Made by a program: the position numbers and the translations under genes | Origin: an uncultured candidate division Zixibacteria bacterium | GTDB taxonomy: Bacteria > Zixibacteria > MSB-5A5 > GN15 > FEB-12 | DNA: 64,000 bases | Assembly (NCBI GenBank): GCA_963806185.1 | Contig: CAWDXE010000005.1 | Coordinates: 64,001 to 128,000 of the forward strand | Direction of reading: 5' to 3' | Notes under the pieces: model-generated | What the model was told of the DNA's origin: nothing | Database searches by the model: none | Seen by the model: the letters and a program-made list of their open reading frames with translations, nothing else | Shown here: in pieces, positions 1 through 64,000 of the stretch | How the letters are laid out: each line of letters begins with the position of its first letter | How positions within the stretch are numbered: the first letter of the stretch is position 1

Positions 1-121
1 TTGGTATCACCGGCCCGATGACGAGCAGATTGTCACTGGATGAAGCCGAGCCTACCATCATTACGATAACCGTGATGACACGCAGGAAGCGAGTAACGTG
101 CGACATTTGAGCCTCGGACAT
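1..121 (-). CDS. 5' end of a probably exported protein; runs off the window edge
   Basis: Open frame from ATG at 121 or 106: MSHVTRFLRVITVIVMMVGSASS, resembling a signal peptide. Confidence 0.4.
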   Translation of the reverse strand, partial: MSEAQMSHVTRFLRVITVIVMMVGSASSSDNLLVIGPVIP

Positions 122-169
122 GGTTGAAAGCTGAGTAGCAGGTCCAATGTCCAAGCGGTGGAGGAAGAT

Positions 170-790
170 GTCAAGGGGCCCCAACGGCCCTCACCCTGAA
201 GGGAGAGGGGGAAGAGGGGCAGCACATCGTGTCGGGTTTCTCCGCCCCGCTGACGCGGGACTCCGGAACCCGACCTACCCTATTGTCATACCAGCGAAAG
301 CTGGTATCCAGAGGAGGTCGTACTATGGCAAGGCGTGATGTCCCCATGGATTCCGGACCGTTGGTCCGGAATGACAAGACTCACTGTCAGGCTCACAGGG
401 AGCCTGACCTACTGCACTCCCAGAGACAGAGGGGACAAGAGAAGAGCCTATCGAGAGCGCAGTGAACGAATGCAGATTCGAGGTTGCTTCGTCCCCTTCG
501 GCTCCGCTCAGGGTCCTCGCAATGAGTAATTGCGATGATTCAGGGCAGAGGTGCATTGATGGGCGCCCGCTCAAGGCGGGCGTGACTTTAGGGGGAAGGC
601 GAACATGACATTGGACGGAGACCATATCCGCTGAGGCTGGCGCACGAGACGTACGCCGGCCACCGAAGAAAGCGTCAGGTCACACGCCGCGAGGAAGCGG
701 TGCAGGACCTGACGCAACGTGCACTGAAGGGATCAGGGCCCCATGGATTCCGGACCGTTGGTCCGGAATGACAAGTGAAGGGAGTCTGTT
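170..790. repeat. Cluster of mixed REP-like palindromic repeats
   Basis: CCCCATGGATTCCGGACCGTTGGTCCGGAATGACAA at 342-377 and 739-774; GTCATACCAGCGAAAGCTGGTATCCA near 285-310; CTAC-ended hairpins near 231-278 and 385-412; units shared with 44780-45290. Confidence 0.85.
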
Positions 791-809
791 GTTCTGGTCT
801 TAGCGAGGT

Positions 810-1748
810 TCAGCGGAGTTGGGAGACGTTGCGTCTGATCTGAACGCGCAGAGTTGAGTCGGGCTCGACCTGAGACATCCGTTCCAAAGCGCGCATAATC
901 TCGGGATTGATCGTCTGTCGATTGTTCACCGTCAGGTTGTACTCCTTGCCAAATATCCCCTGCAAGGCTGCGACGGCGGCCAGGCGAGCGTCCTTGTCAG
1001 CATGAAAGAGGCTTTCGAGGCAGAGCTGTTTCATCCGCTTGCGGTCGTCATCGGTGCCCACGGTACCGACAGTCAGACCGACCGTCCCGGCGAGAACGTC
1101 GAGCGCGACTTTCAACCCGACCGGATCCGGTTTGTTCAGCAGATTCAGGCAATACCCTGGCCCAGCGGGAGCCAGCAGGCCGGCGAAAGCGCTCTTGCGC
1201 AGATTGGGTGAGCGCGTCGTGTCGGCGAATACCGCAGACAGGCGACCAATATGAGTCGAATCGAGGGCATGCCACAGCATCATTTGAGTGATCATGTCGG
1301 CACGAAACGGATCGGGGATGGTCGTATCGGTCAGCAGTGTGTCGAGTCCCTTGACTACGGGCCGGCGGCTGAGTTCGGGCGCGGCTTTCAGCGCTTTCAA
1401 CGAAGTCAACGCCACGGGGAGGGTGTCGCGCAGACCGAGCAGCAAGCGATACACGCCGGCCGGCATAGTGGCGGCATTGTGCAAGCGGAGTTGCTCGTAG
1501 AGCGCGAGGCGGGAATCATCGGTCAGATCCTGCCGGCTCTCGAGTGCGGCGAGAAGGGCGATATTAACTGAATCATCCGGTAGTTTGGCGAGAGTATCGT
1601 TGAAGCTGGAGTGCGGATTGACGGCCAGGCTGTCGAGGGCCTGGGTGATTTTGTAGCGGGTGTATTCGGGGGAATCCGGATCGGGCTCGCCGGAGCAGGC
1701 CAGCAGTGCGAGAATTGTCAGGGCAAAGAGGAAAGAGATGCGCTTCAT
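810..1748 (-). CDS. Lipoprotein with helical HEAT-like repeats
   Basis: 312-aa ORF; signal with lipobox LLAC; Leu-rich helical repeats such as DARLAAVAALQ. Confidence 0.75.
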   Translation of the reverse strand: MKRISFLFALTILALLACSGEPDPDSPEYTRYKITQALDSLAVNPHSSFNDTLAKLPDDSVNIALLAALESRQDLTDDSRLALYEQLRLHNAATMPAGVYRLLLGLRDTLPVALTSLKALKAAPELSRRPVVKGLDTLLTDTTIPDPFRADMITQMMLWHALDSTHIGRLSAVFADTTRSPNLRKSAFAGLLAPAGPGYCLNLLNKPDPVGLKVALDVLAGTVGLTVGTVGTDDDRKRMKQLCLESLFHADKDARLAAVAALQGIFGKEYNLTVNNRQTINPEIMRALERMSQVEPDSTLRVQIRRNVSQLR

Positions 1749-1793
1749 AGAGCTATCCTCATATTGAAATACCCGAGTCGGCTGAACATCCGG

Positions 1794-2228
1794 TCAGGAA
1801 TCCTTCGAGTCGCGCTTGGCAAAGTATTTCATTTCCGGCATACAGGTGTACCCTGCTCTTTCAAAGGCGGCCATGGACGGCGCGTTTTCGTCGTGAATCA
1901 GGGCGGCGATGACGACCGCGCCGCGCTGCCGGAGAAAGGTCTCTCCTTCCCGTATCAGACGACCGGCCAGTCCGATGCCGCGATGGTCGGGATCGACAGC
2001 CAGTCGGTTGATCCAGCCGCGTCGGCCATCCCAACTTGCGATCACCACGCCAAGCATTCTCTGACTGTCAAACAGACCGAGGAAACAGGTCCCCGGGTAC
2101 TGCATCTCGCGGGCCATGCTATCACGGCTATCGCGACCCCTGGGGCGGTGTTCCAAACCGGCGTCGGCCCAGAGTCGGAGGATGGCCTGATAATCGTCGA
2201 TGGTCAATGGTCGGACAATCAATTCCAT
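1794..2228 (-). CDS. GNAT family N-acetyltransferase
   Basis: Start re-called at MELIVRPL; motifs GWINRLAVDPDHRGIGLAGRLI and N..S..FER.GY. Confidence 0.9.
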   Translation of the reverse strand: MELIVRPLTIDDYQAILRLWADAGLEHRPRGRDSRDSMAREMQYPGTCFLGLFDSQRMLGVVIASWDGRRGWINRLAVDPDHRGIGLAGRLIREGETFLRQRGAVVIAALIHDENAPSMAAFERAGYTCMPEMKYFAKRDSKDS

Positions 2229-2349
2229 AGTGGCAAGGCTCAGTAAGGTGCTCGCGCACGGTATCGCAATATCGGACGCAACAAGCGAAGCATATTCAAT
2301 TCTTTCGCCTGGCGGCAAGGGAATTCTGCAGGGCGGGCCGTCAACGAGC

Positions 2350-3037
2350 TCAGGGGTGCGCGGAGCGATAGGCGGTCTTCTCGTCGAGAATCGCTTCGAG
2401 TTGAGCCAGCGGGAAGGCGGAGGCGAAGGGTTGGTCGTTCCAGTGTTCGCACCCAGTGAACGACAGCGGGACACCTCGGACCGGGATGCCCAGTTGCATG
2501 GCGGTGCGCATACCGTTGGCCAGCATGAGCAGACAGGCGACGCCGACGATGCCGAGCTGGTCGGTCGCGGCGGCGTAGTGTTCGATCTGTTGTTCCAGCT
2601 TGCGCTTGGAGAAGACCACGTCGGTGCCATATTTCGAAGCGAGCCCCATGACGAGCGCGGCCTGGCAGTCGGGAGTGCATTCGCGGCAGCGGTCGCCCCA
2701 GGCAGTCATCGTCCTTCGGGCAGTCAGGGTTGTGAAGTGAGAGACAGTCGGGGAGGATAATGAGCGTGGAACGGGTCTGATTGAAAGCTTGTCGATTGGC
2801 CTGATCGTACATTTTGTAGGCGACCGCTTCGAGCAGGTAAAATTCCCTTGGCGTGCGGCGGAGTTCGTGATCGTCGCGCTGACGGGTGTCGGCGAGGGCG
2901 GCGCAGACGAACCGATCGACGTGGTCGAAGGCACCGGAAAGACGGTGGAAACCGTCACGGGTGAACGATGCGACGAAATCGGTTAATTGCCGGTCAAAAT
3001 CGGGTCCCAGGAGGTAGGTGGGTGGTTCGTGCGACAT
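2350..3037 (-). pseudogene. DUF116-like Cys-rich protein with an apparent +1 frameshift near 2715 (probably an assembly error)
   Basis: The 5' frame carries LIILPDCLSLHNPDC; the 3' frame carries CRECTPDC, GIVGVACLLML and GVPLSFTGC. Removing one base joins them. Confidence 0.75.
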
Positions 3038-3152
3038 GACTCAATATACCGAACGACCGCGAAATGGCGGCGAGTTAAAAAAAGATTGTTTCGGCAAGGA
3101 TAAGTTCTCTACATTCGGGAGGCAGGTGAAAATCTCATTACGGGAGGTGCGG

Positions 3153-3440
3153 ATGGAGCCGCAAGCGACACCAGTATTTTACAAGAACCCGGGTTTGGCG
3201 GCGGTCCTGTCATTTTTCTGGATGGGACTGGGGCAGATTTATAACGGTCAAATTGCGAAGGGGGTCGGGTTCATCGTGCTCTACGGTGCGTCGTGGCTGC
3301 TCATGATCGTACTGATCGGGTTCATCACCACTCCCCTGCTCTGGTTGTACGGCATCTGGGATGCGTACAAGTCGGCCGAGCGGATCAACCGAGAGATTTC
3401 GATGAGCGCCCCGAGGCCGCAGGGACCGGCAATCGGGTAA
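3153..3440 (+). CDS. Small TM2-like membrane protein
   Basis: RBS GGAGGT; motif KNPGLAAVLSFFWMGLGQIYNGQ. Confidence 0.85.
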   Translation: MEPQATPVFYKNPGLAAVLSFFWMGLGQIYNGQIAKGVGFIVLYGASWLLMIVLIGFITTPLLWLYGIWDAYKSAERINREISMSAPRPQGPAIG

Positions 3441-3455
3441 GGGCGGAATGAGCCG

Positions 3456-4424
3456 ATGGCGCGCCGCAAAGTGGTCCGCGTTGTTTTCCTTTTCATACTC
3501 ATACTCGTACTCATTTTTGTCGCCGGCAAACTGATCACCGACTGGCAGGTTCGGCGGGGGGCGGAGATGTATCCGTCCGACGGTCGTTTGCTGGAGGTGA
3601 ATGGGCTGTGGATGAATTACGTATCGGTGGGTGAGGGGTCGCCGATTGTGTTTATCCATGGTATGTCGGGGGTGCATCAGGATTTTCTTTTTGGGGTGAT
3701 TGATTCACTCCGGCAGGACCATCAGTGCATCGCGTTCGATCGACCGGGGGCCGGGTACTCGGGAGCGCCGCCACTCGACTCAATTTCCATTGGAATTAAT
3801 ACGCGGTACCTTCACGAGGCGATCAAGAAGCTGGGCATCAAGCGGCCGGTGCTGGTCGGTCATTCGTATGGCGGCGCCGTGGCGCTGGCGTATGCGCTCT
3901 GGTATCCGGAGGACGTAGCCGGCCTGGTGCTGCTGGCGCCGGCGGCGTATCCGGTAGACAAGCGGATCGAGAAGATTCTGCATCCCCTGCTCTGGACGGG
4001 AGCGACGCCCTTTCTGGCAGAGACGATCTATGTGCCGCTGAGGACGCTGGTTTATCCGTTCGCGGTCGACCGGTCGGCGACGCCGGATATGGTGCCGGCC
4101 GAGTATGTCCGGCTGAAGCAGCACATTAATATCGACCCGAGGAACTTCCTGGTACAGATACGGGAGCTGGAGACGCTGGACGAGAATCTGGCGCGGCTGG
4201 CGCCGGAGTACGGCAGGCTCACATTGCCGGTCACCATTATTGTCGGCGAGCAGGATCAGATACTTCCCCCTCAACAGCAAGCCATAGCGCTGGCGAAAGC
4301 TATCAAGCGGGCGAAGTTGGTGACGATTCCGCGCGCGGGGCACTTGTTGCCGCAATGCCGAGGGGCGGAAGTGGTCCCGTATATCCGGAACATGGCAAAC
4401 GCTGTGGCCGGAAAAGAAGATTGA
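3456..4424 (+). CDS. Membrane-anchored alpha/beta hydrolase
   Basis: N-terminal TM helix; HG oxyanion motif, DRPGAGYS, GHSYGG nucleophile elbow, AGH. Confidence 0.9.
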   Translation: MARRKVVRVVFLFILILVLIFVAGKLITDWQVRRGAEMYPSDGRLLEVNGLWMNYVSVGEGSPIVFIHGMSGVHQDFLFGVIDSLRQDHQCIAFDRPGAGYSGAPPLDSISIGINTRYLHEAIKKLGIKRPVLVGHSYGGAVALAYALWYPEDVAGLVLLAPAAYPVDKRIEKILHPLLWTGATPFLAETIYVPLRTLVYPFAVDRSATPDMVPAEYVRLKQHINIDPRNFLVQIRELETLDENLARLAPEYGRLTLPVTIIVGEQDQILPPQQQAIALAKAIKRAKLVTIPRAGHLLPQCRGAEVVPYIRNMANAVAGKED

Positions 4425-4454
4425 CCCTTTTGACCGCTTGGGTATATTGCCCCA

Positions 4455-5225
4455 ATGTTACTGGCAATTGATATCGGAAACACCAACGCCGTGGTCGGCA
4501 TGTATGACGGCGCAAATCTGCGCCAACAGGTACGGCTGGCGTCGCGGGCCAATATGACGGCTGATGAGGCGGGCTTTTTCATAACGTCGGTGCTCGAGCG
4601 GATGAAGGTGGCGAACGAGGCGATCGATCGAGTAGTGATCGGGTCGGTGGTGCCCGCGCTGACGTCGACGTTCGAGACGACTTCAAAGCGATTCTTCGGC
4701 TGCACGCCACTGGTGGTGTCGGCAGCGATCAACCTGCCTATCAAGATAGATATCGAGCAGCCGGGTCAGGTGGGGGCGGATCGGATAGCCAACGCCGTGG
4801 CCGGATTTGCCCGGTTTGGCGGACCGATCATCATTGTGGATTTTGGGACGGCGACGACGTTTGACATTGTCGACGAGCGGGGGGCGTATATCGGCGGAGT
4901 GATTATTCCGGGCCCGGAAACGTCGATGGCGGAGCTGGCGAAAAGGGCGGCGCGGCTCTTCGAGATACGCATAGAGAGGCCGGATCATGTGGTGGGCAAG
5001 TCGACGGCCGAGGCGTTGAAGTCGGGATTGTTTTACGGGACGATCGGGCAGGTTGATTTCATTCTGGAGAAGATTCTTACGGAGACCGGATTTGAGAAGC
5101 CGATGATCATCGCCACCGGGGGGTTGTCGAGCGGGATAGAGCAGCACTCCAGGTACATCGCGGCGACCGACGCGGCGTTGACGCTGGAGGGGCTCCGCCT
5201 GATCGCAGAGCACAATCGAGAGTAA
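4455..5225 (+). CDS. coaX: Type III pantothenate kinase
   Basis: Motifs IDIGNTN, GADRIAN, VDFGTATTFD and ATGG. Confidence 0.97.
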   Translation: MLLAIDIGNTNAVVGMYDGANLRQQVRLASRANMTADEAGFFITSVLERMKVANEAIDRVVIGSVVPALTSTFETTSKRFFGCTPLVVSAAINLPIKIDIEQPGQVGADRIANAVAGFARFGGPIIIVDFGTATTFDIVDERGAYIGGVIIPGPETSMAELAKRAARLFEIRIERPDHVVGKSTAEALKSGLFYGTIGQVDFILEKILTETGFEKPMIIATGGLSSGIEQHSRYIAATDAALTLEGLRLIAEHNRE

Positions 5226-5242
5226 TTGTCACAGGAGAGCGA

Positions 5243-5734
5243 ATGTCTACGACAACGAAGCATTATCTCGTCAATCACATCGCCACGATCCACGGCGCGA
5301 CCAAGCGACTGCTGGACGATGTGAAAGAAGAAGAATCGATGATTGTATTGGGGAAGACGCACAATCACATCAAGTGGCTGGCGGGGCATCTGGCGTTTAC
5401 CTCGACGCTGGCCGGCAAGACACTGGGCGGGACGCTCAGCTTCCCTGAGCCGTGGATGGATTTGTTTCGCCGCGGCGCCGAAGTGGAGAAGGACCTTTCG
5501 GTCTTTCCGCCGATGGATGAAGTGCGCAAGAAGCTTTACGATCTGTACTACGAAGTCGAGCAGCTCGCGGCAGGCGCGGACGACGCGTACCTGAATATCG
5601 AGCGCGAGATCGCGCCGAACTGGAAAGACGCGCCGGTGCAGGCAGTCCTGTTCCTGTGCGCGCACGATTTCTATCACGCCGGGCAGATTGCGATGATTCG
5701 CCGCCACCTGGGGCGCGACCGGATGTTCGGGTAA
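5243..5734 (+). CDS. DinB/YfiT family protein
   Basis: NHIKWLAGHLA and HDFYHAGQIAMIRR metal-binding histidines; RBS AGGAG. Confidence 0.9.
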   Translation: MSTTTKHYLVNHIATIHGATKRLLDDVKEEESMIVLGKTHNHIKWLAGHLAFTSTLAGKTLGGTLSFPEPWMDLFRRGAEVEKDLSVFPPMDEVRKKLYDLYYEVEQLAAGADDAYLNIEREIAPNWKDAPVQAVLFLCAHDFYHAGQIAMIRRHLGRDRMFG

Positions 5735-5770
5735 GCTGAGCGCTCCCACTTAACACAATACTCTTCTATT

Positions 5771-6024
5771 CACGGCAGGCCCACCAAGCACACAATGGCA
5801 GACCCGCCGTGTCCCCAATTCCCCCCTCGTCATCCGGGCGAAGCGAACAAAATGGAACTGCTCGCCGCCTCAACTGTACGGTCCGTCTCGTGACGGATAG
5901 TCAATACACAACGATTTAGCTGAACCGACTGCGGATCGACAGGAAATGGCCGGTCGATACCGCAGGATAGAGCGGCGGCGAAGTTGTCAATGTGATGTGA
6001 GGAGGGTAGACTCGCGAAAGTCTA
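5771..6024 (-). ncRNA. Candidate ~250-nt structured non-coding RNA
   Basis: Minus-strand promoter TTGCAT-N16-TATATT (6057-6030); nested helices whose mismatches are G-U pairs only on the minus strand; no credible ORF. Confidence 0.5.
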
Positions 6025-6110
6025 AAAACAATATAGACGGGGAGTGAGATGATGCAAGTGATTTTTTTGCCTGCGGCGGGCGATAAGGGGCAAAAAAATC
6101 TGCAAAGGAT

Positions 6111-6137
6111 TGAAACCAACGCGCGGATGGTTCGTTT
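6111..6137 (+). promoter_or_regulatory. ECF-sigma-type promoter
   Basis: TGAAAC-N16-CGTTT, matching the AAC/CGT consensus of SigW-like ECF promoters. Confidence 0.6.
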
Positions 6138-6142
6138 AAATG

Positions 6143-6250
6143 ACAAGATCGGCTGAACGCATCGGCCGATTCTGAACTTCGATTCCTGAAAGTTCCCAAC
6201 CACCCATTTCATTCACGCCGGCCGGTCCGCAAGGACCGGTCGGCGTTTTT
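6143..6250 (+). ncRNA. Candidate ~108-nt sRNA
   Basis: Downstream of the ECF-type promoter; two hairpins, a C/U-rich linker, then an intrinsic terminator. Confidence 0.55.
6216..6250 (+). terminator. Intrinsic terminator
   Basis: 13-bp GC stem, GCAA loop, T5 tail. Confidence 0.85.
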
Positions 6251-6313
6251 GTGTGCGCGTGAGGCGGCGGAAATGAGGACCAGACGGAGCGGCGTCTGGT
6301 CGGCGAAGAATCA

Positions 6314-7237
6314 TCATCCTTCGGCGTCAGCTTTTCTGCGTTGCGGGCGGAGCTGGATGGACCTGATCAGCTGGACGATTTCCGCATTCCGGAACGGCCG
6401 GTGGATGAGACCGTAGCCGCCGGCGGCTTTCACGAGTTCATCGCTCACGCGAAAGAGGGGATCGCTTATGAACACGACGGGCACGCTGAAGCCCTGATCG
6501 CTGGACCAGGCGAGAAGATCCAGTCCGGTCATATCCGGCAGGACGAACTCGACGATAAGCAAGTTGGCTCTATTGGTAGTCAGCATCACTTTGGCTTCCG
6601 CGCCGGTGGCGGCGGTATGGACGACGTAGTTGGCGAGCGTCAGGTCGCGACCGAGGATGATACGGGAGGCCTCGCAGTCCGAAACGAGAGCGATGTGTAC
6701 GACGTAGGTTGCGAAGACAGCGTTGACGCGGCAGAGAAGAAGTTCGGAGGTGAATGGTTTGGCGAGATAGTCCGCGGCACCGGATTCGATGGCTTTCCTG
6801 ACATAGCGGGGATCGGAGCAACTGGTCAGGACGATGACCGGAATTCGCTGGAAGCGCAGATTGGCTTTCATAAACTCGAGAAGGGCAAAGCCGTTTTCGG
6901 TAGGCATCCGCAGATCGGTGATGACCAGCGCGGTATCGGTGTAGGTTTGGAGGAGCTCCCGGGCTTCCGCGACCGAGGAGGCAGTGATCACGCGAAAGCC
7001 TTCGGGCTCAAGAACGGAGGCGGCCAGTTCGAGGACGGAAGGTTCATCGTCGACGCAAATTATGGTCCGGGCGTCGGCGGCAATCCGGCGGGCTCTTTGG
7101 CGAGCGGCGCGGTCGCCGGTCGCCGGAGTGGCAGCGACTTTCGTTTGCTGGCAGAGTTGTTCGGCCAGTTGAAGTCGCATCGACTCTTTTCTCGACTGAG
7201 AGTCGTCGTTTTGAAATGGGTGCTTCTCCGGGGCCAT
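6314..7237 (-). CDS. Response regulator with a receiver and a degenerate second receiver, no output domain
   Basis: First REC has VDDE, ITDLRMP, LTS and AKPF; second has VSDC, IVEFVLPD and HRPF. Confidence 0.88.
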   Translation of the reverse strand: MAPEKHPFQNDDSQSRKESMRLQLAEQLCQQTKVAATPATGDRAARQRARRIAADARTIICVDDEPSVLELAASVLEPEGFRVITASSVAEARELLQTYTDTALVITDLRMPTENGFALLEFMKANLRFQRIPVIVLTSCSDPRYVRKAIESGAADYLAKPFTSELLLCRVNAVFATYVVHIALVSDCEASRIILGRDLTLANYVVHTAATGAEAKVMLTTNRANLLIVEFVLPDMTGLDLLAWSSDQGFSVPVVFISDPLFRVSDELVKAAGGYGLIHRPFRNAEIVQLIRSIQLRPQRRKADAEG

Positions 7238-7539
7238 AGCGAGTGTCTCCCTCTTCAGCAGACCAGGCGGACGTCCACCATTACATACGCACGTGCTGCC
7301 GTGCCCGTCGCCCGGGGGATGAACGACAAGTCAGTCGGCGGTACATGTGCACCTGTGATATCGAGACCTTGGCTCGAGATCAGCAAGATCGGCGGTTGGC
7401 CGCTTTGCACTTTTCCGTTGATGGTCCTGAAGTCACGCTCGCATGGCAAAGATGGTCCGGGCCGTCGGCAGACAATTCGCGCCGGCCGGCCTGGGGACTC
7501 CATCCAGGTTTCCCCCGTGACTCATATCTCCAATGCAAA

Positions 7540-7566
7540 ATATCGGCATTTCGGGCGGAAGCTTGA
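7540..7566 (-). promoter_or_regulatory. Sigma-28 (FliA) promoter
   Basis: TCAAG-N14-GCCGATAT on the minus strand. Confidence 0.75.
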
Positions 7567-7663
7567 CATGGATATGGGAGGATACGTTGAGAGCAGCCTG
7601 ATCCGGCAAATTGCCCGGACGATCAGAGGCGCGACGAAATGATTATCCTTCCGGGCGGTGGGC

Positions 7664-7699
7664 AAAAAAAAGGAACGGAGGCACACAACTCCGTTCCTT
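7664..7699 (-). terminator. Intrinsic terminator of the first chemoreceptor
   Basis: AAGGAACGGAG/CTCCGTTCCTT stem followed by a T run on the minus strand. Confidence 0.85.
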
Positions 7700-7719
7700 G
7701 ATCGCAACGTTGACCGAGG

Positions 7720-9666
7720 TCAGACGTTGATCTTGAATCTCGATACCATCGTCTGCATACCTTCGGCCTGACGATTCAATTCTTCGGCGGCGGCAGCGGA
7801 TTGCTCGGCGCCCACCGATGTTTCTTTCGTCACCGACGCAATATGCTCGACATTCTTGCTGATCTGCTCGGCGGCACTCGACTGCTCTTCGGAGGCAGTG
7901 GCAATCTGCGCGATCATATCCATCACCCGCTGGCTCATGGAGACGATCTCATGCAGGCTGGAACCGGCTTTATCGGCCAGGTCGCGACCCTTGTCGACTT
8001 CCTGAATGCCTGATTCCATCGAGTGTACGGCATCAGCGGTTTCCGTCTGGATGCCCTTGATCATGCCGGTGATTTCCTTGGTCGCCTTACCGGTCCGTTC
8101 GGCCAGTTTGCGAACCTCGTCGGCCACAACGGCAAAGCCTCTCCCCTGCTCACCGGCGCGGGCCGCTTCAATAGCGGCGTTAAGGGCCAGCAAGTTGGTT
8201 TGATCGGCGATATCGTCGATGACGCCGATGATCTCACCAATCTGGTCGGCGGACTTGGCGAGTTTGCCGATGGAATCGGCGGATTGCCTGACGACCTGGG
8301 CGATCTTCTGCATACCCTGAATGGTGTCGGAGACAATCTGCCCACCGGAGGTGGCAGTACCGGAAGCACCCTTGGCAACGTCGGTAGCTTCACCGGCGTT
8401 CTTGGAGGCCTCGAGAATGGTGGCGGACATTTCTTCGATAGCGGTCGAGACCTGAGCGACCTGATCGGCCTGATCTTTTGCGCCCTTGGACATTTGCTCG
8501 GAGGACGAAGAGATTTCGGTTGCGGCCGAGACCAGTTCGCGAGCATTGTCGGTGAGCTGGCGGATGACGCCGCTCATATTGCCGATCATGCGGGTGAGAG
8601 CGTCGCCCATATGATGCTTGGCTTCCAGAGTAGCTTCGATTGACTTCACCAGCGTGCCGATTTCGTCGGCTGAGTTCAGGTTGAGTTTCTCGATCCTGGA
8701 TTGTTCGAGAACGACGGTGAAATCGTTATTGCCGAGGCGGTCGACGGCCTGGCCGAAGCGTTCGAATTCGTTGTTCATCTGGTTGGTCAGACCGACCACC
8801 CGGTTAATCGGATTGGCAATACCCCGAGAGATGAAGTAAGCGACAATAGCGCCGCAAAGAAGCGCCAGGAGCGTAAAAACCATGGCCAGATTCTTCGCCT
8901 GACTTTGTGCCGAGGCCATCTGGGTACCCGACTGGGCGGCGAGGTCTTCGCAGCGCTTCATTAGTGCTTCGGCCACCTGCGCCATTTCGGTCACGATCTT
9001 CACGCCGGATTTGGCTTCGGCGGAGTGCTGCTTGAGGGCATCAGCGTACTCGGCAACCAGGGGAAGCATGGAGGACTCACGTCCGAGATACTGACCCATG
9101 AGGCTGTTGAGTTTCGCGGTACAGCGGCCGGCCAGTTCGTCGTCCTTGGTGAGGAGATATCGTTTGGCGAGGATTTCCGCCTCACGGAAGTCGGCGAGCA
9201 GATTCTGGGCGCTGCCGCTACGACTGACGTCGGCCGACTGCGTCAGGCGTGCCGAAATGTCGTCCATCTTTTTCACCGCGGACCGCGCGGCCTCGGTGGA
9301 GGTGACGAATTGGTCAAAGATGGCGCTCCACTGGCGACCACCCGCGGCGATTTCGTCGCAGATCTTTAGATCTTCGTCGTTCAGCAACGTTCTTTTCGTT
9401 TCGTTGGCCTGTTCTGCAACCTGAGTCGCAAAGCCGTGGAGTTTCTCGATGTGTTTGCTATCACCCGTGAGGACGTAATCCCTGCGAGCGATGTACATAT
9501 TCTTGGCAGTAACTACCATCGAAGTAGCGTCGACACTGCTTTCCGCAGCCCGGTCTACTTTGGACAGACCATTGATACTGACTATGCCGACCGCCGCGGT
9601 AAGAGCCAGGACGGCTCCGAAACCGATATACATTTTCTTGGCGATCTTAACGTCTTTCCAAGCCAT
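7720..9666 (-). CDS. Methyl-accepting chemotaxis protein with a helical periplasmic sensor
   Basis: Two TM helices, HAMP region, [47 protein letters not shown] before MAWKDVK. Confidence 0.97.
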
Positions 9667-9916
9667 AATCCCCTCCTCATTACAACGCAATACAACAGTG
9701 CGCTATTTCACCTTGTTTGGAATTTCGAGACATGGGTGTGCGTTGTCGGAGACGGAAGCAAGCCGCCTGAAGGATTTTGGACAACCACACACGTGAACAT
9801 CCCCTTTTAGCCCATGGCGCCCATCCGATGTTGGGCGGGCGTCGCTTTTCGGATACGCTGTCAGGCCTCTGCACAAGCCAGACGACTGTTCCCGACAGGA
9901 CGAATCCATGATAGGT

Positions 9917-9943
9917 TTATCGACCCGGTTGGCGTTATTATGA
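9917..9943 (-). promoter_or_regulatory. Probable sigma-28 promoter
   Basis: TCAT-N15-GTCGATAA; same position as the motif upstream of the second chemoreceptor. Confidence 0.5.
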
Positions 9944-10115
9944 GTGGTGCCATCGAGTAGTCAGCCCGATTGTGCAGAAACGGCACAGGGGGTTATCTGC
10001 TTGAGGCGTAAGAGTATGAGAGTATTCTTCTCCGCATTTCGCGAGAGAAAGGAGCGGGAGGTGAATCCCGCTCATTCGATTATACTACTTGCCGAGAGAC
10101 GCATGTCTCCAAGGA

Positions 10116-12239
10116 TTAGACTTGAACTCCTTCTCTTTCCAGAGATTGAATAGCGGCGATTATCTCTTCTGAGGCGGCGACAGACATCGTGAGGCTCCGT
10201 TGCGCCTTCGTTTCATCGCCGGCAGCCAGAGATCTGACGGCGTCATTGCCGTGCTGGTGGACGCGGCGATGCGGTTCCTCGATTGCTTTGAAGGCAGGGT
10301 CAGAACCAAAGGAGTTCACACCTATGCTATAGTACCACTTTCCGAACCGGCACGATTTACAGTCAGCAAATTTCCAGGTTGTAGTCGGTGTTTGCTTCTT
10401 AATGACCGATTTCAGGTTATCGATATACCGTCGATGATCTTCCCTGGCCGTCTGTAGAGCCGTGGCGTGCACTTTGACGAGGTCATGGACAGAGAGCCGG
10501 AACTGGCCAACCATCGTCTGGAGTCCTTCGGCCTGGCGATTGAGTTGTTCGGCGGCGGCAGCGGATTGCTCAGCGCCGTCAGAAGTCTCTCTGGTCACCG
10601 AGGCGATATGTTCCACGTTCTTGTTGATCTGTTCAACGGTACTCGACTGTTCTTCGGTTGCCGTGGCGATTTGCGCGATCATATCCATGACCCGCTGGCT
10701 CATGGTGACGATTTCATGCAGACTGGAGCCGGCCTTGTCCGCCAGCTCGCGGCCCTTGTCGACTTGCAGAATGCCGGATTCCATTGAATTGACAGCTTCC
10801 TTCGTTTCGGCCTGAATTCCTCTGATCATACCGGTTATTTCCTTGGTCGCCTTTCCGGTTCGTTCCGCCAGCTTACGGACTTCATCGGCGACGACCGCGA
10901 AACCGCGGCCCTGTTCTCCGGCACGAGCAGCCTCGATGGCCGCATTGAGCGCCAGGAGGTTGGTCTGATCGGCGATGTCGTCAATCACTTCAGTGATGTC
11001 ACCGATCTGGTCGGCAGACTTGGCAAGCTTGGCAATAGATTCGGCGGATTGGCGAACGACAAAGGCGATGGACTGCATCCCTTCAATGGTGTCAGCGACG
11101 ATCTGGCCCCCGGACGCGGCGGTACCGGACGCTCCTTTGGCAGCGTCGGTGGCATCACCGGCGTTTCTGGAGGATTCGAGAATAGTGGCGGACATCTCCT
11201 CGATGGCGGCTGAGACTTGCGCGACCTGATCGGCCTGTCCCTTCGCTCCCTTGGACATCTGCTCGGATGAAGCAGAGATTTCGGTAGCGGCAGAGACCAA
11301 CTGGCGGGCATTTTCAGTTAGCTGGCGAACCATAATCGACAGATTATTGATCATGGTTTTGAACGAGTTGCCCAGGGCGTCCCTGGTACCTCGTGGTTCG
11401 ACCTGGACGGTGAGATCGTTGGCGGCGATCTGCTCGGCGGCGCCGGCAAGACTCTTCATGTATTGGATAAGGATACGGAACGACTCAGCCAAGTCTCCGA
11501 TCTCGTCCTTGGCTACGTAATCGATATTCTGATCAATATCGCCCACGGCTACATTTTTCGCGACCGTCGCCATTTGCAGAAGTGGGTGCGAGATTTGCCG
11601 GGAAACGAGCCAGGCCACCGCAGTGCCAAGGATTAACCCAAGCAGTGACAAGATAACGACCAATTGAATAGTGCTGGACATGGTATTGGTCATGGCCAAA
11701 GTCGATTCATCGGCGCGTTTTGCGAAGAGATCCTTGAGGGCAACCAGTCCCTGCTGTGTTGCGGCGAGTGCGGGCTCAGTTCTTTTCGTGTATACGTTCG
11801 AGATTTCATCCATTCGATTTCGGCCGCTGGCGGCGAGAATTCTCTGAATCTCCTTGGCCGACTCATGCAATTCCAGATGAGTTGATTTAACTGACTGAAG
11901 CAGTTGGGCCAACTCCCGATCGGAGGCCGCGAGTTTATCAGTTTCCTCGCTAAACAGCCACTCCCCGAATTTGCACTTATGATCATCGGTTTGAACCGTC
12001 AAGGTCGATGCAGACTGGTCGGCGAATATTGCGGAGACGTTCGCCGCCCATTTCAGATGATCGACGATTTTTTCTACAGCGAACCCTTTTCGTCCCCATT
12101 CAATCTGCGCGGCGTCAGACTTCTCCCTCACCGTTTTGAAGCTGGAAATGCTGAACACGCTGATGGTAATCAGCACGACGAGAATGGCGGCGTAACCGAG
12201 GTACAGTTTTCTGCTGATTCTGATGTCTCTCCAAGCCAT
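10116..12239 (-). CDS. Methyl-accepting chemotaxis protein with CZB-like domains between the TM helices and at the C-terminus
   Basis: DHLKW..CKFGEWL..HLELH between TM1 and TM2; MCP core; [17 protein letters not shown] at the C-terminus. Confidence 0.96.
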
Positions 12240-12496
12240 GATGCCCTCCTGAACGGCGTAGAAGAATGGTGCATAATTACAGTTTGTTCAGAATCTCAAG
12301 ACCTGGGTATGCGTCGTGGTAGCCGGAATCGGAGAAAGTCAGCCTGAATACAAATAATAATGCACGCACACTCCAGGTGTTTCCTCGTATTTTTCTGTAC
12401 CCTGCCCGAATTGGGCGGGTTTTGCATTCCTGGTAAACCGTCGGGTGTATGTAGAGGTCGCGTGACCATTCCCGAGGATTAATGTTATTAATGGGT

Positions 12497-12523
12497 ATAT
12501 CGACCCGATTACCCATTCATTAA
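12497..12523 (-). promoter_or_regulatory. Probable sigma-28 promoter
   Basis: TTAA-N15-GTCGATAT. Confidence 0.5.
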
Positions 12524-12686
12524 GGAGAGTATTGAGACATATTTTGTGTTTGTGCGAAAATAGGGCAATTGGCAAAGCGCCCGCAGGACATGTGTATGGA
12601 GATACGATTGTGCGTCTTGTCGCAGAAAGAAAGAGCGGAACCTGGGGGGTTCCGCTCAACCATCGCTTATTCTTAATGAAGCTGTC

Positions 12687-15179
12687 TTATACTGCGACGG
12701 ACGACCGTTCGAGAGTTCGAATGGCGGCTATGACATCGTGGGAGGCTTTGACGGCCAAGTCGAGATTTCGCTTAGCCGATTTCTCGTCGCCTTCCGCGAG
12801 TGCCTTCACGGCGTCGTTCGCCGCCTGATGGACACGACGATGCGGATCCTCGATGGCCAGGAAGGCAGGAGTCGAGCCAAAGGCGGTAGTGCCTACGGTA
12901 TGGTACCATTTGCCAAAGCGGCATGTTTTGCAGTCGGTGTGTTTCCATGAGCTGGTGGGGGTTCGGCGCTTTATAACTTCAGCAAGATTATCAACATACC
13001 GCTGATGATCGTCTCTGGCAGTCTGCAATGAGGCGGAATGCGAGCGAGCCAAGTCTCCCGTAGACAGGCGGAATTGTCCGACCATCGTCTGGAGACCTTC
13101 GGCCTGACGATTCAATTCCTCGGCGGCGGCGGCGGATTGTTCGGCGCCGCTGGAGGTTTCTCTGGTCACGGAAGCGATATGCTCCACGTTTTTGGAGATT
13201 TGCTCGACGGTAGAAGATTGTTCTTCGGAAGCGGTGGCGATTTGCGCGATCATATCCATGACTCGCTGGCTCATGGTGACGATTTCGTGCAGACTTGAGC
13301 CGGCCTTATCGGCCAGGTCGCGACCCCTATCGACTTCCTGAATGCCGGATTCCATTGAGTTCACCGCTTCCTCGGTCTCGGACTGAATGCCCTTGATCAT
13401 GGCGGTGATTTCTTTGGTTGCGGTACCGGTTCGTTCGGCAAGTTTGCGGACCTCGTCGGCGACCACGGCAAACCCTCTTCCCTGTTCACCGGCGCGGGCG
13501 GCCTCGATGGCCGCATTCAGGGCGAGCAAGTTGGTTTGGTCGGCGATTTCATCAATCACGCTGGTGATTTCACCGATTTGGTCAGCGGACTTGGCCAGCT
13601 TGGCAATCGATTCGGCGGACTGGCGGACGACCGCGGCGATTTTCTGCATGCCTTGAATGGTATCGGAGACAATCTGACCGCCGGAGGCGGCAGTGCCGGA
13701 GGCGCCTTTGGCAACGTCGGTGGCTTCACCGGCATTCTTGGAGGCCTCGATAATAGTCGCCGACATTTCCTCGATGGCAGTAGAGACCTGGGCCACCTGA
13801 TCGGCCTGGCCCTTGGCGCCCTTGGACATTTGTTCAGAGGAGGCCGAGATTTCGGTCGCGGCCGAGACGAGTTCGCGGGCGTTGTCGGTCAATTGGCGAA
13901 TCATGCCGGAGAGATTAATAATCATGGTTTTGAAGGAATTGCCGAGGACGTCGCGCGAGCTCTTGGGTTCGACAACGACGGTGAGGTCGTTGGCGGCAAT
14001 CCGTTCAGAGGCGTGGGCAAGTTCGCGCAGGTAGGCGGTCACGCTACGGAACGATTCTGCGAGAGTACCGATTTCATCGCGCGAGGCAACCTCGGCATCA
14101 AGGGAAATGTCGCCCTGAGCGACGGCTTCCGCGACGCGGACGAGGCCATTGATCGGCCGGGCGATCATTCTCACGAGGAAATAGGCAATGCTGACCGAAA
14201 TGAGCAGGCAGGTCAGTCCGATGAAGAGAAGCGTATTGCGCAACGATGAGACCGGTTGCGTGAATTCTTCGAGATAGGAGCCGACGCCGATGATCCATTG
14301 CCATTCGGGGAGGTAAGCGTAGGCGACAATTTTGTCGCGGGGCGCAGTCTCGCCGAGTTCCTTATTGATCCAGGGGTAGCGGATCCAGCCGATTTCATCG
14401 CCGGCGAGTTTGGGGGCTTTCGCGATCATTTCCCTGATGAAGTCGTACTGCGAGAGGTTGGCGCCTTCTTTTGCCGGATGGATCTGAAGTACGCCGGTAG
14501 TATCGATGGCGTACATGTAGCCGGTGCGGCCGACTTTCTGCGCGAGGAGGGATTTGCGGAGCATGTCGGAGCGTTCTTTCACGCCGACATACAGGATGCC
14601 CACGACCTGACTGGTGCGAGAATCTCGCAGCGGCATATATCGGGCGACGTACCAATCAGTGACCACCCAGGCGCGACCGGAAAATGCCTGACCGTCGCGA
14701 ATCACCGCATCGTAAACCTTTTGAGAAACATAGGTACCGATGGCGCGATTGCCCTTTTCGTCGAGGACGTTGGTCGAAATGCGCTTGGCTTTGTCACCTT
14801 CCTTGAGGAAGATGGTGCACGTGGCTCCGGTGAGGGCCTTGATCTCGTCGACGAAGGCATAGTTTTCGTTGATGGTCATCTGGCTGCCCTGGCGGCCAAG
14901 GAACATCTTGCCGTCGCGGACTTCGATGAAGCTTCCTGACAGGTCACGGAAGAGGCGATCGGCCACCGCAATGGCGTGATCGACCTGTTTGGACGACTGT
15001 TCGGCGTTCAGCTCGCACATCTGGACGGCCATGGCGGCCATGTGTTTGAGATCTTGGGTGGCGGTGTCGGTGACGACCTGATGGGCTCGCCAGATACCGA
15101 TCGTGGTGATACCAGCGACCGTAAAGGTCACGACCGCAGCGGTCATGAGCATCAGCTTGTGGCTCAGTTTGAGCGTCAT
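12687..15179 (-). CDS. Methyl-accepting chemotaxis protein with a Cache3-Cache2 fusion sensor and a C-terminal CZB domain
   Basis: RISTNV..GNRAIGT..GILYVG followed by [22 protein letters not shown] core; [12 protein letters not shown]. Confidence 0.96.
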
Positions 15180-15428
15180 GTTGGGACCCCCTCGCATTAG
15201 GGCTACGCGAATTTTTTACTCGGCGCGGTGCGATCACCGAGAGTGTACCTACCTTATCGTAGATATCAGGATCGGATATCTCGGCGATATTGTGAGTTGA
15301 TGCCGACATCGAAAAGGGGACCGGCAGGACTCTGTTCAAATTTGATGCATGGGAAAACTATTCCCTCAAGAAAAGAGAAGCGCGCGGAGTCTTGATTCCG
15401 CGCGCTCGGGAAAGCATGATAGCCCGGC

Positions 15429-17933
15429 TCAATTACTTCGCTGGCTCTCCTCTACCACATTGCGGTAGTGAGAGATGAGGCGGGAGACGTTGTTATCAGT
15501 AGTCGACTCGGCCATGATATTGAACGATGCCCTCGTCCGATCGGGGGCGACGAGAACCCACCCATTATCTTCGAAAATGCGTACGCCGTCGATAAGCTGC
15601 CGCTGTTTGTTGTTGGAATCGGTGATCAAGCGGCGCATGACGGTGCCCTTCTTGGACCAAGGGCAGGGGACGGAAACGGTTTGCCGGACGTAGTGCTGAT
15701 ATTTGCGGCGAAGATCGCTCAGGCGGATTTTGGTGCGGGCCATCATTTCCATGATGCGCACACCGGTAAGGATGGCGTCGGCGCCCATCTGGAAGCCAGG
15801 GAAGATAAACCCGCCCTTGGTGCCGCCGACGAAATCGGCCTCCCCACGGCGGCGGATATCCATCATGGCGAGGTGATCGTTGGCGACGCGGACAACCTCG
15901 ACGCCGTGCGTGTCGGCAATATCGTCGACGCCCATGGAGCCACCCACGGGGACGGCGATCTTGCGGGGTTTGTTGGTGCGCAGGTAGAGGTCGGTGACGA
16001 CGAGGAGAAGGAGTTGACTATCGAGCGGAGCGCCGGTTTCGTCGATCACCGTGAGCTTTTCGGCAGCGGTGTTGAAGATGAGGCCGAGGTCGGCGTGCAG
16101 GGATTTGACGATGGCAGAGAGTTGGACAATGGCCTGCGTATTTTCCTCGGGCGTGGTTGAGAATTTGCGCGGATTGAGGTTGGAATTCAATTCGACAATC
16201 GAGAGGCCAAGGATGCTGGGCAGGGTGGGAAAGATCAGGGCGGCGGAGCCGTTGGAGAAATCGGCAATGATTTTCAGACCGGCCTGGCGGATGAGATCGC
16301 CGTCGACGGCGGCGAGAAATTCGTCGCGGTAGTCATCGAGGACGCGCTGGGGGGTATCAAGGTGGCCGATACGGTCCATCGGGGCGCGTTCGAAATCTTC
16401 CTGGAAGTAGTTGCGTTCGATCTTCTTGAGTTTGGCGGTGGGCATATCCATGCCGGAGCCATCGACGAAGATGATGTCAATCATGCGGTAATCGTCGGGA
16501 TTGTGCCGAACGTAGATGCCGGCCGAGTATTTGCCCTTGGTGAGGGCGTAGCGCATGACCGGGACCGGCATGGTCTCGAGATCGGAGACGTTTACGCCGG
16601 TCGACAGCAGGCCGGAGATGATGCCACGGCGGAGGAGACGGGAGACGTCGGACGCGTCACGGCTGGTGACGACCGAAGCGCTCTGTCCGAGGAAGGCGCC
16701 GAGCGCGGCGCCGAGACGAACCGACATTTCCGGAGCAATCTCCACCATAGCGAGGCCGGAGACTTTGGAATCGGTAAAGAGCTCGCGATTCCACTTCTCC
16801 CCCCAGATGATGGACGACGAGACAATGGCGCCTTCGTCGACACTCTTGCTCGGCCAGATCTTACAGTGGGCTCTCACGGTGGCGCCGTCGCCGATGGTGA
16901 CGTCATCGGCGACAATGACGTTTTCCAGCAACTGCACGCGATTGCCGATGCGGCATTTGGTGCAGACGACGGTGCTGGCAAGCACGGCGTTTCGTCCGAT
17001 CACGGTATCTTCCCAGACGACGGAATCTTTGACTTCAGCGCCACGGCCGAGGCGGCAGCGGTTGCCGATGAACGAGTCGCGCAGGACGGCACCGGCTTCG
17101 ATGAAGACATCGTCGCCGAGCACCACTGTGCCCTGGAGGCTGACGCCGTCCTCGATCTGAACATTTTCACCCCGGTAAACGATACCCTGGGGAGACGACT
17201 GCGGAGTCCCTTTGGGTTTCAGTTTGAGGGCGGCGGCGGCGATATCACGATGAGCGAAGCGGTATTCGTCGACGTTGCCGACGTCTTTCCAGTACCCTTC
17301 CATGATTTTGCCGAAGAGGCGCTGACCCTTGGAAAGCATGAGCGGGTAGAGATTTTGAGAAAAATCGTAGTTCCGCTTCATGGGGATGAGAGCGACGGCG
17401 CTGGGTTCGAGAATATAGATGCCCGTGTTGATAGTGTCGGAGAAGGCTTCACCCCAGGTGGGTTTTTCGAGAAAGCGGGCGATGCGGCCGTTTTCTTCCG
17501 TGATGACGATGCCGTAGGCGAGCGGATTTTCGATATGGGTGAGAAGGATGGTGGCCTCGGCTTTACGTTCCTTGTGCCACGAGATCGCTTCGGTGAGATT
17601 GAAATCGGTGACGAGATCGCCGGAGATGACGAGGACCGGTTCGGCGGCGTCACCCATAGCGTAGCGGACGGCGCCGGCCGTGCCGTAGTCATCGTCGGGC
17701 TGCACGTAGGTCATCCGGACGCCGAAGGCGGAGCCGTCCTTGAAGTGCTCGCGGATTTTTTCCGGTTGAAAGTAGAGGAGAGAAGTAATCTCGGTGATGC
17801 CGTGGGCGACGAGGAGGGCGACCACGTGTTCCATCATCGGGAGATTGGCGACGGGGACCATCGGCTTGGGAAGATTGATAGTAAGCGGGCGGAGCCGTGT
17901 GCCGAAGCCGCCCGCCATGATTACTGCTTTCAT
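15429..17933 (-). CDS. Mannose-1-phosphate guanylyltransferase fused to hexapeptide repeats and a phosphomannomutase-like domain
   Basis: MAGGFGTRLRPLT..PKPM, EKP, YWKDVG; left-handed beta-helix; PGM/PMM-like C-terminal half. Confidence 0.92.
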   Translation of the reverse strand: MKAVIMAGGFGTRLRPLTINLPKPMVPVANLPMMEHVVALLVAHGITEITSLLYFQPEKIREHFKDGSAFGVRMTYVQPDDDYGTAGAVRYAMGDAAEPVLVISGDLVTDFNLTEAISWHKERKAEATILLTHIENPLAYGIVITEENGRIARFLEKPTWGEAFSDTINTGIYILEPSAVALIPMKRNYDFSQNLYPLMLSKGQRLFGKIMEGYWKDVGNVDEYRFAHRDIAAAALKLKPKGTPQSSPQGIVYRGENVQIEDGVSLQGTVVLGDDVFIEAGAVLRDSFIGNRCRLGRGAEVKDSVVWEDTVIGRNAVLASTVVCTKCRIGNRVQLLENVIVADDVTIGDGATVRAHCKIWPSKSVDEGAIVSSSIIWGEKWNRELFTDSKVSGLAMVEIAPEMSVRLGAALGAFLGQSASVVTSRDASDVSRLLRRGIISGLLSTGVNVSDLETMPVPVMRYALTKGKYSAGIYVRHNPDDYRMIDIIFVDGSGMDMPTAKLKKIERNYFQEDFERAPMDRIGHLDTPQRVLDDYRDEFLAAVDGDLIRQAGLKIIADFSNGSAALIFPTLPSILGLSIVELNSNLNPRKFSTTPEENTQAIVQLSAIVKSLHADLGLIFNTAAEKLTVIDETGAPLDSQLLLLVVTDLYLRTNKPRKIAVPVGGSMGVDDIADTHGVEVVRVANDHLAMMDIRRRGEADFVGGTKGGFIFPGFQMGADAILTGVRIMEMMARTKIRLSDLRRKYQHYVRQTVSVPCPWSKKGTVMRRLITDSNNKQRQLIDGVRIFEDNGWVLVAPDRTRASFNIMAESTTDNNVSRLISHYRNVVEESQRSN

Positions 17934-18634
17934 GACCTGCTCCCTAAAACGTCTTTGTGACTAGTGTTGTCGTCCAGGAAGCCCTGGGCGATCAAGGTTG
18001 CAGTGACGTCGTCGAAGTTTATGTAGCTATTATATGCAATCAAATGTTGGTCGCAATAGAGGACGAGGTCCTTTTTCGCGAGCAGGATATCGGCATATTT
18101 GGCGGCGCAAGCGTCGGAATAACCATCCCCGACAAAAATGACCTGACAATTGTCGGCGGCTTTGACCCGGTACTCGGCCATACGCTCTCCCTTGCACGAG
18201 CCGCACTGGCGGCAGGTTGTGTTGGTGTGAGGGAATTCGACCCGGAGCCCGTTGTTTTCCAGATGACCAATGTTGCTTATGAGCGGCAGGTAGCCCAGGC
18301 CGTGCTTGTCGAGGACGTAGCGGATGTAACAATCCAGACCCTCGGAGATCACGATCAAGGGGGTGTTGTTCCGACGGCAGAGTTCCTCGAAGCGCGGAAA
18401 GGTCGGGTCAATCGTGAAATCGTCGAGGAAGCGGTAGAATTCAGTCGGGGAGGCATGGACCATTTCCGCTTCGAGGCGGAGGCAATCGCGGGTTGAGAGC
18501 CGGCCCGCTTTCCAATCGGGGAGCAGGGCGTCGTTGCGACCGCCCGAGAAGTGGTGGAAAATGTGGTAGCCGATATCGCGATGGGCGATGGTACCATCAA
18601 AGTCGCAAAAGATCAGTGTGCGTGAATCCTTCAT
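17930..18634 (-). CDS. HAD-IB phosphatase, MtnX-like
   Basis: CDFDGTI, CGSCK, VGDGYSD and AK motifs; start overlaps the upstream stop. Confidence 0.88.
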   Translation of the reverse strand: MKDSRTLIFCDFDGTIAHRDIGYHIFHHFSGGRNDALLPDWKAGRLSTRDCLRLEAEMVHASPTEFYRFLDDFTIDPTFPRFEELCRRNNTPLIVISEGLDCYIRYVLDKHGLGYLPLISNIGHLENNGLRVEFPHTNTTCRQCGSCKGERMAEYRVKAADNCQVIFVGDGYSDACAAKYADILLAKKDLVLYCDQHLIAYNSYINFDDVTATLIAQGFLDDNTSHKDVLGSRS

Positions 18635-18933
18635 ACCGCAATAAAGCGAACGGCGACGGCGGCGGCAAGCAGGAGAAACAGCAGTCCGCACAGCCAAACG
18701 CCGGTGCGATGGCCCGACCGGTGAAACTGGATGGCAAGGCCTGAGACGACTGTTAGGGTGGCGGCAACGATCAGGCCGACACCAAAGATGGCCAACTCAC
18801 GGCTCCAGTCGAGTTTCAGCACCAGGAGCACGGAGACAAGACTGAACCAGCCGAGCAGAAGATACTGCCAGAAGAGCTGGAGGGTGACGATGAGGCGATG
18901 GTGGTTGGCGTTTGATTTCATAATGACAGCCAT
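18631..18933 (-). CDS. Small three-TM membrane protein
   Basis: Hydrophobic 100-aa ORF overlapping both neighbours, directly after the TauE gene. Confidence 0.65.
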   Translation of the reverse strand: MAVIMKSNANHHRLIVTLQLFWQYLLLGWFSLVSVLLVLKLDWSRELAIFGVGLIVAATLTVVSGLAIQFHRSGHRTGVWLCGLLFLLLAAAVAVRFIAV

Positions 18934-19691
18934 GATTTTATCGGTCCCAGGGCAAAGCGGCCGGCCAAATAGAGCATGACGGCAAAGAACAGCAGTTTTA
19001 CCACCTGGGGTTTGGCGAGTGTCCCGAGATAGCCGCCCAGCTTGCCTCCGGCGATGGTTCCCACCAGAAGCGGCGGAAGGATGACGGGGTCGAGGCGGCC
19101 GTTGAGGGCGTAGACGGCGACAGCGGCGGTGGTGGAGGGACCAATGAGAAAGGACGAGGTGCCTCGGGCGACGGAGAGCGGGAGGCCGAGGACCAGATAC
19201 AACACGGGAACGATAATCACTCCACCACCGACGCCAATCATTGCGCCGATGATGCCGGTACCCAAGGCAATAAGGTAGACGATCGCTTTCTTGCCCTTGA
19301 GGCGATCGGGTTCGACATCATCGGTGCGCACGGGCGTTTTGCGGAGGAAGTTGACGGCGGTGTACAACATGACGGCGGCGAAGAGGACTTGAATGATTTC
19401 GCTCGGGACAGCGCCGCTGACAGCGGAGCCGATGATATTGCCGGCGGTCATCCAGACGACCAGCACGATCATCAGATCGAGATCGACCATATCTTTTTTG
19501 AGATACTCCGCTGATGAAGAGATGGAGTTGACGACGATGGCGGCGACGGAGGCGGGGATGGCCGCCCTGAGGTCAACACCGACAACGAAGGTCATCCAGG
19601 GAACGATCACAATGCCGCCACCGAGTCCCAGATAGCCGCCGAGGAGACCGGCCAAAACGCCCCCGGCGACCAGCAGCAATATGTCGGTCAC
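18918..19691 (-). CDS. TauE/SafE family permease
   Basis: Duplicated GLGGG..VP and GVGGG..VP motifs; about 8 TM helices. Confidence 0.92.
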   Translation of the reverse strand: MTDILLLVAGGVLAGLLGGYLGLGGGIVIVPWMTFVVGVDLRAAIPASVAAIVVNSISSSAEYLKKDMVDLDLMIVLVVWMTAGNIIGSAVSGAVPSEIIQVLFAAVMLYTAVNFLRKTPVRTDDVEPDRLKGKKAIVYLIALGTGIIGAMIGVGGGVIIVPVLYLVLGLPLSVARGTSSFLIGPSTTAAVAVYALNGRLDPVILPPLLVGTIAGGKLGGYLGTLAKPQVVKLLFFAVMLYLAGRFALGPIKSWLSL

Positions 19692-21262
19692 TGCTGATGC
19701 TCCCGGAGGATTTTTCCGACGGCGGCGATATCCGGATCGGACTTGATCACTTCAACATACCCGGCGTATTCGCCGCGAGCGCGGGTGACGGCGATTTCGC
19801 GAAGGCGATTCCTGATGTACCGGCCGTTCTGGTGGAACTGTTCGTGATCGAGTGATTTGACGCGATCGACCAGTTGATTGATCACTCGAAACGTGGCGGG
19901 TGAGGCCGAGTCGATAGCCGCAGCGATCACCAGCTGACGGGCGGACTCGGTCAGTGGGGAACGAAAAGAGAATCCACTCTGTTCGGCGTATGCGTATAGC
20001 GAATCGATCCAGGCGTCGGCCATGTCCGCATGATCGCTCTGGGCGAGGATGGCATCCTGGTGACGGGCGGTGAAGTCGAACAGGAGGCCGCCAATTTCGA
20101 TGGCGCGGACGAAGGGGGTTTCCTCGCGGAATTGCAGCGGGTAGTCGGGAGCGAGGCCCTGGCCGGTGTCGTGCAGGACAGAGTCGAGCGCGTTGAGGAA
20201 TACCTTACCTTCAAGATAGTAGCGCGAGATGGTGAGGCGGGTGCCGCTGCCGTCGGGCCAGCGGGTGAAGCCCTGCACCAGTCCCTTGCCGAACGTCGTG
20301 TCACCGACCAGAATGGCTCGCTTATTTTGGCGCAGGGCGCCGGCGACGATTTCGGAGGCGGAGGCAGAGCCGCGGTCGACGACGATGGCGATGGGGAGCC
20401 CGCCGGTGATATCCGTTTCTTTGGTGCGATACTCATCTTCGCGCCAGCGCGAGCGTCCCTCCAGCCCGACGACGAGGTCGCCCTCGTTGAGTAACAGCTC
20501 GGCGGTCTTAATGGCTTCGTTGAGCTGGCCGCCGGGGTTGTTGCGGAGATCGATAATCAGGCCATGAGGTTTCCCACCGGGCTTATTAAGGAGCGAATCG
20601 AGGGCGGCGCGCAATTCGTCGGAGACGCCGGCGTCAAAATCGAGGATGCGCACATAGAGCAGCGAATCGGGAGTGATCCCGGCGAAGGGGATGTGAACGA
20701 GATCGATTTTCGCCCGGGTGACGGTAGTGGCGAGCGTGTCACCGGTGGCCGGACGAAAGAGAGTGATGCGGACAGTGGTGCCCTCTTCGCCCCTCAGGTG
20801 CGAGGAGGCATCGCGCATAGCGCTGCCGGCAAGATCCACGGAATCGGCCTTGAGGAGGATATCGCCGTTGGCAATGCCGGCGCGGGAGGCGGGTCCGTTT
20901 TCGCGGACCGACTGAACCTGCAGGCCATCGGCGTGGCGGATGATAGTGACGCCGATGCCGCCGTAGCTGCCCTCCTCTTCCTCATCCATCTGCCGGAACT
21001 GCCAGGGTTCGACATAGCTGGAGAACCGATCGAGGTGTTCAAACATGCCATTGATGGCGTTGTTGGTGAGGGTGTCGAGGTTGACCGGCTCGGGATAGAT
21101 ATGCTGAATAGTGTAGGCGACGTCGCGGAAGAGCATGGCGGTGCGGATGGAAGGGTCAGTGGCGACGTAGATGGCCATGCCGCCATTGAGCAGAACGATG
21201 AGGACGACGAGGAGGGCGGCCAGGAGAATGTTGCGCCGGGCGAGCGTATAGTCGGTTGTCAT
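19688..21262 (-). CDS. S41 C-terminal processing peptidase with PDZ domain (CtpA-like)
   Basis: YGGIG PDZ loop, IDLRNNPGG, SASASEIVAGAL, TFGKG. Confidence 0.95.
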   Translation of the reverse strand: MTTDYTLARRNILLAALLVVLIVLLNGGMAIYVATDPSIRTAMLFRDVAYTIQHIYPEPVNLDTLTNNAINGMFEHLDRFSSYVEPWQFRQMDEEEEGSYGGIGVTIIRHADGLQVQSVRENGPASRAGIANGDILLKADSVDLAGSAMRDASSHLRGEEGTTVRITLFRPATGDTLATTVTRAKIDLVHIPFAGITPDSLLYVRILDFDAGVSDELRAALDSLLNKPGGKPHGLIIDLRNNPGGQLNEAIKTAELLLNEGDLVVGLEGRSRWREDEYRTKETDITGGLPIAIVVDRGSASASEIVAGALRQNKRAILVGDTTFGKGLVQGFTRWPDGSGTRLTISRYYLEGKVFLNALDSVLHDTGQGLAPDYPLQFREETPFVRAIEIGGLLFDFTARHQDAILAQSDHADMADAWIDSLYAYAEQSGFSFRSPLTESARQLVIAAAIDSASPATFRVINQLVDRVKSLDHEQFHQNGRYIRNRLREIAVTRARGEYAGYVEVIKSDPDIAAVGKILREHQQ

Positions 21263-21888
21263 TTGAGGCGAAGTTTCTCTTTGACCAGGTGAATGACTTC
21301 GGCGGCGACAATTTCGACAGGGCGGGCGGTTTTTACCACGTGGATGCGCCGGGGTTCGCGTTTGGCGATTTCCAGGTAGCCGCGCCGCACTCGATTGAAG
21401 AAGACCCGGGACTGGGCCTCGAGACGGTCGGGGGTCTTGCCGCGCCGTCCATAGGAGGCGCGCAAATCAAGATCAAACAACAAAGTCAGGGCAGGTTTGA
21501 TGCGGCCCACGGCAATCTGGTGGAGTCGGCGAACCACTGGGAGGGGGATGCCGCGACCGTAGCCCTGGTAGGCGGTGGTGCTGTCATAGAAGCGGTCGCA
21601 GAGGACGATTTCGCCCTGAGCGAGTGCGGGTTCGATTTCCCGCCAGGTGAGTTCGGCGCGGGCGGCCTCGTAGAGGAGGAGTTCGGCGAGATCGGTAATA
21701 TCGAGGCGGCGGTCGAGGAGGATTTCGCGGATGCGTTCGGCGGCTTTGGTGGAGCCGGGTTCGCGCAGGACGACCACGGAGAGGTTGCGTTGGCGCAGGA
21801 AGGACTCGACTCGTTTGAGGTGAGTCGATTTGCCGGAGCCATCGATCCCTTCGAAAGTGATCAGTTTGCCGCGGGGAGATTTGGTCAT
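21259..21888 (-). CDS. tmk: Thymidylate kinase
   Basis: FEGIDGSGKST, REPG, CDRFYDSTTAYQG. Confidence 0.97.
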   Translation of the reverse strand: MTKSPRGKLITFEGIDGSGKSTHLKRVESFLRQRNLSVVVLREPGSTKAAERIREILLDRRLDITDLAELLLYEAARAELTWREIEPALAQGEIVLCDRFYDSTTAYQGYGRGIPLPVVRRLHQIAVGRIKPALTLLFDLDLRASYGRRGKTPDRLEAQSRVFFNRVRRGYLEIAKREPRRIHVVKTARPVEIVAAEVIHLVKEKLRLK

Positions 21889-21921
21889 GGGACGTGTTCC
21901 GTGCACCTCAGGAATCTCGTT

Positions 21922-22530
21922 TTAAGGCAGCCGAGTCGGCACTCCCGGATTATGAATATAGGGCTTTGTCTCGAGAATTTCGAATTGAACTTCCTTCAAT
22001 TCTTCGGCCAGGACCTTGCCTGTCGTTCGATCGATCATGTGCATTTTGACACCGACACGAAGGTCATGTCTTCCGCACTTATCCGGGATGTTAATGGCCG
22101 TGTCGACAATGAAGCCGACGGGTTGCAGCTTACCGTTTGCATACTCCAAGTCAGTGGCCGACCCGACGTACTGGTTTGGTCTCTTTTCCTTTGACCGGGC
22201 CGCAATCCACTCTCCCTCGGTCTGCGGATGCAGACAAAATGTGTTTGTCAGGCATTGACCTGAGAAACAGAGGCTGTCCACCACCAGAATTGGGATAGTA
22301 TCCAGTCGGGTTGTGTCATGGTGTGCCGACATAAAGCGGAGGGCGCAGCTAACGTATCCCAACCTCTCCGCCGGGCCACCGAAGAGCGAAAGATTGTACC
22401 TGTCGAACAACGGGACCCGCTGCTCTGATCTTTCGGCTCTGAAAGACCGAACCGGTGCGAACGTGCAAGTGACTACGCATGCTGCGAAAACAATCAGAGT
22501 CGGAACAACTACCTGCTTTACTGATCGCAT
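21922..22530 (-). CDS. Hypothetical exported protein
   Basis: About 200-aa ORF with a hydrophobic N-terminus, filling the gap between ino1 and tmk; start uncertain. Confidence 0.55.
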   Translation of the reverse strand: MRSVKQVVVPTLIVFAACVVTCTFAPVRSFRAERSEQRVPLFDRYNLSLFGGPAERLGYVSCALRFMSAHHDTTRLDTIPILVVDSLCFSGQCLTNTFCLHPQTEGEWIAARSKEKRPNQYVGSATDLEYANGKLQPVGFIVDTAINIPDKCGRHDLRVGVKMHMIDRTTGKVLAEELKEVQFEILETKPYIHNPGVPTRLP

Positions 22531-22655
22531 AGACATCCGGCGCCCCATCCTGCAAACATTGCGGCGGCTTCGTCTCAGCTTATCTCAAAAAGAAACCGGC
22601 GGCAGGCTTTCGCCATACCGCCGGAAAGGTACGCAGTGCGCAAATGCGTGCCAAT

Positions 22656-23849
<1,194 letters not shown>

Positions 23850-23993
23850 AGTACTGAATTCCCTTTATGTCTTGCCGTTACAGTTTGTCACGGACAGTAG
23901 TTTTCTATGCTTTGAGTATACTTCGCTTGAGAAGGGGGGGTCAAATGCAATTTGCGTACCGGGGCAAAATATATAATATTAGTTCATATATCA

Positions 23994-24007
23994 TGACCGT
24001 GTAGTCA
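23994..24007. promoter_or_regulatory. Probable TetR operator
   Basis: TGAC-N6-GTCA palindrome just upstream of the TetR RBS. Confidence 0.5.
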
Positions 24008-24023
24008 CTTCGGAGGTAAGCGC

Positions 24024-24671
24024 GTGCTTGATGAAAATGTCGTGGCACAACTGGTTAAGCGTAAAGTGGCGAGCGACACGTTCCGGCGGCTGGCACCGGA
24101 GAAGAAAGAGCTGGTCTATCGTGCGGCGCTTCGGTTGTTCGGGGAATACGGATATGACGGGTTAAGTGTTGAACAACTGTGCAAAGAAGCATCGATCTCC
24201 AAGGGGTCGTTCTTCCAGTACTTTCCGTCAAAGAGCCATTTGCTGGAGTTTGCCCTGCTGGTATTTGACGACTACCTGGCGAAGTGGGTGGCGGAGGTGC
24301 GGCGGAATGAAAAGGCGGTGTTGGCGCGGGACCGGCTGAAGTATCTGTATGACGCGCTGGTGGTGAACACCAAGTTCTTTTCCGCCGAGAAGTCGTTTTA
24401 TCTCTTTGCGACGAGCGCGATCGATCATTCTGCGGTGGCGATCGAGGGGATCGACCTGGAGCGGCACTTTCATCAGCATATAGCAGAGATTATCGAGCGG
24501 GGTGAGAAGACGGGAGAGATACGGGGCGATTTCGACGTCGAGCAGACGGGCTACCTGGTGTCGATCATCATGCAGGCGCTGGTGAGCCGTCATTTTTCGG
24601 CGACCCGGCGCCCCCGGCTTCAGACGGGGGCGTACCTGGTGTCGTTTTTGTTTGACGGGATCAAGGCATAG
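24024..24671 (+). CDS. TetR/AcrR family regulator
   Basis: HTH LFGEYGYDGLSVEQLCKEASISKGSFFQYFPSK; RBS GGAGGT before GTG. Confidence 0.93.
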   Translation: MLDENVVAQLVKRKVASDTFRRLAPEKKELVYRAALRLFGEYGYDGLSVEQLCKEASISKGSFFQYFPSKSHLLEFALLVFDDYLAKWVAEVRRNEKAVLARDRLKYLYDALVVNTKFFSAEKSFYLFATSAIDHSAVAIEGIDLERHFHQHIAEIIERGEKTGEIRGDFDVEQTGYLVSIIMQALVSRHFSATRRPRLQTGAYLVSFLFDGIKA

Positions 24672-24685
24672 CCGGCGCGCGACGG

Positions 24686-26395
24686 TCACATGAGGTTATG
24701 CACGACGCGGGCGCGCAGGAGATACTGGTTGGTGTTCGTGTCATTCACGCTCAACTGGGGATATTCGTCGCCGGCCTCTGATTCGAAGGCAAAGCCGACC
24801 TGCAGGCTGGTCTGTATTTGCAGGCGGTAGGTGAAATTCAGGTTCAGGCGGAATTGGTGCCAGTCACTGGTGACCGAGCCGTCGTCAATCTCCGGGTCGG
24901 TATCGGACGGGACGTCCGTGTGGTGATAGCTGAATTTCTCGCTGCCGATCCGGCCGAGAATTCCACCGGTCAGTGATGTGCGGCCGTCGAAAAAGTAGCC
25001 GAGTGAGGCGGTGGCGTAGGCGTATTGAGAGTGGTCGTAGTCGCGCGTGACCACGTCAGTGTGACTATAGTACGAATCACCCAAGGTTTCGCTGGTGGTC
25101 GAGTCTTTGGCGGAGGGGTCAAAGGCGAGCCTCCCCCCTGCGTCGGCGTCAAATTGCCAATGGGTATTCAGCGGGCGGTGGTATTCCACAATGGCGGTCA
25201 CAACCGGTTTGCGAATGTTCTCATAGTGGTAATCCTTATCCCAGCCAGACCATTCATACGAATCAACTTCATTGGCGATCGTCTGGGAATAATCCTCGGT
25301 GACACTGCGGCTCTGCCGGGAGTAACTGATGCCGACGCCGGCACGGGCGCGCCAGCCGAATTGGCGTTTGATGCCGTACGATGAGGGGTAAAGGGCGTAA
25401 TCGTTGGCGCCGTGATACTCAGCGCCGGTGCCGACGGCCGACGGCCGTGGGTAGTAGTCCCAGATATCCGCAATGGCAGCGAATCCGGCCGGGCCGAGGT
25501 CATCGGTGAGATGTTCCGTACGAAGATAGTCGAGGATGGCTGTGAGCGACTGGATGCGATGTTGGCGGCTGTCGACGGCGTGGGTCTGCCAGCGGTGGAA
25601 GATCAGATCGGTTAGAGCCATCATCTGGTCGTGGCTCGGCTCGGCCTTCAGGAGGCCGGACTGGCGCAATTCGCTCATGATTGCCAGGGCAGTGTAGGCG
25701 AAACTGCCGTCGTAGACACGACCATAGCCCGGGAGCAATTCGGCATTGAGATTGAGGTAGCGATCATAGGACGATGATTTCGTTCGATTGTAGGTGCGTT
25801 GCCAATTATAGGTCGGATAGTAATACTCGGAATAGTATCGTTGTTCATAAAGCATGTCCGGGGTCCCATAATACGAGTAGTTCGCCGCACCACGCAGGGA
25901 GACGAACCAATCATTCTGCAGGTAGGAGCCATATTCGCCGGAGAGGTGCAGCCATGCTGCCTGTTCGCCGGCGTTGCGAGTCTGCTCGGCAGAGTAAGCT
26001 TCCCTGCCACCTTGTCCATCCGGGTAGTCGTTGATCCGCTCCCTTTTCTCTGAGTAGTGATTGTGATCCAAACGACCGCTCACGTTGAGCGACGACACCG
26101 TCCAGCGATCCACTCCCTGGTACTCGTACCGAGGCAGAGTGCTGAGGGTAATTGAGCGGTTGTTGTTATCGGTTTTTTGCCAGTCCTTGGTGGCGTAGCC
26201 GGTCGAATTGTAGTCAGTGTGGCTGTTATAACCCTGCCATTCGGTGTTACCGATCAGCGGCCATTGCAGGTCGCCGTAACCGATGGGGCGGTAGCTGGTG
26301 AGATCAAAGGGTTTCTGTTGTGCGCTCAGGGAAGATGAGAGAAGCAGGACGAGCACGAGAGTGCTCAATTTGAATGGTAAGCCCAAGTGTAGCAT
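24686..26395 (-). CDS. Hypothetical outer-membrane beta-barrel-like protein (paralog A)
   Basis: Signal peptide; Tyr/Ser/Asp-rich amphipathic strands; shares PG.GRVY.GSFAYTA with the next gene. Confidence 0.75.
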   Translation of the reverse strand: MLHLGLPFKLSTLVLVLLLSSSLSAQQKPFDLTSYRPIGYGDLQWPLIGNTEWQGYNSHTDYNSTGYATKDWQKTDNNNRSITLSTLPRYEYQGVDRWTVSSLNVSGRLDHNHYSEKRERINDYPDGQGGREAYSAEQTRNAGEQAAWLHLSGEYGSYLQNDWFVSLRGAANYSYYGTPDMLYEQRYYSEYYYPTYNWQRTYNRTKSSSYDRYLNLNAELLPGYGRVYDGSFAYTALAIMSELRQSGLLKAEPSHDQMMALTDLIFHRWQTHAVDSRQHRIQSLTAILDYLRTEHLTDDLGPAGFAAIADIWDYYPRPSAVGTGAEYHGANDYALYPSSYGIKRQFGWRARAGVGISYSRQSRSVTEDYSQTIANEVDSYEWSGWDKDYHYENIRKPVVTAIVEYHRPLNTHWQFDADAGGRLAFDPSAKDSTTSETLGDSYYSHTDVVTRDYDHSQYAYATASLGYFFDGRTSLTGGILGRIGSEKFSYHHTDVPSDTDPEIDDGSVTSDWHQFRLNLNFTYRLQIQTSLQVGFAFESEAGDEYPQLSVNDTNTNQYLLRARVVHNLM

Positions 26396-26547
26396 ACATT
26401 GGCTCCCGGAATGAGGATGGTGTGATATACGCCGACGAATCGGCGCAGGGACACTATTCTTACAAATGTATCATATATATTCTTCCCGGCAAGTTGACAA
26501 AAAGTGCGATTTTCTTTGGCATGAGCCAGCAGGAGCGGGAGCGCGGC

Positions 26548-28170
26548 TCAGATCAGGTAGTGGGTGAGTTTGATCGAGTAGTTGAGTCTGGCGGTTGTAC
26601 TCGGACGAGTGCTCGTGATATTCTGATTGTATCGCACATATGTGACTGTTACCCCCAGATTCGTGGGAACCGCCAGACGCCACCGGTAGGCGGTGGAGAC
26701 GGATAAATCGTAATGCGTTCCCCGAGAGGAGTTTTCGCCACGTCCGACCTGGGAATGCTCGACCGAATGGACCACCGCCAGCCGAATCGAATTGCGATAG
26801 TCAAAGATGTAGTCCAGGGCGAGATTGGTCGACATATCGTAACGATCGTGTTCGGTATTTGAAGTGGAATCGTGCGACACACTTACGGCTGACGAGTCAA
26901 GGTCGTAGGTTCTCACTTCGGACTTGGAGTTGTTCCCTGTTTGGAAGTAGCTGCTGGCTACAAGAGATGCCGAAGCCTGCCAATGAAAGGACAAGGGGCG
27001 ATACCATTCGACTCCACAACGGATAAACGACTCATACTCTTCTTGTTTGCTGTCAGTTGACTTAATGTACCTGTCATGTCCGACAACGCTAGAGGTATCG
27101 AGGGTGCTGTCAGTACTATGGAATTGCGTATATGACGAGTAGTAATCGAAAGTTTGCGATCGGTCAGTTTCATATCGTTGATAGAATCCACCGCAACCGA
27201 CGCGTATGCGCCAGCCGAACGGTCGGCCACCACTGCTTGCGAGCGATGACGGGCGCACAGTGGAGGACGGAGGCATCTCACTTCCGATCGCCACGCCGGA
27301 CACAAAATAATCCCAAACGTCGATCAAATACACCGGCGCCGTAATGTCGCTTTCGGCAATGATGCCTTGGGTTACAAGGTAGGCAACGATGGCCTCGATG
27401 GCGACGATTCGATGATCCCGCGAATCGATGGGTCTGAACTTGCGATACCATTGGATGGTGTCACAGAGCGAGGCATATTCCGCGGCGCTGGGCGACCGTT
27501 GGAGTAGATTCTTCTTCTTCAGGACGTTTATCATTGATATGGCCGTATAGGCGAAACTGCCTTCGTAGACACGCCCTACACCGGGCATCAATTCGCCCGA
27601 GAATCGCCAGTTCCGGTCGATCCGTTCGTTCTGATCATCAGTCCATGAATCGCCTACGTTCTCATAGAGCGTCCCTATCACGTGCTGATGGGTGTGCATT
27701 TTACGGTGATCAGGAGAAGTCTCGGCGTATCCACCCTCGAATTCGCCAATAAACGACAGAAAGGCATTCCCCTTTACGAAGCGGGCATACTCAACTTGAG
27801 GGTACACAGAGATACTATATTGCTGCCTCTTTTCCCAGTCTGTGATGTAGTTTTCTGGAATGTAAGTTGACGTGTGCGTCTCATCATATTTCTCAAGCGC
27901 GCCGGCGAGGCCGGTAGACAGAGAGAAGCGGCTGAAAACCTGCGGCGTATATGAGTACATGTACAATCGACTGTTGGCGCGAGCGGTGACGGCGTCGCTT
28001 GGCCGAGATTCAGTCCCGCCCAGCGATCCGTCGACATACCACCGCCACTGCGTGAAGTGGGTTGGGATATAACTGGTAATGGTGAAGGTCGAATCCTGTG
28101 AATAGACTGAACTGCCCAAAAGCGAAGAAGCGATGATTAAGGCGTATGCGAATCTTTTGGCGCTTCCCAT
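26548..28170 (-). CDS. Hypothetical outer-membrane beta-barrel-like protein (paralog B)
   Basis: Promoter TTGACG-N17-TATACT; RBS GGGAGG before MGSAKRF; signal peptide; paralogous blocks. Confidence 0.75.
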   Translation of the reverse strand: MGSAKRFAYALIIASSLLGSSVYSQDSTFTITSYIPTHFTQWRWYVDGSLGGTESRPSDAVTARANSRLYMYSYTPQVFSRFSLSTGLAGALEKYDETHTSTYIPENYITDWEKRQQYSISVYPQVEYARFVKGNAFLSFIGEFEGGYAETSPDHRKMHTHQHVIGTLYENVGDSWTDDQNERIDRNWRFSGELMPGVGRVYEGSFAYTAISMINVLKKKNLLQRSPSAAEYASLCDTIQWYRKFRPIDSRDHRIVAIEAIVAYLVTQGIIAESDITAPVYLIDVWDYFVSGVAIGSEMPPSSTVRPSSLASSGGRPFGWRIRVGCGGFYQRYETDRSQTFDYYSSYTQFHSTDSTLDTSSVVGHDRYIKSTDSKQEEYESFIRCGVEWYRPLSFHWQASASLVASSYFQTGNNSKSEVRTYDLDSSAVSVSHDSTSNTEHDRYDMSTNLALDYIFDYRNSIRLAVVHSVEHSQVGRGENSSRGTHYDLSVSTAYRWRLAVPTNLGVTVTYVRYNQNITSTRPSTTARLNYSIKLTHYLI

Positions 28171-28292
28171 CGGTAACCTCCCGAAAGACGACTGCGGAAC
28201 AACGTGCCAGAGCCGGCACATTGACAATCAGGTGCAGTATACGCGACGGGAGCCGGGGCGTCAACGAGAAAATGTAGCAGTCAGTCGATTAA

Positions 28293-28634
28293 TCAGTACA
28301 GGCGCGCGCCGATTTCGGCCTCGTCGAAAGGACGGGCCATTGAGAGCCCTCCCCCGACCTTATTGACACCAAGCACGAGCACCTCGGACATGAAGCCGCC
28401 GATGTTCTTGGGGGCGAAGTTCACGACGGCCAGGCATTGCTTGTTGAGCAGTTGTTCGGGCGAATAGTCTTTCTTGAAACGGGCGGAAGACTGTTTGACA
28501 CCGATCGCAGGGCCAAAATCAATTTTCAATTTGTAGGTGGGGACGCGGGCACGTTCGAAATCGGTGACCTCAATAATTTTGCCAACGCGGATGTCGACTT
28601 TCTCGAAGTCGTCAAAGGAAATGATTTCGGTCAT
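28293..28634 (-). CDS. csaA: tRNA-binding OB-fold protein (CsaA/Trbp111 family)
   Basis: DFEKVDIRVGKI, IDFG, VVNFAPKNIGGFMSEVLVLG. Confidence 0.9.
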   Translation of the reverse strand: MTEIISFDDFEKVDIRVGKIIEVTDFERARVPTYKLKIDFGPAIGVKQSSARFKKDYSPEQLLNKQCLAVVNFAPKNIGGFMSEVLVLGVNKVGGGLSMARPFDEAEIGARLY

Positions 28635-28636
28635 AA

Positions 28637-29209
28637 TTACTTGGTGCGGTCAAAGGTGAAGCGGTCATAGGCGAAGATCTCCTCGGGCGCTTTGCGCGTG
28701 CGGGGAGCCTCGTCTTTTTTGCGCGTGCGTTCGTCGAGCTGATCGAGCGATCCCTGGTAGCCGACGGTGATGATGCACTGAACGTGGTATTCGTCGGGGA
28801 TGTCGAGCGCCGTTTTGAGCGCAAAGGCATCGTAGCCGCCCATCGGGTGGGCCAGCAGACCTTCGTCGACTGTGGCAAGCAGGAATGACATGACGGCCAG
28901 GCCGCAGCCAAACTGGTAATACTGCACGGGATCATCGGTGCGGATGGAATCGTCTTTCGGCCGAGAAATCACGGCGACAAGCAGGGGGGCGCGAACGGCC
29001 CAGTCGTTCCATTTGGAGAGGCATTTGATGAATTTGGCGTGCTGTTCGCGGTCGCGCACAAAGATGAATTTCCATGGCTGGTTATTGTTGCTGGAGGGTG
29101 ACCAGCGGGTGGCCTCGAGGATGCGATCGAGTTTGTCCTGTTCGATCGGTTTGTCGAGGAACGAGCGAAGCGATTTCCGACGAAAAAATATAGAATCGGG
29201 TGCGGGCAT
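28637..29209 (-). CDS. Nitroreductase family protein
   Basis: RKSLRSF, WSPSSNNNQPWKF, EGL, GY, R.RK; RBS GGAGGAG. Confidence 0.93.
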   Translation of the reverse strand: MPAPDSIFFRRKSLRSFLDKPIEQDKLDRILEATRWSPSSNNNQPWKFIFVRDREQHAKFIKCLSKWNDWAVRAPLLVAVISRPKDDSIRTDDPVQYYQFGCGLAVMSFLLATVDEGLLAHPMGGYDAFALKTALDIPDEYHVQCIITVGYQGSLDQLDERTRKKDEAPRTRKAPEEIFAYDRFTFDRTK

Positions 29210-29269
29210 GGCTCCTCCCTGCCTGGGGTTGTACGTTGGGGGTAAGATATGGGGGAAGGGGGTGATGGG

Positions 29270-29600
29270 CAATAGGGACCCCTACGGCCCTCACCCCAAC
29301 CCTCTCCCGATGGGAGAGGGAGCAAGAGTGGCACAAAAGGTCGAGAACGTTTGCGTATGACGCGAACAGGGACCCATGGATTCTGGACAGGGGTCCAGAA
29401 TGACAATGTGAAAGGTATGTTATAGGTAAGTTGGCGCACGTGACGCATGCCAGCCACAGGATTTGAATGAAAGGTGCGGTCAGGCACGGGGGCCTGACCG
29501 CACGCAAGCCGCGTATGAAGAACCGGTGGACATCTGTCGGGTCTTTACGCGAGCAAGGCTCGCTCCAAGACCCGACCTACGGGGTCTACCCTACCAGAAC
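29270..29600. repeat. Cluster of REP-like palindromes
   Basis: CCCTCACCCC..CTCTCCC..GGGAGAGGG; variant CCCATGGATTCTGGACAGGGGTCCAGAATGACAA at 29373-29406; GTCGGGTC..GACCCGACCTAC. Confidence 0.8.
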
Positions 29601-29618
29601 CATGACAACGATTGTGAA

Positions 29619-30554
29619 TTACTGGTTGACGGCGACGCGGACGCGATAATCATCCATCGCCAGAAGTTTCTTCTGGCGGTCGCGAACCATCGCTTCGGTC
29701 ATCACAAAATCGGGGCCGACATTTTCAATCATGATCGACGACGTGCACGAAGCGAAGCAGCCGGACTTGCGCAGATCGCCGCCGGTCTTGAGATATTCAA
29801 ACGTAAAGCCGGCCATGTACGTGTCCCCCGCGCCGGTAGCGTCGACCAGATCGATTTCGTACGGCGGGATATCAATGAAATTCTTGCCATCGTAAATGAC
29901 TGATCCGAGTTCGGCCAGAGTCACGATGACGATCTTTGGTCCCCATGATTTGATGATGCGCGCGGCCTCGTACGGATTCTCGCGGCAGTCGATGCCGGTG
30001 AGCACCTTGCCCTCGAGTTCGTTCGGCTTCACGATGTCGAACTGAGCAAGAGCGTCTTCGATACCGTCGGGTTTGTGATGAAAAATGCGACCGTCGTCGT
30101 GTGCGCCACGCAAGAGTCCCTGCGGATCGCAGAAGAAGTAACCGGAGAAGTTGCGGCGAATTTCGCGAATCTGCGAGAATGATACTTCACCGAGAATCGG
30201 GCCGATGAGCACACCCTCGGACTCGGCGTACAATCTGGGATCGATGGCAGCAATGTTGTCGGCACGGCCGAGGAGGTCGAGGGTGCGGTTGCCGAAATCG
30301 TCGTAATAGATCAGCGAGAAGCCGCCGGTTTCGCGCGAGGGCATGAGGGTGTGGTCGATGCCGTACTTAGTCAGATCGGAGCGGAACTTGTCGGCGAAAT
30401 CGGGGCCGACGGCACCAACGAGATGTGTCTTGGTGCCCAGTTTCGACAGAGCCAAAGCCGCGTTGGTGGAGCAGCCGGACAGGACTCGGCCGGGGGTCTG
30501 GATTTTCTGCGTTTTGATGAAATCGTAAACCGGGTTGCCGATGGCGATGATCAT
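29619..30554 (-). CDS. PfkB/ribokinase family kinase, candidate myo-inositol kinase
   Basis: DPQGLLR, KPNELE, DATGAGD; ATGA overlap with the upstream CDP-alcohol phosphotransferase. The substrate is inferred. Confidence 0.9.
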   Translation of the reverse strand: MIIAIGNPVYDFIKTQKIQTPGRVLSGCSTNAALALSKLGTKTHLVGAVGPDFADKFRSDLTKYGIDHTLMPSRETGGFSLIYYDDFGNRTLDLLGRADNIAAIDPRLYAESEGVLIGPILGEVSFSQIREIRRNFSGYFFCDPQGLLRGAHDDGRIFHHKPDGIEDALAQFDIVKPNELEGKVLTGIDCRENPYEAARIIKSWGPKIVIVTLAELGSVIYDGKNFIDIPPYEIDLVDATGAGDTYMAGFTFEYLKTGGDLRKSGCFASCTSSIMIENVGPDFVMTEAMVRDRQKKLLAMDDYRVRVAVNQ

Positions 30555-31198
30555 ACGTGCTTGCGATTGCCGAGGAGTTTTTTGGCGTAGACCATTCGTT
30601 GAATGGCGGTGATGATGGAAGTGGTGCCGACAATGATCAGCGCCAGTTCGAGCCAGCCGCCGCGCGGCCAAGTCCCCTTGGGCGCCCAGTGTTCGATGAC
30701 CGAGCCGACGATGATCAGGACGAATTTTTCCATTCGCCCCATGATGCCGACAGCGCAGTTTTCGATCTTGCCCATCGATTCGGCGGCGGCGCGGACGTAG
30801 GAGGCGATCAACATACCGAAAAGCGCGAACAGCCCCCAGCCGGGATTGACGGTGCCTGACAGGGTGATGCCGGCGAGGACGAAGAATTCGCCAAAGCGGT
30901 CGGAGACGTGATCGAGAATGCCGCCGTAGACGGTGCCCATGTTGCCGGCGCGCGCGGTAGAGCCGTCGAGCATATCGGTAAAGGCGGTGATAAGCATCCA
31001 GACGACGCCCCAGATCATCTTGGCCTGCCAGAAATAGATGCCGGAGATGATGGCGCAGATAAACGAGATGGCCGTAATGACGTTGGGGGTCAGGCCCAGT
31101 TTCAGGCAGATTTTGCCCAGAAAGAGGGAGGATTCCTCATACCATTGCCGTTTGCGCTGGTTGAAGGTGGGCGCTTCTTTGACCATTGGCTGTTGCAC
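30551..31198 (-). CDS. CDP-alcohol phosphatidyltransferase (PIP/AIP-synthase-like)
   Basis: TPN, DMLDGSTARAG..G..LDHVSDRFGE, SYVRAAAE, G.MGR.E. Confidence 0.93.
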   Translation of the reverse strand: MQQPMVKEAPTFNQRKRQWYEESSLFLGKICLKLGLTPNVITAISFICAIISGIYFWQAKMIWGVVWMLITAFTDMLDGSTARAGNMGTVYGGILDHVSDRFGEFFVLAGITLSGTVNPGWGLFALFGMLIASYVRAAAESMGKIENCAVGIMGRMEKFVLIIVGSVIEHWAPKGTWPRGGWLELALIIVGTTSIITAIQRMVYAKKLLGNRKHV

Positions 31199-31438
31199 AG
31201 TGGGGGCAATATATGTCGCCGCACAGGCGAGGTCAATTGGGGGTTTTTTTGGGGGGGATTAAGAGGCACTGGCAAGCCGGAAAGCGTTCAGCAAACAGTA
31301 TAGATTTGAAATTGCTTCGTTGCGATAGGAATCGCGCCTCGCAATGAGTGTTGTAGGCGGGAACTTGAATGAAACGTCGTTTTGGCTCGTTTCCCCCTCC
31401 GATTGACTTTTGGCGGAGATAGGGGGATATTGCCGCCC

Positions 31439-32437
31439 ATGTTTATCGATTATGTGGAAATTGAAGTCTTCGCCGGGAACGGCGGGCCGGGCGCTATTTC
31501 GTTTCACACTGAGAAGTTCGTCCCCAAGGGGGGACCCGACGGCGGCGACGGCGGCAGAGGGGGCGATGTCATTGCGGTCGGCGACGCCAATCTCTCTACC
31601 CTGCTCGATTTCCGTTATCGCAAAACATACAAGGCCGAAAACGGAGTGCCCGGCGCCAGCGGCCTTCGCACGGGGCGGACCGGCGAAACAATTCGGCTCA
31701 AGGTACCGGTGGGGACGATCATCAAGGACCTGGACACCGGAGAACAGATTGCCGATCTCGATGAAGTCGGCGCCGAGGTAGTGTTGGCGGCGGGCGGCAA
31801 GGGGGGGCACGGGAACGCGTTCTACAAATCGCCGGTGAACCAGGCGCCGCGCAAGGCGCAGGACGGCATACCGGGGGGAACGCGAAAGTTGTCGCTGGAA
31901 TTAAAGCTGCTTGCCGATGTCGGCCTGGTGGGTCTTCCCAACGCGGGAAAGAGCACGATTCTGGCGACATTCTCGGCGGCGCGTCCGAAGATTGCCGACT
32001 ATCCGTTTACGACGCTGATTCCGAATCTGGGGATCGTGAAATTCCGCGAAGGGAAATCGTGCGTGATGGCCGATATTCCGGGCTTGATCGAGGGGGCATC
32101 CGAAGGCAAAGGGCTGGGGATTCAGTTTCTCAAGCATATTCAGCGGACGCGGTTGCTGGTGTATGTGATAGATATCAATGAAGAAGAGATTGCAAAGGCG
32201 CTGGAGTTGCTGCAAGAGGAGCTGCGCACTTTCGATCCGAATCTCCCCAACCGGCCGTCGCTGGTGACTATCACAAAGATTGATACCCGGACGCCGGACG
32301 AAGTAAAAGCCATTTCCCGCAAACTGCCAAAAGAGTATATTTACCTCTCTGCCGTCGCAGGGATGGGTTCCAAAGAATTTTTGAACGCTATCGAGACCGC
32401 GCTTGACCATGACCGTCGACAAAACCCGACTGATTGA
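31439..32437 (+). CDS. obgE: GTPase Obg
   Basis: MFIDYV, GGPDGGDGG, GLPNAGKST, KIADYPFTTL, DIPGLIEGA. Confidence 0.98.
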   Translation: MFIDYVEIEVFAGNGGPGAISFHTEKFVPKGGPDGGDGGRGGDVIAVGDANLSTLLDFRYRKTYKAENGVPGASGLRTGRTGETIRLKVPVGTIIKDLDTGEQIADLDEVGAEVVLAAGGKGGHGNAFYKSPVNQAPRKAQDGIPGGTRKLSLELKLLADVGLVGLPNAGKSTILATFSAARPKIADYPFTTLIPNLGIVKFREGKSCVMADIPGLIEGASEGKGLGIQFLKHIQRTRLLVYVIDINEEEIAKALELLQEELRTFDPNLPNRPSLVTITKIDTRTPDEVKAISRKLPKEYIYLSAVAGMGSKEFLNAIETALDHDRRQNPTD

Positions 32438-33509
32438 TACCATCGCACTGTTGCAGGTGCCGGGGGTGGGACGGGGACGGTTTGGGCAGCTGGTGTCGCG
32501 ATTTGGCTCACTGGGGGCAGTGTTTGGGGCATCGATAGACGAGCTGGAAACTGTCTCGGGGATATCGCGGACGATTGCCAGCGCCATCAAGAACGACGTC
32601 AATCCTACCAGAGCAGGAGAGACGGCCACCAGGATCGAACGGCTTGGCTGGGCGGTGTTGTTTCAGGATTCGCCGGAGTATCCGAAGCGGTTGTTGACGC
32701 TGGCGGACGCGCCGGTAATTCTGTTTCGGCTGGGCGAGGCGTTCCGTGAAGATGACAAGCTGATCGCGATTGTAGGGACGCGGCATCCGACCGAGCGGGG
32801 GCGGCATTTCACGCATGGGCTGGCGGCGGAGATGGCCAGACAGGGGCTCACCGTAGTGTCGGGGATGGCCGACGGGATTGATTCGTTTGCGCATAAAGGG
32901 GCGCTGGAGGGGGGCGGGAAGACGGTCGCCGTGTGGGGTACGCCGCTGGATGTGATTTATCCGAATACGAATCGGGCGCTGGCGAAATTGATTGCGGAGC
33001 GCGGGGCGGTGTACTCGGAGTATTTGCCCGGGGTAGAAGTATCGCCGGCGTTTTTCTCCGAGCGGAATCGGATCATCTCGGGGCTTTCGGAGGCGGTGAT
33101 TGTGGTGGAGGCGGGGATCAAGTCGGGGGCACTCATTACCGCGGCGGATGCGATCGATCAAGGGCGTGATTTGTTCGCCGTGCCGGGGGCGCCGTGGATC
33201 GAGCAGAGTATTGGGACGAACGGACTCATCAAGCGGGGGGCACGACTACTCACCGGCATACAGGATTTGTTTGAGGAGTTACCTCGTCTGAAAGGCGAAG
33301 TGACGGTGCGACGGTTCCAGCAGTTGACGGAGTTGACTGATGCCGAGTCACAGTTGATCGAATTGCTGACCGGTGGGCCGCAGCAGATAGATTATCTTTC
33401 ACGAACTTCGGGCTTTGCCATGAACGAGTTGATGGAGTATCTTCTCGCGCTGGAGCTAAAGGGACTGGTCCAGGAGCTTTCGGGCAAACGGTATATGCTG
33501 GCGGAGTAG
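32409..33509 (+). CDS. dprA: DNA-processing protein DprA
   Basis: IAIVGTR, VSGMADGID..AH, RNRIISGLS, VVEAGIKSGALITA; C-terminal winged helix. Confidence 0.97.
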   Translation: MTVDKTRLIDTIALLQVPGVGRGRFGQLVSRFGSLGAVFGASIDELETVSGISRTIASAIKNDVNPTRAGETATRIERLGWAVLFQDSPEYPKRLLTLADAPVILFRLGEAFREDDKLIAIVGTRHPTERGRHFTHGLAAEMARQGLTVVSGMADGIDSFAHKGALEGGGKTVAVWGTPLDVIYPNTNRALAKLIAERGAVYSEYLPGVEVSPAFFSERNRIISGLSEAVIVVEAGIKSGALITAADAIDQGRDLFAVPGAPWIEQSIGTNGLIKRGARLLTGIQDLFEELPRLKGEVTVRRFQQLTELTDAESQLIELLTGGPQQIDYLSRTSGFAMNELMEYLLALELKGLVQELSGKRYMLAE

Positions 33510-33516
33510 AGGATTC

Positions 33517-33783
33517 GTGAAGACGACGGCCAAGATTGTCAACCGATTGGGTCTCCATGCTCGTCCATCGGCGATGCTGGTGACGACCGCCGGGAAGTTT
33601 GCCTCGGAGGTGTATTTCACCAAGGATGGGCTCCGGGTGAACGGCAAATCAATCATGGGGGTGATGATGCTGGCGGCGGAGCAGGGATCGGACCTTGAGG
33701 TCGAAGTCTTTGGTGCGGATGAAGCGGCGGCCATGGAAGCGATTCTTGCAGTTATCGCCGGTGGATTCGGCGAAAACGAATGA
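33517..33783 (+). CDS. ptsH: Phosphocarrier protein HPr
   Basis: GLHARP and NGKSIMGVMMLAA. Confidence 0.97.
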   Translation: MKTTAKIVNRLGLHARPSAMLVTTAGKFASEVYFTKDGLRVNGKSIMGVMMLAAEQGSDLEVEVFGADEAAAMEAILAVIAGGFGENE

Positions 33784-33872
33784 TATATTAGCTTGCCTAA
33801 GGCAATTCCAGCCAGATAGATTGTGATCATCCCGTCGGGGTGTGATCATCCCCCCTCGATCAGGGTAAGTAT

Positions 33873-35615
33873 ATGGCAGACAAACACAAAACTATTACCG
33901 GAAATCCGATCTCGTCGGGGATTGTGCTGGGTCAGACCCGTACGATTCTGCCGGGTGAGGTACGGGTAGCCGAGCTTCCGGTGGCGGCATCGGCTATTAA
34001 TGAAGAACTGGCGGCGCTTGATCGGGCGGTTGAAGATACGGTGGCCGAGATCAAGTTGCTTCGCGAGGCGGCCGGCAAGAAGATCGGCGGGCCGGTAGCG
34101 AAGATTTTCGACGCTCAGTTGTTGATCGCATCGGACGAGGATTTTCTCAAACAAGTCAGGGCACAGGTGACCCAGACGCGGCGCAATGCGGCATTTGTCT
34201 ACAATGGTATGGTGCAGAAGACGCTGGTGCCGTTGAACAACGCCAAAGAACCGTACATGCAGCAGATGGCCGGGGAGATTGAAGCGGTTGCGGCCCGGGT
34301 GCTGTCACACCTGGCCGGGTACAAGGAAGACGAGACGGCGCGGTTCCCGGCGGACACAATCATAGTTGGACATACGTTTACGCCGGGAGAAATACTGGCA
34401 TACCGGAACCGTCGAGCGGTCGGCTTTGTGATTGCCGAGGGTGGGAAGAACTCGCACATGGCGTTGATCGCGCGGTCGCTGATGATACCGGTGATTGTCG
34501 TCGCCGAGTCGATCAAGCAGATTCCGGACGGTGTGCGCATCGTGCTGGACGCCATTACGGGGCAAGTGGTGATCAATCCGACGCCGGAGGAAGTGACCGA
34601 ATACGGTCGAAAGCGGCGGCGGCAGGGGTCGGTGCTGGTCACACGCATCAGCAAATTAAGCCAGGTACCTCCGACCACCGCGGACGGCATGAAAGTGTAT
34701 GTCCAGGCCAACCTGGAGTTGCCGGGGCCGCTCGATGAGATCCTGTCGATGCAGAAATTCACGGTGGGATTGTATCGTACGGAGTTTCTGTACTTGGAAC
34801 ATGCCAGCTTTCCGGACGAAGAGGAGCAATACAGTTACTACGCGCGGATTGCGGAGACGTTCGCCGGCACGTACGTGGTGCTGAGAACGTTTGATCTGGG
34901 CTCGGACAAGGTCAAAGATGACGGCTTGATGCCGAAAGAGGACAACCCGGCGCTCGGGTGGCGCGGTATCCGTCCGATGCTGGCGATGTCGGACATTTTC
35001 AAGCAGCAGATTCGGGCGATGCTGCGGGCGTCGACCCGAGGGAATCTGAAGATCATGCTGCCGATGATTGCGGATATTTCCGAATATGAGCATGCGATGA
35101 AGCTCATATCGCAGGTGAAGTTTGAACTGCGAAAGAAGAACCTGCCGTTCGACGACACGATCGACGTCGGCATCATGGTAGAAGTTCCGTCGGCGGCCTT
35201 GATGGCCGACGAACTAGCGCAAAGGGTTGATTTCATGTCGGTGGGAACCAACGATCTGACGCAGTACACGTTGTCGGCCGATCGCAATAATGCGCGGGTG
35301 AGCGAGTTGTACAATCCGCTGCACCCGGCGGTGCTCAATCTTGTGCGCATGACGGTGGAAGCGTGTCGGAAATACCAGAAGCCGATGGGGATTTGCGGTG
35401 AAGTGGCAGGTGATCCGCTGGCGATACCGTTGTTCGTGGGCATGGGGGTGCGTCACTTGTCAATGAACCCGGCGAAGATATTCGACGCCTGCCGGCTGAT
35501 ACGAAAGGTTGATTCGGGGATGGCGCGCGCGCTGGCCGGTTCGGTGCTGGCGAGCGATACGGTTGCTTCGGTCCAGAAGAAGCTTCAGAATTACAATACG
35601 GAATTGGAAAAGTAA
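33873..35615 (+). CDS. ptsI: PTS enzyme I
   Basis: GGKNSHMALIAR, GLYRTEFL, RTFDLGSDK, NPALGWRGIR, GTNDLTQY, ICGE. Confidence 0.97.
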   Translation: MADKHKTITGNPISSGIVLGQTRTILPGEVRVAELPVAASAINEELAALDRAVEDTVAEIKLLREAAGKKIGGPVAKIFDAQLLIASDEDFLKQVRAQVTQTRRNAAFVYNGMVQKTLVPLNNAKEPYMQQMAGEIEAVAARVLSHLAGYKEDETARFPADTIIVGHTFTPGEILAYRNRRAVGFVIAEGGKNSHMALIARSLMIPVIVVAESIKQIPDGVRIVLDAITGQVVINPTPEEVTEYGRKRRRQGSVLVTRISKLSQVPPTTADGMKVYVQANLELPGPLDEILSMQKFTVGLYRTEFLYLEHASFPDEEEQYSYYARIAETFAGTYVVLRTFDLGSDKVKDDGLMPKEDNPALGWRGIRPMLAMSDIFKQQIRAMLRASTRGNLKIMLPMIADISEYEHAMKLISQVKFELRKKNLPFDDTIDVGIMVEVPSAALMADELAQRVDFMSVGTNDLTQYTLSADRNNARVSELYNPLHPAVLNLVRMTVEACRKYQKPMGICGEVAGDPLAIPLFVGMGVRHLSMNPAKIFDACRLIRKVDSGMARALAGSVLASDTVASVQKKLQNYNTELEK

Positions 35616-35641
35616 ACATTTTCAGATAAGGACATCACGTT

Positions 35642-36733
35642 TTGTCACAGTTAGACAATGTAGAGCAGATACGAGGGCTGGATCCGGATAACATGTACAA
35701 CCGGGTGTTCGATTTCCCGGAGCAGTTGGCGGAGGCAGTAGCGCTGGGGGAGAAATTCCAGTTCGACCGGTTGGCGTTTGCCGACGTGAAGAATATTGTG
35801 GTGATCGGCATGGGCGGATCGGCGATCGGCGGTGACCTGGCGCGATCGCTGCTGGGCAAAACGTTGGTGGCGCCATTCCAGGTGTGCCGCAACTATGAGC
35901 TGCCTGAGTATGTCGACGATGAATCGCTGGTGATTGCCTCGTCGTACAGCGGCAACACCGAGGAAACGCTGGCGGCGCTGGAGGATGCGATTGGGCGGAA
36001 GTCGATGATCATGGCGATGACGACCGGCGGCATCATGGAGGAAGTGTGCGGCGTGAATGGCATTCCGGTGCTGAAATTGCCGGGTGGTTTGCAGCCGCGC
36101 GCGGCGCTGGGGTATTCGTTTGCTCCGCTGATCGTCTTTTTCGAGCGGATCGGGCTAATCAAAGGGTATGTCAAGCAATTGGGCGATACAATTGCGCATC
36201 TCAAGACGCAGCGGGATTCGTACATCGAGGATTCGCCGGTGGCGCAGAACCGGGCGAAGAACCTGGCGACGATCATTCGCGGCCGGATGCCGATCATCTA
36301 CGGCGGACCGTCGCTGACCGACGTGGTGGCGGTGCGGTGGAAAGGCCAAATGTGCGAGAATGCAAAGAACATGGCGTTTGCCAACGTGTACGCCGAGTTC
36401 AATCATAATGAGCTGGTGGGGTGGTCGGATACGATCGCGCCGCACAAGGACAACCTGATCGTCATCCAGCTTCGGGACAAGGACGATCACCCGAAAATTG
36501 TCAAGCGGATGGACATCGTGAAGGGGATCATCGGGAAGCAGAATGTACCGGTGATCGACGTCCAGTCGACGGGCAACACGCCGCTGGATCGGATGTTCAG
36601 CCTGGTGCAGTTGGGTGATTTTGCGTCGTATTACCTCGCGATTTTGAATAATGTCGATCCGACGCCGGTCGAGGCGATCGAGACGCTGAAAAAGTCGCTG
36701 GCGAAAGGTGGTAGACGCCGATCGGCAGTGTAG
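35642..36733 (+). CDS. Bifunctional phosphoglucose/phosphomannose isomerase
   Basis: GMGGSAIGG, SYSGNTEET, QPRAA, RWKGQMCENAK, EFNHNE, VDPTPV. Confidence 0.95.
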   Translation: MSQLDNVEQIRGLDPDNMYNRVFDFPEQLAEAVALGEKFQFDRLAFADVKNIVVIGMGGSAIGGDLARSLLGKTLVAPFQVCRNYELPEYVDDESLVIASSYSGNTEETLAALEDAIGRKSMIMAMTTGGIMEEVCGVNGIPVLKLPGGLQPRAALGYSFAPLIVFFERIGLIKGYVKQLGDTIAHLKTQRDSYIEDSPVAQNRAKNLATIIRGRMPIIYGGPSLTDVVAVRWKGQMCENAKNMAFANVYAEFNHNELVGWSDTIAPHKDNLIVIQLRDKDDHPKIVKRMDIVKGIIGKQNVPVIDVQSTGNTPLDRMFSLVQLGDFASYYLAILNNVDPTPVEAIETLKKSLAKGGRRRSAV

Positions 36734-36960
36734 GGCAAACCCCATCGTCCATTCTTCAAGGGGTTTGCCTCTTTCTTCCTATTTGACGAGAGATGGCGGA
36801 CCCCTACCAGACCTCCTGCCCTTCATGGCGGACCCCTACCACCAGACCTCCTGCCCTTCATGGCGGACCCCTTGATAGATGGAAAATGGGGTCCGCCCTA
36901 CGTGCTCTCCCACGATACATGGCAAACCCCTCGTCAAATGGAAGATGGGGGTTGCCCTAC
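36729..36960. repeat. GTAG/CTAC-type REP-like hairpins with a short tandem duplication
   Basis: GTAGGGCAAACCCC..GGGGTTTGCC; GGCGGACCCC..GGGGTCCGCCCTAC; relative at 45201-45241; tandem unit at 36793-36859. Confidence 0.8.
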
Positions 36961-37018
36961 ATCTGACTACATGTCGCACTCTGCGTTGACTTTGTGGATC
37001 AAAGCCGTATATTGGCAC

Positions 37019-37891
37019 GTGATCCTGTTGCGCCGATACTTCAGCACTTTCGCCGCCGCCGCCCTCTTTTGGCTGATCTGGGCTTCGACGGCGTTTTCGC
37101 AAACTGAGGAGACGGGCGCTTTCCGCAGTGACCGGATCAATGCTCTCGTTCTCATAGTTGTCTTTTCCGTCGTCATCCTCCTGTACACCAGGTGGGCCAA
37201 AGAGGGGAAGCCGCTGTTTATCCGGAAGATTGCGGGGCTCGACGCGGTCGAGGAAGCGGTAGGGCGGGCGACCGAGATGGGTCGACCGGTGTTGTTCATT
37301 CCCGGGATTCAGGAACTTGATGAGATATCCACCATCGCCGGCGTATCAATTCTCGGCCGTGTCGCTCGCATTGTCGCGCAGTACGATACTCCTATTTTTG
37401 TTCCCCTGCGATACCCTCTGGTGCTGGCCGCCAGCGAAGAGGTCGTTCAGCAGGCGTATGTGGAAATGGGTCGCGCTGACTCATACCAGAAAGATTCCGT
37501 CCGTTACGTGGCCGGAGAACAGTTCGCCTTTGCCGCAACGGTCAATGGGTACATGATGCGCGAACGTCCGGCGGCCTGCCTCTATATGGGTTATTTCGCG
37601 GCCGAGTCACTGCTCCTGGCTGAGACCGGCAATGCCGCCGGCTCCATCCAGATCGCCGGCACCAATATGCCGGAGCAGTTGCCGTTCTTTATCGCTTCGT
37701 GCGATTACACGCTGATGGGCGAAGAGCTCTATGCAGCATCGGCATATCTGTCCCATGAACCGGTCATGCTCGGCGGTCTCAAGGGGCAGGATTTGATGAA
37801 ACTGTTGATCATTGTCGCCATTATCCTCGGCGTCATTTTGGTCAGCTTTGGAAGCGGCGTCTGGTACACTGAAATGTTTAAGCAGGTTTGA
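37019..37891 (+). CDS. DUF6754-like membrane protein (module gene 1)
   Basis: IRKIAGLDAVEEAVGRATEMGRPVLF, F.AESLLLAETG, GEELYAASAYLS; start re-called at GTG behind TTGACT-N16-TATATT. Family named from recall. Confidence 0.85.
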   Translation: MILLRRYFSTFAAAALFWLIWASTAFSQTEETGAFRSDRINALVLIVVFSVVILLYTRWAKEGKPLFIRKIAGLDAVEEAVGRATEMGRPVLFIPGIQELDEISTIAGVSILGRVARIVAQYDTPIFVPLRYPLVLAASEEVVQQAYVEMGRADSYQKDSVRYVAGEQFAFAATVNGYMMRERPAACLYMGYFAAESLLLAETGNAAGSIQIAGTNMPEQLPFFIASCDYTLMGEELYAASAYLSHEPVMLGGLKGQDLMKLLIIVAIILGVILVSFGSGVWYTEMFKQV

Positions 37892-37892
37892 T

Positions 37893-38559
37893 GTGCGCAC
37901 CACCGTTCCAGTCATTGTTGCCTTCCTCTCCGGCCTCATCATGGTGGTGTCGTTCTTCTTCCATCCCGAGAGATCATTCCTCGGGCAAACTCGAGGAAGA
38001 GGCGCTGGTCTGGGTCACTATCGTCGGCGGATTCACCCTGCTGCTCGGCGTGGTCTCGATCACGCGCTCCAATATCAGCTCGCTCGTGCAGCGCAAAGAA
38101 GGATGGCTGTACCCGGTATTGACCCTGACGTCCGTCTTCATCATGGCCGTCCCGGCTATGCTGCCGACGAGTTGGGTGTCGTGGTTTGGGACTGCCCAGG
38201 GGACGTCACTCTACGACTGGCTCTTTGTCAACCTGAGCACTCCGGCGATGGCCACCATGTTCGCCACCCTCGCATTCTACATCGCTTCGGCCGCTTATCG
38301 CGCATTTCGCGCCCGCAATCTCGAAGCAACGATTCTTCTCCTGGCCGCCACGCTGGTCATGCTCTGGCGCATTCCCATGGGCGAGGCCTTCCTTCGTCTC
38401 TTCAGCGACAATCTTCCCGAATGGATTAATTCTTACATCATGAACGGCGCCAACAACGCGGTCCAGCGCGGCATCATCATCGGCGCCGCGCTTGGTGCCG
38501 CCTCCATGTCTCTCCGGATTATGCTCGGTATCGAGCGGACCTACATGGGGAAGGGCTAA
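37893..38559 (+). CDS. Polytopic membrane protein (module gene 2) with an apparent +1 frameshift at GGG 37983-37985
   Basis: MRTTVPVIVAFLSG..FLG joins KLEEEALVW.. if one G is removed; ATMFATLAFYIASAAYRAFRAR and RGIIIGAALG. Confidence 0.8.
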
Positions 38560-38562
38560 GCC

Positions 38563-39399
38563 ATGTCGTTCTGGGAGAAAGTCTCATCCATCGATCGACG
38601 CTGGATCTACCTCCTCATCGCCCTGGCCGTCATCTTTCCGCTGATCGTCCCGATGAAATATCCCGTCCAGATCACGCCCGAGGCCCGTCAGCTTTTCAAC
38701 GCCGTCGATTCCCTCCCCGATTCTTCGATCGTGATGCTGACTTTCGATTACTACCCGTCGACTATCGCCGAGACCGAACCGATGGCCCGCGCCGCCTTGC
38801 ACCATCTGTTCAGCAAGAATTGCCGGATCGTTACTCTGTCAACCATCCCGCTCGGCGGTCCGTCAATGGCCGAACGCGTCACACGCGACATGGCCGAAAA
38901 ATACCACAAGACGTACGGCGTCGATTTCGTCAATCTCGGCTTCAAAGCCAACTACGTCGCGGTGCTCAAAGGCATGGGCCAATCGATCGAATCGATTTAC
39001 CCGACCGACAATTCCGGCACGCCACTGTCCCAGCTGCCCCTCATGAAGGGTGTGAGAAACTACAGCGATTTTTCCTTCATCTTCGTCGTCGCCGATAACG
39101 GCATTATCGATTACTGGATTTCCATCGTAAACGCGCAATACGGCATACGTGTCGGCTGCGGTGCAACATCGGTCATGGCCCCAAAGTTGTATTCTTTCGT
39201 TAACGCCGGTCAGTTGACCGGACTGCTCGGAGGAATGAAAGGAGCCGCCGAATACGAACAACTAATCCATCATGAAGATTTGGCCATGAAGGGGATGGAC
39301 ATCCAGTCTCTCGTCCACCTGTTCATCATCGCCCTGGTCATTGTCGGCAATGTCGCCTACTTCGCCAGCCACCAGAACCGGAAGCGGGGGAATCCATGA
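38563..39399 (+). CDS. Membrane protein with a soluble alpha/beta domain (module gene 3)
   Basis: IDRRWIY, FDYYP...AE..P, YGVDFVNLG, GQLTGLLGGMKGAAEYE; TM helices at both ends. Confidence 0.85.
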   Translation: MSFWEKVSSIDRRWIYLLIALAVIFPLIVPMKYPVQITPEARQLFNAVDSLPDSSIVMLTFDYYPSTIAETEPMARAALHHLFSKNCRIVTLSTIPLGGPSMAERVTRDMAEKYHKTYGVDFVNLGFKANYVAVLKGMGQSIESIYPTDNSGTPLSQLPLMKGVRNYSDFSFIFVVADNGIIDYWISIVNAQYGIRVGCGATSVMAPKLYSFVNAGQLTGLLGGMKGAAEYEQLIHHEDLAMKGMDIQSLVHLFIIALVIVGNVAYFASHQNRKRGNP

Positions 39400-40031
39400 G
39401 CGGCATGGATATTTTCCAGATCTGGGTCGGTGCGCTCGTCACCCTGGCGCTGTTTTCTTTCCTGTATAAGGATAACCCGTTCTATAAAGTCGCCGAGCAC
39501 ATCTTCGCCGGGCTCTCCGCCGGATACTACTGGGGACTTATCTGGCAATCCGTCATAGTCCAGCAATTGTACATGCCGCTTGTCAACGATGGCAAGTGGA
39601 CGCTGATTTTCCCCGCGCTCCTGGGCATACTCATGTTTACCCGGTTCTTTTCAAAACTGTCGTGGATTTCGCGGATCTCGCTGGCGTTTGTGATGGGGAA
39701 TACGGCGGGCGTCTTTTTGATCTCGCAGCTTCATGGTTTGGTGCTGCCCCAGATGGGGGCCACCATGCGGCCGCTGGTCGACGGCGGATTTGCGGGCAGT
39801 CTGCTCGCATTTGTGGTGGTGGTAGGAGTCATTTCGACGTTGATATACTTCTACTTTTCCAAAGAGCACGTTGGTGCGCTGGGGGTGACGGCGAAAATCG
39901 GGATTTGGTTCATCATGATATCTTTCGGCGCCCATTTCGGGTATACGGTTATGGGACGAATTTCACTCCTGATCGGACGCGTCTACTTCCTGTACAATGA
40001 CTGGATTGGTTCATTTTCGCATATTCTGTGA
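39396..40031 (+). CDS. Polytopic membrane protein (module gene 4)
   Basis: FSFLYKDNPFYKVAEHIF, FIMISFGAHFGYTVMGR; ATGA overlap with gene 3. Confidence 0.85.
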   Translation: MSGMDIFQIWVGALVTLALFSFLYKDNPFYKVAEHIFAGLSAGYYWGLIWQSVIVQQLYMPLVNDGKWTLIFPALLGILMFTRFFSKLSWISRISLAFVMGNTAGVFLISQLHGLVLPQMGATMRPLVDGGFAGSLLAFVVVVGVISTLIYFYFSKEHVGALGVTAKIGIWFIMISFGAHFGYTVMGRISLLIGRVYFLYNDWIGSFSHIL

Positions 40032-40091
40032 CATCCTCCCGCTTTTATTGTATACTCTTTCAGACAACTCAAACTTCAGCAAGCAGCCGAT

Positions 40092-41162
40092 ATGGACAAA
40101 CGGATTTATTTGCTCATTCTGATCGGCCTACTCGCATTCGGGTGTGGCCATAATCCCGACGACCCGGTTTACGATATATCGAAAAACCCGGACGGTTTTC
40201 CGGCCTTTGCGCTGGCGGTGCTCGACAGCATGCAAACCGAAAAGGTGAAGGGCCTGGAGCAGGTGGGATCGTCGTTTGCCAACTTGTACACTCAGCACAC
40301 GGAATTGCTCGATAGCAAGGAGTGGAAGCGGGTGGTGGAGCGACTGGGGTCGAAGTTTCGGTATTTCGGTGACCGGTACGCCATGGAGGGGTTACCGGGG
40401 TATGTCAAGGCGGCGGAGTGTTACCAACTGGCAGCGCTGGCGCGGCCGCAGGATGAGCGGGCCCGGACGCTCAAAGAGACTTTCCAGGGGTGGTGGAATA
40501 TTGCCCGCGACTCGGCCTTTGCGTCGACCTTCTGTGTGCCGGCGGCCAGTCCGCCGCTGTTGGCGAGAGTTGAGCTGTTGAAATCGTTTCTTTTGTCGGA
40601 CTCGCTTCGACAGAACTTTGGAAGGACCTACCTCCTGGACCAGCTTCTCCCCTCCGCCGAGAGCGCGGAACTGTTGACAGCCGCACGGTTGAGCGAGCTT
40701 CCGATGGCGGATCGGGCGTTTTTGGCCTCCCTGGGGCGAGGCAAGGACCCAATGACCCAATACGCGGTGAGCTTTACTCATCCGGCGATCGACCTGATCA
40801 CCTGCGCCATCGAGCCACTCGACGCCGGGTATTGGCGGGCGGAGCTATATTTCATTCCGCATAACAAGCTTGACTCCAACTACGTTGTTTCGTTGATGGT
40901 GCTTTCGGCCGATTCAGCGACGGTGCTGGCTTCGGGGGGGCATCTGACATCGTACGATTTCCGCCCTGACCCGCCGACAACCACGTGGCGGACCGACCGG
41001 GTGGCGGTGGCGTTTCAAGTGATCCCGTTTGCCAGCCGACCGGCGGCGGTGCGTGTGGGGCTGTATGACGTCGGCCCGACCGGGCCACATTATCTTACGA
41101 TTCTGGGGCATACAGAGAAGACATTTACCCTCGCCCTGCCCGAGACCCGGTTGGCGCAGTAA
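40092..41162 (+). CDS. Hypothetical lipoprotein
   Basis: 356-aa ORF; lipobox AFGC. Confidence 0.75.
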   Translation: MDKRIYLLILIGLLAFGCGHNPDDPVYDISKNPDGFPAFALAVLDSMQTEKVKGLEQVGSSFANLYTQHTELLDSKEWKRVVERLGSKFRYFGDRYAMEGLPGYVKAAECYQLAALARPQDERARTLKETFQGWWNIARDSAFASTFCVPAASPPLLARVELLKSFLLSDSLRQNFGRTYLLDQLLPSAESAELLTAARLSELPMADRAFLASLGRGKDPMTQYAVSFTHPAIDLITCAIEPLDAGYWRAELYFIPHNKLDSNYVVSLMVLSADSATVLASGGHLTSYDFRPDPPTTTWRTDRVAVAFQVIPFASRPAAVRVGLYDVGPTGPHYLTILGHTEKTFTLALPETRLAQ

Positions 41163-41253
41163 ACCGGGGCTTGGAGGCCCTTTTTCCCAAAGGGACTTGT
41201 CAGGGCTCGATTTCTTTCCTAATTTAGCGGCTCAACACAGGGGAAGTTCTGGC

Positions 41254-42228
41254 ATGAAAGTGATTATCCCGGTGGCGGGTGCGGGCACTCGTCTCCGACC
41301 ACATACGTATTCTCAACCCAAGCCGCTGCTGCATGTCGCGGGGCGGGCGATGATCGACCATATCCTTGATCCGGTGGTGAAGATCAAGCCGGACGAGGTC
41401 GTATTCGTCGTAGGGTTTCTAGGCGATCAGATTGAAGAGCATATTCGGCAGAAATACCAGTTTGCGGTCAAATTCGTGTCACAGAACCAGCTCCTGGGTC
41501 TGGGGTATGCGCTGGACCTGGCGCTACAGAGTATTGAGGGGGAAGAGATACTGATCATCCTCGGCGACACGATCGTTGATTTCAACCTTCAGGAATTCAT
41601 TTCGGCCGGCGACTATGTGCTGGGGTTACGTCAAGTCGATGACCCGCACCGGTTCGGAATCGCCGAAATCAAGAATGGGCATATTGTCGGGCTGGAGGAA
41701 AAGCCGGAGACGCCGAAGGGGAATCTGGCGGTGATCGGGTTGTATTATTTTCGCGACGCCCGGCTGTTCCGGAAGGTGCTGTCGGCGCATGTGGCATCGG
41801 GCAAGACCACCCGAGGCGAGATACAATTGACCGACGCACTGCAGGACATGATTCGCCAAGGGACAAGTTTCACGCCCTATCAGGTGAATGACTGGTATGA
41901 TTGCGGCAAGAAGGAGACGGTACTCTCGACCAACCGTCATCTGCTCACCGGGGTGAAGCCGCCGGTATCCTCGAACGGGTCATCGTATATTCCGCCGGTC
42001 TATATCGATCCGACCGCAAAGATCAAGTACAGTGTGCTGGGGCCGAATGTGTCGGTATCGGCGAACGCAGTGATCACCAGTTCGGTGATTCGGAATTCGA
42101 TTATCGGGGCGGACGCGGTGATTGAGAACATGATTATTGAGGATTCGATAATCGGTCAGCATGCGGTGGTGCGCAACGAGGCCAAGGTGCTGAACGTGGG
42201 TGACTCATCGGAAATAAGCCAAAGGTGA
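41254..42228 (+). CDS. Sugar-phosphate nucleotidyltransferase (glucose-1-phosphate thymidylyltransferase-like)
   Basis: PVAGAGTRLRPHT..PKPL, EKP, GEIQLTDAL, WYDCG, hexapeptide tail. Confidence 0.92.
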   Translation: MKVIIPVAGAGTRLRPHTYSQPKPLLHVAGRAMIDHILDPVVKIKPDEVVFVVGFLGDQIEEHIRQKYQFAVKFVSQNQLLGLGYALDLALQSIEGEEILIILGDTIVDFNLQEFISAGDYVLGLRQVDDPHRFGIAEIKNGHIVGLEEKPETPKGNLAVIGLYYFRDARLFRKVLSAHVASGKTTRGEIQLTDALQDMIRQGTSFTPYQVNDWYDCGKKETVLSTNRHLLTGVKPPVSSNGSSYIPPVYIDPTAKIKYSVLGPNVSVSANAVITSSVIRNSIIGADAVIENMIIEDSIIGQHAVVRNEAKVLNVGDSSEISQR

Positions 42229-42279
42229 CGAATTCGCCGCCGTCAGATATTGTGAATGGCAGAGAGGTGCAAAGGAACA

Positions 42280-44708
<2,429 letters not shown>

Positions 44709-44729
44709 GAATCGACGGCAGTATGTTTG

Positions 44730-44762
44730 AGCGGTCAGGCGATTGAGTCTGGCCGCTTTTTT
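44730..44762 (+). terminator. Intrinsic terminator
   Basis: AGCGGTCAGGC/GTCTGGCCGCT stem followed by a T run. Confidence 0.85.
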
Positions 44763-44779
44763 GTTGGTGGGGTAAGAGA

Positions 44780-45290
44780 GGAGCGTGAGGTCAGACGCCG
44801 CGAGGGCGCAGACCAGGACCTCACGCAACGTGTGAATGGCGTCGGGCTTCGACTTCGCTCAAGTCGACGGTAAGATCATCGAGGAGGAGGCGCGCGGTCG
44901 AGCATGTGGTGGACGAATGCAGATTTGAGGTTGCTTCGTCCCCTTCGGCTCCGCTCAGGGTCCTCGCAATGAGGATAATACAGAACAGACGCTCTCGCAC
45001 CCACCCTCACCCCAGCCCAAAGGGAGAGGGTGAAGAGAAGAGCGTCAGGTCACACGCCGCGAGAGCGCAGCGCAGGGCCTGACGGAACGGGTGAATGGCG
45101 GGATAAGGGCCCCATGGATTCCGGACCGTTGGTCCGGAATGACAATAGTGGCTACGCTTCTGAGATCAGCGAATTGGGAGATCATTTTGCGAGATTAGAA
45201 GGGCAAACCCCTTGTTAAATGGAAAATGGGGTTTGCCCTACGCCTGCTGAGATGCTGAAGCCGCTAAGAGGCGACTTCAGCATGACGAGT
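44780..45290. repeat. Cluster of mixed REP-like palindromic repeats
   Basis: 44913-44973 matches 466-526 with 1 mismatch; 45110-45145 is identical to 342-377; GTCAGGTCACACGCCGCGAG units as near 674. Confidence 0.88.
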
Positions 45291-45315
45291 AACTCGGAGT
45301 TGGATAGGGCCAACG

Positions 45316-45477
45316 TCAGCAACTGACGCAGCAACAATTCGGCGATTTTCCGTCCGCCGTCTTGTCGCCCGGCTTCGGCAGTTTCTCGGGATCGATCGTG
45401 ATCACCAGCTTCTTGCCGTCGTCACTGCGCGAAATCGTGCAGAACGCTTCGGCGTTCGATTCACAACAATCTGACAT
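45316..45477 (-). CDS. 53-aa Cys-rich mini-protein, candidate metal/metalloid-binding protein (not in the ORF track)
   Basis: MSDCCESNAEAFCTISRSDDGKKLVITIDPEKLPKPGDKTADGKSPNCCCVSC; very strong RBS AAAGGAGGTGA; directly downstream of the ArsR gene. Confidence 0.8.
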   Translation of the reverse strand: MSDCCESNAEAFCTISRSDDGKKLVITIDPEKLPKPGDKTADGKSPNCCCVSC

Positions 45478-45500
45478 ACTCATTCACCTCCTTTCAATCA

Positions 45501-45516
45501 ATAGACGAGCGTCTAT
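45501..45516. promoter_or_regulatory. Probable ArsR operator
   Basis: Palindrome ATAGACG-AG-CGTCTAT; degenerate copy ATAAACAACGTTCTAT at 45833-45848 over the ArsR start. Confidence 0.6.
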
Positions 45517-45534
45517 ATAAATGGGCAAAAAAAG

Positions 45535-45834
45535 TCAACGTTTCTTGATGACGATGTCAAGCGTTCCGAGCTGCACACCGCAGCATTCGATGATGGCGTC
45601 CTTGTTGTATTGATAGTAGACCTCCCGTCCGCGCTTTTCACTGGTCACCAGGCCGGCCCGCTTGAGGATGTCAAGATGATGGGAGATCGACGGCTGACTG
45701 ATCGCGAATTGTTCGACGATCTCAGTTACGTTGAGCTCCTTCTTCTTGAGCAGTTCCAGGATGGCCAGGCGGGTTCGGTCGGCCAGCGCCTGAAAGATGA
45801 AACAGCACTGTTCTTTGGGGTCGGTCATATTCAT
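45535..45834 (-). CDS. ArsR/SmtB family repressor with vicinal Cys pairs at both ends
   Basis: FQALADRTRLAIL, SQPSISHHLDILKRAGLV, GREVYY; EQCC and IECCG. Confidence 0.93.
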   Translation of the reverse strand: MNMTDPKEQCCFIFQALADRTRLAILELLKKKELNVTEIVEQFAISQPSISHHLDILKRAGLVTSEKRGREVYYQYNKDAIIECCGVQLGTLDIVIKKR

Positions 45835-45854
45835 AAACAACGTTCTATATGTCT

Positions 45855-45882
45855 ATACGTTGGCCGAGTGAGGAAAGTTCCG
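45855..45882 (-). promoter_or_regulatory. ECF-sigma-type promoter
   Basis: CGGAAC-N17-CGTAT upstream of the ArsR gene. Confidence 0.55.
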
Positions 45883-45914
45883 GAGAATTGTCCCAGATCG
45901 TTCAGATTTGATTT

Positions 45915-46026
45915 CCTGTACCGTCGGGTACAGGTCGCAGGGGGAATTGCCCGCCACTTGACGTAACGTAACATATTGTGATACAATCAATTAAGGCTAA
46001 CGATGCCTATTGGCATACCCTTTGAT
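45915..46026 (+). promoter_or_regulatory. Sigma-54-like promoter with upstream activator palindrome
   Basis: CCTGTACC-N4-GGTACAGG (TGT-N10-ACA) at 45915-45934; AT-rich tract; TGGCAT-N5-TTGAT at 46011-46026. Confidence 0.45.
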
Positions 46027-46078
46027 AATAGACTGGGTCGAGAGTAAACGGAAATTGCACACTACCCAGGAGATACAT

Positions 46079-47206
46079 ATGGTGCGAGGGTTCTTTTTAG
46101 TGCTGACGGGAGCCGCTATGATAGTGGCAGTCGGCTGTTCGGACAAGTCGGTCGCTCCGACCACGGAGGATGCCACGTTGCATGGCGGGTATTCCGCCAC
46201 GAATGAGGCACCCGCTTTTGGCGACGCCACGCTGCTTTCGGCGGCTGGCGCTGAAGACGTTTATCCTGACCCCCTGGTGGCCTCACCGTTGTGTGATTCG
46301 CTGTTGGGGTTGACCCGCGTGCATGCCTATCATTTCCGCGCGGTCTGGGGGCATCTGGTCTGCGATTCGACCGAAGAGGTAGTGACCAACTGGGACGGAA
46401 GTCTCGAGCTTTCGCGCGGCGTTGCCCTGTTGCGGCGCGTCATCGCGTTTGAGCCGGCCACTGACTCCGCACTGCCGCGTATCACTCGTCAGAAAATAGA
46501 ATGGGCATCATCGACCCGTCCGTGCAGCGACGGTATCGGGGTCGATCTGATAGTCCCGCCGTCACCGCTGGTGGTTGATACCAGCATGTTGATCGGCGAG
46601 AACAACGACACAACTTATGTATTCGATACGCTTCCGCCGGTATCGGCGACGCTTGCTTTCGTGACCGGCCCGTACTCGCGGATCTTCAACGAAGCGGAGT
46701 TGGCAGCGCTCGACACAATAATCGAGTTACCGGACGGCAACGCCATCTCGTTTACCGCCTTCCCGATCTATGAAGTGCTGTGCCCGCGCGGATCGCTGAC
46801 CGGAGACTGGACGTACACGGCGGACAGCCAGGGCACGTTTATCGGCACGTGGCGCGACAACCATGGTTTCATCTCGGGGTATGTACGCGGTCATTTCGAG
46901 ATCGACGCCGACAGCCAGCATGTGTTTTACGGCAAGTGGATTGATGAATCGGGTCAATTTGAAGGATTCATTCAGGGACAATGGCGCGAGCGGCACTATG
47001 GTCGCGGCAACGGTAAGGGGATGCATCGCTTCGGCTGGTTTAACGGCGACGTACTTACTGCGGACAATGCGGTCATTGGTCGGGTCAAAGCCAAATTCAC
47101 GGCGGGGAAGGAATCCGATGAAGCCGGTTTCTTCCAGGGGCGCTGGAAAGTGAAGTGTATTGGTGAGTCGGGCGACTACGACGACCACATGGAGGACGAC
47201 GACTAG
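46079..47206 (+). CDS. Hypothetical lipoprotein with beta-rich G-x-W repeats
   Basis: RBS AGGAGA; lipobox AVGC; repeated F.G.W strands; acidic tail. Confidence 0.8.
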   Translation: MVRGFFLVLTGAAMIVAVGCSDKSVAPTTEDATLHGGYSATNEAPAFGDATLLSAAGAEDVYPDPLVASPLCDSLLGLTRVHAYHFRAVWGHLVCDSTEEVVTNWDGSLELSRGVALLRRVIAFEPATDSALPRITRQKIEWASSTRPCSDGIGVDLIVPPSPLVVDTSMLIGENNDTTYVFDTLPPVSATLAFVTGPYSRIFNEAELAALDTIIELPDGNAISFTAFPIYEVLCPRGSLTGDWTYTADSQGTFIGTWRDNHGFISGYVRGHFEIDADSQHVFYGKWIDESGQFEGFIQGQWRERHYGRGNGKGMHRFGWFNGDVLTADNAVIGRVKAKFTAGKESDEAGFFQGRWKVKCIGESGDYDDHMEDDD

Positions 47207-47510
47207 CTCACCGAGTTCAGAAAAATAAGCGTGCACCGTTCGTGACGCGGTATACGCAACAAACCGGCCTGGCGCCCGCGGTGTCAGGCCGGGACTTTTT
47301 TGGGGGAGTTTCTCGTTGAAGACGTAAGACGCCGGCAGTGGTGACGAGGAAATGATTGCTTCGCAGCCGGCCCACTTGGCGTCCGAGAAGACGCAGATGA
47401 AACCTTTTTGCGACGCCGGTGTTAAAAAGGAGAGAGAAACATACCCCCTCCTGTCTCTGTCCCTTGGACAGCCCAGCGTTGGGCAGGGTCGGCAACGACT
47501 CTGCCCAATG

Positions 47511-48356
47511 TCATTTCAGGGTTGAATCGAGGGAGGAGATCAGCGAATCCAGTTTGAATTCCTTGCCCAATTTTCCTTTGAGCAACACATAGAGGTCGCG
47601 GGCTTCGCGTTTTTTTGGGAACTCCTTTTGCGCGGCGAGGACATTGGCGAGATTCAGTTTGTAATAGGTGTTGGCGGTGTCTTTGGCCATCAGGCTGCGC
47701 AGAAGCGCTTCGGCTTGTTTGTACTCCCCTTTAGCGGAGAGAAACGTGGCCCGATTGCCGGTGAAGCGATCATCCTCGCCGAATTTTGCAATAGCGCTGT
47801 CGATGAGCATGAGGGCCACGTCAGGCGAATCGACCTGGGCCGCGTAATTGGCGGTCATTACCCAGAGGCCGGGATTACTGGTATCCTGGGTGAGTGCCTT
47901 GCGCGCCCAGTAGTAGGCGTTGCCGGCGTACTGCAGTTTGGCCCACAAATCGGCTTGTTCCGCGTAGTACTTGCTTTCCGGTTCACCGGACCCGATCAAC
48001 CCCTGAACGGCGGACAGGGCGACTTGCCAGTTCTCGATACCGGTGGCAACTTCGAGCAATTCCTGGTTGAGTTCGCGATCGGCGGGGTACAGCAGTTGTG
48101 CTCGCTTCAGGAAGATAAGCGCGGAATCGTATATCTGGTCGCGTCGGTAGGCCATGCCAATGAAATAGAGGACATCTCGCTCAGAAGGTTTCTCCTGGAG
48201 CACTTTGTGGAAGAAGACGCGAGCCTCTTTGTACTGCTTATTCAGGAAGGCTTTCTGGCCTTCCTTCTTGAGTTCTTCGACATTCATTTTATTGCTGCAG
48301 GCGGCGAGGCACAAGAGCAGCAGAACAATTGGGCCGCAGAATTTTGCGATGCGCAT
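47511..48356 (-). CDS. TPR-repeat lipoprotein
   Basis: Lipobox LAAC; several TPR-like helical repeats. Confidence 0.85.
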   Translation of the reverse strand: MRIAKFCGPIVLLLLCLAACSNKMNVEELKKEGQKAFLNKQYKEARVFFHKVLQEKPSERDVLYFIGMAYRRDQIYDSALIFLKRAQLLYPADRELNQELLEVATGIENWQVALSAVQGLIGSGEPESKYYAEQADLWAKLQYAGNAYYWARKALTQDTSNPGLWVMTANYAAQVDSPDVALMLIDSAIAKFGEDDRFTGNRATFLSAKGEYKQAEALLRSLMAKDTANTYYKLNLANVLAAQKEFPKKREARDLYVLLKGKLGKEFKLDSLISSLDSTLK

Positions 48357-48418
48357 ATGGGATGAGTATACCCAAATGTCGCTTGGAATTCAAGGGGTGC
48401 ACAAATACCTTAACGCCC

Positions 48419-49981
48419 ATGATTCGACTAATTACCGCCCTTTGGCTTCTTGCCGCAGGTTCTGTTTTGGCGATCCCGTGGCCTCTCCCCCAGCGGCCGG
48501 CTGTGGTGGTCGATCAGGATTCCGACCAGCGAAACGGCGCAGAGTCGGGACGGGATGCCGCGCTGGCTGAGGCGTGGGCGCGATACCTGGAATTCTATCT
48601 GAATGCGATCGGTTACCCGCCGGCAATAACGGCCACACATCGTGACTTGCTCTCAGCCAGGCAACTGGCGTCAGATTCAGGATGTGACATGTTGGTGTTC
48701 GTCGAGGTGTCGGGCGGATTCAGACACAAGACATCATTACAGGTGCTTGAGCATCGGCGTCATCGATTCGTCACTACCGGCGGATTGCTCGAACTGAAGG
48801 TGAAATATGCGCTGATGGAGCGGCGCGGCGAGACGTGGGTAATCGTCTCGAAGGGAACGGTGAAGGAGAGTGCCGATCCTGACTGGATTGACCGATTGGG
48901 CAGACCGGTCCCTGAAGCAGTGCGACAAGGGGCGCAACTTATGGCGGAGCCGATTGAATACGTACTTCAGCGATGTGCGGAGCGAGTGGTTGTGGAGATG
49001 GGTTTTCGAGCGCGTGACGCCCGATCAGCGGACACGGCGGCGCCGTCGATACCGATTGAAGTGGCCGCGGATCTCTCATACATAGCGGCCCATCGAAATG
49101 AATGGTCACAGCTGGCGGAGCTGACGGTGGGAACGGCGGCGGCGTTTTATGCGGCTGAATTCGGCGTTCGGGTTCACGCTATCGACGTGCAGCCGGCGCG
49201 CGCTTCATTTGGCGGCGCGGTGCCGATCAGGGATTTGTACGAAGCGCTCTCTTATCAGAACCTGAAGCGCGGTGATACGGTGCTGCTCTCACTCTACGCA
49301 TCGCCGAGCCCGATCGAGCACGCCCTCGGACGGGATCATGAGGAGATTGGTCTGAGCGAGACCGGGGAGAATTTGATCGTCGTGCGCGATCTTCCGGTAC
49401 CGCAATCGAGGGACTGGCGCTGGTCGGCCCAATTCACGGGATTGAATTTCGCTCACGAGCTGGGTCATCAGCTTGGGGCGATTCATGTCTCGGATGCGCG
49501 GTCGCTGATGAACCACACGCTTTCGTGGTTGGTGCCGGACGGTATCGATGAACTGAATACGGCCATCATCAAGGCGAAGCTAGAGCATCGGCTGCGTCCG
49601 ACAGATACGGCGGCTTACGCGGGATTTGTGGCGGCGACGATTGATTCGTCGGGGTACAATCTGGCGGACATTCCACAGTTCTTTTATCGCATGCTTCCGC
49701 TCAAGGAAAATTCCGCGGGGCCGAAGTCACCGTTTGCGCGGATCAAGCCGGTGTACTTTTTGGCGGCGCGCGGATATGGTCATCTCATTCATGGAGAGTT
49801 GCCGGCCGCGGCCGAATTGTTTCGGCAGGCGGTAGCCTCGGAGCCGGAGCAGGCGAGCCTGCATTACTACCTGGCCCATTGCACGGGGGGTGAAGAATCA
49901 CGAAGAGCGTGGCAGACGGCCGCCAGTCTCGGCTACTGGCAGGCACAGATTGCCATGAGCCAAAGCACACGCAAGCGCTGA
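48419..49981 (+). CDS. Secreted metzincin metallopeptidase with a C-terminal TPR
   Basis: Signal peptide; HELGHQLGAIH (HExxHxxGxxH) and an SLM Met-turn. Confidence 0.85.
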   Translation: MIRLITALWLLAAGSVLAIPWPLPQRPAVVVDQDSDQRNGAESGRDAALAEAWARYLEFYLNAIGYPPAITATHRDLLSARQLASDSGCDMLVFVEVSGGFRHKTSLQVLEHRRHRFVTTGGLLELKVKYALMERRGETWVIVSKGTVKESADPDWIDRLGRPVPEAVRQGAQLMAEPIEYVLQRCAERVVVEMGFRARDARSADTAAPSIPIEVAADLSYIAAHRNEWSQLAELTVGTAAAFYAAEFGVRVHAIDVQPARASFGGAVPIRDLYEALSYQNLKRGDTVLLSLYASPSPIEHALGRDHEEIGLSETGENLIVVRDLPVPQSRDWRWSAQFTGLNFAHELGHQLGAIHVSDARSLMNHTLSWLVPDGIDELNTAIIKAKLEHRLRPTDTAAYAGFVAATIDSSGYNLADIPQFFYRMLPLKENSAGPKSPFARIKPVYFLAARGYGHLIHGELPAAAELFRQAVASEPEQASLHYYLAHCTGGEESRRAWQTAASLGYWQAQIAMSQSTRKR

Positions 49982-50030
49982 GGAAGAGTGAGGAGAATTG
50001 ACATTGTCTCAAAAGCCCATACATTCCGAT

Positions 50031-50936
50031 ATGTCCAACCCGCAGGCATTTAGTTCGACAACGAAGGTGATGGCCCTGATACGTTTCGGGGGCGTTAAGG
50101 CCCGTTCGCTCGAAGCCTTGGTGCGCCGCTACGGCGATCTGGATGCGATTCTATCGGCTGACACCGGCTCTTTGATGAGTATCGACGGCATGTCGACTAC
50201 GGCCGCCGGCAAGATCGCAAAGACGGTGCGGCACCTGAAGGAAGCAGACGATTATCTTGCCGAATTGCGGTCGCGCGAGATCAGCCTGACGACGCGCTTC
50301 GACGAGGCGTATCCGGAAGTACTTTTCGAATTGAATGATCCGCCGACCATGCTGTATGTGCGCGGGCAGATGCCGGAGATTCGGCATAAGTCGGTCGCGC
50401 TGGTGGGCGATGAGCCGGCCTCGGACGAGGCACTTACGATGATGAGCAGGCTGAGTAAGACGTTCACCCAGGCCAAAGTCCAGGTGGTGGCGACACTGGT
50501 TGGCGGCGCGGACGCGGCGGCACATCTGGCGGCCCGAGCGGCGGGGGGAAAATCGTACGCCGTGATCCCGACCGGGTTTGATCAGCTGGACGGTTTAGAG
50601 TTACGCACGCTGGCAATCGACATCGTCAATGCGGGCGGGGTAATCTCCGAGTTTCCGCCGGAAGAGAAGTCGGGTGACACTCATTTTGTGCAGACAAATC
50701 GCATTCTGGCCGGCCTCTCTCACGGAGTGGTGGTCACCGAGGTTCATAAACAATCGGCGCGTGTGCGCGACGTGCTGACGTTCTGCAATCAGATCGGGAA
50801 ACTGGCCTTTGTCATGATCGACCCGGCCCTGGGGGCCTTTGCCGACGATGAATCACTTGCCTTTGCGATCGATCACGGGGCGATTCCGATCACCGGCTAC
50901 GATCGCATCGGCGACATTATTCGTTCGCTCGTGTAA
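50031..50936 (+). CDS. Divergent DprA/Smf-like protein
   Basis: YPEVLFELNDPP.LYVRG, AAHLAA, GGVISEFPP, F..TNRILAGLS; core DprA motifs are altered. Confidence 0.85.
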   Translation: MSNPQAFSSTTKVMALIRFGGVKARSLEALVRRYGDLDAILSADTGSLMSIDGMSTTAAGKIAKTVRHLKEADDYLAELRSREISLTTRFDEAYPEVLFELNDPPTMLYVRGQMPEIRHKSVALVGDEPASDEALTMMSRLSKTFTQAKVQVVATLVGGADAAAHLAARAAGGKSYAVIPTGFDQLDGLELRTLAIDIVNAGGVISEFPPEEKSGDTHFVQTNRILAGLSHGVVVTEVHKQSARVRDVLTFCNQIGKLAFVMIDPALGAFADDESLAFAIDHGAIPITGYDRIGDIIRSLV

Positions 50937-51556
50937 TGCCTAAGGACACTGACAGTTATTTCACGGTCGCATCCGAGGCGACGGTGGAAATCAAGATCAA
51001 GGCCTCACGTTTCATCGGGGAGGTCTGTCCGGCGTCCACGCTTGACGAAGCCCTCATTCAACTGGAAGCCATCCGCAAACGGGAATACGCCGCAACTCAT
51101 CACTGTTTCGCCTGGCGGGGCGACGCCGCCAGACCATCGGAATTCAAATACTCGGACGATGGGGAACCATCCGGAACGGCGGGCAAGCCGATTTACGATG
51201 TATTGTGTGGTGCTGGGCTGGTGCGGACGTTGGTCGTGGTCACACGGTACTTTGGGGGCACCAAGCTGGGCACCGGTGGGCTAGTCCATGCATACGGTGA
51301 CGCGGCGCGGGCGGTGTTGCAGCAGGCGGGCTCTCGAGAACATTTTCTCACTTTCACATTCCGCCTTAAATTCAATTATTCCCTGTACGACCAACTCAAT
51401 GTGAAGCTGCACAAGCTGGAAGCGACGGTGCTCGATAGCCAGTTTGCCGATACAGTGACGTTGTGCGTTGAAATACGACGGAGCCGCGATGAGCAGTTTC
51501 AAGCGATGTTTATGGAACTGACCGCCGGGAAGGGCATCTGTGAGCGTATCGGCTAG
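50936..51556 (+). CDS. yigZ: YigZ/IMPACT family protein
   Basis: KASRFIG, ATHHCFAW, SDDGEPSGTAG.P, VTRYFGGTKLGTGGL. Confidence 0.95.
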   Translation: MPKDTDSYFTVASEATVEIKIKASRFIGEVCPASTLDEALIQLEAIRKREYAATHHCFAWRGDAARPSEFKYSDDGEPSGTAGKPIYDVLCGAGLVRTLVVVTRYFGGTKLGTGGLVHAYGDAARAVLQQAGSREHFLTFTFRLKFNYSLYDQLNVKLHKLEATVLDSQFADTVTLCVEIRRSRDEQFQAMFMELTAGKGICERIG

Positions 51557-52466
51557 AGAGAAACGAATCGACGTGCTGGGGCTGGGTATCATGCCGATCG
51601 ATATCCTGCTGACAGTGCCGTATTATCCGGAGTCGGGGGCAAAGATCGACGCAACCGCATTCTGTCTCCAAGGGGGCGGGCCGGTTCCCAACGCGCTGGT
51701 CGGGTTGTCGCGGCTGGGCTGCCGCACGGCGATCATTGCGGCGGTCGGGAATGATTCGATGGCGCAGGTGCACCTCGACGAATTGAAAAAGGAAAAGGTA
51801 GACGCGCGGTACTTGGTGCACAAGAAAACGGCATCCGACACGGCATCGGGGATGATAGAAATCGGCACGGGGAGGCGGACGATTGCGCTGTATCGTCGGA
51901 CGAGTATTCGTCCGAGCGATCTTAAGCCGCTCACCTATCCCCGGCCGCGGCTCGTGCATCTCGACGGTCGCGATCTGGATGCATGCATCAAGCTTGCCCG
52001 ATGGGCGAAGCGAGCAGGTGCGCTGGTATCGTTTGACATCGGGTCCGTGCGCAATGACGTCTCGCCGATTTTTCCGTTGGTTGATCATCTGGTGGTGGCA
52101 GACGCGTATGCGTTTTCGTTTACCGGCGAGACAGAGGTGCGGAAGGCGATTGGTGAACTTCGCCGTCACTGCGCGGGGACGATTGTGATCACGGAAGGAT
52201 TGAGAGGTTCGACGGGACTCGAGCAGGACGAGTGGGTATACCAACCCGCCTATCGCGTGAGCGCCGTAGACACGACTGGTGCGGGAGACGCATTTCACGC
52301 CGGGTATTTGTACGGCCTCTTGCGTGGAGACAGACTGGCGGAACGGTTGAAGCTGGGGGCGGCGGTGGCGGCACTCAAATGCACCGGCCCGGGCGCGCGC
52401 ACGAGTCTTCCCAGCCGGGCGAAACTTCGGGCCTTTCTGAAAAACCTGCCGGAGGCGTATGCTTGA
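51540..52466 (+). CDS. PfkB family sugar kinase
   Basis: GGGPVPNA and DTTGAGDAFHAG. Confidence 0.92.
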   Translation: MSVSAREKRIDVLGLGIMPIDILLTVPYYPESGAKIDATAFCLQGGGPVPNALVGLSRLGCRTAIIAAVGNDSMAQVHLDELKKEKVDARYLVHKKTASDTASGMIEIGTGRRTIALYRRTSIRPSDLKPLTYPRPRLVHLDGRDLDACIKLARWAKRAGALVSFDIGSVRNDVSPIFPLVDHLVVADAYAFSFTGETEVRKAIGELRRHCAGTIVITEGLRGSTGLEQDEWVYQPAYRVSAVDTTGAGDAFHAGYLYGLLRGDRLAERLKLGAAVAALKCTGPGARTSLPSRAKLRAFLKNLPEAYA

Positions 52467-53049
52467 GTGGTTGAATCAGATTGACGTGGCGCTGTTCCAC
52501 GCGATCAATGTCGGCCTGGCGAATCCGGTGACCGACTTCATCATGCCGATAGTCACCAATGATTACGTACTCCGGACCTGTTTTGCCATGGCGATGGTGA
52601 TTCTGTTTTGGCGAGGAGATCGGCGGGTTCGCTGGTCGGTGCTGTTTGCGGCGCTGGCGCTGGCGATTTCGGATTGGACATCCTCAAGCCTACTCAAGGA
52701 TATGGCGCAGCGACTTCGCCCCTGTCATGTGCTGACGGATATACACTTGTTGGTGAACTGCGGCGGGGGGAAGTCGATGCCGTCGTCGCACGCCACCAAT
52801 GCGTTTGCGATTGCGGCGTTCTATGGCATACCCTTCAAGCGGTACCGATGGCCACTGGTTTGCATAGCCGCGCTGATTGCCTTGAGTCGGGTGTTTTGCG
52901 GTGTGCACTATCCCGGAGATATCGTGGTGGGGGCGGCGGTGGGGATCATCGTCGGCGCGATTATGACTTCCCTATTCAAGATGGTCACGACCAAATTCCC
53001 CGGCCCCGGCAAAGCGGATGAGACAGCTACCCCGGCCAAGGAGCACTAA
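52459..53049 (+). CDS. PAP2 family membrane phosphatase
   Basis: K......RP, PSSH, SRVFCGVHYPGD. Confidence 0.93.
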   Translation: MLEWLNQIDVALFHAINVGLANPVTDFIMPIVTNDYVLRTCFAMAMVILFWRGDRRVRWSVLFAALALAISDWTSSSLLKDMAQRLRPCHVLTDIHLLVNCGGGKSMPSSHATNAFAIAAFYGIPFKRYRWPLVCIAALIALSRVFCGVHYPGDIVVGAAVGIIVGAIMTSLFKMVTTKFPGPGKADETATPAKEH

Positions 53050-53549
53050 TGCCGATAGAGATTCAGATCGTCAAGGGGGACATAACCCACGCCGACACGC
53101 AGGCGATCGTCAACGCCGCGAACAACAATTTCTGGATGGGTTCGGGTGTCGCCGGGGCAATCAAAGCGGCCGGGGGTGTTGTGATCGAGGAGGAAGCGAT
53201 GCGCAAGGGTCCGGTAATGCCGGGAGAGGCAGTTTGGACGGGGGCCGGACAGCTGCCGTTCAAGGCGGTGATCCACGCGGCGGTCATGGGGCAGGATCTG
53301 CACACCAACGATAAACTGATTCGCCAGGCAACGATTGCGAGTCTCAATATTGCCGAGAAGCTCAAACTGGAGTCAGTGGCGTTTCCGGCGTTTGGCACCG
53401 GGGTGGGGGGATTCCCATTGCCGGCGTGCGCCAATCTGATGATCGGCACCGTGCGCAATTTCGAATCGATTGCCCATCACGTGAAGCGGGTGCAATTCTG
53501 CCTGTTCGACGAAGTCTCGTACAAGATCTTTCTGGATCGGCGGAAGTAG
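53049..53549 (+). CDS. Macro-domain protein (ADP-ribose binding or hydrolase)
   Basis: GDIT, AIVNAAN, GSGVAGAI, VIHA, AFPAFGTGVGGF. Confidence 0.95.
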   Translation: MPIEIQIVKGDITHADTQAIVNAANNNFWMGSGVAGAIKAAGGVVIEEEAMRKGPVMPGEAVWTGAGQLPFKAVIHAAVMGQDLHTNDKLIRQATIASLNIAEKLKLESVAFPAFGTGVGGFPLPACANLMIGTVRNFESIAHHVKRVQFCLFDEVSYKIFLDRRK

Positions 53550-53552
53550 CGA

Positions 53553-54080
53553 TCACTTGTCGAAAGCCTGAAGCCGGGTAATGCTGGAGTCGAGCCAGGC
53601 GACTACCGAATCTTTGCGCGTTCCTTCGATTTTTGTCCCCCAGTGCATCAGGCGGTAGCTCCAGAGCGGCATCCCCCCTTCGTCGATTTCATCGTGCATG
53701 CGGTGGAGCAATTGGATAGGTTCGCCCTTGCCGCTGAAAGGGAAGCCGTTGGTCATATCCAGTTCTTTTCGACCTTCTTCGATGTGCCCGCTGAGGAACT
53801 GCTTTACGCCGGGGAGTTTGGCGTACCAGGGGAATTTCGTCTTTTGACTGTGGCAGTCGAAGCAACTCCGTTCAAAGACCGGTTTGAGCAGCTGAAAGCC
53901 GGAATCGATTTGGGAATATACGGCCAGTTGGGCCGCGGCGGTGAAGCTGTCCAGAGTGACGGACGGTGCTTTGGTCTCGCCAGCTTTTTCACTTTCATCG
54001 TCGTCTGAACACGATATCACCGCAGTCAGCAGCAGGATTGCGATTGGCAGCAGAAAAATGATTCGCCCAGGATTGCGCAT
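53553..54080 (-). CDS. Heme-binding-domain c-type cytochrome lipoprotein
   Basis: Lipobox VISC; CFDCHS, PWY, MP..Y..MH. Confidence 0.88.
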   Translation of the reverse strand: MRNPGRIIFLLPIAILLLTAVISCSDDDESEKAGETKAPSVTLDSFTAAAQLAVYSQIDSGFQLLKPVFERSCFDCHSQKTKFPWYAKLPGVKQFLSGHIEEGRKELDMTNGFPFSGKGEPIQLLHRMHDEIDEGGMPLWSYRLMHWGTKIEGTRKDSVVAWLDSSITRLQAFDK

Positions 54081-54100
54081 AGCGATACCTCAAAGCGGAG

Positions 54101-55018
54101 TTAGATTAATTCAAAGACGCGGGCCAGCCGTCCGCCGGCAGTGTCCAGTTTTTGCAGAGCGGTTGACCGGTCGCAATTCAGTTTGTACATCACCATCGCC
54201 AGTTTGAGCGATCCCCCGGCCCGTTCCATCAAGGCATCAACCTGATCGGCCGGCACGCTTAATTCGTCGATGAGAATTCGTCGCGCCCGCGCCGCCAGTT
54301 TGTCGGATTTTACCTGCAGATCGACCATGAGATTGCCCCAGGTCTTGCCGAGCAGAATCATGGCCGTTGTTGAGATCATATTCAGGGCCAATTTCTGAGC
54401 GGTACCGGATTTCATTCGGGTCGAGCCGGTGACCACTTCGGGGCCGACAGGCAGTTCAATGAGGATGTCGACGTCGAGAGGTTCGGCCGGGGCATTGCAG
54501 ATGATGAAGGCGGTGGGGCACCCGAGTGAACGAGCGTACTGCACACCGGAGACGGTATAGGGAGTACGGGTGGAGGCGGCGATACCAATCACCATGTCTT
54601 TGGAGGACAAGGCCTGTTGCTTCAGGTCGGCAATTGCGGCGTCGCGCCGGTCCTCTACCCCTTCCTGCGAGAGGGTCAGGGTGGCATAGCCGCCGGAGAT
54701 CACGCCGATAATTTGTTTCGGGTCGGTACCGTAGGTGGGCGGGCATTCGGCGGCGTCGAGGACCCCCAGCCGACCGGAGGTGCCGGCGCCAATGTAGAAG
54801 ACGCGCCCGTTGTTGCGCAGGGTCTGAGCGAAGAGTTCGGCGGCCAGGGCGATTTCGGGGAGGGCTTGTTCGACGACCAGCGGTACAATTTTATCTTCAT
54901 CGTTGATTTTGCGAGCAATCTCAAGCGGGGGAAGGCGGTCGATGTCGGCGGTATGCGGGTTGGCCTGTTCGGTGGCCAGTTTGCGGAGTTGTGAAATGAG
55001 GTCGTGGTAGGTTGACAT
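54101..55018 (-). CDS. murQ: N-acetylmuramic acid 6-phosphate etherase
   Basis: GAGTSGRLGVLDAAECPPTYG, GPEVVTGSTRMKSGTAQK, NLMVD. Confidence 0.97.
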   Translation of the reverse strand: MSTYHDLISQLRKLATEQANPHTADIDRLPPLEIARKINDEDKIVPLVVEQALPEIALAAELFAQTLRNNGRVFYIGAGTSGRLGVLDAAECPPTYGTDPKQIIGVISGGYATLTLSQEGVEDRRDAAIADLKQQALSSKDMVIGIAASTRTPYTVSGVQYARSLGCPTAFIICNAPAEPLDVDILIELPVGPEVVTGSTRMKSGTAQKLALNMISTTAMILLGKTWGNLMVDLQVKSDKLAARARRILIDELSVPADQVDALMERAGGSLKLAMVMYKLNCDRSTALQKLDTAGGRLARVFELI

Positions 55019-55102
55019 GGGCGCAAGGTATTTCACGCCGGGATGTCAGGCAAACAAAAACGCGCCCGAGGGCGCGCTGGTAAAACAAGTCGATTTCGAC
55101 GA

Positions 55103-55906
55103 TTACGGCTGAGCGACGACGTGAACCGAGTCACGGGCGAGCACGCGGACAGCGCCAAGGTGGCCGGATACTTTGGTCTTGGCGATATCGTCGGCCAATT
55201 GCGAAGGCAGCGGCACCGGCAAGGCAGTGCGGCTGAGCAGAGAGTCCGGCGCGCCAGTGAGAGCGTAGACATAGACGTAATACCAGCCGGTATCCGGGAG
55301 AACGCCACCGGTCGGATAGAACGCGTCTCGTTGTACGGTCGCCGCGGTGGCACCGTTGGTGGCATACTGACTAAAGCCGTGGCCGGTATATCGGTTCGCC
55401 CGTTGGACTGCAGACACGACGTAGGCCTCGGCGTAAAGTGCACCGGACCAATCGAGAATAACATCCTCGGCGCCGTTCACGGTCCTGTTCGGCGGAGTGA
55501 TGTTCGTGAGCGTGTACGTCCCCGGCATGACGACGATCTCCGAATCGGCGAGAATGTCGGCATCGGCGAAGACAAACTGGAAGTTGCCTGCGCCGTAGCG
55601 ACTGGCGACGGTGAACATCCGGCCATAGACGGAATCGCTGGTGAAAGGCGTGGGAATGTACGCCAGGGTATCGAGGCCGAGTTTGGCCTTGGCGGTTTTC
55701 AGGACGACGTTGTCCTTGGCGATGGTGGTCAGGACGATGGTGGTATCCCGGTTGGGATCAATAACCGTAACGCCTTTCAGCTTGTAACGGCCGGTGATTG
55801 AACCGCCGCCGTCATCCTTATTCGGGTAGGAATTGCACCCGGCAAAGAGGGCAATGATGGCCGCGGCCAGAAAAATGAAGATATTTTGAGTATGCTTGCA
55901 GTTCAT
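55103..55906 (-). CDS. Hypothetical lipoprotein
   Basis: Lipobox FAGC; beta-rich body. Confidence 0.75.
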   Translation of the reverse strand: MNCKHTQNIFIFLAAAIIALFAGCNSYPNKDDGGGSITGRYKLKGVTVIDPNRDTTIVLTTIAKDNVVLKTAKAKLGLDTLAYIPTPFTSDSVYGRMFTVASRYGAGNFQFVFADADILADSEIVVMPGTYTLTNITPPNRTVNGAEDVILDWSGALYAEAYVVSAVQRANRYTGHGFSQYATNGATAATVQRDAFYPTGGVLPDTGWYYVYVYALTGAPDSLLSRTALPVPLPSQLADDIAKTKVSGHLGAVRVLARDSVHVVAQP

Positions 55907-56186
55907 TGAAATTCGTCGCCTTACCTTGAGATATCGGCAACTATTATACAAAATTCACCGCTAGTTCGATGACCGGGTGAATTGGTGGAACGGCTTGCGG
56001 CATGGGCGATTGGCTGGCGGGAGCCGGTAGGACGGCAGCGGTTGGGTGGGGGGGCGCGGAGAACTAATTCGGTCTATGCTTAGATTCTTGTTGTGTAGTT
56101 CAGCAGTTAGCGATAGACTGGCCGGTGTCCGATCAACCGCCGGAGGCGGTTGACACCCCGACGACAAGAATTTGGTATAATACATG

Positions 56187-56283
56187 TAGTTTGGCGGCCA
56201 GATAGTTGTAGCCATATGACTTCTGCGCCGCTTTTGAGCCCCGTACCGACTCCCTCCCCCCCGGTGCGGGGTCTCTTTTTTTT
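56187..56283 (+). ncRNA. Candidate ~95-nt two-hairpin sRNA, copy 1
   Basis: Extended -10 TGGTATAAT at 56173-56181; long 5' hairpin; terminator hairpin with a C-rich loop and a T run. Confidence 0.65.
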
Positions 56284-56320
56284 CCTGCCGGGGCAGGCCG
56301 GGAGGCCTGCCGCCCACAAG

Positions 56321-57595
56321 TCATTTGATCAGGAGCATTTTGCGGCAATCGGCATAGCCGCCGGCTGAGAGTCGGTAGAAATATATGCCGCTCGGGGAAG
56401 TGCGGCCGGCGTTATCGGTCCCGTCCCATGCGACGACATATTTGCCGGCGGATCGAGCATCGTCAACCAGAGTGCGGACACTCTGGCCGAGGAGATTGAA
56501 TATCTCCAGAGTGACGCTCGATCGCTCTGGAATATCGAATTCGATCGTCGTGGACGGGTTGAACGGGTTCGGATAGTTCTGTCCGAGCCGAAAGTGATCG
56601 GGTAAGGAGTGATCGTTGTCGTTTACGCTGGTGGGGTTCAGATCGGCATACCAAAGACCATCGGAGCGTGCGGAATAGAGACGCCCGCCGAGGACGGCAA
56701 GGTCAAAGGGGAAGGGGCCGGGAACGGAGTCGATGACTTCCCAACCGTTACCGGTTGAGGTGTAGTAATACGCTCCATAGATGACAAAGAAGATAGAGGC
56801 GTAGACGCGATCCTGATCGGCGGCGACCGAACCGTTGGCGATCAGGTGCGGAGTGACCTCATCGCGCTCCCAGGTCGCACCGGAATCGTGACTGATGTAG
56901 AGCCCGTTGCCGGCGGCGCCATACACGAGGCCATTCCGGCTCGTCATATCCAGCATGCCGGCTCCGCGAGGATCGAAGGCCGAGAAAGGGAATTCGGTCC
57001 AACCGGTCGAATTCGGGGCATTCCGAAAGATCGAACTGTTGAAGCCTGCTCCGGATATCAGGTAGTTGTCGTGGTTATAGACCGACAGAATGTTGGAAGC
57101 CGTGTTATCGGGCATGCCATCTCTGAAACTATGCCAGACAGAGCTTCCGCCGAGGTCCATGACAGATATGCCGGCGCCGAAGGTGCCAACATAAAGGCTG
57201 TCGCCACGGTTGGTCAAATCACCTATGTCATTCGAGCCAAGGCCGGTCAGACCGGTATTGCAGGGACCCCAGGAAAGGCCGTTATCGTCCGACTCAAACA
57301 CTCCCTTGGTGTACGTGCCGGCGAAGAGGCGGTCACCTACCTTGATGATGCCGGATAGCAGGTTTACCTCGGGATCAAGGGCGGCTAGCGTATCCCAATT
57401 ATTCTCTTGTCGGTCAAAGCGATAGAGCAGACCGCCGGAGGCGGAATAGAGGGTGTCGTGGTACGTGTAAAGATGGGTAGTTTCGCCGGTCGGAACCTCG
57501 GTAACCTGATGCCAGGTCAGGGCTGCACGACTGCGGGTAGCCAGAACCGTGACCAGGCCGAGCGAAATGATTAAGAGAAGGGTTGTCTTTTTCAT
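56321..57595 (-). CDS. Secreted beta-propeller protein with a FlgD-Ig/T9SS-type C-terminal domain
   Basis: Signal peptide; Asp-box repeats SDDNGLSW and SHDSGATW; LGQNYPNPFNPSTTI..NLLGQ..WDG..SGIYFY..KMLLIK. Confidence 0.9.
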   Translation of the reverse strand: MKKTTLLLIISLGLVTVLATRSRAALTWHQVTEVPTGETTHLYTYHDTLYSASGGLLYRFDRQENNWDTLAALDPEVNLLSGIIKVGDRLFAGTYTKGVFESDDNGLSWGPCNTGLTGLGSNDIGDLTNRGDSLYVGTFGAGISVMDLGGSSVWHSFRDGMPDNTASNILSVYNHDNYLISGAGFNSSIFRNAPNSTGWTEFPFSAFDPRGAGMLDMTSRNGLVYGAAGNGLYISHDSGATWERDEVTPHLIANGSVAADQDRVYASIFFVIYGAYYYTSTGNGWEVIDSVPGPFPFDLAVLGGRLYSARSDGLWYADLNPTSVNDNDHSLPDHFRLGQNYPNPFNPSTTIEFDIPERSSVTLEIFNLLGQSVRTLVDDARSAGKYVVAWDGTDNAGRTSPSGIYFYRLSAGGYADCRKMLLIK

Positions 57596-57603
57596 AGAGG
57601 AGT

Positions 57604-57662
57604 AAACGGATCAATGTTAGATATGTTCCACGAGATACGTAGTTTGGCGGAAAGATGTTCCT
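57604..57662 (-). promoter_or_regulatory. Tandem ECF-sigma-type promoters
   Basis: TGGAAC-N16-CGTTT ending 8 nt before the ATG, and AGGAAC-N17-CGTAT just upstream. Confidence 0.55.
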
Positions 57663-57775
57663 GTGCGCGGCAGGTTTCATATTTGGCAGGAGCGCAAGGC
57701 TGCGGCCCTACAGCCTATCCCCTGCCGGGGCAGGCCGGGAGGCCTGCCACCCACATTGATTTGGTATAATATACG

Positions 57776-57870
57776 TAAGTTGGGCGGCCAGATAGTTGTA
57801 GCCATATGACTTCTGCGCCGCTTTTGAGCCCCGTACCGACTCCCTCCCCCCCGGTGCGGGGTCTCTTTTT
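57776..57870 (+). ncRNA. Candidate ~95-nt two-hairpin sRNA, copy 2
   Basis: 57783-57870 is identical to 56193-56280; has its own TGGTATAAT at 57762-57770. Confidence 0.65.
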
Positions 57871-57940
57871 CTATTGGAGATCAGGGTCCGGGACGGCGGA
57901 TTTCGGATTAGACCGGAGCACAAAGCTCCTGCCCTACGAC

Positions 57941-59002
57941 CTAGCGGCCACGCGTCGTCGAGTCGCCTGGGTCAGCATACGGCGGGGTGGATGTGATGCC
58001 GAATCTCTCCAGCAGTTTATGCGACGGTCGGTTGACGCGCGCCCGGTAGACGTTGGGTTTGTCGGTCGCGGTCAATCTCCCCCGGGTGATGGCGCGCAGC
58101 CGCTGGAACTGTGCCGAGTCAGCTACTTCGGCCAGGATTTCGTAGGTCGTTGTGTCCTTGACCTGCCCGGCTTGCTGGCTGCGGGCGATCGCACCCCACT
58201 CCTCCATCGTGTGCGCCTCTGCCGGGTGGAAGTCGTACTCGCCTTTGTAGCGTACGTACCACTGGTTGTCCGCGGAGAAGTTCTCCAGCCGCTGGGTGCA
58301 CGGCTTTTGCTCCAGTTCCCGCATGCGCGCAAGGTCCAGTTCTGCCTGGGTGGCTTTGCGCGTGCGCGCCCAGCCGCCGCTGGGCAGCCGGTGGTACCCT
58401 TCGCGCTCGTAGGCCGCCGCTAGCGATTCGGCCGAGTCGGCAGCACGCTGAGCCTGCTGGGCGGCCCGGATGCTGTCAGACGTCAAGTTTAAGATGGAAT
58501 CGCCCGCCGGCGGCTGCGCCGAAAGTCGCGCCGCCAACTCATCGCGCGCCACTATGCGTATGTCGTAAGCCAGCGACCGAAAGGCACCGGCCTCCGGCAC
58601 AAACGAGTGGATGTTGCAGTCGTCGCGGTCGCCAAAATTGAAGCAGTAGGTCAACCCGCACGTGTCGCCCGGCGGGAGAATGACCTGCAGCTCGTGGGTA
58701 TAGGTCTCGCGCGCATCGAACGTCTCCTGCCAAGTCGCCTCCCCGACGAACTGCAACCCGCCCCACGGCTCAAAGCGCACCGTGAACGACGGAACCTTCG
58801 TATACTTGTTGCGCGTCAAGGTCAGCACCACCGGTACCGGCTGACCCGCCGGCACCAACTCTGCCACGGTGAACTTGTAATCCACCTGGAAGAGCCTTCT
58901 CGGCGGACTGGACTGCACGGACCCGCAAATCAGCAGAAGTACGATAGAAAACATGACATTCAAGAAGATCAATCGTTTCGACGAAGAGTGGGGCGTCGCC
59001 AT
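57941..59002 (-). CDS. Hypothetical exported protein
   Basis: About 350-aa ORF with a signal-like hydrophobic stretch; start uncertain. Confidence 0.65.
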   Translation of the reverse strand: MATPHSSSKRLIFLNVMFSIVLLLICGSVQSSPPRRLFQVDYKFTVAELVPAGQPVPVVLTLTRNKYTKVPSFTVRFEPWGGLQFVGEATWQETFDARETYTHELQVILPPGDTCGLTYCFNFGDRDDCNIHSFVPEAGAFRSLAYDIRIVARDELAARLSAQPPAGDSILNLTSDSIRAAQQAQRAADSAESLAAAYEREGYHRLPSGGWARTRKATQAELDLARMRELEQKPCTQRLENFSADNQWYVRYKGEYDFHPAEAHTMEEWGAIARSQQAGQVKDTTTYEILAEVADSAQFQRLRAITRGRLTATDKPNVYRARVNRPSHKLLERFGITSTPPYADPGDSTTRGR

Positions 59003-59272
59003 AGGACGCCAACTTGTGTTTCGCAGCGAGACTCCAATCATAAACACTTTCTCAACAGCTATGTGCAATCTGTGCGCGGCAGGTCTCCTGACCTGCCCGT
59101 TCCCTGTCTGAAACATAGCTGACATTGTCTACGGAAGCAAGTGATGAGCTCGCGGATGGGCCGGATTTGCGGCCCACTTGAATCCCAAGGGAGGGCTAGA
59201 AGGCCGGGCACCTACATAAGATAGGCAGGAGCGCAGGGCTCCGGCCCTACGCTCCGCCCAGAAAACGAGAGG

Positions 59273-60672
59273 CTAGAATTTGGCCCAGCGCGGGACGCGC
59301 GGGAACGGGAGTACGTCGCGAATATTCCCCATACCAGTGATGTACATGATGGCGCGTTCGAAACCGAGGCCGAACCCGGAATGCGGCACCGTGCCGTAGC
59401 GGCGACTATCCAGATACCACCAGTAGGCAGAGAGATTGGTGATCCCCTTTTTCGTCATGCGATTTTCGAGAACGTCGAGCCGTTCTTCGCGCTGTGATCC
59501 GCCGATGATCTCGCCGATCTTGGGCACGAGTACGTCCATAGCCCGAACGGTCTTGCCGTCGTCGTTGAGCCGCATGTAGAACGCTTTGATCTCTTCGGGG
59601 TAGTCGTAGACGATGACCGGCTTCTTGAAGGCTTTTTCGGTGAGAAATCGTTCGTGCTCCGACTGCATATCAACTCCCCACTTGACCGGGATATTCGAAC
59701 TTCTCCCCTGACTTCTCGAGAATCTTTATCGCATCCGTATAAGAGAGGCGCTCGAATTTTGCGCCGGCGACACCCTCGAGTGTAGCACGGACGGACTTGT
59801 CGACCCATTCGCCGAAGAAGTCCATTTCGTCTTTGCATTCGGTCAGGGCGAAAGTGAAGATGTTCTTGAGGAAGTCCTCGGCCAAATCCATGTTGTCATC
59901 GTTTTCGGCCCAGGCCATTTCCGGCTCAACCATCCAGAATTCGGAGGCATGGCGGCTGGTGTTGGAGTTTTCGGCGCGGAAGGTGGGGCCAAACGTGTAG
60001 ATGTCACCCAGCGCGGTGGCCAGCAGCTCTCCCTCGAGCTGGCCGGAGACGGTGAGAAAGGCCTCGGCTTCAAAGAAGTCCTGTTCCCAGTCCGGGTGGC
60101 CCTCTTTGAGCGGCAGGTTGGTCAACGGAAGCGTGGTGACGCGGAACATGTCGCCGGCGCCTTCGGCATCGGAGGCCGAGATGATCGGCGTGTGGACGTA
60201 GAAGAAACCGCGTTCCTGATAGTAGCGGTGAACGGCGTACGACAATTTGGAGCGTATCCGATTCACGGCGCCGAAGGTGTTGGTGCGGGGTCGAAGATGG
60301 GCGATCTCGCGCAGGAATTCCATGGTGTGGCGTTTTTTTTGCAGCGGATAGCTGGCGTCGGCGACGCCGACCAGGTCGATCGTGGCGACGGCGATTTCGT
60401 ATTTCTGGCCCTGCCCCTGGGACGGAATCAGCTTACCGATGAGGCGAACTAGAGGCACCGGTGAGGATTTCGTTGAGGACGGGGAAATTCTCCGGATTGG
60501 CGACGACGCCCTGAATGTTCTTCATGCAGGAACCGTCGTTGACCTCTATGAAGGCGATCCCCTTCGAGATGCGGACGGTCCGCACCCAGCCGAGGATAAT
60601 AACGTCAGTGTCGACCGGCACGCGGTCGTGTACGAGAATGGCGGCGATCTTGGTTCGTTGCTTGTAGTTCAT
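59273..60672 (-). pseudogene. asnS: Asparagine--tRNA ligase split by two apparent +1 frameshifts (probably assembly errors)
   Basis: [66 protein letters not shown]. Breaks near 60451 and 59689. Confidence 0.93.
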
Positions 60673-60893
60673 GCTGCTTTCTCCAGAATTCCCGAATTTC
60701 CCCGGGCGTGTCTGGCGCCTTCGGGAAAGACCTACAGTATACAGCAGAACCGGCCTGAAACGCAATGGCAACCCCGACCGACCGGGGCGGCGGCTTGGTG
60801 AAGCGAGGAAAGTCCGGCGCGGTGTCGCTTGCGCCGCCCCATGAAGTCCATTATCCTTGCGGCAACTAAGGAATCGATGAAAAAGGAGAGATC

Positions 60894-61376
60894 ATGGCCG
60901 ACCCGAAGGATATTGCCAAAGTGCTGCGAAAGCTGCAGTACGGCGTGTATGTGGTAACGATGGGCAAGGGAAATGAGGGAAACGCGTTCACCGCGTCGTG
61001 GATTTCGCAAGTCAGTTCCCTGCCGCCGATGCTGGCGCTGGCGGTGAATAACAAGCACCAGTCGGCCCGCCTGCTGAATGAGCTGGACGCGTACGCAGTG
61101 AATTTGATTCCCGAGGGGCAGGATGCGGTGGCAAAAGCGTACTATGGCCCGGCGGAATCCGGATACGAGAAGCTGAAAGCCAAGAATGTGGCGGTGTCGA
61201 GCGGCACAGGGACGGCGCTGCTGGCGGGCGTGATGGGGTATCTGGATTGCCGGATCGTGAATCGAGTCGGCTGCGGCAACCATACGCTGTATATCGGAGA
61301 GATAGTCGCGGCGCATCTTGATGCGGACGGGCGGATTCTGACGACTGAGAAGAGCGGGATGTTGTATCTCGGGTAG
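60894..61376 (+). CDS. Flavin reductase-like FMN-binding protein
   Basis: YGVYVVT, SWISQVSSLPP, GNHTLYIGEI; RBS AAGGAG. Confidence 0.9.
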   Translation: MADPKDIAKVLRKLQYGVYVVTMGKGNEGNAFTASWISQVSSLPPMLALAVNNKHQSARLLNELDAYAVNLIPEGQDAVAKAYYGPAESGYEKLKAKNVAVSSGTGTALLAGVMGYLDCRIVNRVGCGNHTLYIGEIVAAHLDADGRILTTEKSGMLYLG

Positions 61377-61476
61377 GGTGTATCAGACGGCCCACGGCGC
61401 GGAACGGGTCGCTGTAAGAAAGAACGGCTCGTCTTTCGACGAGCCGCTCAGAAGGGTATTGTGAGTCGGGGAAATG

Positions 61477-62154
61477 CTAGTTCTTGAAGCGACGAACTAT
61501 ACCCAGGCCGACCGTACCAAGTCCGAAGAGGAGCATGGTAGTCGGTTCAGGAACCGGAGGTCCCGGAACTGATTCGGCGTTGTGGGAGAAGGGGGCCTTG
61601 CAAAACTTGTCGGGATCGTTATTGGCTACGCTGTAACCGTAGGCATCAAAACCGACCCAGGCATACGAAGTTTCGATCTGAAATTTCCAGATATTTCCCT
61701 TCTTGGCCGCACCCGGATTGACATAGTCGTACACATCGACAGTGTTAATCGGGTCGGTCGCATCCGCAACTTTGGTATCAAAGTAATGGGACGGGTAATA
61801 CCCGTGGCCGGGCATGGTACCGGGATCCGGCTGGAGCGCCGGCGGCGGAGTGCCGTAGAGATAATCAGCCGCGTTGACGGATTTGGTAGATCCGCCGAAC
61901 GGGGTGATTTTCAGCCAACCGTCGGTCGGGGTCTGATCCGGCTTGAGCACGGACACCAAGTGGATGTTGTGCAACGCCTTGGAGTCGACGTTGGCGGCCA
62001 CCACCCACAGCTCGAAGGAACTCGTATGAGTCTCCCACGACTGAGTCGCAGCGTTGAGGGTGGCTTCCGGGCTGAAGAGTTGAAGGTTCGGCACCGCAAA
62101 CGCTGCCGGAACTAGCAGAAGCAACATGAGGGTGCTGAGCAGAACTCTTTTCAC
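61477..62154 (-). CDS. PEP-CTERM surface protein (choice-of-anchor N-like by recall)
   Basis: GTG start with RBS GAGAGGG; signal peptide; C-terminal VPEPTTMLLFGLGTVGLGIVRRFK. Confidence 0.92.
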   Translation of the reverse strand: MKRVLLSTLMLLLLVPAAFAVPNLQLFSPEATLNAATQSWETHTSSFELWVVAANVDSKALHNIHLVSVLKPDQTPTDGWLKITPFGGSTKSVNAADYLYGTPPPALQPDPGTMPGHGYYPSHYFDTKVADATDPINTVDVYDYVNPGAAKKGNIWKFQIETSYAWVGFDAYGYSVANNDPDKFCKAPFSHNAESVPGPPVPEPTTMLLFGLGTVGLGIVRRFKN

Positions 62155-62227
62155 TAACCCTCTCTTTCTCGTGACGACTTGGTTTATCTTGTTTCCGCGG
62201 AAGCTACAGTTATCCAGTTGTGATATG

Positions 62228-62243
62228 AGCAAGTTCCGTGCCC
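62228..62243 (-). promoter_or_regulatory. Sigma-54 promoter of the PEP-CTERM gene
   Basis: GGGCAC-GGAAC-TTGCT (-24/-12). Confidence 0.75.
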
Positions 62244-62485
62244 CCGTTGAGGAGCGATCGCCGCGCCACAGGAATCGCCGTTAACTTGTTGTACAACATG
62301 TGCTTCACGCGAACTTACGGCGGGGCGGCCTAGCCGAGCTGGGTTCGTGTGAAGGTGGGTATGAAGTGGATTGCGGAGTTTTGATTGTATTGGTCCAATG
62401 AAATTTGGATTTCCCCGGTCTATGACCAGGGAACGGATCGGGCACACGCAAACCGGACGAAAAATAAGTGCCGGCGGTTCATTTT

Positions 62486-62520
62486 CACTGACAGCATCTG
62501 TCAGTGCTCCGCGGTAAGAT
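62486..62520 (+). promoter_or_regulatory. recA promoter: palindrome overlapping a RecA-NDp/PafBC-like motif
   Basis: CACTGACAG-CAT-CTGTCAGTG; TGTCAGTG-N8-TAAGAT. Confidence 0.65.
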
Positions 62521-62574
62521 GGGGTGAGGAAAGTGATGGCGTGAGACGCAAATTATAGATATTGTAACAGGCTT

Positions 62575-63669
62575 ATGGCAAAAGAGAAACCAGACACTAG
62601 GAAAGGCAGGCCGGAAATGGCGAGTGCGACGGCCACATTGGCGCCTGATCGGAAGAAGGCATTGGACGCTGCTTTGACGCAGATTGAGCGATCGTTTGGC
62701 AAGGGGTCGATCATGCGGATGGGCGACGGGACCGTTAGTGAGATAGAGGTGATCTCGACGGGGTCGCTGGGCCTGGATTTCGCGCTGGGGGTGTGGGGTA
62801 TTCCGCGCGGCCGGGTGACCGAGGTATTTGGTCCGGAGTCATCGGGGAAAACGACTCTGGCTCTGCATATCATCAGCGAGGCGCAGAAGGTGGGCGGAGT
62901 GGCGGCCTTTATCGACGCCGAGCATGCGCTGGATGCCAATTATGCACAGGCGCTGGGGGTGGATCTGAGCAATCTACTCATTTCGCAGCCGGATAACGGC
63001 GAGCAAGCGCTGGACATCACGGAGACACTGGTTCGGTCGGGCGCGGTGGATATCATCGTGGTCGATTCGGTGGCGGCGTTGACGCCGAAATCCGAGATCG
63101 AAGGCGAGATGGGCGACAGCCATATGGGGCTGCAGGCTCGTCTGATGTCGCAGGCGTTGCGCAAGCTTACCGCGATTACGTCGAAGTCGCATACGGCGAT
63201 CATATTCATCAACCAGATTCGGATGAAGATCGGGGTGATGTTCGGCAATCCGGAGACGACGACCGGCGGCAACGCGCTCAAGTTTTACGCCACGTGCCGG
63301 CTGGATATTCGCAAGATAGCCTCGATCAAGGAAAATCAGGATGTGATCGGATCGCGCACACGGGTACGAGTGGTGAAGAACAAAGTGGCGCCGCCGTTCC
63401 GTGAGGCGGAATTTGATATTGTCTACGGCAAGGGGATTTCGCGCTCCGGCGAGCTTGTTGACATGGCGTCGAATTACGGCATTGTCGAGAAGTCGGGATC
63501 CTGGTTCAGTTATAAGGGTGACCGGCTGGGGCAGGGGCGTGAAGCGGCGAAGCGGTTTCTCGAGGAGAACCCGGCGACGTTTACGGAAGTACTGGCCGGG
63601 GTGAAAGAGAATCTCGGCATGAATCCGGCGGCGGCAGTACGCCGGTCCGAAGACGAGGATACCGACTAA
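62575..63669 (+). CDS. recA: Recombinase RecA
   Basis: [56 protein letters not shown]; start may be 62617. Confidence 0.99.
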
Positions 63670-63691
63670 GCGAGATTGCCAGCGGATCGTG

Positions 63692-63726
63692 AAATCGGGT
63701 CGGTCCTCAGGACCGCCCCGATTTTT
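63692..63726 (+). terminator. Intrinsic terminator of recA
   Basis: AAATCGGGTCGGTCC/GGACCGCCCCGATTT stem plus a T run. Confidence 0.8.
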
Positions 63727-63742
63727 GCTTTTGTCCCGGCGA

Positions 63743-64000
63743 TCAAGAGGTGATCAGGCGGGAGAGCAACTGGCGATAACGGGCGATCAGGACGTAGGCG
63801 AAGCGGGCGAGCAAATGAAGACCGGGCACGGCGAGCAGTCGCCCGATGGGACGGCTGGACGGGAAGAGGGATGCGACTGCGGCTACAGCATCGATGCCGC
63901 TGACGATCGACTGATCGGGCAGGATCAGGTGGAGGCGTCGGGTGAGCGTCCTGGTTTCGGGAAGCACAATGTCTTCTATCTTGAAGGCGGCCGAAAGGGG
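63743..64000 (-). CDS. 3' part of a DCC1-like thiol-disulfide oxidoreductase (DUF393)
   Basis: LHLILPDQSIVSGIDAV..LAVPGL..AYVLIARYR; 5' end lies outside the window. Confidence 0.7.
   Translation of the reverse strand, partial: PLSAAFKIEDIVLPETRTLTRRLHLILPDQSIVSGIDAVAAVASLFPSSRPIGRLLAVPGLHLLARFAYVLIARYRQLLSRLITS

Follow-up and report, generated by a model that had tools for sequence, protein, structure and literature searches.

Does a stretch of about 250 nt between two converging genes of an uncultured candidate division Zixibacteria bacterium encode an RNA, and if so, what might this RNA do? In a sequence-only reading, it had been described as an unrecognised, multi-domain structured RNA transcribed from the minus strand. 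We have analysed this element within the window (the whole stretch of DNA under study, 64,000 nucleotides long), in its genome and across related genomes, and as a minus-strand sequence feature it is real. The host lineage is uncultured and our literature searches, which covered Zixibacteria non-coding RNA, the distribution of 6S RNA and boxA, showed no described small RNAs for this lineage and no description of the element, a novelty on which supplementary RNA-prediction tables could still bear.

The locus and its genome

The element is single-copy and lies in a 579-nt gap of the host genome (G000; 3.65 Mb, 82% complete), the sole representative of its genus among the genomes compared. As had been read from the sequence, the flanking genes are convergent, ending at 5734 and 6314:

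5243..5734, plus strand: DinB-family gene (Pfam), last in an operon with the type III pantothenate kinase gene (coaX)
6314..7180, minus strand: two-receiver response regulator (Pfam), with three chemoreceptor (MCP) genes upstream

No open reading frame with a usable ribosome site is present in the element. Regarding the assembly itself, apparent frameshifts typical of uncorrected long reads are frequent: a DUF116 gene is in pieces (window positions 2240-3037), many ribosomal-protein genes are affected and conserved genes are found inside regions called intergenic. The intergenic regions of this genome, for example window positions 230-420, also contain many palindromic repeat families that start with GTCAT and are often in tandem. 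Elsewhere, intergenic stretches other than tRNA or rRNA are 64-82% conserved between the host genome and the genome G086 (C1:56021-56234, C6:26096-26238, C6:116257-116656, C5:211321-211549 and C3:194640-194770); all these are candidate leaders or small RNAs.

A promoter and leader of ribosomal RNA type

Upstream and at the 5' end of the element, the following features stand in order on the minus strand:

6062..6068, minus strand: A7 tract, UP-element-like, directly upstream of the -35 hexamer, as at the rRNA promoter of the host genome
6030..6057, minus strand: housekeeping-type promoter TTGCAT-N16-TATATT, with a predicted start near 6023
6007..6024, minus strand: 5' hairpin P0, 7 bp, pair probability 0.67-0.94
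5999..6006, minus strand: C-rich stretch CCCUCCUC, resembling an anti-Shine-Dalgarno (anti-SD) sequence, 5' arm of the long-range helix P1
5980..5992, minus strand: boxA-like motif CATTGACAACTTC, compared below with the boxA motifs of the host genome

Both promoter hexamers (TTGCAT at 6057-6052 and, 16 nt further, TATATT at 6035-6030) and the 5' hairpin at 6024-6007 are where the sequence-only reading had placed them. The -10 hexamer and the 16-nt spacing are identical to those of the host tRNA-Gln and tRNA-Gly promoters, and the A-tract plus promoter pattern occurs at five intergenic loci of the genome, including the rRNA promoter and the element. A generic promoter scanner failed to call this promoter.

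The succession of A-tract, promoter, 5' hairpin, linker and boxA-like motif (CATTGACAAC) is that of the rRNA leader, the 16S gene of the host being preceded by A-tract, promoter, hairpin, linker and ATCTTTGACAACT. Within CATTGACAACTTC, TTGACAACT is common to the boxA of the 16S leader and TTGACAACTTC to the boxA of the rRNA spacer, while its upstream bases are CACA, versus TTCT or ATCT in the boxA motifs of this genome; the latter also include TTCTTTGACAACTTC in the rRNA spacer and TTCTTTGACAAA in the tmRNA leader. Nine of ten bases match CTTTGACAAC, the form of all the rRNA and tmRNA leader boxA motifs that we saw in relatives; the motif is a putative boxA. The TTGACA that it contains can also be read as a -35 hexamer, 15 nt before TATCCT. 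As described in passages of one report (PMC13753749), boxA loads NusB-S10 and shields RNA that is not translated against Rho; in the rrn leaders of B. subtilis, a boxA-like motif comes after a small 5' hairpin. NusB is encoded in the host genome.

Among 1041 intergenic regions of this genome, three (tmRNA, rRNA leader and element) have C[AT]TTGACAA at 10-60 nt behind a promoter, while permuted motifs gave a mean of 0.3 regions and reached three in 3 of 300 trials, the pattern having been broadened to C[AT] only after the element had been seen. What is new here is the combination of an A-tract and a promoter with a 5' hairpin and a boxA-like motif, which, as an intergenic sequence pattern of the host genome, is present only at rRNA, tmRNA and the element. 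Across the phylum, the CATTGACAAC form behind a promoter is at chance level (8 matches versus 7 for the control in 284 genomes).

In the family genomes, 48 of the 51 promoter-plus-boxA matches were viewed and proved to be rRNA or tmRNA leaders or chance matches; one match in G086, first taken for an OLE-like RNA, was rejected, as it lies inside a 1990-codon open reading frame and has no Rfam match. A boxA motif stands directly behind the tmRNA promoter, as at rRNA genes, in three family genomes (L106:1500-1560, L291 and, in the host, C1 near 975036), which offers a simple way to seek stable RNA genes in this family. At another locus (L285; G069:C6:194435), a promoter, a hairpin and a perfect boxA precede a leader and an open reading frame, with neither rRNA nor tmRNA.

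A strand-specific predicted fold

The minus strand of the element folds better than shuffled sequences (z -4.04 and -4.54), compared with z -2.48 and -2.3 for the plus strand. Against a background of 156 random 254-nt intergenic windows of the host genome, z values of -4 or below were reached by 3 of the 139 repeat-free windows (one over a tRNA) and by 7 of the 17 that bear repeats. Nine G-U pairs, distributed over P0, P1, P6 and P7, all work on the minus strand only. Besides P0, the firm helices are P3, P5 and P7, and the fold comprises:

5820..5835, minus strand: 3' arm of P1 (GAUG, GAGGGGGG), whose plus-strand bases are those with which a family of palindromic repeats begins in the host genome
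5982-5974 with 5861-5869, minus strand: alternative helix P2, predicted during transcription and minor at equilibrium
5929..5965, minus strand: hairpin P3, 14 bp, the sub-domain of highest stability (z -7.2; probability 0.75-0.98)
5882..5897, minus strand: hairpin P5, 6 bp (probability 0.97-0.99)
5842..5866, minus strand: hairpin P6, 9 bp with three G-U pairs, which excludes P2 (probability 0.78-0.87 at 37 C)
5771..5811, minus strand: 3' hairpin P7, 16 bp (probability 0.99-1.0), with no U-tract after it

The sequence-only reading had anticipated part of this architecture. Its 16-bp stem at 5811-5771 holds exactly the four G-U pairs it had counted and its sub-hairpin 5929-5965 is P3, while the other one, 5870-5923, is weak overall (z -1.1) with a core, 5897-5882, that alone is firm. 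A further stem, 5860-5854 with 5816-5822, receives a probability of at most 0.05 (0.0 for a 3' end at 5768). The proposed closing helix, P2, is complementary, yet its probability is only 0.03-0.08 because P6 (5866-5858 with 5842-5850) competes with it; for a 3' end at 5768, P2 has 0.03 and P6 0.87. The anti-SD stretch had been described as unpaired; with a 3' end at 5768, CCCUCCUC is predicted to be paired with 5821-5828 in P1 with a probability of 0.97 and unpaired with 0.01, so that it is not free at the predicted equilibrium. If the RNA ends at 5740, the stretch is predicted to pair elsewhere and to be unpaired with a probability of 0.31. For a transcript that extends up to about 5860, the predicted fold has P2 formed and the CCCUCCUC seed free, and the picture drawn earlier is that of this predicted nascent RNA. 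No intrinsic terminator was called on either strand between 5734 and 6215.

A divergent neighbour and the cis-acting readings

On the other side of the promoter, a second candidate diverges from the element:

6060-6071 and 6089-6100: inverted repeat, 12 bp, which supplies an A-tract to each divergent promoter
6111..6251, plus strand: second small RNA candidate, with a promoter-like motif TGAAAC-N16-CGTTTAA, two hairpins, a C-rich linker and a terminator

Its intrinsic terminator lies at 6215-6246, the region 6140-6250 has a z of -6.2, and no homologue was found in 107 family genomes. As a motif like TGAAAC-N16-CGTTTAA also precedes groES, together with a CIRCE-type repeat, in the host genome and in G086, the promoter of this candidate may be an alternative-sigma heat-shock promoter.

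This neighbour bears on two related proposals, namely that the element is an orphaned cis leader, an attenuator or riboswitch-like switch between P2 and P6 that has lost its downstream gene, or a type I toxin mRNA whose antitoxin would be the adjoining divergent RNA. P2 and P6 are indeed mutually exclusive, and the Shine-Dalgarno-like GAGGGGGG, masked by the 5' anti-SD, is followed by UUG and 22 codons. However, a riboswitch or cis leader was rejected since no Rfam aptamer was found and no same-strand gene lies downstream. The encoded peptides, of 22 or 27 residues, are not hydrophobic and overlap the 16-bp stem, and the two RNAs are complementary over 11 nt at most, as shuffled sequences are over 8-13 nt, so that a toxin-antitoxin pair is unlikely and was likewise set aside. 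Taken together, we regard these cis-acting proposals as highly unlikely.

Known RNA families and the missing 6S RNA

A search of Rfam, the check that had been suggested for this locus, returned nothing over 5771-6057 at E <= 10 (one chance match lies elsewhere in the window), and the element matches no known family. From the sequence, it could not be matched to tmRNA, RNase P, SRP, 6S or a riboswitch, and by family models and context it is none of these, as regards 6S in its Rfam form; tmRNA, RNase P RNA and SRP RNA each score above cut-off at other loci of the genome. A Csr/Rsm sponge RNA was rejected too: CsrA is encoded in the host genome, but the four minus-strand GGA sit in stems or linkers and not in hairpin loops.

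The same four GGA count against a broader proposal, in which the hairpin loops of the element would bind some protein, though not RNA polymerase, and the element would be a stable scaffold or sponge RNA. Stable hairpins in a row, a leader of the stable-RNA type and the recurrence of CCAUU at the tip of each of P3, P6 and P7, or next to it, are consistent with such a role. Nevertheless, some 5-mer is expected three times by chance in 254 nt and no partner gene is linked in relatives, and we consider this reading unlikely.

The 6S RNAs call for a closer comparison. The 6S model RF00013 matched neither the host genome, nor any of 61 family or 146 phylum genomes, in a seed-limited Rfam model search whose control scored above cut-off in 4 of 14 known genomes; the 6S-Flavo (RF01685) and Ms1 (RF02566) models had no match in the host genome, and none of the three matched the element. 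Since Rfam 6S was not found in the phylum, its role may be unfilled or held by a divergent RNA, and the element, if transcribed, is a concrete candidate for the phylum's missing 6S-type RNA. The usual neighbours of 6S are zapA, ygfA or rny. In this genome, zapA-rny is on a different contig, ygfA was not found and the element is beside neither zapA nor rny; the zapA-rny gap measures about 100 nt at all 30 loci viewed. Before rny, most of 30 family genomes have a pyrimidine-rich stretch and a hairpin that ends in a Shine-Dalgarno sequence (L054-L083, zapA-rny gap), which may form a conserved leader for the gene of RNase Y.

According to the passages concerned of PMC11077062, 6S RNA is about 180 nt long and conserved in structure rather than in sequence, and RNAs of other classes that bind the polymerase are to be expected where searches have found no 6S and no Ms1. 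Ms1 is described, in part of PMC9130861, with a central bubble and added short 5' and 3' hairpins, and a passage of PMC4191392 presents this bubble as required for binding. In a fold that combines P1 and P2, the core of the element (6006-5821) has 186 nt, for a predicted transcript of about 255 nt, and the two helices would enclose a central bubble of 10 and 26 nt. The ensemble energy of this fold is 3.2 kcal/mol higher than that of the free fold, P2 being formed first during transcription, and in it alone does the Ms1-like combination of a bubble with short hairpins at the 5' and 3' ends appear; the dominant predicted fold is branched, and not an unbranched rod with a central bubble. A crude structure scan of the host genome and G086 gave no better 6S-shaped candidate, one such scan having folded 4447 of 6808 candidates with repeats dominating its output. 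It is conceivable that the element is an analogue of 6S or Ms1, i.e., a new kind of RNA-polymerase-binding decoy made from an rRNA-type antiterminated promoter. Against this speak the low probability of P2, a closing stem of 12 bp only, the side branch that interrupts the rod, the family models and the gene context, and a housekeeping RNA should have turned up in relatives. As such homologues are lacking, we rate this modelled role as unlikely.

Homologues and conservation

Searches by blastn revealed no homologue of the element in 284 other phylum genomes, where all 11 other matches were viewed (ten in coding DNA, one a palindromic repeat), and no true match in 61 relatives, where 5 of the 12 weak places were viewed (four coding, one sharing promoter bases only). 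A one-sequence covariance model found none in 107 family genomes, its six other matches all being in open reading frames, and none in five close genomes. In 2.37 of the 3.05 Mb of G086, full cmsearch and nhmmer gave best E values of 0.44 and 0.61, while plain blastn readily finds tmRNA (77%) and RNase P RNA (73%) in that genome. Exact patterns had three chance matches in metagenome contigs, none in viral contigs and ten in GTDB contigs, of which nine are inside open reading frames and none is homologous; phage and plasmid records contained no match to the element and a search for dinB in metagenomes found none. The pattern CTCCTC..CATTGACAAC had 23 other matches versus 5 for controls, and none of the seven viewed is homologous; one was discarded because its TTGACA is plainly a -35 hexamer. 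The genome-wide searches score few seed-picked candidates per genome, so that a very divergent homologue may be missed. Relatives of dinB and of the regulator gene have different neighbours, and in 6 of 29 relatives' loci the coaX-dinB pair is kept without the element. No second member was found for what had been proposed as a new class of non-coding RNA: the element is an orphan, a new class is not supported, and lacking homologues it offers no covariation.

Very close relatives are present in sediment runs. From an RNA library, a near-relative contig spans 5579-5848 and has six differences, all in dinB and five of them silent, i.e., at 6 of 156 dinB positions versus none of 114 in the element (Fisher p 0.04). 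A near-relative DNA contig from a sediment run covers 5952-6207 with a single difference, at 6061. Over 5849-5951, no contig was found in the small shares of sequencing runs searched, X10 having yielded nothing. With a depth of 2 and no strand, the RNA-library contig fits dinB read-through or DNA equally and does not demonstrate transcription of the element; it ends before the 5' 175 nt of the element, which speaks weakly against high abundance of the RNA.

This contig, which spans the end of dinB and the 3' half of the element, together with the lack of a U-tract behind P7 and of a terminator on either strand, would also suit a cis-antisense unit, in which a strong antiterminated promoter reads into dinB and the pantothenate kinase gene in antisense and dampens the operon. 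This proposal leaves 200 nt of structure unexplained, the contig is strandless and relatives keep the coaX-dinB pair without the element; we find it quite unlikely.

Could the locus hold no functional RNA, but unrelated hairpins, the remnant of a palindromic repeat and chance look-alikes of a promoter and a boxA in a 3' intergenic region? The searches above, with tmRNA and RNase P RNA readily found in G086, lend weight to this explanation, as do the G086 look-alike within an open reading frame and the proportion of repeat-bearing intergenic windows that reach z values of -4 or below. Furthermore, CCCTCGTCATCC has 12 copies in the host genome, the other 11 of which precede TGAA in repeat hairpins, and positions 5820-5835 are identical to the start of this repeat family, so that a repeat may have given rise to the 3' arm of P1. 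On the other hand, every G-U pair favours the strand that bears the promoter, the element has no 16-mer that is repeated in the genome, promoter, hairpin and boxA-like motif stand in an ordered layout, and the changes in the near-relative RNA-library contig spare the 114 element positions that it covers. We consider the absence of a functional RNA rather unlikely.

A proposed lineage-restricted regulatory RNA

The promoter, the leader layout and the strand-specific fold support a stand-alone minus-strand non-coding RNA, and the element is probably an orphan RNA gene with an rRNA-type leader that is transcribed. If so, rRNA and tmRNA would be joined by a third non-coding transcript led by boxA; until a second member is known, the element is one orphan RNA among many, of value as a lead.

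Regarding its function, our leading reading is a tentative one: a stand-alone RNA, restricted to its lineage and about 255 nt long, which may repress translation in trans through its C-rich seed. It would be transcribed from the rRNA-type promoter, NusB-S10 would load at boxA and guard the untranslated transcript against Rho, and the 16-bp hairpin P7 may mark a processed 3' end. The C-rich 5' seed would then pair with Shine-Dalgarno sequences and block ribosome binding. This seed is predicted to be free during RNA synthesis, or when P2 is formed, and to be hidden once P1 closes, so that the fold would gate pairing. A trans-acting translational repressor had already been proposed from the sequence; it stands as the leading mechanism, but the reason then given, a free anti-SD, fails at the predicted equilibrium, and the predicted pairing of the seed in the full-length RNA argues against it.

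A candidate target is the mRNA of the chemoreceptor (MCP) encoded at 7720-9666. The full complement GAGGAGGG is present at the start of 3 of the 3181 called genes, including this MCP gene, 1.7 kb away, which ranks 16 of 3181 for seed pairing, 15 genes ranking higher; GGAGG is found at 228 of the 3181, making anti-SD pairing unspecific. Among the traits of trans base-pairing sRNAs, an intergenic promoter of its own is present at the motif level, while an intrinsic terminator and Hfq, which are typical though not universal, were found neither at the element nor in the host genome, respectively, the latter being 82% complete.

Comparison with known systems

A parallel in layout is an unannotated intergenic sRNA candidate of another family (G047 L307:1352-1558, minus strand; about 205 nt, z -3.9, no Rfam match), which has a promoter TTGCGC-N17-TATATT, a 5' hairpin, CTCCTC and an identical 11-mer, ACATTGACAAC. 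Unlike the element, it ends in an intrinsic terminator, and past the 11-mer no significant alignment was found (as good a score was reached by 177 of 500 shuffles).

Base-pairing sRNAs with C-rich anti-SD seeds include RsaE and RNAIII of S. aureus. Like these, the element is intergenic, with its own promoter and a C-rich stretch complementary to Shine-Dalgarno sequences; unlike them, it has a seed predicted to be buried, an rRNA-type leader and no intrinsic terminator, and no Hfq was found. By its core, the element would fall in the size range of 6S (RF00013) and Ms1 (RF02566), and in the accessible P1-P2 fold it would have a closing stem, a central bubble and a long arm like these RNAs, together with 5' and 3' hairpins like Ms1, but it differs by the lack of a model match, a short closing stem, a side branch, a bubble fold that is not dominant and the lack of conservation in relatives.

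Finally, in comparison with the rRNA-operon leader, the element has CACATTGACAAC and not TCTTTGACAAC, no rRNA or tmRNA lies downstream and there is no sequence likeness to the rrn leader of the host outside the motif. Its promoter, small 5' hairpin and boxA-like motif nonetheless follow the layout of such a leader with boxA, the site of NusB-S10 antitermination, as outlined for B. subtilis in passages of PMC13753749, and the same layout precedes the 16S and tmRNA genes of its own genome.

Follow-up and report, generated by a model that had tools for sequence, protein, structure and literature searches.

Within the window, meaning the whole stretch of 64,000 nucleotides that was analyzed, a gene for an ArsR-type repressor is followed by a gene for a cysteine-rich protein of only 53 residues. 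Both genes run in the same direction and are separated by a spacer of 57 nt that includes a T-run. This cassette is environed by ahcY, which is oriented convergently, and by a divergent lipoprotein-like gene; its features are collected in Table 1. As the sequence-only reading that preceded this work had stated, neither an efflux pump nor a reductase is found among the neighbors in the window. The lipoprotein-like gene (46079-47206) belongs to no known family and also adjoins arsR at loci L004 and L005. The stretch from ahcY to the cassette (44700-45300) is occupied by stacked REP-like inverted repeats, short pieces of which match many unrelated contigs, and the two hairpins within this stack were not called by the terminator scan. 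On the same contig, outside the window (G000:C5:53008-53188), a 59-codon ORF with a strong ribosome-binding site encodes a signal-peptide-like N terminus and six Cys in the C-terminal half, its product possibly being a secreted disulfide peptide.

Table 1. Features of the arsR cassette in window coordinates
Feature	Position	Strand	Remarks
Two hairpins after the small gene	45200..45283		Possible transcript end; part of a REP-like repeat stack
Small Cys-rich protein gene, 53 aa	45316..45477	-	CC, C, β-hairpin, Pro-rich linker, CCC-x2-C; probably a divergent member of the unnamed family linked to ArsR
Ribosome-binding site AAGGAGGTGA	45484..45493	-	Same element in relatives
Predicted ArsR operator ahead of the small gene, ATAGACG-N2-CGTCTAT (ATAGAC-N4-GTCTAT palindrome)	45501..45516		Rank 1 of 3,645,671 positions
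T-run immediately after the arsR stop codon	45527..45533	-	In most relatives
ArsR/SmtB-family repressor, 97 aa	45535..45828	-	Cys8-Cys9, Cys82-Cys83; PF01022 and NF033788
Degenerate predicted operator upstream of arsR (autoregulation)	45832..45849		Rank 9 of 3,645,671; extra half-site 45851-45856
Candidate promoter GGAAC-N17-CGTA	45856..45881	-	Same layout before orthologous arsR in L122 and L123

The small protein carries its seven Cys at positions 4, 5, 13, 48, 49, 50, and 53 of the ORF translation and contains no His. A distance of 9 nt lies between AGGAGG and the ATG; an alternative in-frame ATG at 45483 was rejected as the start, being too near to the ribosome-binding site. The synonymous-codon score amounts to 0.22 per codon compared with 0.21 for arsR, and only 1.1% of 2,500 off-frame windows match it. 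Throughout the genome, six of the 53 small-ORF starts that have AGGAGG encode at least five Cys. Coordinates, Cys positions, and the strength of the ribosome-binding site AAGGAGGTGA agree with the sequence-only reading, which had described a small ORF with seven Cys behind a very strong ribosome-binding site.

A metatranscriptome contig of 166 nt matches 45308-45473 exactly (0 differences, no gaps) and has nearly the limits of the ORF itself. Its backing for expression of the small gene is weak because the contig has a depth of 3, the run was picked for containing this stretch of the window, and neither strand nor level can be read from contigs. Translation of the ORF, on which the sequence-only reading had made its proposal depend, thus meets with a matching but thinly covered RNA contig. 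In a control over 20 kb, this contig was the sole full-length piece of run X3, the DNA run X2 yielded pieces only from its selection stretch, and X9 and X10 yielded nothing; hence, uncovered parts prove nothing. Public contigs reproduce 45263-45413 (one difference, outside the small ORF) and 45479-45629 (0 differences) without gaps, and the small-ORF sequence is therefore not an assembly error. The differences from the small ORF listed for a related DNA contig comprise four synonymous and two nonsynonymous changes, at 22% synonymous sites. A frameshift as the cause of the divergent C-terminal half was rejected on the grounds of codon use and these public contigs.

The repressor, its cysteines, and its predicted operators

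The window ArsR scores 60.3 bits with HTH_5 (cutoff 22) and 96.3 with NF033788 (cutoff 55). It has ELNVT (ELNVTEIV) in place of the ELCVC box, whose absence had been recognized beforehand, and possesses only four Cys. These had been described as CC pairs at both ends of the protein, which applies to Cys8-Cys9 near the N terminus; Cys82-Cys83 is instead situated in the middle of helix 5, 14 residues from the C terminus. The parallel drawn to the As(III) sites of the Corynebacterium and Acidithiobacillus ArsRs had to be given up since the window ArsR completes neither of them. None of the three As(III) sites described in PMC11868830 is complete: of the type 1 (R773) site, C-(V/A)-C in helix 3, nothing is found; of the type 2 (AfArsR) site, CCx5C in helix 5, the CC only; and of the type 3 (CgArsR) site, Cys8-Cys9 are there, and the third Cys, which the helix-2/3 region of the partner subunit contributes, is absent. 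The SpArsR-type pattern—CC in helix 5 and no third Cys—matches the motif of the window ArsR, at a position that seems different. Going by alignment ranges and assuming native numbering, the CC appears to lie about 8 residues, or approximately two helical turns, earlier in helix 5 than that of AfArsR, which was itself not retrieved in searches with ArsR C-terminal halves. As judged from the sequence, the site would be a new Cys arrangement. Among PDB sequences, the window ArsR matches SrnR best, the helix-5 Cys of which aligns with Cys82, and no BigR/SqrR-type profile matched the window ArsR above its cutoff.

The orthologs fall into two clades, A and B, the window ArsR belonging to the former. 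An N-terminal Cys together with a helix-3 Cys occurs in 13 of 14 clade-A ArsRs; the helix-3 Cys is present in all 13 other orthologs and absent from the window ArsR. This combination also resembles that of α3N Cd/Pb sensors (available text of PMC11672702). In clade B, helix 5 contains CC and CCx3C in 54/54 ArsRs and CCx5C in 43/54, the latter corresponding to the AfArsR spacing (PMC11672702 and PMC11212059, in the parts that deal with this site).

A palindrome ATAGACG-AG-CGTCTAT had been claimed ahead of the small ORF; it is indeed present and takes the top rank with an operator matrix that was built from the arsR-upstream sites of 13 relatives only, the own genome being left out. It is the sole exact copy of ATAGACG-N2-CGTCTAT in the genome; the 7-bp arms by themselves are common, with several occurring in 2.4 kb. 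The degenerate copy near arsR exists as well but does not cover the start, as had been thought: it is found 4-21 nt ahead of the probable ATG (45828), and the only starts that fall within it are alternative ones farther upstream. It has a near-identical counterpart in L096, and conserved palindromes precede both genes in the relatives.

With this same matrix, the sites before the arsM, arsD, and acr3 genes of the own genome rank 299, 1107, and 1090, respectively, and no operator is recognized there; the regulon predicted for the own genome is therefore confined to the cassette. An arsP-like gene, which follows another arsR, has an upstream site that came first with a less strict matrix and 35th with the stricter one built from the 13 relatives; it was rejected. 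The candidate promoter is putatively ECF-sigma-like by its consensus; a sigma-70 promoter scan gave none on the minus strand.

The small-protein family

Behind each of the three close ArsR orthologs that 61 related genomes contain (61-63% identity), the T-run, a site like the operator, and a strong ribosome-binding site lead to a Cys-rich ORF of 58-64 aa, and the ArsRs of clade B also precede related small ORFs. A profile of 18 small proteins finds matches in 74 of 285 Ca. Zixiibacteriota genomes (77 matches, 76 loci). At 68 of these 76 loci, the small gene lies 59-299 nt (median 82) behind an arsR of the same strand, and the ArsR has Cys in helix 5. The remaining eight comprise two at contig edges, two that code for longer, secreted proteins with repeats, and four orphan genes in which operator and ribosome-binding site are retained. 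Downstream genes differ nearly everywhere; the unit is therefore a stand-alone cassette. In 52/52 family pairs at ≥70% identity, which were picked by identity and are mutually nonindependent, dN/dS is below 0.5, with a median of 0.115. The small-protein family is under purifying selection, and the ORF is conserved beside arsR genes; the latter was the check that the sequence-only reading had named. In one genome (G155), the clade-A small gene is frameshifted (L083:2451-2645), representing a pseudogene or an assembly error.

Outside the phylum, homologs were found under Elusimicrobiota labels, in one of the 401 genomes sampled from the phylum to which G285 belongs, and at 19 metagenome loci. 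At 12 of the latter, the upstream ArsR belongs to a different subfamily and a different palindrome precedes the small gene; most of the others are truncated where the contig stops. Of the 285 phylum genomes, 95 contain the ArsR clade, and 38 extra loci of this clade without a family match were retrieved for comparison of the neighbors. At 14 of these 38, the first ORF, read by eye, is a more divergent small Cys-containing one. Micro-peptides that do without the module also occur behind related ArsRs, namely of 31 aa with 10 Cys (L152:2808-2900) and of 16 aa with six Cys (L154, ORF after arsR). At the post-arsR position, Cys content outlasts the fold.

The 64 intact ArsR-linked members contain a median of six Cys (10.7%). 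A CC within the last 20 residues is common to 62 of them, His is lacking in 52, and CxxC occurs in only nine. By hhalign (93%), the small proteins of the two clades are homologs of each other. Members are labeled by NCBI and JGI only as "hypothetical protein," and searches of an open-access library of papers found no description of the family.

The window protein has no Pfam or NCBIfam match, single-sequence searches return only itself or two chance matches, and with leave-one-out HMMs it scores no higher than shuffled sequences and goes undetected in its own genome. When it is locally aligned to 46 clade-A proteins, the mean score is reached by 0/500 shuffles and by 2/500 shuffles with fixed Cys; for its Cys-free core, 0/1000 shuffles reach the score in the same test. 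For the window protein, hhalign gives an E-value of 0.003 but a probability of 11%. In position, operator, and ribosome-binding site, the gene is equivalent to the clade-A family genes. Taken by its sequence, the window protein is probably a remote, divergent family member.

The family module is a predicted β-β-α unit with Cys-Cys arms. For the window protein, the AlphaFold model shows a hairpin (13-17 / 24-28) at low confidence (pLDDT 53) and was left out of the fold search. A natural tandem duplicate was modeled as two β-β-α units within one domain (pLDDT 64, pTM 0.53). Because this duplicate folds as a single two-module domain, homodimers are predicted for members with a single unit, and dimers of full-module members would cluster at least four Cys-Cys arms. 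The fold search with the tandem duplicate gave no clear match (Foldseek best E 0.13; VIA best Z 7.2, at background level) and returned generic α+β sandwiches, which is not proof of a new fold. A PDB sequence search with the family profile reached a best E of 0.34, and the ESM Atlas contained unnamed clusters only. A prediction of the ArsR dimer in complex with the small protein scored 0.01 and is uninformative either way. A search with representatives gave 96 clusters, including tandem module duplicates and Cys-poor secreted multirepeat proteins. The secreted proteins consist of 2-5 β-β-α repeats, mostly without Cys and without a convincing Pfam match (L094, L097; P0023, P0034, P0037, P0042, P0062, P0066, P0095).

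Clade-B cassettes contain a further element that is absent from the window genome—a micro-ORF of 16-31 codons approximately 60-70 nt after the Cys-rich gene with the pattern MKRF-x-IPR-x-AHCS-x-GC. It is found at 46/76 family loci, 19/38 extra ArsR loci, and 0/14 clade-A loci, with a ribosome-binding site in 45/46; examples are L042:1354-1374 plus 46 other loci (e.g., L033, L046, and L138). The micro-ORF overlaps a nucleotide motif CCCG[AG]GCA[ACT]GAC-N2-4-AAACTG that is kept whatever the position of the stop, and Rfam offers nothing credible for it. Both together could constitute a leader peptide plus an RNA element, or a recombination site.

Gene neighbors and known systems

The best-scoring homolog of the window ArsR among 109 rows is that of L123 (68% identity), which falls into the same group (support 94) of a tree that was built by a quick method, with the placement of L122 left out. 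At L123 and the sister locus L122, a spacing of 26-27 nt separates arsR from a following arsM that passes the curated PRK11873 cutoff. Because ArsR orthologs precede arsM, the balance tilts toward arsenic and away from other metals. In all, arsM occurs at eight of the 38 extra ArsR loci (six of the eight behind a paralogous clade). In L046 and L111, it immediately follows the small gene. Only 1/68 ArsR-linked loci of the phylum and 1/19 metagenome loci have arsM beside the small gene. None of acr3, arsA, arsC, and arsP adjoins any of the 134 loci (96 + 38; flanks 1.5-4 kb). Carriers of the family are not enriched in arsM (38/73 compared with 124/212 noncarriers, in genomes that are incomplete and related). 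This speaks against ArsM as a partner that the small protein cannot do without, and at the level of whole genomes it lends arsenic no support. Thiol-redox neighbors are found too, with AhpD-like genes at 6/19 metagenome loci and also OsmC and MsrAB. At L143-L148 and L150, paralogous ArsRs precede a TGA-interrupted ORF and/or arsM; this ORF, which we take to be Rdx/SelW-like, is a possible selenoprotein.

Elsewhere, the own genome encodes full ars clusters with arsM, arsDA, and two acr3. One cluster (G000:C7:79812-95355, outside the window) includes an ArsD-AhpD/CMD-like fusion, arsA, acr3, arsR, arsC, and an arsP-like permease; a second acr3-arsR-arsC (G000:C1:340605-342438) and a lone arsM (C1:1036091) also lie outside the window. 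The lone arsM is 61% identical to the ArsR-linked arsM of L122. The cassette therefore adds to other defenses: of the "minimal" sequestration system proposed initially, a pump-free pair of genes remains, but not a sole defense.

Among characterized systems, the cassette resembles SmtB-SmtA and BxmR-BmtA in its predicted layout, in which an ArsR-family repressor controls a Cys-rich cytoplasmic protein of approximately 55 aa by a logic of sequestration (as outlined in part of PMC12193353). The window protein shares metallothionein traits in the broad sense (53 aa, 13% Cys, predicted ArsR operator). Compared with SmtA and BmtA, however, its family has terminal CC pairs around a β-hairpin, mostly no His, and few CxxC; the at least eight Cys and the His ligands given for SmtA/BmtA in that part of PMC12193353 contrast with seven Cys and no His in the window protein. 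Neither the window protein nor 17 relatives match the Pfam model of bacterial metallothioneins at E up to 1. In contrast to SmtB-SmtA, the genes are co-directional with a predicted operator before each, and their context points to arsenic; the DxHx10Hx2(H/E) zinc site of SmtB is missing from the window ArsR.

ArsD, an As(III) metallochaperone, shares vicinal Cys with the window protein. The latter is about half the size, however, has no ArsD Pfam match, and no arsA occurs at the 134 loci; the own genome has a separate arsD-like gene beside arsA. The dissimilarity to SmtA and ArsD that the sequence-only reading had asserted is borne out by the lack of a Pfam match to either. AntR-AntC of Comamonas testosteroni likewise combines an ArsR-type regulator with a protein that sequesters a group-15 metalloid, Sb(III), but, in the accessible account, AntC is encoded with the AntA pump, a P-type ATPase (PMC12641948); no ATPase is located beside the window cassette. 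For the repressor, the closest comparison is with AfArsR, SpArsR, and CgArsR, where the place of the ELCVC box is taken by vicinal Cys of helix 5 (and of the N terminus) (portions of PMC11868830, PMC11212059, and PMC11672702). The window ArsR differs from AfArsR in that its CC lacks a third Cys and seemingly lies earlier in helix 5, and from CgArsR in the absence of the third Cys. SrnR-SrnQ of Streptomyces griseus also pairs an ArsR, with its helix-5 Cys aligned, with a partner of no known family; it senses nickel and regulates sodF, according to the available text of PMC7055735. The small-protein family is undescribed, and the regulatory logic is already known from SmtB-SmtA and AntR-AntC.

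Proposed mechanism, rival explanations, and meaning

We propose that ArsR represses both genes, that As(III), methylarsenite, or Sb(III) releases it, and that the induced small protein traps the metalloid with no pump linked to it, a reading to which we assign a probability of roughly 0.55. Herein, ArsR likely binds the palindromes before its own gene and the small gene. The trivalent metalloid would then bind to the vicinal Cys of ArsR and bring about its release. The strongly translated small protein would bind the metalloid on its CC arms in the cytoplasm and lower the free pool, and sequestration would add to the efflux and methylation encoded elsewhere in the genome. Methylarsenite would be the favored ligand of the window ArsR because two-Cys sites suit methylarsenite, with SpArsR as precedent, and helix 5 has no third Cys; SpArsR, with two Cys, responds to methylarsenite and not to As(III) (as presented in the relevant part of PMC11868830). 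A wider formulation is held more tentatively and below even odds: that of an arsenic-dedicated, metallothionein-like bacterial family with a dimerizing β-β-α scaffold, the Cys-Cys arms of which would trap arsenite or methylarsenite after induction through an ArsR with a new site, and which would spread as a pump-free cassette through a quarter of the Zixiibacteriota and also into other anaerobe lineages, with the micro-ORF as third element in the commonest form.

Clustered thiols bind any soft ion, and the protein could thus be a metallothionein-like sink for Cd, Hg, Cu(I), or Zn under a CadC/BxmR-like ArsR instead of serving arsenic. The SmtB-SmtA precedent (PMC12193353, in part) and the resemblance of most clade-A ArsRs (13/14, with N-terminal and helix-3 Cys) to α3N Cd/Pb sites (section of PMC11672702) speak for this. 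We nevertheless consider it unlikely, given the orthologous ArsRs that precede arsM, the little His and few CxxC of the family, and the missing helix-3 Cys of the window ArsR itself; among the first downstream ORFs, moreover, no metal-efflux ATPase or CDF was recognized by eye. If arsenic is the substrate, the small protein might, like ArsD or AntC, act as a chaperone or thiol reductant for the ArsM, ArsA, or Acr3 of other loci, to which it would pass As(III), methylarsenite, or electrons. A folded and conserved module suggests a surface for protein contacts, the next gene downstream is arsM in L046 and L111, and the own genome offers arsM, arsDA, and two acr3 as partners. Such a role is decidedly unlikely with 35/73 carriers showing no arsM match and no enrichment (in genomes that are incomplete and related), no ArsD Pfam match, and a module that can be lost at the post-arsR position. 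Alternatively, ArsR might sense oxidants or persulfides by its vicinal Cys and induce the small polythiol as a thiol/redox or reactive-sulfur buffer. Genes for AhpD-like proteins, OsmC, MsrAB, and a presumably Rdx-like selenoprotein after related ArsRs would fit, as would the ECF-like candidate promoter; redox-sensing ArsRs are known (available part of PMC11672702). However, NCBIfam contains AhpD-like domains fused to ArsM, and AhpD-like neighbors therefore fit arsenic too; with no BigR/SqrR-type match above the cutoff besides, a redox buffer is very unlikely.

Two further explanations concern the pair itself. The small protein could bind ArsR as a co-sensor or anti-repressor, as SrnQ does with SrnR, the top PDB match of the window ArsR with its helix-5 Cys aligned to Cys82, and the tight gene linkage would agree with this. 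Yet the small-protein family also pairs with a quite different ArsR subfamily, the ArsR clade often occurs without the small protein, and a cassette without further targets would have nothing but itself to regulate, which makes this role highly improbable. That the window copy is a decaying remnant of a once functional family gene is next to negligible: the replacement of the helix by a Pro-rich linker, the failure of HMMs to find the protein, and the loss of the helix-3 Cys in ArsR would point that way, but the ribosome-binding site is intact, the operator perfect, the codon bias that of a coding sequence, and an RNA contig exists, and four of the six listed differences in the related contig, at 22% synonymous sites, are synonymous.

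Returning to metalloid trapping under ArsR control, the defenses against As(III) treated in the accessible part of PMC11868830 are efflux and transformation, and intracellular chelation is assigned there to eukaryotes. If true, a repressor-controlled sequestration of arsenite or methylarsenite in bacteria would be a missing route of defense, in bacteria of sediment and aquifer type. The locus offers a directly testable candidate of 53-64 aa, together with an ArsR whose undescribed Cys arrangement may be useful for biosensors.

Follow-up and report, generated by a model that had tools for sequence, protein, structure and literature searches.

A structured unit of ~94 nt, which occurs twice in the 64 000-nt stretch of Zixibacteria DNA analysed here (hereafter, the window), is interpreted as two siblings of one conserved RNA gene, structured, non-coding and probably self-transcribed, that would likely act in trans, its terminator loop pairing with Shine–Dalgarno (SD) sequences and thereby blocking translation; taken as a whole, we consider this interpretation to be reasonably probable. 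The RNA would be transcribed on its own, from a promoter-like element to a U run, the unpaired C-rich loop of its terminator would pair with G-rich, SD-like sites in mRNAs, and this pairing would block their translation in trans. We infer the transcription of the gene from its sequence, and the base-pairing mechanism by analogy with LhrC, RsaE/RoxS and 6C. Structure, promoter, synteny and variation in copy number, compared across 41 genera of a single family of uncultured bacteria, are enough by themselves for a well-supported sRNA gene family. The original prediction of sibling sRNAs of an undescribed family is, therefore, upheld: the element has no Rfam match at the gathering score, is present in 90/108 genomes, and possesses covarying stems, its own promoter-like element and terminator, and an invariant loop.

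The duplicated unit and its locus

A repeat search of the window revealed a direct repeat of 93 nt (56188-56280 and 57778-57870) with a single mismatch at the fifth base, and the run without difference is therefore the 88 nt of 56193-56280 and 57783-57870, in agreement with the 88-bp identity that had been claimed. Also as claimed, each copy is preceded by TTTGGTATAATA; this extended −10 promoter-like element (TGgTATAAT) was recognized in the sequence at 56173..56181 for copy a and at 57762..57770 for copy b, both on the + strand, and the surrounding 25 nt show 84% identity between the two copies (repeat D4). The predicted sRNA copy a (~94 nt) spans 56188..56283 on the + strand, with its start deduced from the −10 element and its end from the U run; it is supported by the fold and by a covariance-model match at 56187-56280 (73.8 bits). 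Copy b (57777..57870, + strand) is assigned from the repeat and from a model match at 57777-57870 (74.3 bits). These are the only two copies in the window's genome, a metagenome-assembled genome (MAG) of 3.65 Mb in eight contigs that is 82% complete.

The fold drawn in the original prediction proved to be the minimum-free-energy fold. The 5' part, GGCGGCCAGA.AGUUGUA[GCCA]UAUGACUUCUG.GCCGCU, is a hairpin (56193..56232, + strand in copy a) with a GC-rich basal stem (GGCGGC/GCCGCU), inner stems and a GCCA loop. The 3' part is a terminator hairpin (56236..56275, + strand; assigned from the fold and from covariation), with a 13-bp stem and a 13-nt C-rich loop, ACUCCCUCCCCCC (56249-56261), that includes CCUCC; the U run then follows, corresponding to eight Ts at 56276..56283 (+ strand). 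In copy b, the equivalent parts on the same strand are the hairpin at 57783-57822, the terminator at 57826-57865, the loop at 57839-57851 and a run of five Ts at 57866-57870. The fold energy is −45.1 kcal/mol, compared with −25.2 ± 3.1 kcal/mol for 200 shuffled sequences (z −6.5), none of which reaches the native value.

Two alternative left contexts of the RNA gene are seen among the relatives: an ECF sigma/anti-sigma operon or, as in the window, a gene for a lipoprotein-like protein (context type B; 55103..55951, − strand), which is the divergent left neighbour in 38 loci and whose homologues are all hypothetical proteins, with no Pfam or NCBIfam family. Beyond it lies a SIS-domain (MurQ-like) gene (54101..55036, − strand), the second conserved left neighbour (31 loci). 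The conserved right neighbour is the convergent asnS, encoding asparaginyl-tRNA synthetase (43 loci), and the gap between the sRNA and asnS across these 43 loci has a median of 102 nt. Given the convergent right and divergent left neighbours, the element is neither a leader nor a 3' UTR; indeed, a promoter-like element, a terminator comprising a stem and a T run, and divergent/convergent flanks give it, from the sequence, the attributes of a free-standing gene. In the window, asnS (59273..60458, − strand) is 1.4 kb from the sRNA and is split into two frames by a one-base frame break, and between the two lie a pair of genes that, at this locus, are unique to the window's genome.

The product of the gene between the two copies (56321..57595, − strand) is a secreted protein of 424 aa that ends in a C-terminal sorting domain of type IX secretion (TIGR04183, at 36.7 bits where the cut-off is 23). 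The bracketing of a secreted-protein gene, as originally described, thus holds for the window but not as a trait of the family, because this gene is lineage-specific at the locus (it belongs to a gene cluster of size 2 among the loci compared). Convergent to copy b is an ORF of 394 aa (57941..59125, − strand; from the ORF calls and the domain and locus comparison), which has no family match and is found at this locus in the window's genome alone. Most likely, the duplication arose locally as the two lineage-specific genes came between the RNA gene and asnS. The claim that the flanks of the copies differ stands for the ORFs and surroundings, but not for a palindromic 35-nt repeat, D3, that adjoins both: one D3 copy (56284..56318, no strand assigned) is directly 3' of sRNA copy a and the other (57721..57755, likewise) directly 5' of the copy b promoter. 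These are 97% identical, and there are five D3 copies in the window's genome.

Conservation and promoters of the RNA family

Using a covariance model built from relatives, with presence defined as a match at E <= 0.01, the element was found in 90 of the 108 genomes of the window's family (all Zixibacteria MAGs), including 62 of the 73 high-quality ones, and in 41 of 47 genera. In an order-level search, it was present in 81/98 genomes of family f1, 0/5 of f2, 2/14 of f3 (weak matches) and 0/33 of f4. A phylum sample gave 45/55 for f1 and 1/10 for its sister family f3, with 0/85 genomes for 17 other families of the phylum. The copy number is 1–4 per genome, two to four matches being seen in 21 of the 90 carriers, and five genomes have tandem arrays (G014, G023, G024, G063 and G064). 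There was no match in plasmids or phages. A loose pattern scan gave, among the matches listed, hits in GC-rich Actinobacteria and others, and these were rejected as hairpin-only or sub-threshold by the covariance model.

Both stems covary, so that the further copies and the covariation sought in following up the original prediction were both found. In a 44-sequence alignment fitted to the covariance model, 93.9% of the cells in the terminator helix are paired and 8 of its 12 pairs are changed on both sides. For the 5' hairpin, the first covariance-model alignments were mis-registered (60.5% paired), and a MAFFT alignment of the largest subfamily (n = 34), which is not structure-fitted, was used in their place; here, 97.6% of cells are paired and seven of the eight basal pairs are changed on both sides. 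The covariation score of this hairpin was reached by 0/500 shuffles, and slid controls pair at 31-45%. Moreover, the hairpin folds in 15/15 seed sequences, and the 5' domain has a median z of −2.6 over 106 sequences. The hairpin-1 loop CGAGCAC and an ACAAC bulge are conserved in sequence within subfamilies. No ORF had been seen to be conserved between the copies, and the 106 family members likewise lack one: 52 of them have no ATG frame across the loop, and the remainder use all three frames.

A motif of the form [GT]GAAAC/GGAAC-N15-18-GTT lies within 80 nt upstream of 59/106 family copies, compared with 1.1 for shuffles and 1.35 for random windows of the same loci (with a maximum of seven in either control); with a looser −10, 71/106 copies match, and the spacer is constant at 17-18 nt. 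In most relatives, this ECF-type promoter reads GGAAAC-N17-GTT. A divergent ECF sigma gene (Sigma70_r2 plus r4_2) adjoins the sRNA in 34 loci, and a zf-HC2 anti-sigma gene in 33; from promoter shape and adjacency alone, we infer that the sRNA is under ECF sigma control in most relatives. The motif is found upstream of the linked sigma gene itself in just 6/34 cases, mostly within coding sequence, and autoregulation of this gene through the same motif was not seen. In the window's genome (G000), the orthologous sigma operon is on a different contig, with the ortholog of the linked sigma factor on C6 (56-60% identical; next-best sigma factor ~33%), and a genome-wide search gave 38 matches to the ECF-type motif, which is about the number expected by chance and no over-representation; 16 of these precede ORFs, including one thioredoxin-like gene and no sigma gene.

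The ECF-type motif (−35 GGAAC/GAAAC, −10 GTT/CGT) is absent upstream of both window copies, which instead have TGgTATAAT, so that transcription by the housekeeping sigma factor would be more likely. The consensus promoter scan demands a −35, and the TGgTATAAT of copy a is hence absent from its list. In alignments with the upstream regions of relatives, a TTGACAC (56150..56156, + strand) is apparent 16 nt 5' of the TGGTAT of copy a; this is one base away from TTGAAAC, the −35-like element of the relatives, has no equivalent at copy b, and may be the remnant of an ECF-type −35. Promoter-like elements also accompany the individual copies of an array, as 3/3 copies have their own in the tandem array of G014.

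The C-rich loop and its possible roles

The terminal loop contains CCUCCCC in 106/106 covariance-model matches, and this sequence includes CCUCC, the anti-SD core of 16S rRNA. The invariant stretch of the loop is 10-15 nt long, although, since that sequence is rewarded by the model, its invariance among the matches is in part circular. The organism's own 16S rRNA 3' end, GGAUCACCUCCUUUCU, carries CCUCC. Based on crude gene calls (longest ORF), GGAGG shows an enrichment of ~9-fold in the region −15 to −6 from predicted starts; for 7-mers complementary to the loop, the enrichment is ~7-fold at −15 to −11, as would be the case for any SD-like word. A scan of G000 for perfect complements gave 108 candidate start sites of at least 7 nt, with 24 of 8-9 nt, no obvious theme among them, and none in the conserved neighbour genes; exact GGGGAGGG occurs 86 times in this genome, 11 of them before an ORF start. 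When the loop was compared with 14,134 G000 start regions using RNAduplex, the best scores were mostly long interrupted duplexes, which we do not trust. There was no enrichment of GGGGAGGG-N3-12-RTG over its reversed control in five relatives (26 against 34, 13 against 11, 20 against 21, 28 against 20 and 18 against 25, respectively). The conserved neighbour genes were rejected as targets, since no more than two of the 24-38 loci for any such gene have a loop-complementary site at its 5' end, and the closest two of these sites overlap the RNA gene itself on the opposite strand. CsrA is present. Hfq was not found in the organism's own genome or in five relatives that are 95-100% complete, which fits a chaperone-independent pairing of a C-rich loop through G–C pairs, as described for 6C in the available part of PMC6486639.

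The RNA might, instead, bind or titrate a protein, such as a C-rich-RNA-binding protein of the KH type or a component of the ECF sigma/anti-sigma pathway, with the loop as the recognition site. In its favour, 106/106 matches have an invariant loop of 10-15 nt, beyond the strict needs of SD pairing, the searches of neighbour genes and of SD sites in five relatives gave no conserved mRNA target, and the CGAGCAC loop and ACAAC bulge are also conserved within subfamilies. Nevertheless, we regard it as rather unlikely: the context type B locus encodes no candidate partner, the loop core, CCUCC, is the very sequence of the anti-SD, and CsrA, though present, is known to bind GGA motifs and not C runs. 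Additionally, the characterised C-rich-loop sRNAs covered by the available parts of PMC4132741 and PMC6486639 act by pairing. It is improbable, too, that the element is a cis-acting terminator or insulator between convergent units, for example one that shields asnS from antisense read-through and to which the 5' hairpin is accessory. The element does converge on asnS at ~100 nt, with the terminator as its strongest and most conserved part, and a purely structural terminator would also have a loop in a strong stem, albeit that 10-15 invariant nucleotides would be unusual. However, the divergent orientation of the upstream gene leaves no transcript for the element to end except its own; only the + strand bears a T run, with an A-rich tail on the − strand, so the element is no bidirectional terminator for asnS; and a promoter-like element at fixed spacing precedes 59-71 of the 106 copies. 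On this account, tandem arrays with their own promoters (3/3 in G014) make no sense, and both window copies are far from asnS.

The different flanks, the differing promoter regions and the tandem arrays in independent assemblies argue that the duplication in the window's genome is real, and we consider it very unlikely that the second copy is an assembly artefact (a collapsed or mis-joined repeat), such that there is just one sRNA gene: the genome is indeed a MAG, and the nearby asnS is interrupted by a one-base frameshift of the kind that indel errors produce, but there is a one-base difference in the bodies of the copies, their promoter regions are 84% identical, their wholly different flanks bear distinct ORFs, and multi-copy arrays are seen in at least five independent assemblies. 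The original prediction had also allowed for a self-transcribed mobile unit, and a mobile or repeat element of the MITE or REP type would account for a direct repeat that brackets a gene and has a D3 palindrome beside each copy. This suggestion was not borne out and is now highly improbable, as only two copies are present in the organism's own genome, both at one locus that keeps its syntenic position in 41 genera, the unit is not bounded by terminal inverted repeats or target duplications, plasmids and phages gave no match, and D3 is a separate low-copy palindrome (five copies in the genome). Scarcely credible, finally, is a small protein, encoded by the frames of 72 aa (56150-56368) and 205 aa (57806-58423) that begin inside the repeat. 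Their first residues agree, as both are read from the shared DNA, and they part ways right at the repeat end; moreover, no ATG frame crosses the loop in 52/106 members, all three frames occur among the remainder, and the substitutions in the stems are compensatory.

Thus, we retain the reading of a trans-acting sRNA with an anti-SD loop. A full-text literature search found no regulatory RNA described for Zixibacteria, and Rfam provided no match. Were the anti-SD reading true, the C-rich-loop sRNA design would have arisen independently once more, beyond Firmicutes and Actinobacteria, in a lineage of the FCB group that is sparing in its use of SD sequences and in which Hfq was not found, and the family would tie this design to an ECF sigma/anti-sigma module. 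More tentatively, and as a reading that is less likely than not, we can envisage a first family of Zixibacteria riboregulators, in which a Hfq-independent, multi-copy anti-SD mimic would act as the RNA branch of a stress module built on an ECF sigma factor and a zinc-finger anti-sigma factor and, in genomes where few genes use an SD sequence, would under stress selectively silence the minority that do; in the window's genome, this module would have been rewired, the sRNA having been duplicated, separated from the sigma operon and brought under extended −10 promoters of the housekeeping type. The covariance model is usable for annotating the gene in MAGs, and the loop and candidate G-rich 5' UTRs are testable in a heterologous reporter system.

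Comparison with known regulatory RNAs

A scan of the whole window with Rfam 15 (4227 models, among which LhrC, RsaE and 6C should be present provided that they have been curated) gave no match to the element at the gathering score, and the scan suggested with the original prediction thus matched no known family at threshold. The lone gathering-score match in the window is to the unrelated 20-nt HIV-1_SL4 model (44984-45003). At E <= 10, the element is hit by RF01719, ClpQY_promoter and two short viral/Pseudomonas models, all far below threshold. The only lead among these, RF01719 (Pseudomon-1/ErsA), scored 24.7 and 22.2 bits when 2.3 kb were searched (E 0.048 and 0.2), its gathering score being 50, and the terminator alone is aligned at high posterior probability, with the 5' part unaligned. 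The terminator loop of Pseudomonas ErsA reads CCCUCCCC, as it does in the Zixibacteria RNA, and, according to the available part of PMC13613067, the expression of ErsA is under sigma-22, an ECF sigma factor of envelope stress. The likeness of the terminators is probably convergent. In enterobacteria, MicA, RybB and MicL are sigma-E-dependent and Hfq-dependent sRNAs with 5' seed regions; to our knowledge, none of them has a C-rich loop. Provided that the relatives do have an ECF-dependent promoter, the Zixibacteria RNA would resemble them as the sRNA arm of an ECF envelope-stress regulon, whereas the window's own copies are without an ECF-type promoter.

A closer parallel in function is offered by LhrC1-5 of Listeria monocytogenes, which, in the available part of PMC4132741, are multicopy and envelope-stress-induced, use a UCCC motif in the terminator loop to help bind the ribosome-binding region of the target, and need no Hfq for the control of lapB. 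As far as that text goes, both RNAs occur as multicopy siblings, partly in tandem, of ~100 nt with two hairpins and an exposed C-rich terminator loop, and both are tied to a stress-sensing regulator, which on the Zixibacteria side is the putative ECF link. They differ in host (a Firmicute rather than Zixibacteria), and there is no similarity of sequence or model, with no LhrC match in Rfam even at E <= 10. Moreover, again from the available text, LhrC is controlled by the LisRK two-component system, in contrast to the ECF-type promoter of most Zixibacteria members, and has UCCC at three sites rather than one long invariant CCCUCCCC(C) loop. RsaE/RoxS, RNAIII and FsrA of Firmicutes, which are named in the same part of PMC4132741, have unpaired, C-rich UCCC motifs that pair with the SD and block initiation, although the sequences and regulators of these RNAs are unrelated to those considered here and none gave an Rfam match. 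In Actinobacteria, the C-rich loops of the 6C sRNA bind mRNA directly, G–C pairing being enough without Hfq or ProQ (PMC6486639, available part). The Zixibacteria RNA shares with 6C, as described there, a C-rich loop and a background in which Hfq was likewise not found, but 6C has several C-rich loops in another architecture and gives no Rfam match to the Zixibacteria RNA, and neither an ECF link nor multicopy arrays are reported for it in the available text. Overall, the best reading, by analogy with these systems, is that the Zixibacteria RNA constitutes a new family of a familiar type of regulator, functionally closest to LhrC1-5, RsaE and 6C.

Sequence, fold and conservation of the RNA

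Sequence reading and a repeat scan both recover a 93-nt direct repeat (56188-56280 and 57778-57870) with a single mismatch, at its fifth base; the 88 nt at 56193-56280 and 57783-57870 are consequently identical, just as the original prediction had claimed. Each copy is preceded by TTTGGTATAATA, within which lies a perfect extended -10 element, TGgTATAAT, at 56173-56181 (+) for copy a and 57762-57770 (+) for copy b. The RNA is predicted to fold as originally drawn, into a 40-nt 5' hairpin followed by a 13-bp terminator stem with a 13-nt loop, ACUCCCUCCCCCC, and a U run; the computed folding energy, -45.1 kcal/mol (z -6.5), is matched by 0 of 200 shuffles. These two are the only copies of the RNA in the window's own genome assembly (3.65 Mb, 8 contigs, 82% complete). 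Immediately 3' of copy a, and immediately 5' of the copy b promoter, the repeat scan also found a 35-nt palindromic repeat, D3 (56284-56318 and 57721-57755), which had been missed originally; this palindrome is distinct from the RNA unit and low in copy number, with five copies in the genome. A further palindrome, D2, has four genomic copies and lies at this locus at 57685-57711, 57911-57937 and 59224-59250. Both are short, GC-rich and REP-like, and cluster in the intergenic spaces of the sRNA locus.

Covariation, which had been named at the outset as a check, is seen in both stems. Across 44 sequences aligned to R1, the covariance model of the family, the terminator helix is 93.9% paired, with both-side changes in 8 of 12 pairs. 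This alignment places the 5' hairpin out of register; the latter was tested on a MAFFT alignment of 34 sequences from the largest subfamily, made with no structure fitting. Here, 97.6% of cells are paired, seven of the eight basal pairs have changed on both sides, and the covariation score is 0.359, versus 0.154 for shuffles (0 of 500 reach the observed score) and at most 0.077 for slid partners. In the same alignment, sequence hardly varies in the hairpin's apical loop, CGAGCAC, or in a 3' internal bulge, GACAACAG, and this conservation may mark a second functional site; the hairpin interior of the window's copies differs from that of the largest subfamily. The terminal loop contains CCUCCCC in all 106 of 106 R1 matches, an invariance that is partly circular, as R1 rewards this very sequence. 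No reading frame is conserved among the family members, on which ground a coding gene is rejected; this extends to the family the earlier observation that the two copies share no conserved ORF.

Distribution and relation to known families

Relatives were searched by three methods for further copies, a check named in the original prediction. BLASTN recovered the terminator hairpin only, from 9 of 36 family genomes and 0 of 24 in three sister families. A regular expression found 15 copies in 10 genomes, several of them in tandem, and the folds of all 15 include the 5' hairpin with its GC-rich basal stem. R1, built from these 15 copies, has matches in 90 of the 108 family genomes (62 of 73 of high quality; 41 of 47 genera), with one to four per carrier genome and two or more in 21 genomes. 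Across the order, it matches 81 of 98 genomes of the window's family (f1), 0 of 5 in f2, 2 of 14 (weakly) in f3 and 0 of 33 in f4, and in a phylum sample 45 of 55 in f1, 1 of 10 in f3 and 0 of 85 from 17 other families. The weak f3 matches (G056 C162:3602-3703 and G050 C55:15856-15937; 33.6 and 28.8 bits) may point to homologues that have diverged beyond the main family. Among the matches listed by a pattern scan of a genome collection, the full-length R1 matches of at least 45 bits all lie in MAG records of Candidatus Zixiibacteriota or candidate division Zixibacteria, and the hits in Actinobacteria and elsewhere are hairpin-only or sub-threshold under R1; some carriers bear other labels in public records.

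In a scan against Rfam 15, the element has no match at gathering scores. The sole lead from a permissive scan is RF01719 (Pseudomon-1/ErsA), at 24.7 and 22.2 bits against a gathering score of 50; these matches rest on the terminator, whose loop is there likewise CCCUCCCC. LhrC, RsaE and 6C give no match even at E <= 10. At gathering score the window yields a single match, to the 20-nt HIV-1_SL4 model at 44984-45003 (-), which scores 32.2 bits (threshold 31; E 0.0056) and, with a model so tiny, is almost certainly due to chance. The Rfam result is consistent with an undescribed family, and together with the conservation and covariation it supports the proposal of sibling sRNAs, as predicted from sequence.

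Genomic setting and promoters

ORFs around 89 fetched loci and the window were clustered and annotated. The asparaginyl-tRNA synthetase gene, asnS, is the convergent right neighbour in 43 loci (median gap 102 nt), and the left neighbour is divergent and of two types. Type A has an ECF sigma gene in this position in 34 loci, at a median gap of 167 nt, and beyond it a zf-HC2 anti-sigma gene in 33 and an MMPL transporter gene in 24. Type B has a lipoprotein-like gene of 260-280 aa with no assigned function in 38 loci, and beyond it a SIS-domain MurQ-like gene in 31. The window belongs to type B (lipoprotein-like gene, 55103-55951; MurQ-like gene, 54101-55036). The window's asnS is set 1.4 kb apart by two intervening genes: one encodes a secreted protein that carries a type IX sorting domain (56321-57595), and the other is a 394-aa ORF without any family match (57941-59125). 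Only this genome has them at the locus, and each has one RNA copy before it. The RNA copies do flank the secreted-protein gene as first described, but this bracketing is, on the comparison of loci, a local, lineage-specific rearrangement and not a general arrangement. The asnS gene itself (59273-60458, -) is split into overlapping frames, 59670-60458 and 59273-59668, with a break near 59669-59690; the downstream frame carries on with conserved synthetase sequence, shifted by one base, beside short C and G runs. The break reflects either an indel introduced by sequencing or a genuine frameshift, and it warns that the assembly may miscount homopolymers by one base, including the loop C run and the T runs.

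From its arrangement across these loci, the RNA gene stands on its own and is not part of a leader or 3' UTR. A role as a cis-acting terminator or insulator is unlikely, given its own promoter-like element, the divergent upstream gene and the tandem arrays. It is similarly unlikely that the duplication is an assembly artefact. The suggestion of a self-transcribed mobile unit fails, since there are two copies only, synteny is retained and plasmids and phages yield no match.

ECF sigma promoters carry AAC in the -35 and GTT or CGT in the -10 element. Within 80 nt upstream, [GT]GAAAC/GGAAC-N15-18-GTT occurs in 59 of 106 copies (shuffles, 1.1; random windows of the same loci, 1.35; maximum in either control, 7), and with a looser -10, GT[TA], in 71 of 106, the spacer being fixed at 17-18 nt. 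By sequence, the motif has the shape of an ECF sigma promoter; it is present at both locus types. We infer that an ECF sigma factor controls the sRNA in most relatives. The linked factor is an ECF-superfamily protein nearest to RpoE/SigW-type models, and the ortholog of this sigma/zf-HC2 anti-sigma pair in the window's genome lies outside the window on a different contig, at C6:32279-33128. The motif precedes the linked sigma gene itself in only 6 of 34 cases and is not over-represented genome-wide in the window's genome, where a thioredoxin-like gene (C7 ~383985, +) has TGGAAC-N-GTTGTTT of the same shape upstream, a single case against a chance-level genome-wide count. That genome has 14 Sigma70_r2 matches, and a different ECF sigma gene lies at C5:128474-128668, ~470 nt past the window's end. 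Neither copy in the window has the ECF-like motif, both presenting TGgTATAAT instead; copy a has TTGACAC 16 nt before TGGTAT, one base off the relatives' TTGAAAC, and copy b has only the -10 region in common with it. Some second-locus paralogues of relatives have TTGACT-N17-TAnnnT-like promoters. Extra copies at unrelated loci (L210 in G101, L211 in G100, L215 in G116 and L221 in G034) have neither asnS nor the sigma operon nearby, and their upstream elements are sigma-70-like, not ECF-like.

A predicted translational repressor

The terminal loop includes the 16S anti-Shine-Dalgarno (anti-SD) core (the 16S 3' end of this genome is GGAUCACCUCCUUUCU). On crude gene calls, GGAGG is ~9-fold enriched at -15 to -6, yet precedes only 186 of 3125 predicted first starts (~6%), and an SD 4-mer core precedes 852 (~27%), so that SD-led genes are a minority; words complementary to the loop are ~7-fold enriched at -15 to -11. 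Such sparse SD use resembles that of other FCB-group bacteria. The C-rich loop could address this minority. Hfq was not found in this genome or in five relatives that are 95-100% complete; CsrA is present. The RNA may instead work by binding a protein, a less likely reading. From the anti-SD match, the SD minority, the Hfq search and the LhrC and 6C examples, we favour as the likely reading that the predicted RNA would act in trans on putative mRNA targets, as a loop-seeded repressor of translation. A search of their 5' ends did not support the neighbouring genes as targets, and in five relatives start codons are preceded by exact 8-mer sites no more often than in the control.

Taken on its sequence, the family is undescribed yet of a conventional regulator kind: the comparative support is strong, the phylum would be new for such a regulator and the design is familiar. 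According to PMC4132741, LhrC1-5 are multicopy and induced by envelope stress via LisRK, and a UCCC motif in loop A and in the terminator loop of LhrC binds lapB mRNA, Hfq being dispensable; according to PMC6486639, 6C binds its targets by C-rich loops without chaperones. LhrC1-5 and 6C are the closest worked examples for the predicted Zixibacteria sRNA.

Follow-up and report, generated by a model that had tools for sequence, protein, structure and literature searches.

DriD of Caulobacter crescentus, a wHTH-3HB-WYL-WCX activator of an SOS-independent DNA damage response (PDB 8tp8, 8tpk, 9pfq, and 9pfv), is described in the cited passages as a homodimer that binds ATACGAC(N7)GTCGTAT and was crystallized on the site ATACGACAGTTACTGTCGTAT; recA, whose promoter DriD binds at one site, is among the genes that it activates, and a further DriD site lies in the promoter region of its own gene (PMC10853764). 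Promoters of DriD are reported to lack a -35 element; their box overlaps the place of the -35, and its distance to the -10 is fixed (PMC13004042). In our own reading of the DriD oligonucleotides printed in that source, TGTCGC is followed by a -10-like hexamer after 9-10 nt (PMC13004042). PafBC, found in Mycobacterium and other Actinobacteria (the RecA-NDp or "sigma adaptation" system), acts on the motif tGTCgg(N10)tA(N3)T, where PafB contacts positions -23 to -28 and no -35 is present (PMC8635444); in the accounts cited here, the motif is non-palindromic and only PafB contacts DNA (PMC10853764, PMC13004042). DdaA of Acinetobacter (Moraxellaceae) is presented as a WYL activator of damage-response and defence genes which replaced SOS in Moraxellaceae, and whose CGWCA-N5-TGWCG sites stand in repair-gene promoters, that of recA included (PMC12392091). 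WYL proteins that sense ssDNA also include a repressor, CapW (PMC11662680).

We analyzed a 64-kb window (the whole stretch of DNA under study, positions 64001-128000 of contig C5) from a genome of the phylum Zixibacteria, here called G000, of 3.65 Mb in 8 contigs (56% G+C, 82% complete). The preliminary description of this window had pointed to an actinobacterial PafBC motif in the recA promoter of a non-actinobacterial genome. The match to the motif stands, as half-site and spacing fit tGTCgg(N10)tA(N3)T (PMC8635444), and the surprise is smaller than was implied because the WYL damage activators DriD and DdaA have already been described outside Actinobacteria. Based on the comparisons below, the recA element represents a real, conserved, LexA-independent promoter class, the reader of which is most likely a WYL activator of the DriD/PafBC family.

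Architecture of the recA promoter

The features of the promoter are as follows (window coordinates).

62480-62522, plus strand: promoter region, which reads cattttCACTGACAGCATCTGTCAGTGctccgcggTAAGATgg
62481-62485, plus strand: A/T-rich flank ATTTT, directly 5' of the box
62486-62506: predicted WYL1 box, a perfect 9-3-9 palindrome of 21 bp, CACTGACAG-CAT-CTGTCAGTG (arm CACTGACAG at 62486-62494, CAT at 62495-62497, arm CTGTCAGTG at 62498-62506)
62488-62494, plus strand: distal half-site CTGACAG (about -39 to -33 with 62527 as +1)
62498-62504, plus strand: proximal half-site CTGTCAG, with TGTCAG at about -28 to -23 as counted from the -10
62507-62514, plus strand: 8-nt spacer CTCCGCGG between palindrome and -10, not conserved in sequence
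62515-62520, plus strand: -10 hexamer TAAGAT
62527, plus strand: predicted transcription start, placed 7 nt past the -10
62530-62541, plus strand: AAAGTGATGGCG, a degenerate copy of the second block AAATGTGATATATT
62575-63669, plus strand: recA coding sequence from the list of open reading frames (364 aa), which this promoter would drive

The preliminary description had read TGTCAGTG-N8-TAAGAT at 62499-62520 upstream of recA, with its half-site forming one arm of a perfect palindrome around CAT, and both readings were exact. The promoter lies 54 nt upstream of the recA start (62575). It had also been described as free of a recognizable -35, which agrees with our promoter scan: no sigma-70 promoter with a -35 was returned on the plus strand between 62230 and 62640, and at 17 nt upstream of TAAGAT stands CAGCAT, a hexamer that agrees with TTGACA at 1/6 positions. 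Counted from the -10, the distal half-site covers the place where the -35 would be. With up to three mismatches allowed, the palindrome occurs once in the 64-kb window and in 0/100 dinucleotide shuffles of it.

Further downstream, the second block AAATGTGATATATT is conserved in the recA leaders of relatives, and an inverted copy of its 9-mer is found upstream of lexA promoters; it is absent at comM promoters. The encoded RecA is 69-83% identical to the RecA of relatives, N-terminal extension included, and 81% identical over residues 72-349 to that of a Candidatus Zixiibacteriota MAG, while a RecA-based locus search returned mostly Proteobacteria at 62-70% identity. In the metatranscriptome run X1, which is available as contigs only (6% of sampled words), the matching pieces were short, mostly 90-95% alike, and located in the coding part of recA; zero pieces covered the recA promoter, which in contigs-only data says nothing either way.

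The box as a regulon motif in the genome

The preliminary description was open to the objection that the motif might be unique to this site, and a genome-wide search shows that it is not. In G000 the palindrome is present in 2 perfect copies; one mismatch is seen in a further 4, two mismatches in 7, and three in 9. A simple scan for TGTCRG-N10-TANNNT, as had been suggested, did give 41 matches, which are mostly irrelevant, so that a palindrome-aware matrix was needed. The recA sites of 29 relatives, G000 not included, were used for a 42-nt matrix (consensus atTTtnACTGACAgnatcTGTCAGtg-N8-TATttT), in which the half-site core columns hold 1.5-1.8 bits. At a threshold of at least 18 bits it found 17 matches in G000, corresponding to 15 distinct sites, and none in any of three Markov-shuffled genomes; with the threshold lowered to 14 bits, the 28 matches compare with 0, 1, and 3 in the shuffled genomes. 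The A/T flank of the recA box is kept in relatives as (a)tTTt, at 0.5-1.0 bit per position, and is also seen at most sites with a fixed -10 in G000; a contact with, for example, the alpha-CTD would be a speculative explanation for it.

Class A comprises the sites whose -10 stands at the fixed offset; they are followed by recA and by genes that Pfam identifies as comM/yifB (Mg_chelatase, 6.6e-99), two GIY-YIG genes, three IS200-like Y1_Tnp proteins, and a 178-aa HTH paralogue located directly 3' of the WYL1 gene described below. At the class-A site C7:47658, two tiny ORFs of single-helix (membrane-protein) type follow, and at C1:1079127 the site is followed by a stretch without an ORF which ends in a strong terminator hairpin. 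The predicted regulon from these sequence matches would thus comprise recA, comM/yifB, two GIY-YIG nucleases, three IS200/RAYT-like Y1 genes, and WYL1b, together with the two tiny membrane-protein ORFs and one ORF-less transcript. The 200-nt ORF-less transcript folds no better than its shuffles (z = -0.98), and a search of four ORF-poor regions downstream of strong boxes gave no Rfam match at E-values up to 1. The 63-aa membrane ORF after C7:47658 has no homologue among 40 relatives, which leaves a role as a conserved, DidA-like inhibitor of division without support.

About half of the perfect or near-perfect palindromes in G000 belong to a different class (class B), mostly with an ATT or AAT spacer, and most of them lack TAnnnT at the class-A offset. 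Several class-B sites are found upstream of genes for secreted proteins (T9SS or other) and for three lipoproteins that are paralogues. These sites have no explanation in the damage-response model, and we count them against our main reading. Some palindrome copies of this class stand in arrays or in repeated stretches upstream of paralogous genes. The genome also has REP-like hairpins and RAYT-like genes.

Conservation of the box in relatives

Across 30 recA loci from four families of the order, the box, an 8-nt gap, and a TATTTT-like -10 lie at about -90 from the start codon, with the flanks diverging while the box stays put; the -10 of relatives at the equal offset reads TATTTT, TATAAT, and similar. 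Scoring was cross-validated, i.e., a comM-derived matrix was applied to recA sites and vice versa. Outside one family (f3), the recA box scored at least 12.6 bits in 31/32 genomes and at least 14 bits in 30, the sole miss being G011, so the box is conserved before recA well beyond this genome. The comM box reached at least 18 bits in 27/30 genomes outside f3; it was missed in G011 and also in G003 and G022, where another gene precedes comM. As controls at 14 bits or more, upstream regions of lexA gave 0/30 and inner-gene regions 1/120. The GIY-YIG homologues carried a box at 8/30 loci and the Y1_Tnp homologues at 4/30, and these are therefore variable members of the regulon.

The spacing between box and -10 is fixed in relatives as well. 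After GTCAG of exact boxes in the loci of relatives, TAnnnT stands at offset 10 in 35/100 box orientations, vs 0-5/100 at other offsets, except for 13 at offset 12.

WYL proteins encoded in the genome

G000 has three ORFs with a WYL domain and a short HTH paralogue of one of them.

C7:584249-585211: WYL1, 320 aa, with HTH_11 (2e-9), WYL (7.6e-19), and WCX (4e-16) domains by Pfam
C5:3079-4083: WYL2, 334 aa, with HTH_11, WYL, and WCX, adjoining a PD-(D/E)XK/Cas4-like nuclease gene
Third WYL ORF: a DnaQ-type exonuclease-WYL fusion
Directly 3' of WYL1: WYL1b, a short HTH paralogue of 178 aa, with HTH only by Pfam

The third ORF was ruled out as a transcription factor, being such an exonuclease fusion. 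WYL2 was ruled out as the conserved regulator because its orthologues are too sporadic (4/40 relatives). WYL1 has the HTH-WYL-WCX composition expected of the regulator that the preliminary description had asked for. It is preceded by a TTGACA-N17-TATACT promoter without the box, which suggests constitutive synthesis.

A profile of 27 WYL1 orthologues matched DriD chains at 6e-20 to 2.5e-19 and a fused PafBC at 6e-20, followed by PafC (1e-15), PafB (5e-11), and BrxR and CapW (both about 1e-5). Similarly, when an AlphaFold2 monomer model of WYL1 was compared by Foldseek, DriD came first (3.4e-16), then PafB/PafC (2.7e-14 and 1.1e-13), with the repressors lower (BrxR 6e-10, CapW 9e-9). The TM-score against DriD reaches no more than 0.41-0.43, which is what a flexible multi-domain monomer modeled at a pLDDT of 77.9 would be expected to give. 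As modeled, the fold of WYL1 resembles the solved activators rather than the WYL repressors.

Residues that matter in the known activators were examined in the profile alignment. The ssDNA contacts of DriD are given as Y168, R176, R178, Y192, R204, and R207 (PMC9186387), and their equivalents in WYL1 are Y158, position 166 (variable), R168, Y183, R195, and R198; five of the six positions are invariant in the 27 orthologues. Invariant too are R36 and R40 of the predicted recognition helix TERSIYRD, and GTC occurs in both half-sites of the box. PafB is reported to read the GTC triplet with R46/R50 (PMC8635444), DriD has the counterpart arginines R37/R41 (PMC10853764), and the spacing of R36/R40 equals that of both pairs. 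The putative equivalence of Arg36/Arg40 is read from sequence pattern and position, since neither single-sequence PDB searches nor a profile search (HMMER) gave a residue-level alignment of the WYL1 HTH with PafB or DriD.

WYL1b is 37% identical to WYL1 over the HTH, keeps both arginines, and has the same recognition-helix pattern S-x-R-T-x-Y-R. Paralogues of this type in relatives are 204-228 aa long, which is too short for a WCX domain. In 9/30 WYL1 loci such a paralogue follows WYL1 behind a box (8 with TAnnnT, 1 with GATAAT), and further pairs of box and paralogue were found in G017, G113, and G130.

Co-occurrence of the box and WYL1

WYL1 orthologues are present in 24/24 genomes of family f1, 5/5 of f2, and 5/5 of f4, and in 1/6 of f3, where the sole match (G029, 35% identical) belongs to a genome without the box. 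In all six f3 genomes recA stands directly after another gene and has no box, LexA is present (6/6), and the box is also absent from the comM regions in 5/5 examined. G011 has no WYL1 orthologue; its recA palindrome has changed to TACTGCCAGAAGGTGGCAGTA and its comM box is of CTGCCA type, and it does carry a WYL2 orthologue.

We extended the comparison to 151 genomes of the phylum, in which the exact pattern CTGAC-N7-GTCAG-N10-TAnnnT was found 229 times, vs 9 for the reversed control, and divided the genomes by the E-value of the best match to the WYL1 profile. The 67 genomes at E-values of 1e-125 or lower hold 183 patterns (47 genomes with at least two), the 35 genomes between 1e-60 and 1e-124 hold 28, the 11 between 1e-20 and 1e-59 hold 12, and the 38 without a WYL1 match hold 6, none of these with two or more. 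Some genomes depart from this trend, on either side. A WYL1 match that is weak (about 1e-21) goes with 3 patterns in G128 and 2 in G156, and a partial one with 6 in G117; conversely, three f8 and two f11 genomes have a WYL1-like gene at 1e-105 or lower without the exact pattern. The link between WYL1 and the box in these sequences is strong but correlative, because the relatives are not independent, and the independent events behind it are few, mainly the f3 clade and G011, plus scattered families. The earlier proposal of a WYL-type activator and a LexA-independent damage response is, as a prediction from sequence, supported by the motif, its conservation, and its co-occurrence with WYL1.

LexA and its separate box

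A lexA gene was also found: G000 encodes one canonical LexA (LexA_DNA_bind plus Peptidase_S24). The lexA promoters of relatives share TTGACA-n-CTGnnCAnnTGnnCAG-TAnnnT, in which the palindrome lies between -35 and -10, which is the classical autoregulated layout. With a matrix for this box, 28/30 lexA upstream regions scored 13 or more, and 26/28 of the boxes picked at lexA promoters scored at least 13.4 bits. The top match in G000 (C7:1007399, 21.9 bits) precedes an imuA-like gene (RecA family), imuB (IMS), a GIY-YIG gene, and dnaE2; lexA itself has a box of 20.5 bits, and a box of 20.3 bits at C7:473771 precedes two ORFs, one zinc-ribbon and one helicase-like. Upstream of recA in G000 the best score is -4.2 bits, so the earlier remark that no LexA box is visible there was correct. 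A LexA-like box of at least 10 bits occurs at only 1 of the 30 recA loci, that of G020, which is also the one with the weakest WYL-type box at recA. We therefore predict from the box scores a small, separate LexA regulon of lexA, imuA-imuB-GIY-YIG-dnaE2, and the zinc-ribbon/helicase operon.

Comparison with the known WYL activators

DriD is the best structural match of WYL1 and its joint-best profile match (~6e-20). The core GACAG-N3-CTGTC of the crystallized DriD site ATACGACAGTTACTGTCGTAT is identical in the recA box, the GAC-N7-GTC geometry is shared (CTGAC-N7-GTCAG here, CGAC-N7-GTCG in the DriD site as given in PMC10853764), and both systems have -35-less promoters with the distance from box to -10 fixed. 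The differences are that the outer half-site bases read cACTGAC here and atACGAC in DriD, that WYL1 is only 20-22% identical in sequence and belongs to another phylum, and that the targets are comM, GIY-YIG, and Y1_Tnp genes, whereas those of DriD are didA, bapE, recJ, and dnaG. In addition, the promoter of WYL1 itself has no site, and the box drives, as predicted, the adjacent short paralogue instead. The perfection of the palindrome, the presence of a single full-length gene, and the WCX domain would lead one to expect a WYL1 homodimer. By analogy, the system fits the DriD type except for the site in the regulator's own promoter.

The likeness to PafBC lies in half-site and spacing (TGTCAG(N10)TAAGAT here vs tGTCgg(N10)tA(N3)T), in the position of the half-site at about -28 to -23, which corresponds to the "-26 element", in the missing -35, in recA as a target, and in a LexA that co-exists with a separate regulon. 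However, PafBC is a heterodimer of two full-length paralogues encoded with pafA, whereas the genome studied here has one full-length gene of 320 aa and a truncated paralogue of 178 aa, and the site is fully palindromic with both arms conserved. The system does not belong to the PafBC type, because a full-length subunit pair is missing and the site is palindromic; for the same full palindrome and single full-length regulator gene it is closer to the homodimeric DriD than to the heterodimeric PafBC. The box, its TGTCAG reaching from -28 to -23 and its distal arm from about -39 to -33, combines the symmetry of DriD with the half-site and spacing of PafBC. The DdaA palindrome is of equal geometry (the equivalent of CGAC-N7-GTCG), but its half-site bases differ, LexA is retained here, and no defence genes were seen among the predicted targets.

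Proposed mechanism and alternative explanations

Our preferred reading, to which we assign a probability of roughly 70%, is that the palindrome and -10 form a conserved -35-less promoter that is likely activated by WYL1, a predicted ssDNA-sensing homodimer. WYL1 would be made constitutively from its own TTGACA-N17-TATACT promoter. On DNA damage, ssDNA would bind between the WYL domain and the WCX domain and release both wHTH domains, whose Arg36/Arg40 pairs would read the GTC triplets of both half-sites. The bound dimer, at about -41 to -21, would make up for the absent -35 contact and draw in the housekeeping RNA polymerase at recA, comM, and the accessory genes, whose promoters have no -35. 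Since WYL1b is itself predicted to be induced from a box, it could compete for boxes or pair with WYL1, although such a feedback loop is speculative.

A broader and more tentative idea, which we hold to be possible but doubtful, is that the PafBC "-26 element" in Actinobacteria and the DriD/DdaA boxes in Proteobacteria descend from one ancient promoter layout, the reader of which was a homodimeric WYL sensor. Zixibacteria would then keep a fully palindromic intermediate form, in which the proximal arm has the sequence and position of the PafBC site (-28 to -23) and the distal arm lies over the -35. WYL1b, which keeps the DNA-reading helix and lacks the dimer domain, would be a snapshot of a PafB/PafC-type origin and would act as a brake or a partner, and the mobility of repeats would be linked to ssDNA sensing through the IS200/RAYT-like and GIY-YIG genes under damage control.

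The palindrome could conversely be the operator of a repressor, where WYL1, working like CapW or BrxR, or another dimeric HTH protein leaves the DNA on damage. Its overlap with the -35/-26 region is what is seen with operators, and BrxR and CapW are among the Foldseek matches of WYL1 (6e-10 to 3.4e-7). Nevertheless, promoters without a -35 would be weak unless activated, DriD and PafBC stand well above the repressors by both profile and fold, and the promoter of WYL1 has no box, whereas CapW and BrxR autoregulate. WYL repressors that sense ssDNA do exist (CapW, PMC11662680), but the distance between box and -10 is single and fixed, as it is at DriD and PafBC promoters in the cited accounts (PMC13004042, PMC8635444), and we regard repression as unlikely. 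It is slightly harder to believe that the box is a genuine element of a damage regulon read by some protein other than WYL1, i.e., WYL1b, WYL2, or another factor. The shared recognition-helix pattern of WYL1b and the exact patterns in G128, G156, and G117 with their weak or partial WYL1 matches would fit such a reader, but WYL2 is confined to 4/40 relatives, WYL1b is itself a box target (9/30 WYL1 loci) and too short for the WCX dimer domain, and the number of boxes follows the strength of the WYL1 match in a dose-response manner.

The two remaining explanations are very improbable. As recA is a classical SOS gene, the genome has a canonical LexA, and the palindrome lies upstream of recA, overlapping its promoter in a DNA-damage context, one may suspect that it is simply the LexA (SOS) box of the lineage. 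The lexA promoters, however, carry a different palindrome, CTGnnCAnnTGnnCAG, between -35 and -10, sequence and protein thus both differing; the WYL-type box is found at 0/30 lexA promoters and recA scores -4.2 bits for LexA in G000. Moreover, the recA box does not co-occur with LexA, since 6/6 f3 genomes keep LexA and none has the recA palindrome. LexA as the binder of the recA palindrome is contradicted by this separate box and by the f3 genomes. Just as improbable is a REP- or MITE-like dispersed repeat whose place upstream of recA would be accidental. The many copies in the genome, some of them in arrays or repeated regions (class B), and the REP-like hairpins and RAYT-like genes would speak for a repeat, but the orthologous position at recA and comM is kept across four families while the flanks diverge, the -10 spacing is fixed, and the box co-occurs with WYL1. 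A dispersed repeat is therefore contradicted for the class-A sites, although some class-B copies may be of this kind.

Implications for damage responses in Zixibacteria

A literature search combining Zixibacteria and WYL found no such regulon described, the terms co-occurring in passing and never in a title or abstract, and in a broader search none among the best-ranked matches describes such a regulon in Zixibacteria. The box joins the symmetry of DriD with the half-site and spacing of PafBC, which offers a concrete bridge between mechanisms that have been described as distinct. These predictions can be tested directly, as they come with a specified 21-bp site, an identified regulator gene, and few targets, and the matrix could be used for annotating damage-inducible genes in metagenome-assembled genomes of unculturable bacteria.

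For the organism itself, our analysis places recA outside the predicted control of LexA, which would keep the mutagenic imuA-imuB-dnaE2 cassette. A division of recA and the mutasome between two regulators also exists in mycobacteria, whose SOS regulon keeps the dnaE2/imuA'/imuB mutasome, and the sameness of the two divisions suggests that this arrangement is old or has been reinvented repeatedly. In essence, the WYL damage activators that sense ssDNA would extend to the uncultured phylum Zixibacteria of the FCB group.

Conserved blocks in the recA, lexA and comM leaders

Most of the relatives' recA leaders (L086-L113) carry a second conserved block, AAATGTGATATATT, located 12-15 nt 3' of the -10 of the WYL-type box (the palindrome and -10 element preceding recA); the copy in the window, at 62530-62541, is degenerate. 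In many relatives, the 9-mer recurs in its inverted form, TATCACATT, upstream of the lexA -35 (lexA loci L115-L144), and in both the source genome (G000) and L116 it lies directly 3' of the terminator of the upstream gene. The 9-mer (AAATGTGATATATT/TATCACATT) was not found in the promoters of comM, the second gene with a conserved WYL-type box. The block at recA could be a second promoter with an extended -10 (TGnTATATT) or a site for some further factor.

Many comM leaders (L204-L230) have in common a GGGAC(A/G)GCAGAGAG-like block ∼8-12 nt 3' of the -10. Behind it comes a GC-rich stretch prone to hairpin formation; the block and this stretch may form a leader RNA element. We found an altered palindrome, of the CTGCCA/TGGCAG type, at recA and comM alike (L109 and L213) in one relative, G011, where the orthologue of WYL1 (the predicted reader of the WYL-type box) is missing and that of WYL2, the second HTH-WYL-WCX gene, is present. 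An exchange of both regulator and box is possible in this genome.

Surroundings of recA in the window

A near-consensus antisense promoter-like site (TTGCCA-18-TATAAT, 11/12 positions; 62552-62581, minus strand) lies in the recA leader and start and is directed back at the palindrome. The divergent gene upstream of recA (61477-62232, minus strand) encodes a 251-aa product ending in VPEP...GLGIVRRFKN, which we take to be a PEP-CTERM-like sorting tail. At 59273-60771, minus strand, a gene labeled asparaginyl-tRNA-synthetase-like from inspection of translations alone is apparently broken into three successive ORFs that differ in frame (112, 262, and 131 aa), which suggests frameshifts, possibly assembly indels.

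IS200-like genes and class-B palindromes

Three IS200-like Y1_Tnp (RAYT-like) genes lie behind WYL-type boxes in the source genome:

C5:58381-59039, Y1_Tnp gene
C5:283898-284474, Y1_Tnp gene
C6:16543-17146, Y1_Tnp gene

One of them adjoins a REP-like hairpin, GCTGGCGTACG-TCCC-GTGCGCCAGC, near C5:58440-58470, and the hairpin sequence was found again near arrays of class-B palindromes, i.e., the other palindromes of the genome. Among the relatives, a Y1_Tnp gene stands directly 3' of recA in three genomes of one family, f2 (G025, G028, and G031), and within ∼100-320 nt of comM we found a Y1_Tnp gene in G003 and a GIY-YIG gene in G022.

The class-B palindromes are perfect or near-perfect and occur singly or in arrays:

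C6:205942
C6:226577
C6:138436
C3:47740-47811
C8:77863-77915
C6:158790
C7:225897
C1:303324

Their spacer is mostly ATT or AAT, some arms read CTGCCAG or CTGTCAG, and most lack TAnnnT at the fixed offset. Several precede genes for T9SS-tailed or other secreted proteins and three paralogous PD40-like lipoproteins. A WYL protein, either the same one or another, may use these palindromes in a different promoter context.

Boxes preceding ORF-less or tiny-ORF loci

The top-scoring box of the genome (37.4 bits; C1:1079127-1079330, L198) has no ORF behind it, and a strong terminator hairpin lies ∼130-165 nt 3' of the predicted start. The locus has no match in Rfam and a fold z-score of -0.98; it is a candidate for a damage-inducible small RNA. 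On the minus strand at L199 (C7:47445-47699), TAGGTT accompanies the box; a good Shine-Dalgarno comes next, and behind it an ORF of 63 aa overlaps one of 46 aa. Both ORFs have a single hydrophobic helix, reminiscent of DidA-type small division inhibitors induced by damage. No homologue of the 63-aa ORF was found among the 40 relatives.

The LexA regulon

The LexA box of the lineage, CTGnnCAnnTGnnCAG, is positioned between the -35 and -10, and in the source genome it was found at:

C7:993894, lexA
C7:1007399 (L202), imuA-like/imuB/GIY-YIG/dnaE2 cassette
C7:473771 (L293), zinc-ribbon ORF and helicase-like ORF

Among the 30 recA loci compared, G020 is the sole relative with a LexA-like box upstream of recA (ATGAACGTTTGTTCAC, 14.0 bits; L087), and its WYL-type box at recA is the most degenerate among the relatives (12.6 bits). 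The SOS regulon of the source genome is very small, and recA is outside it.
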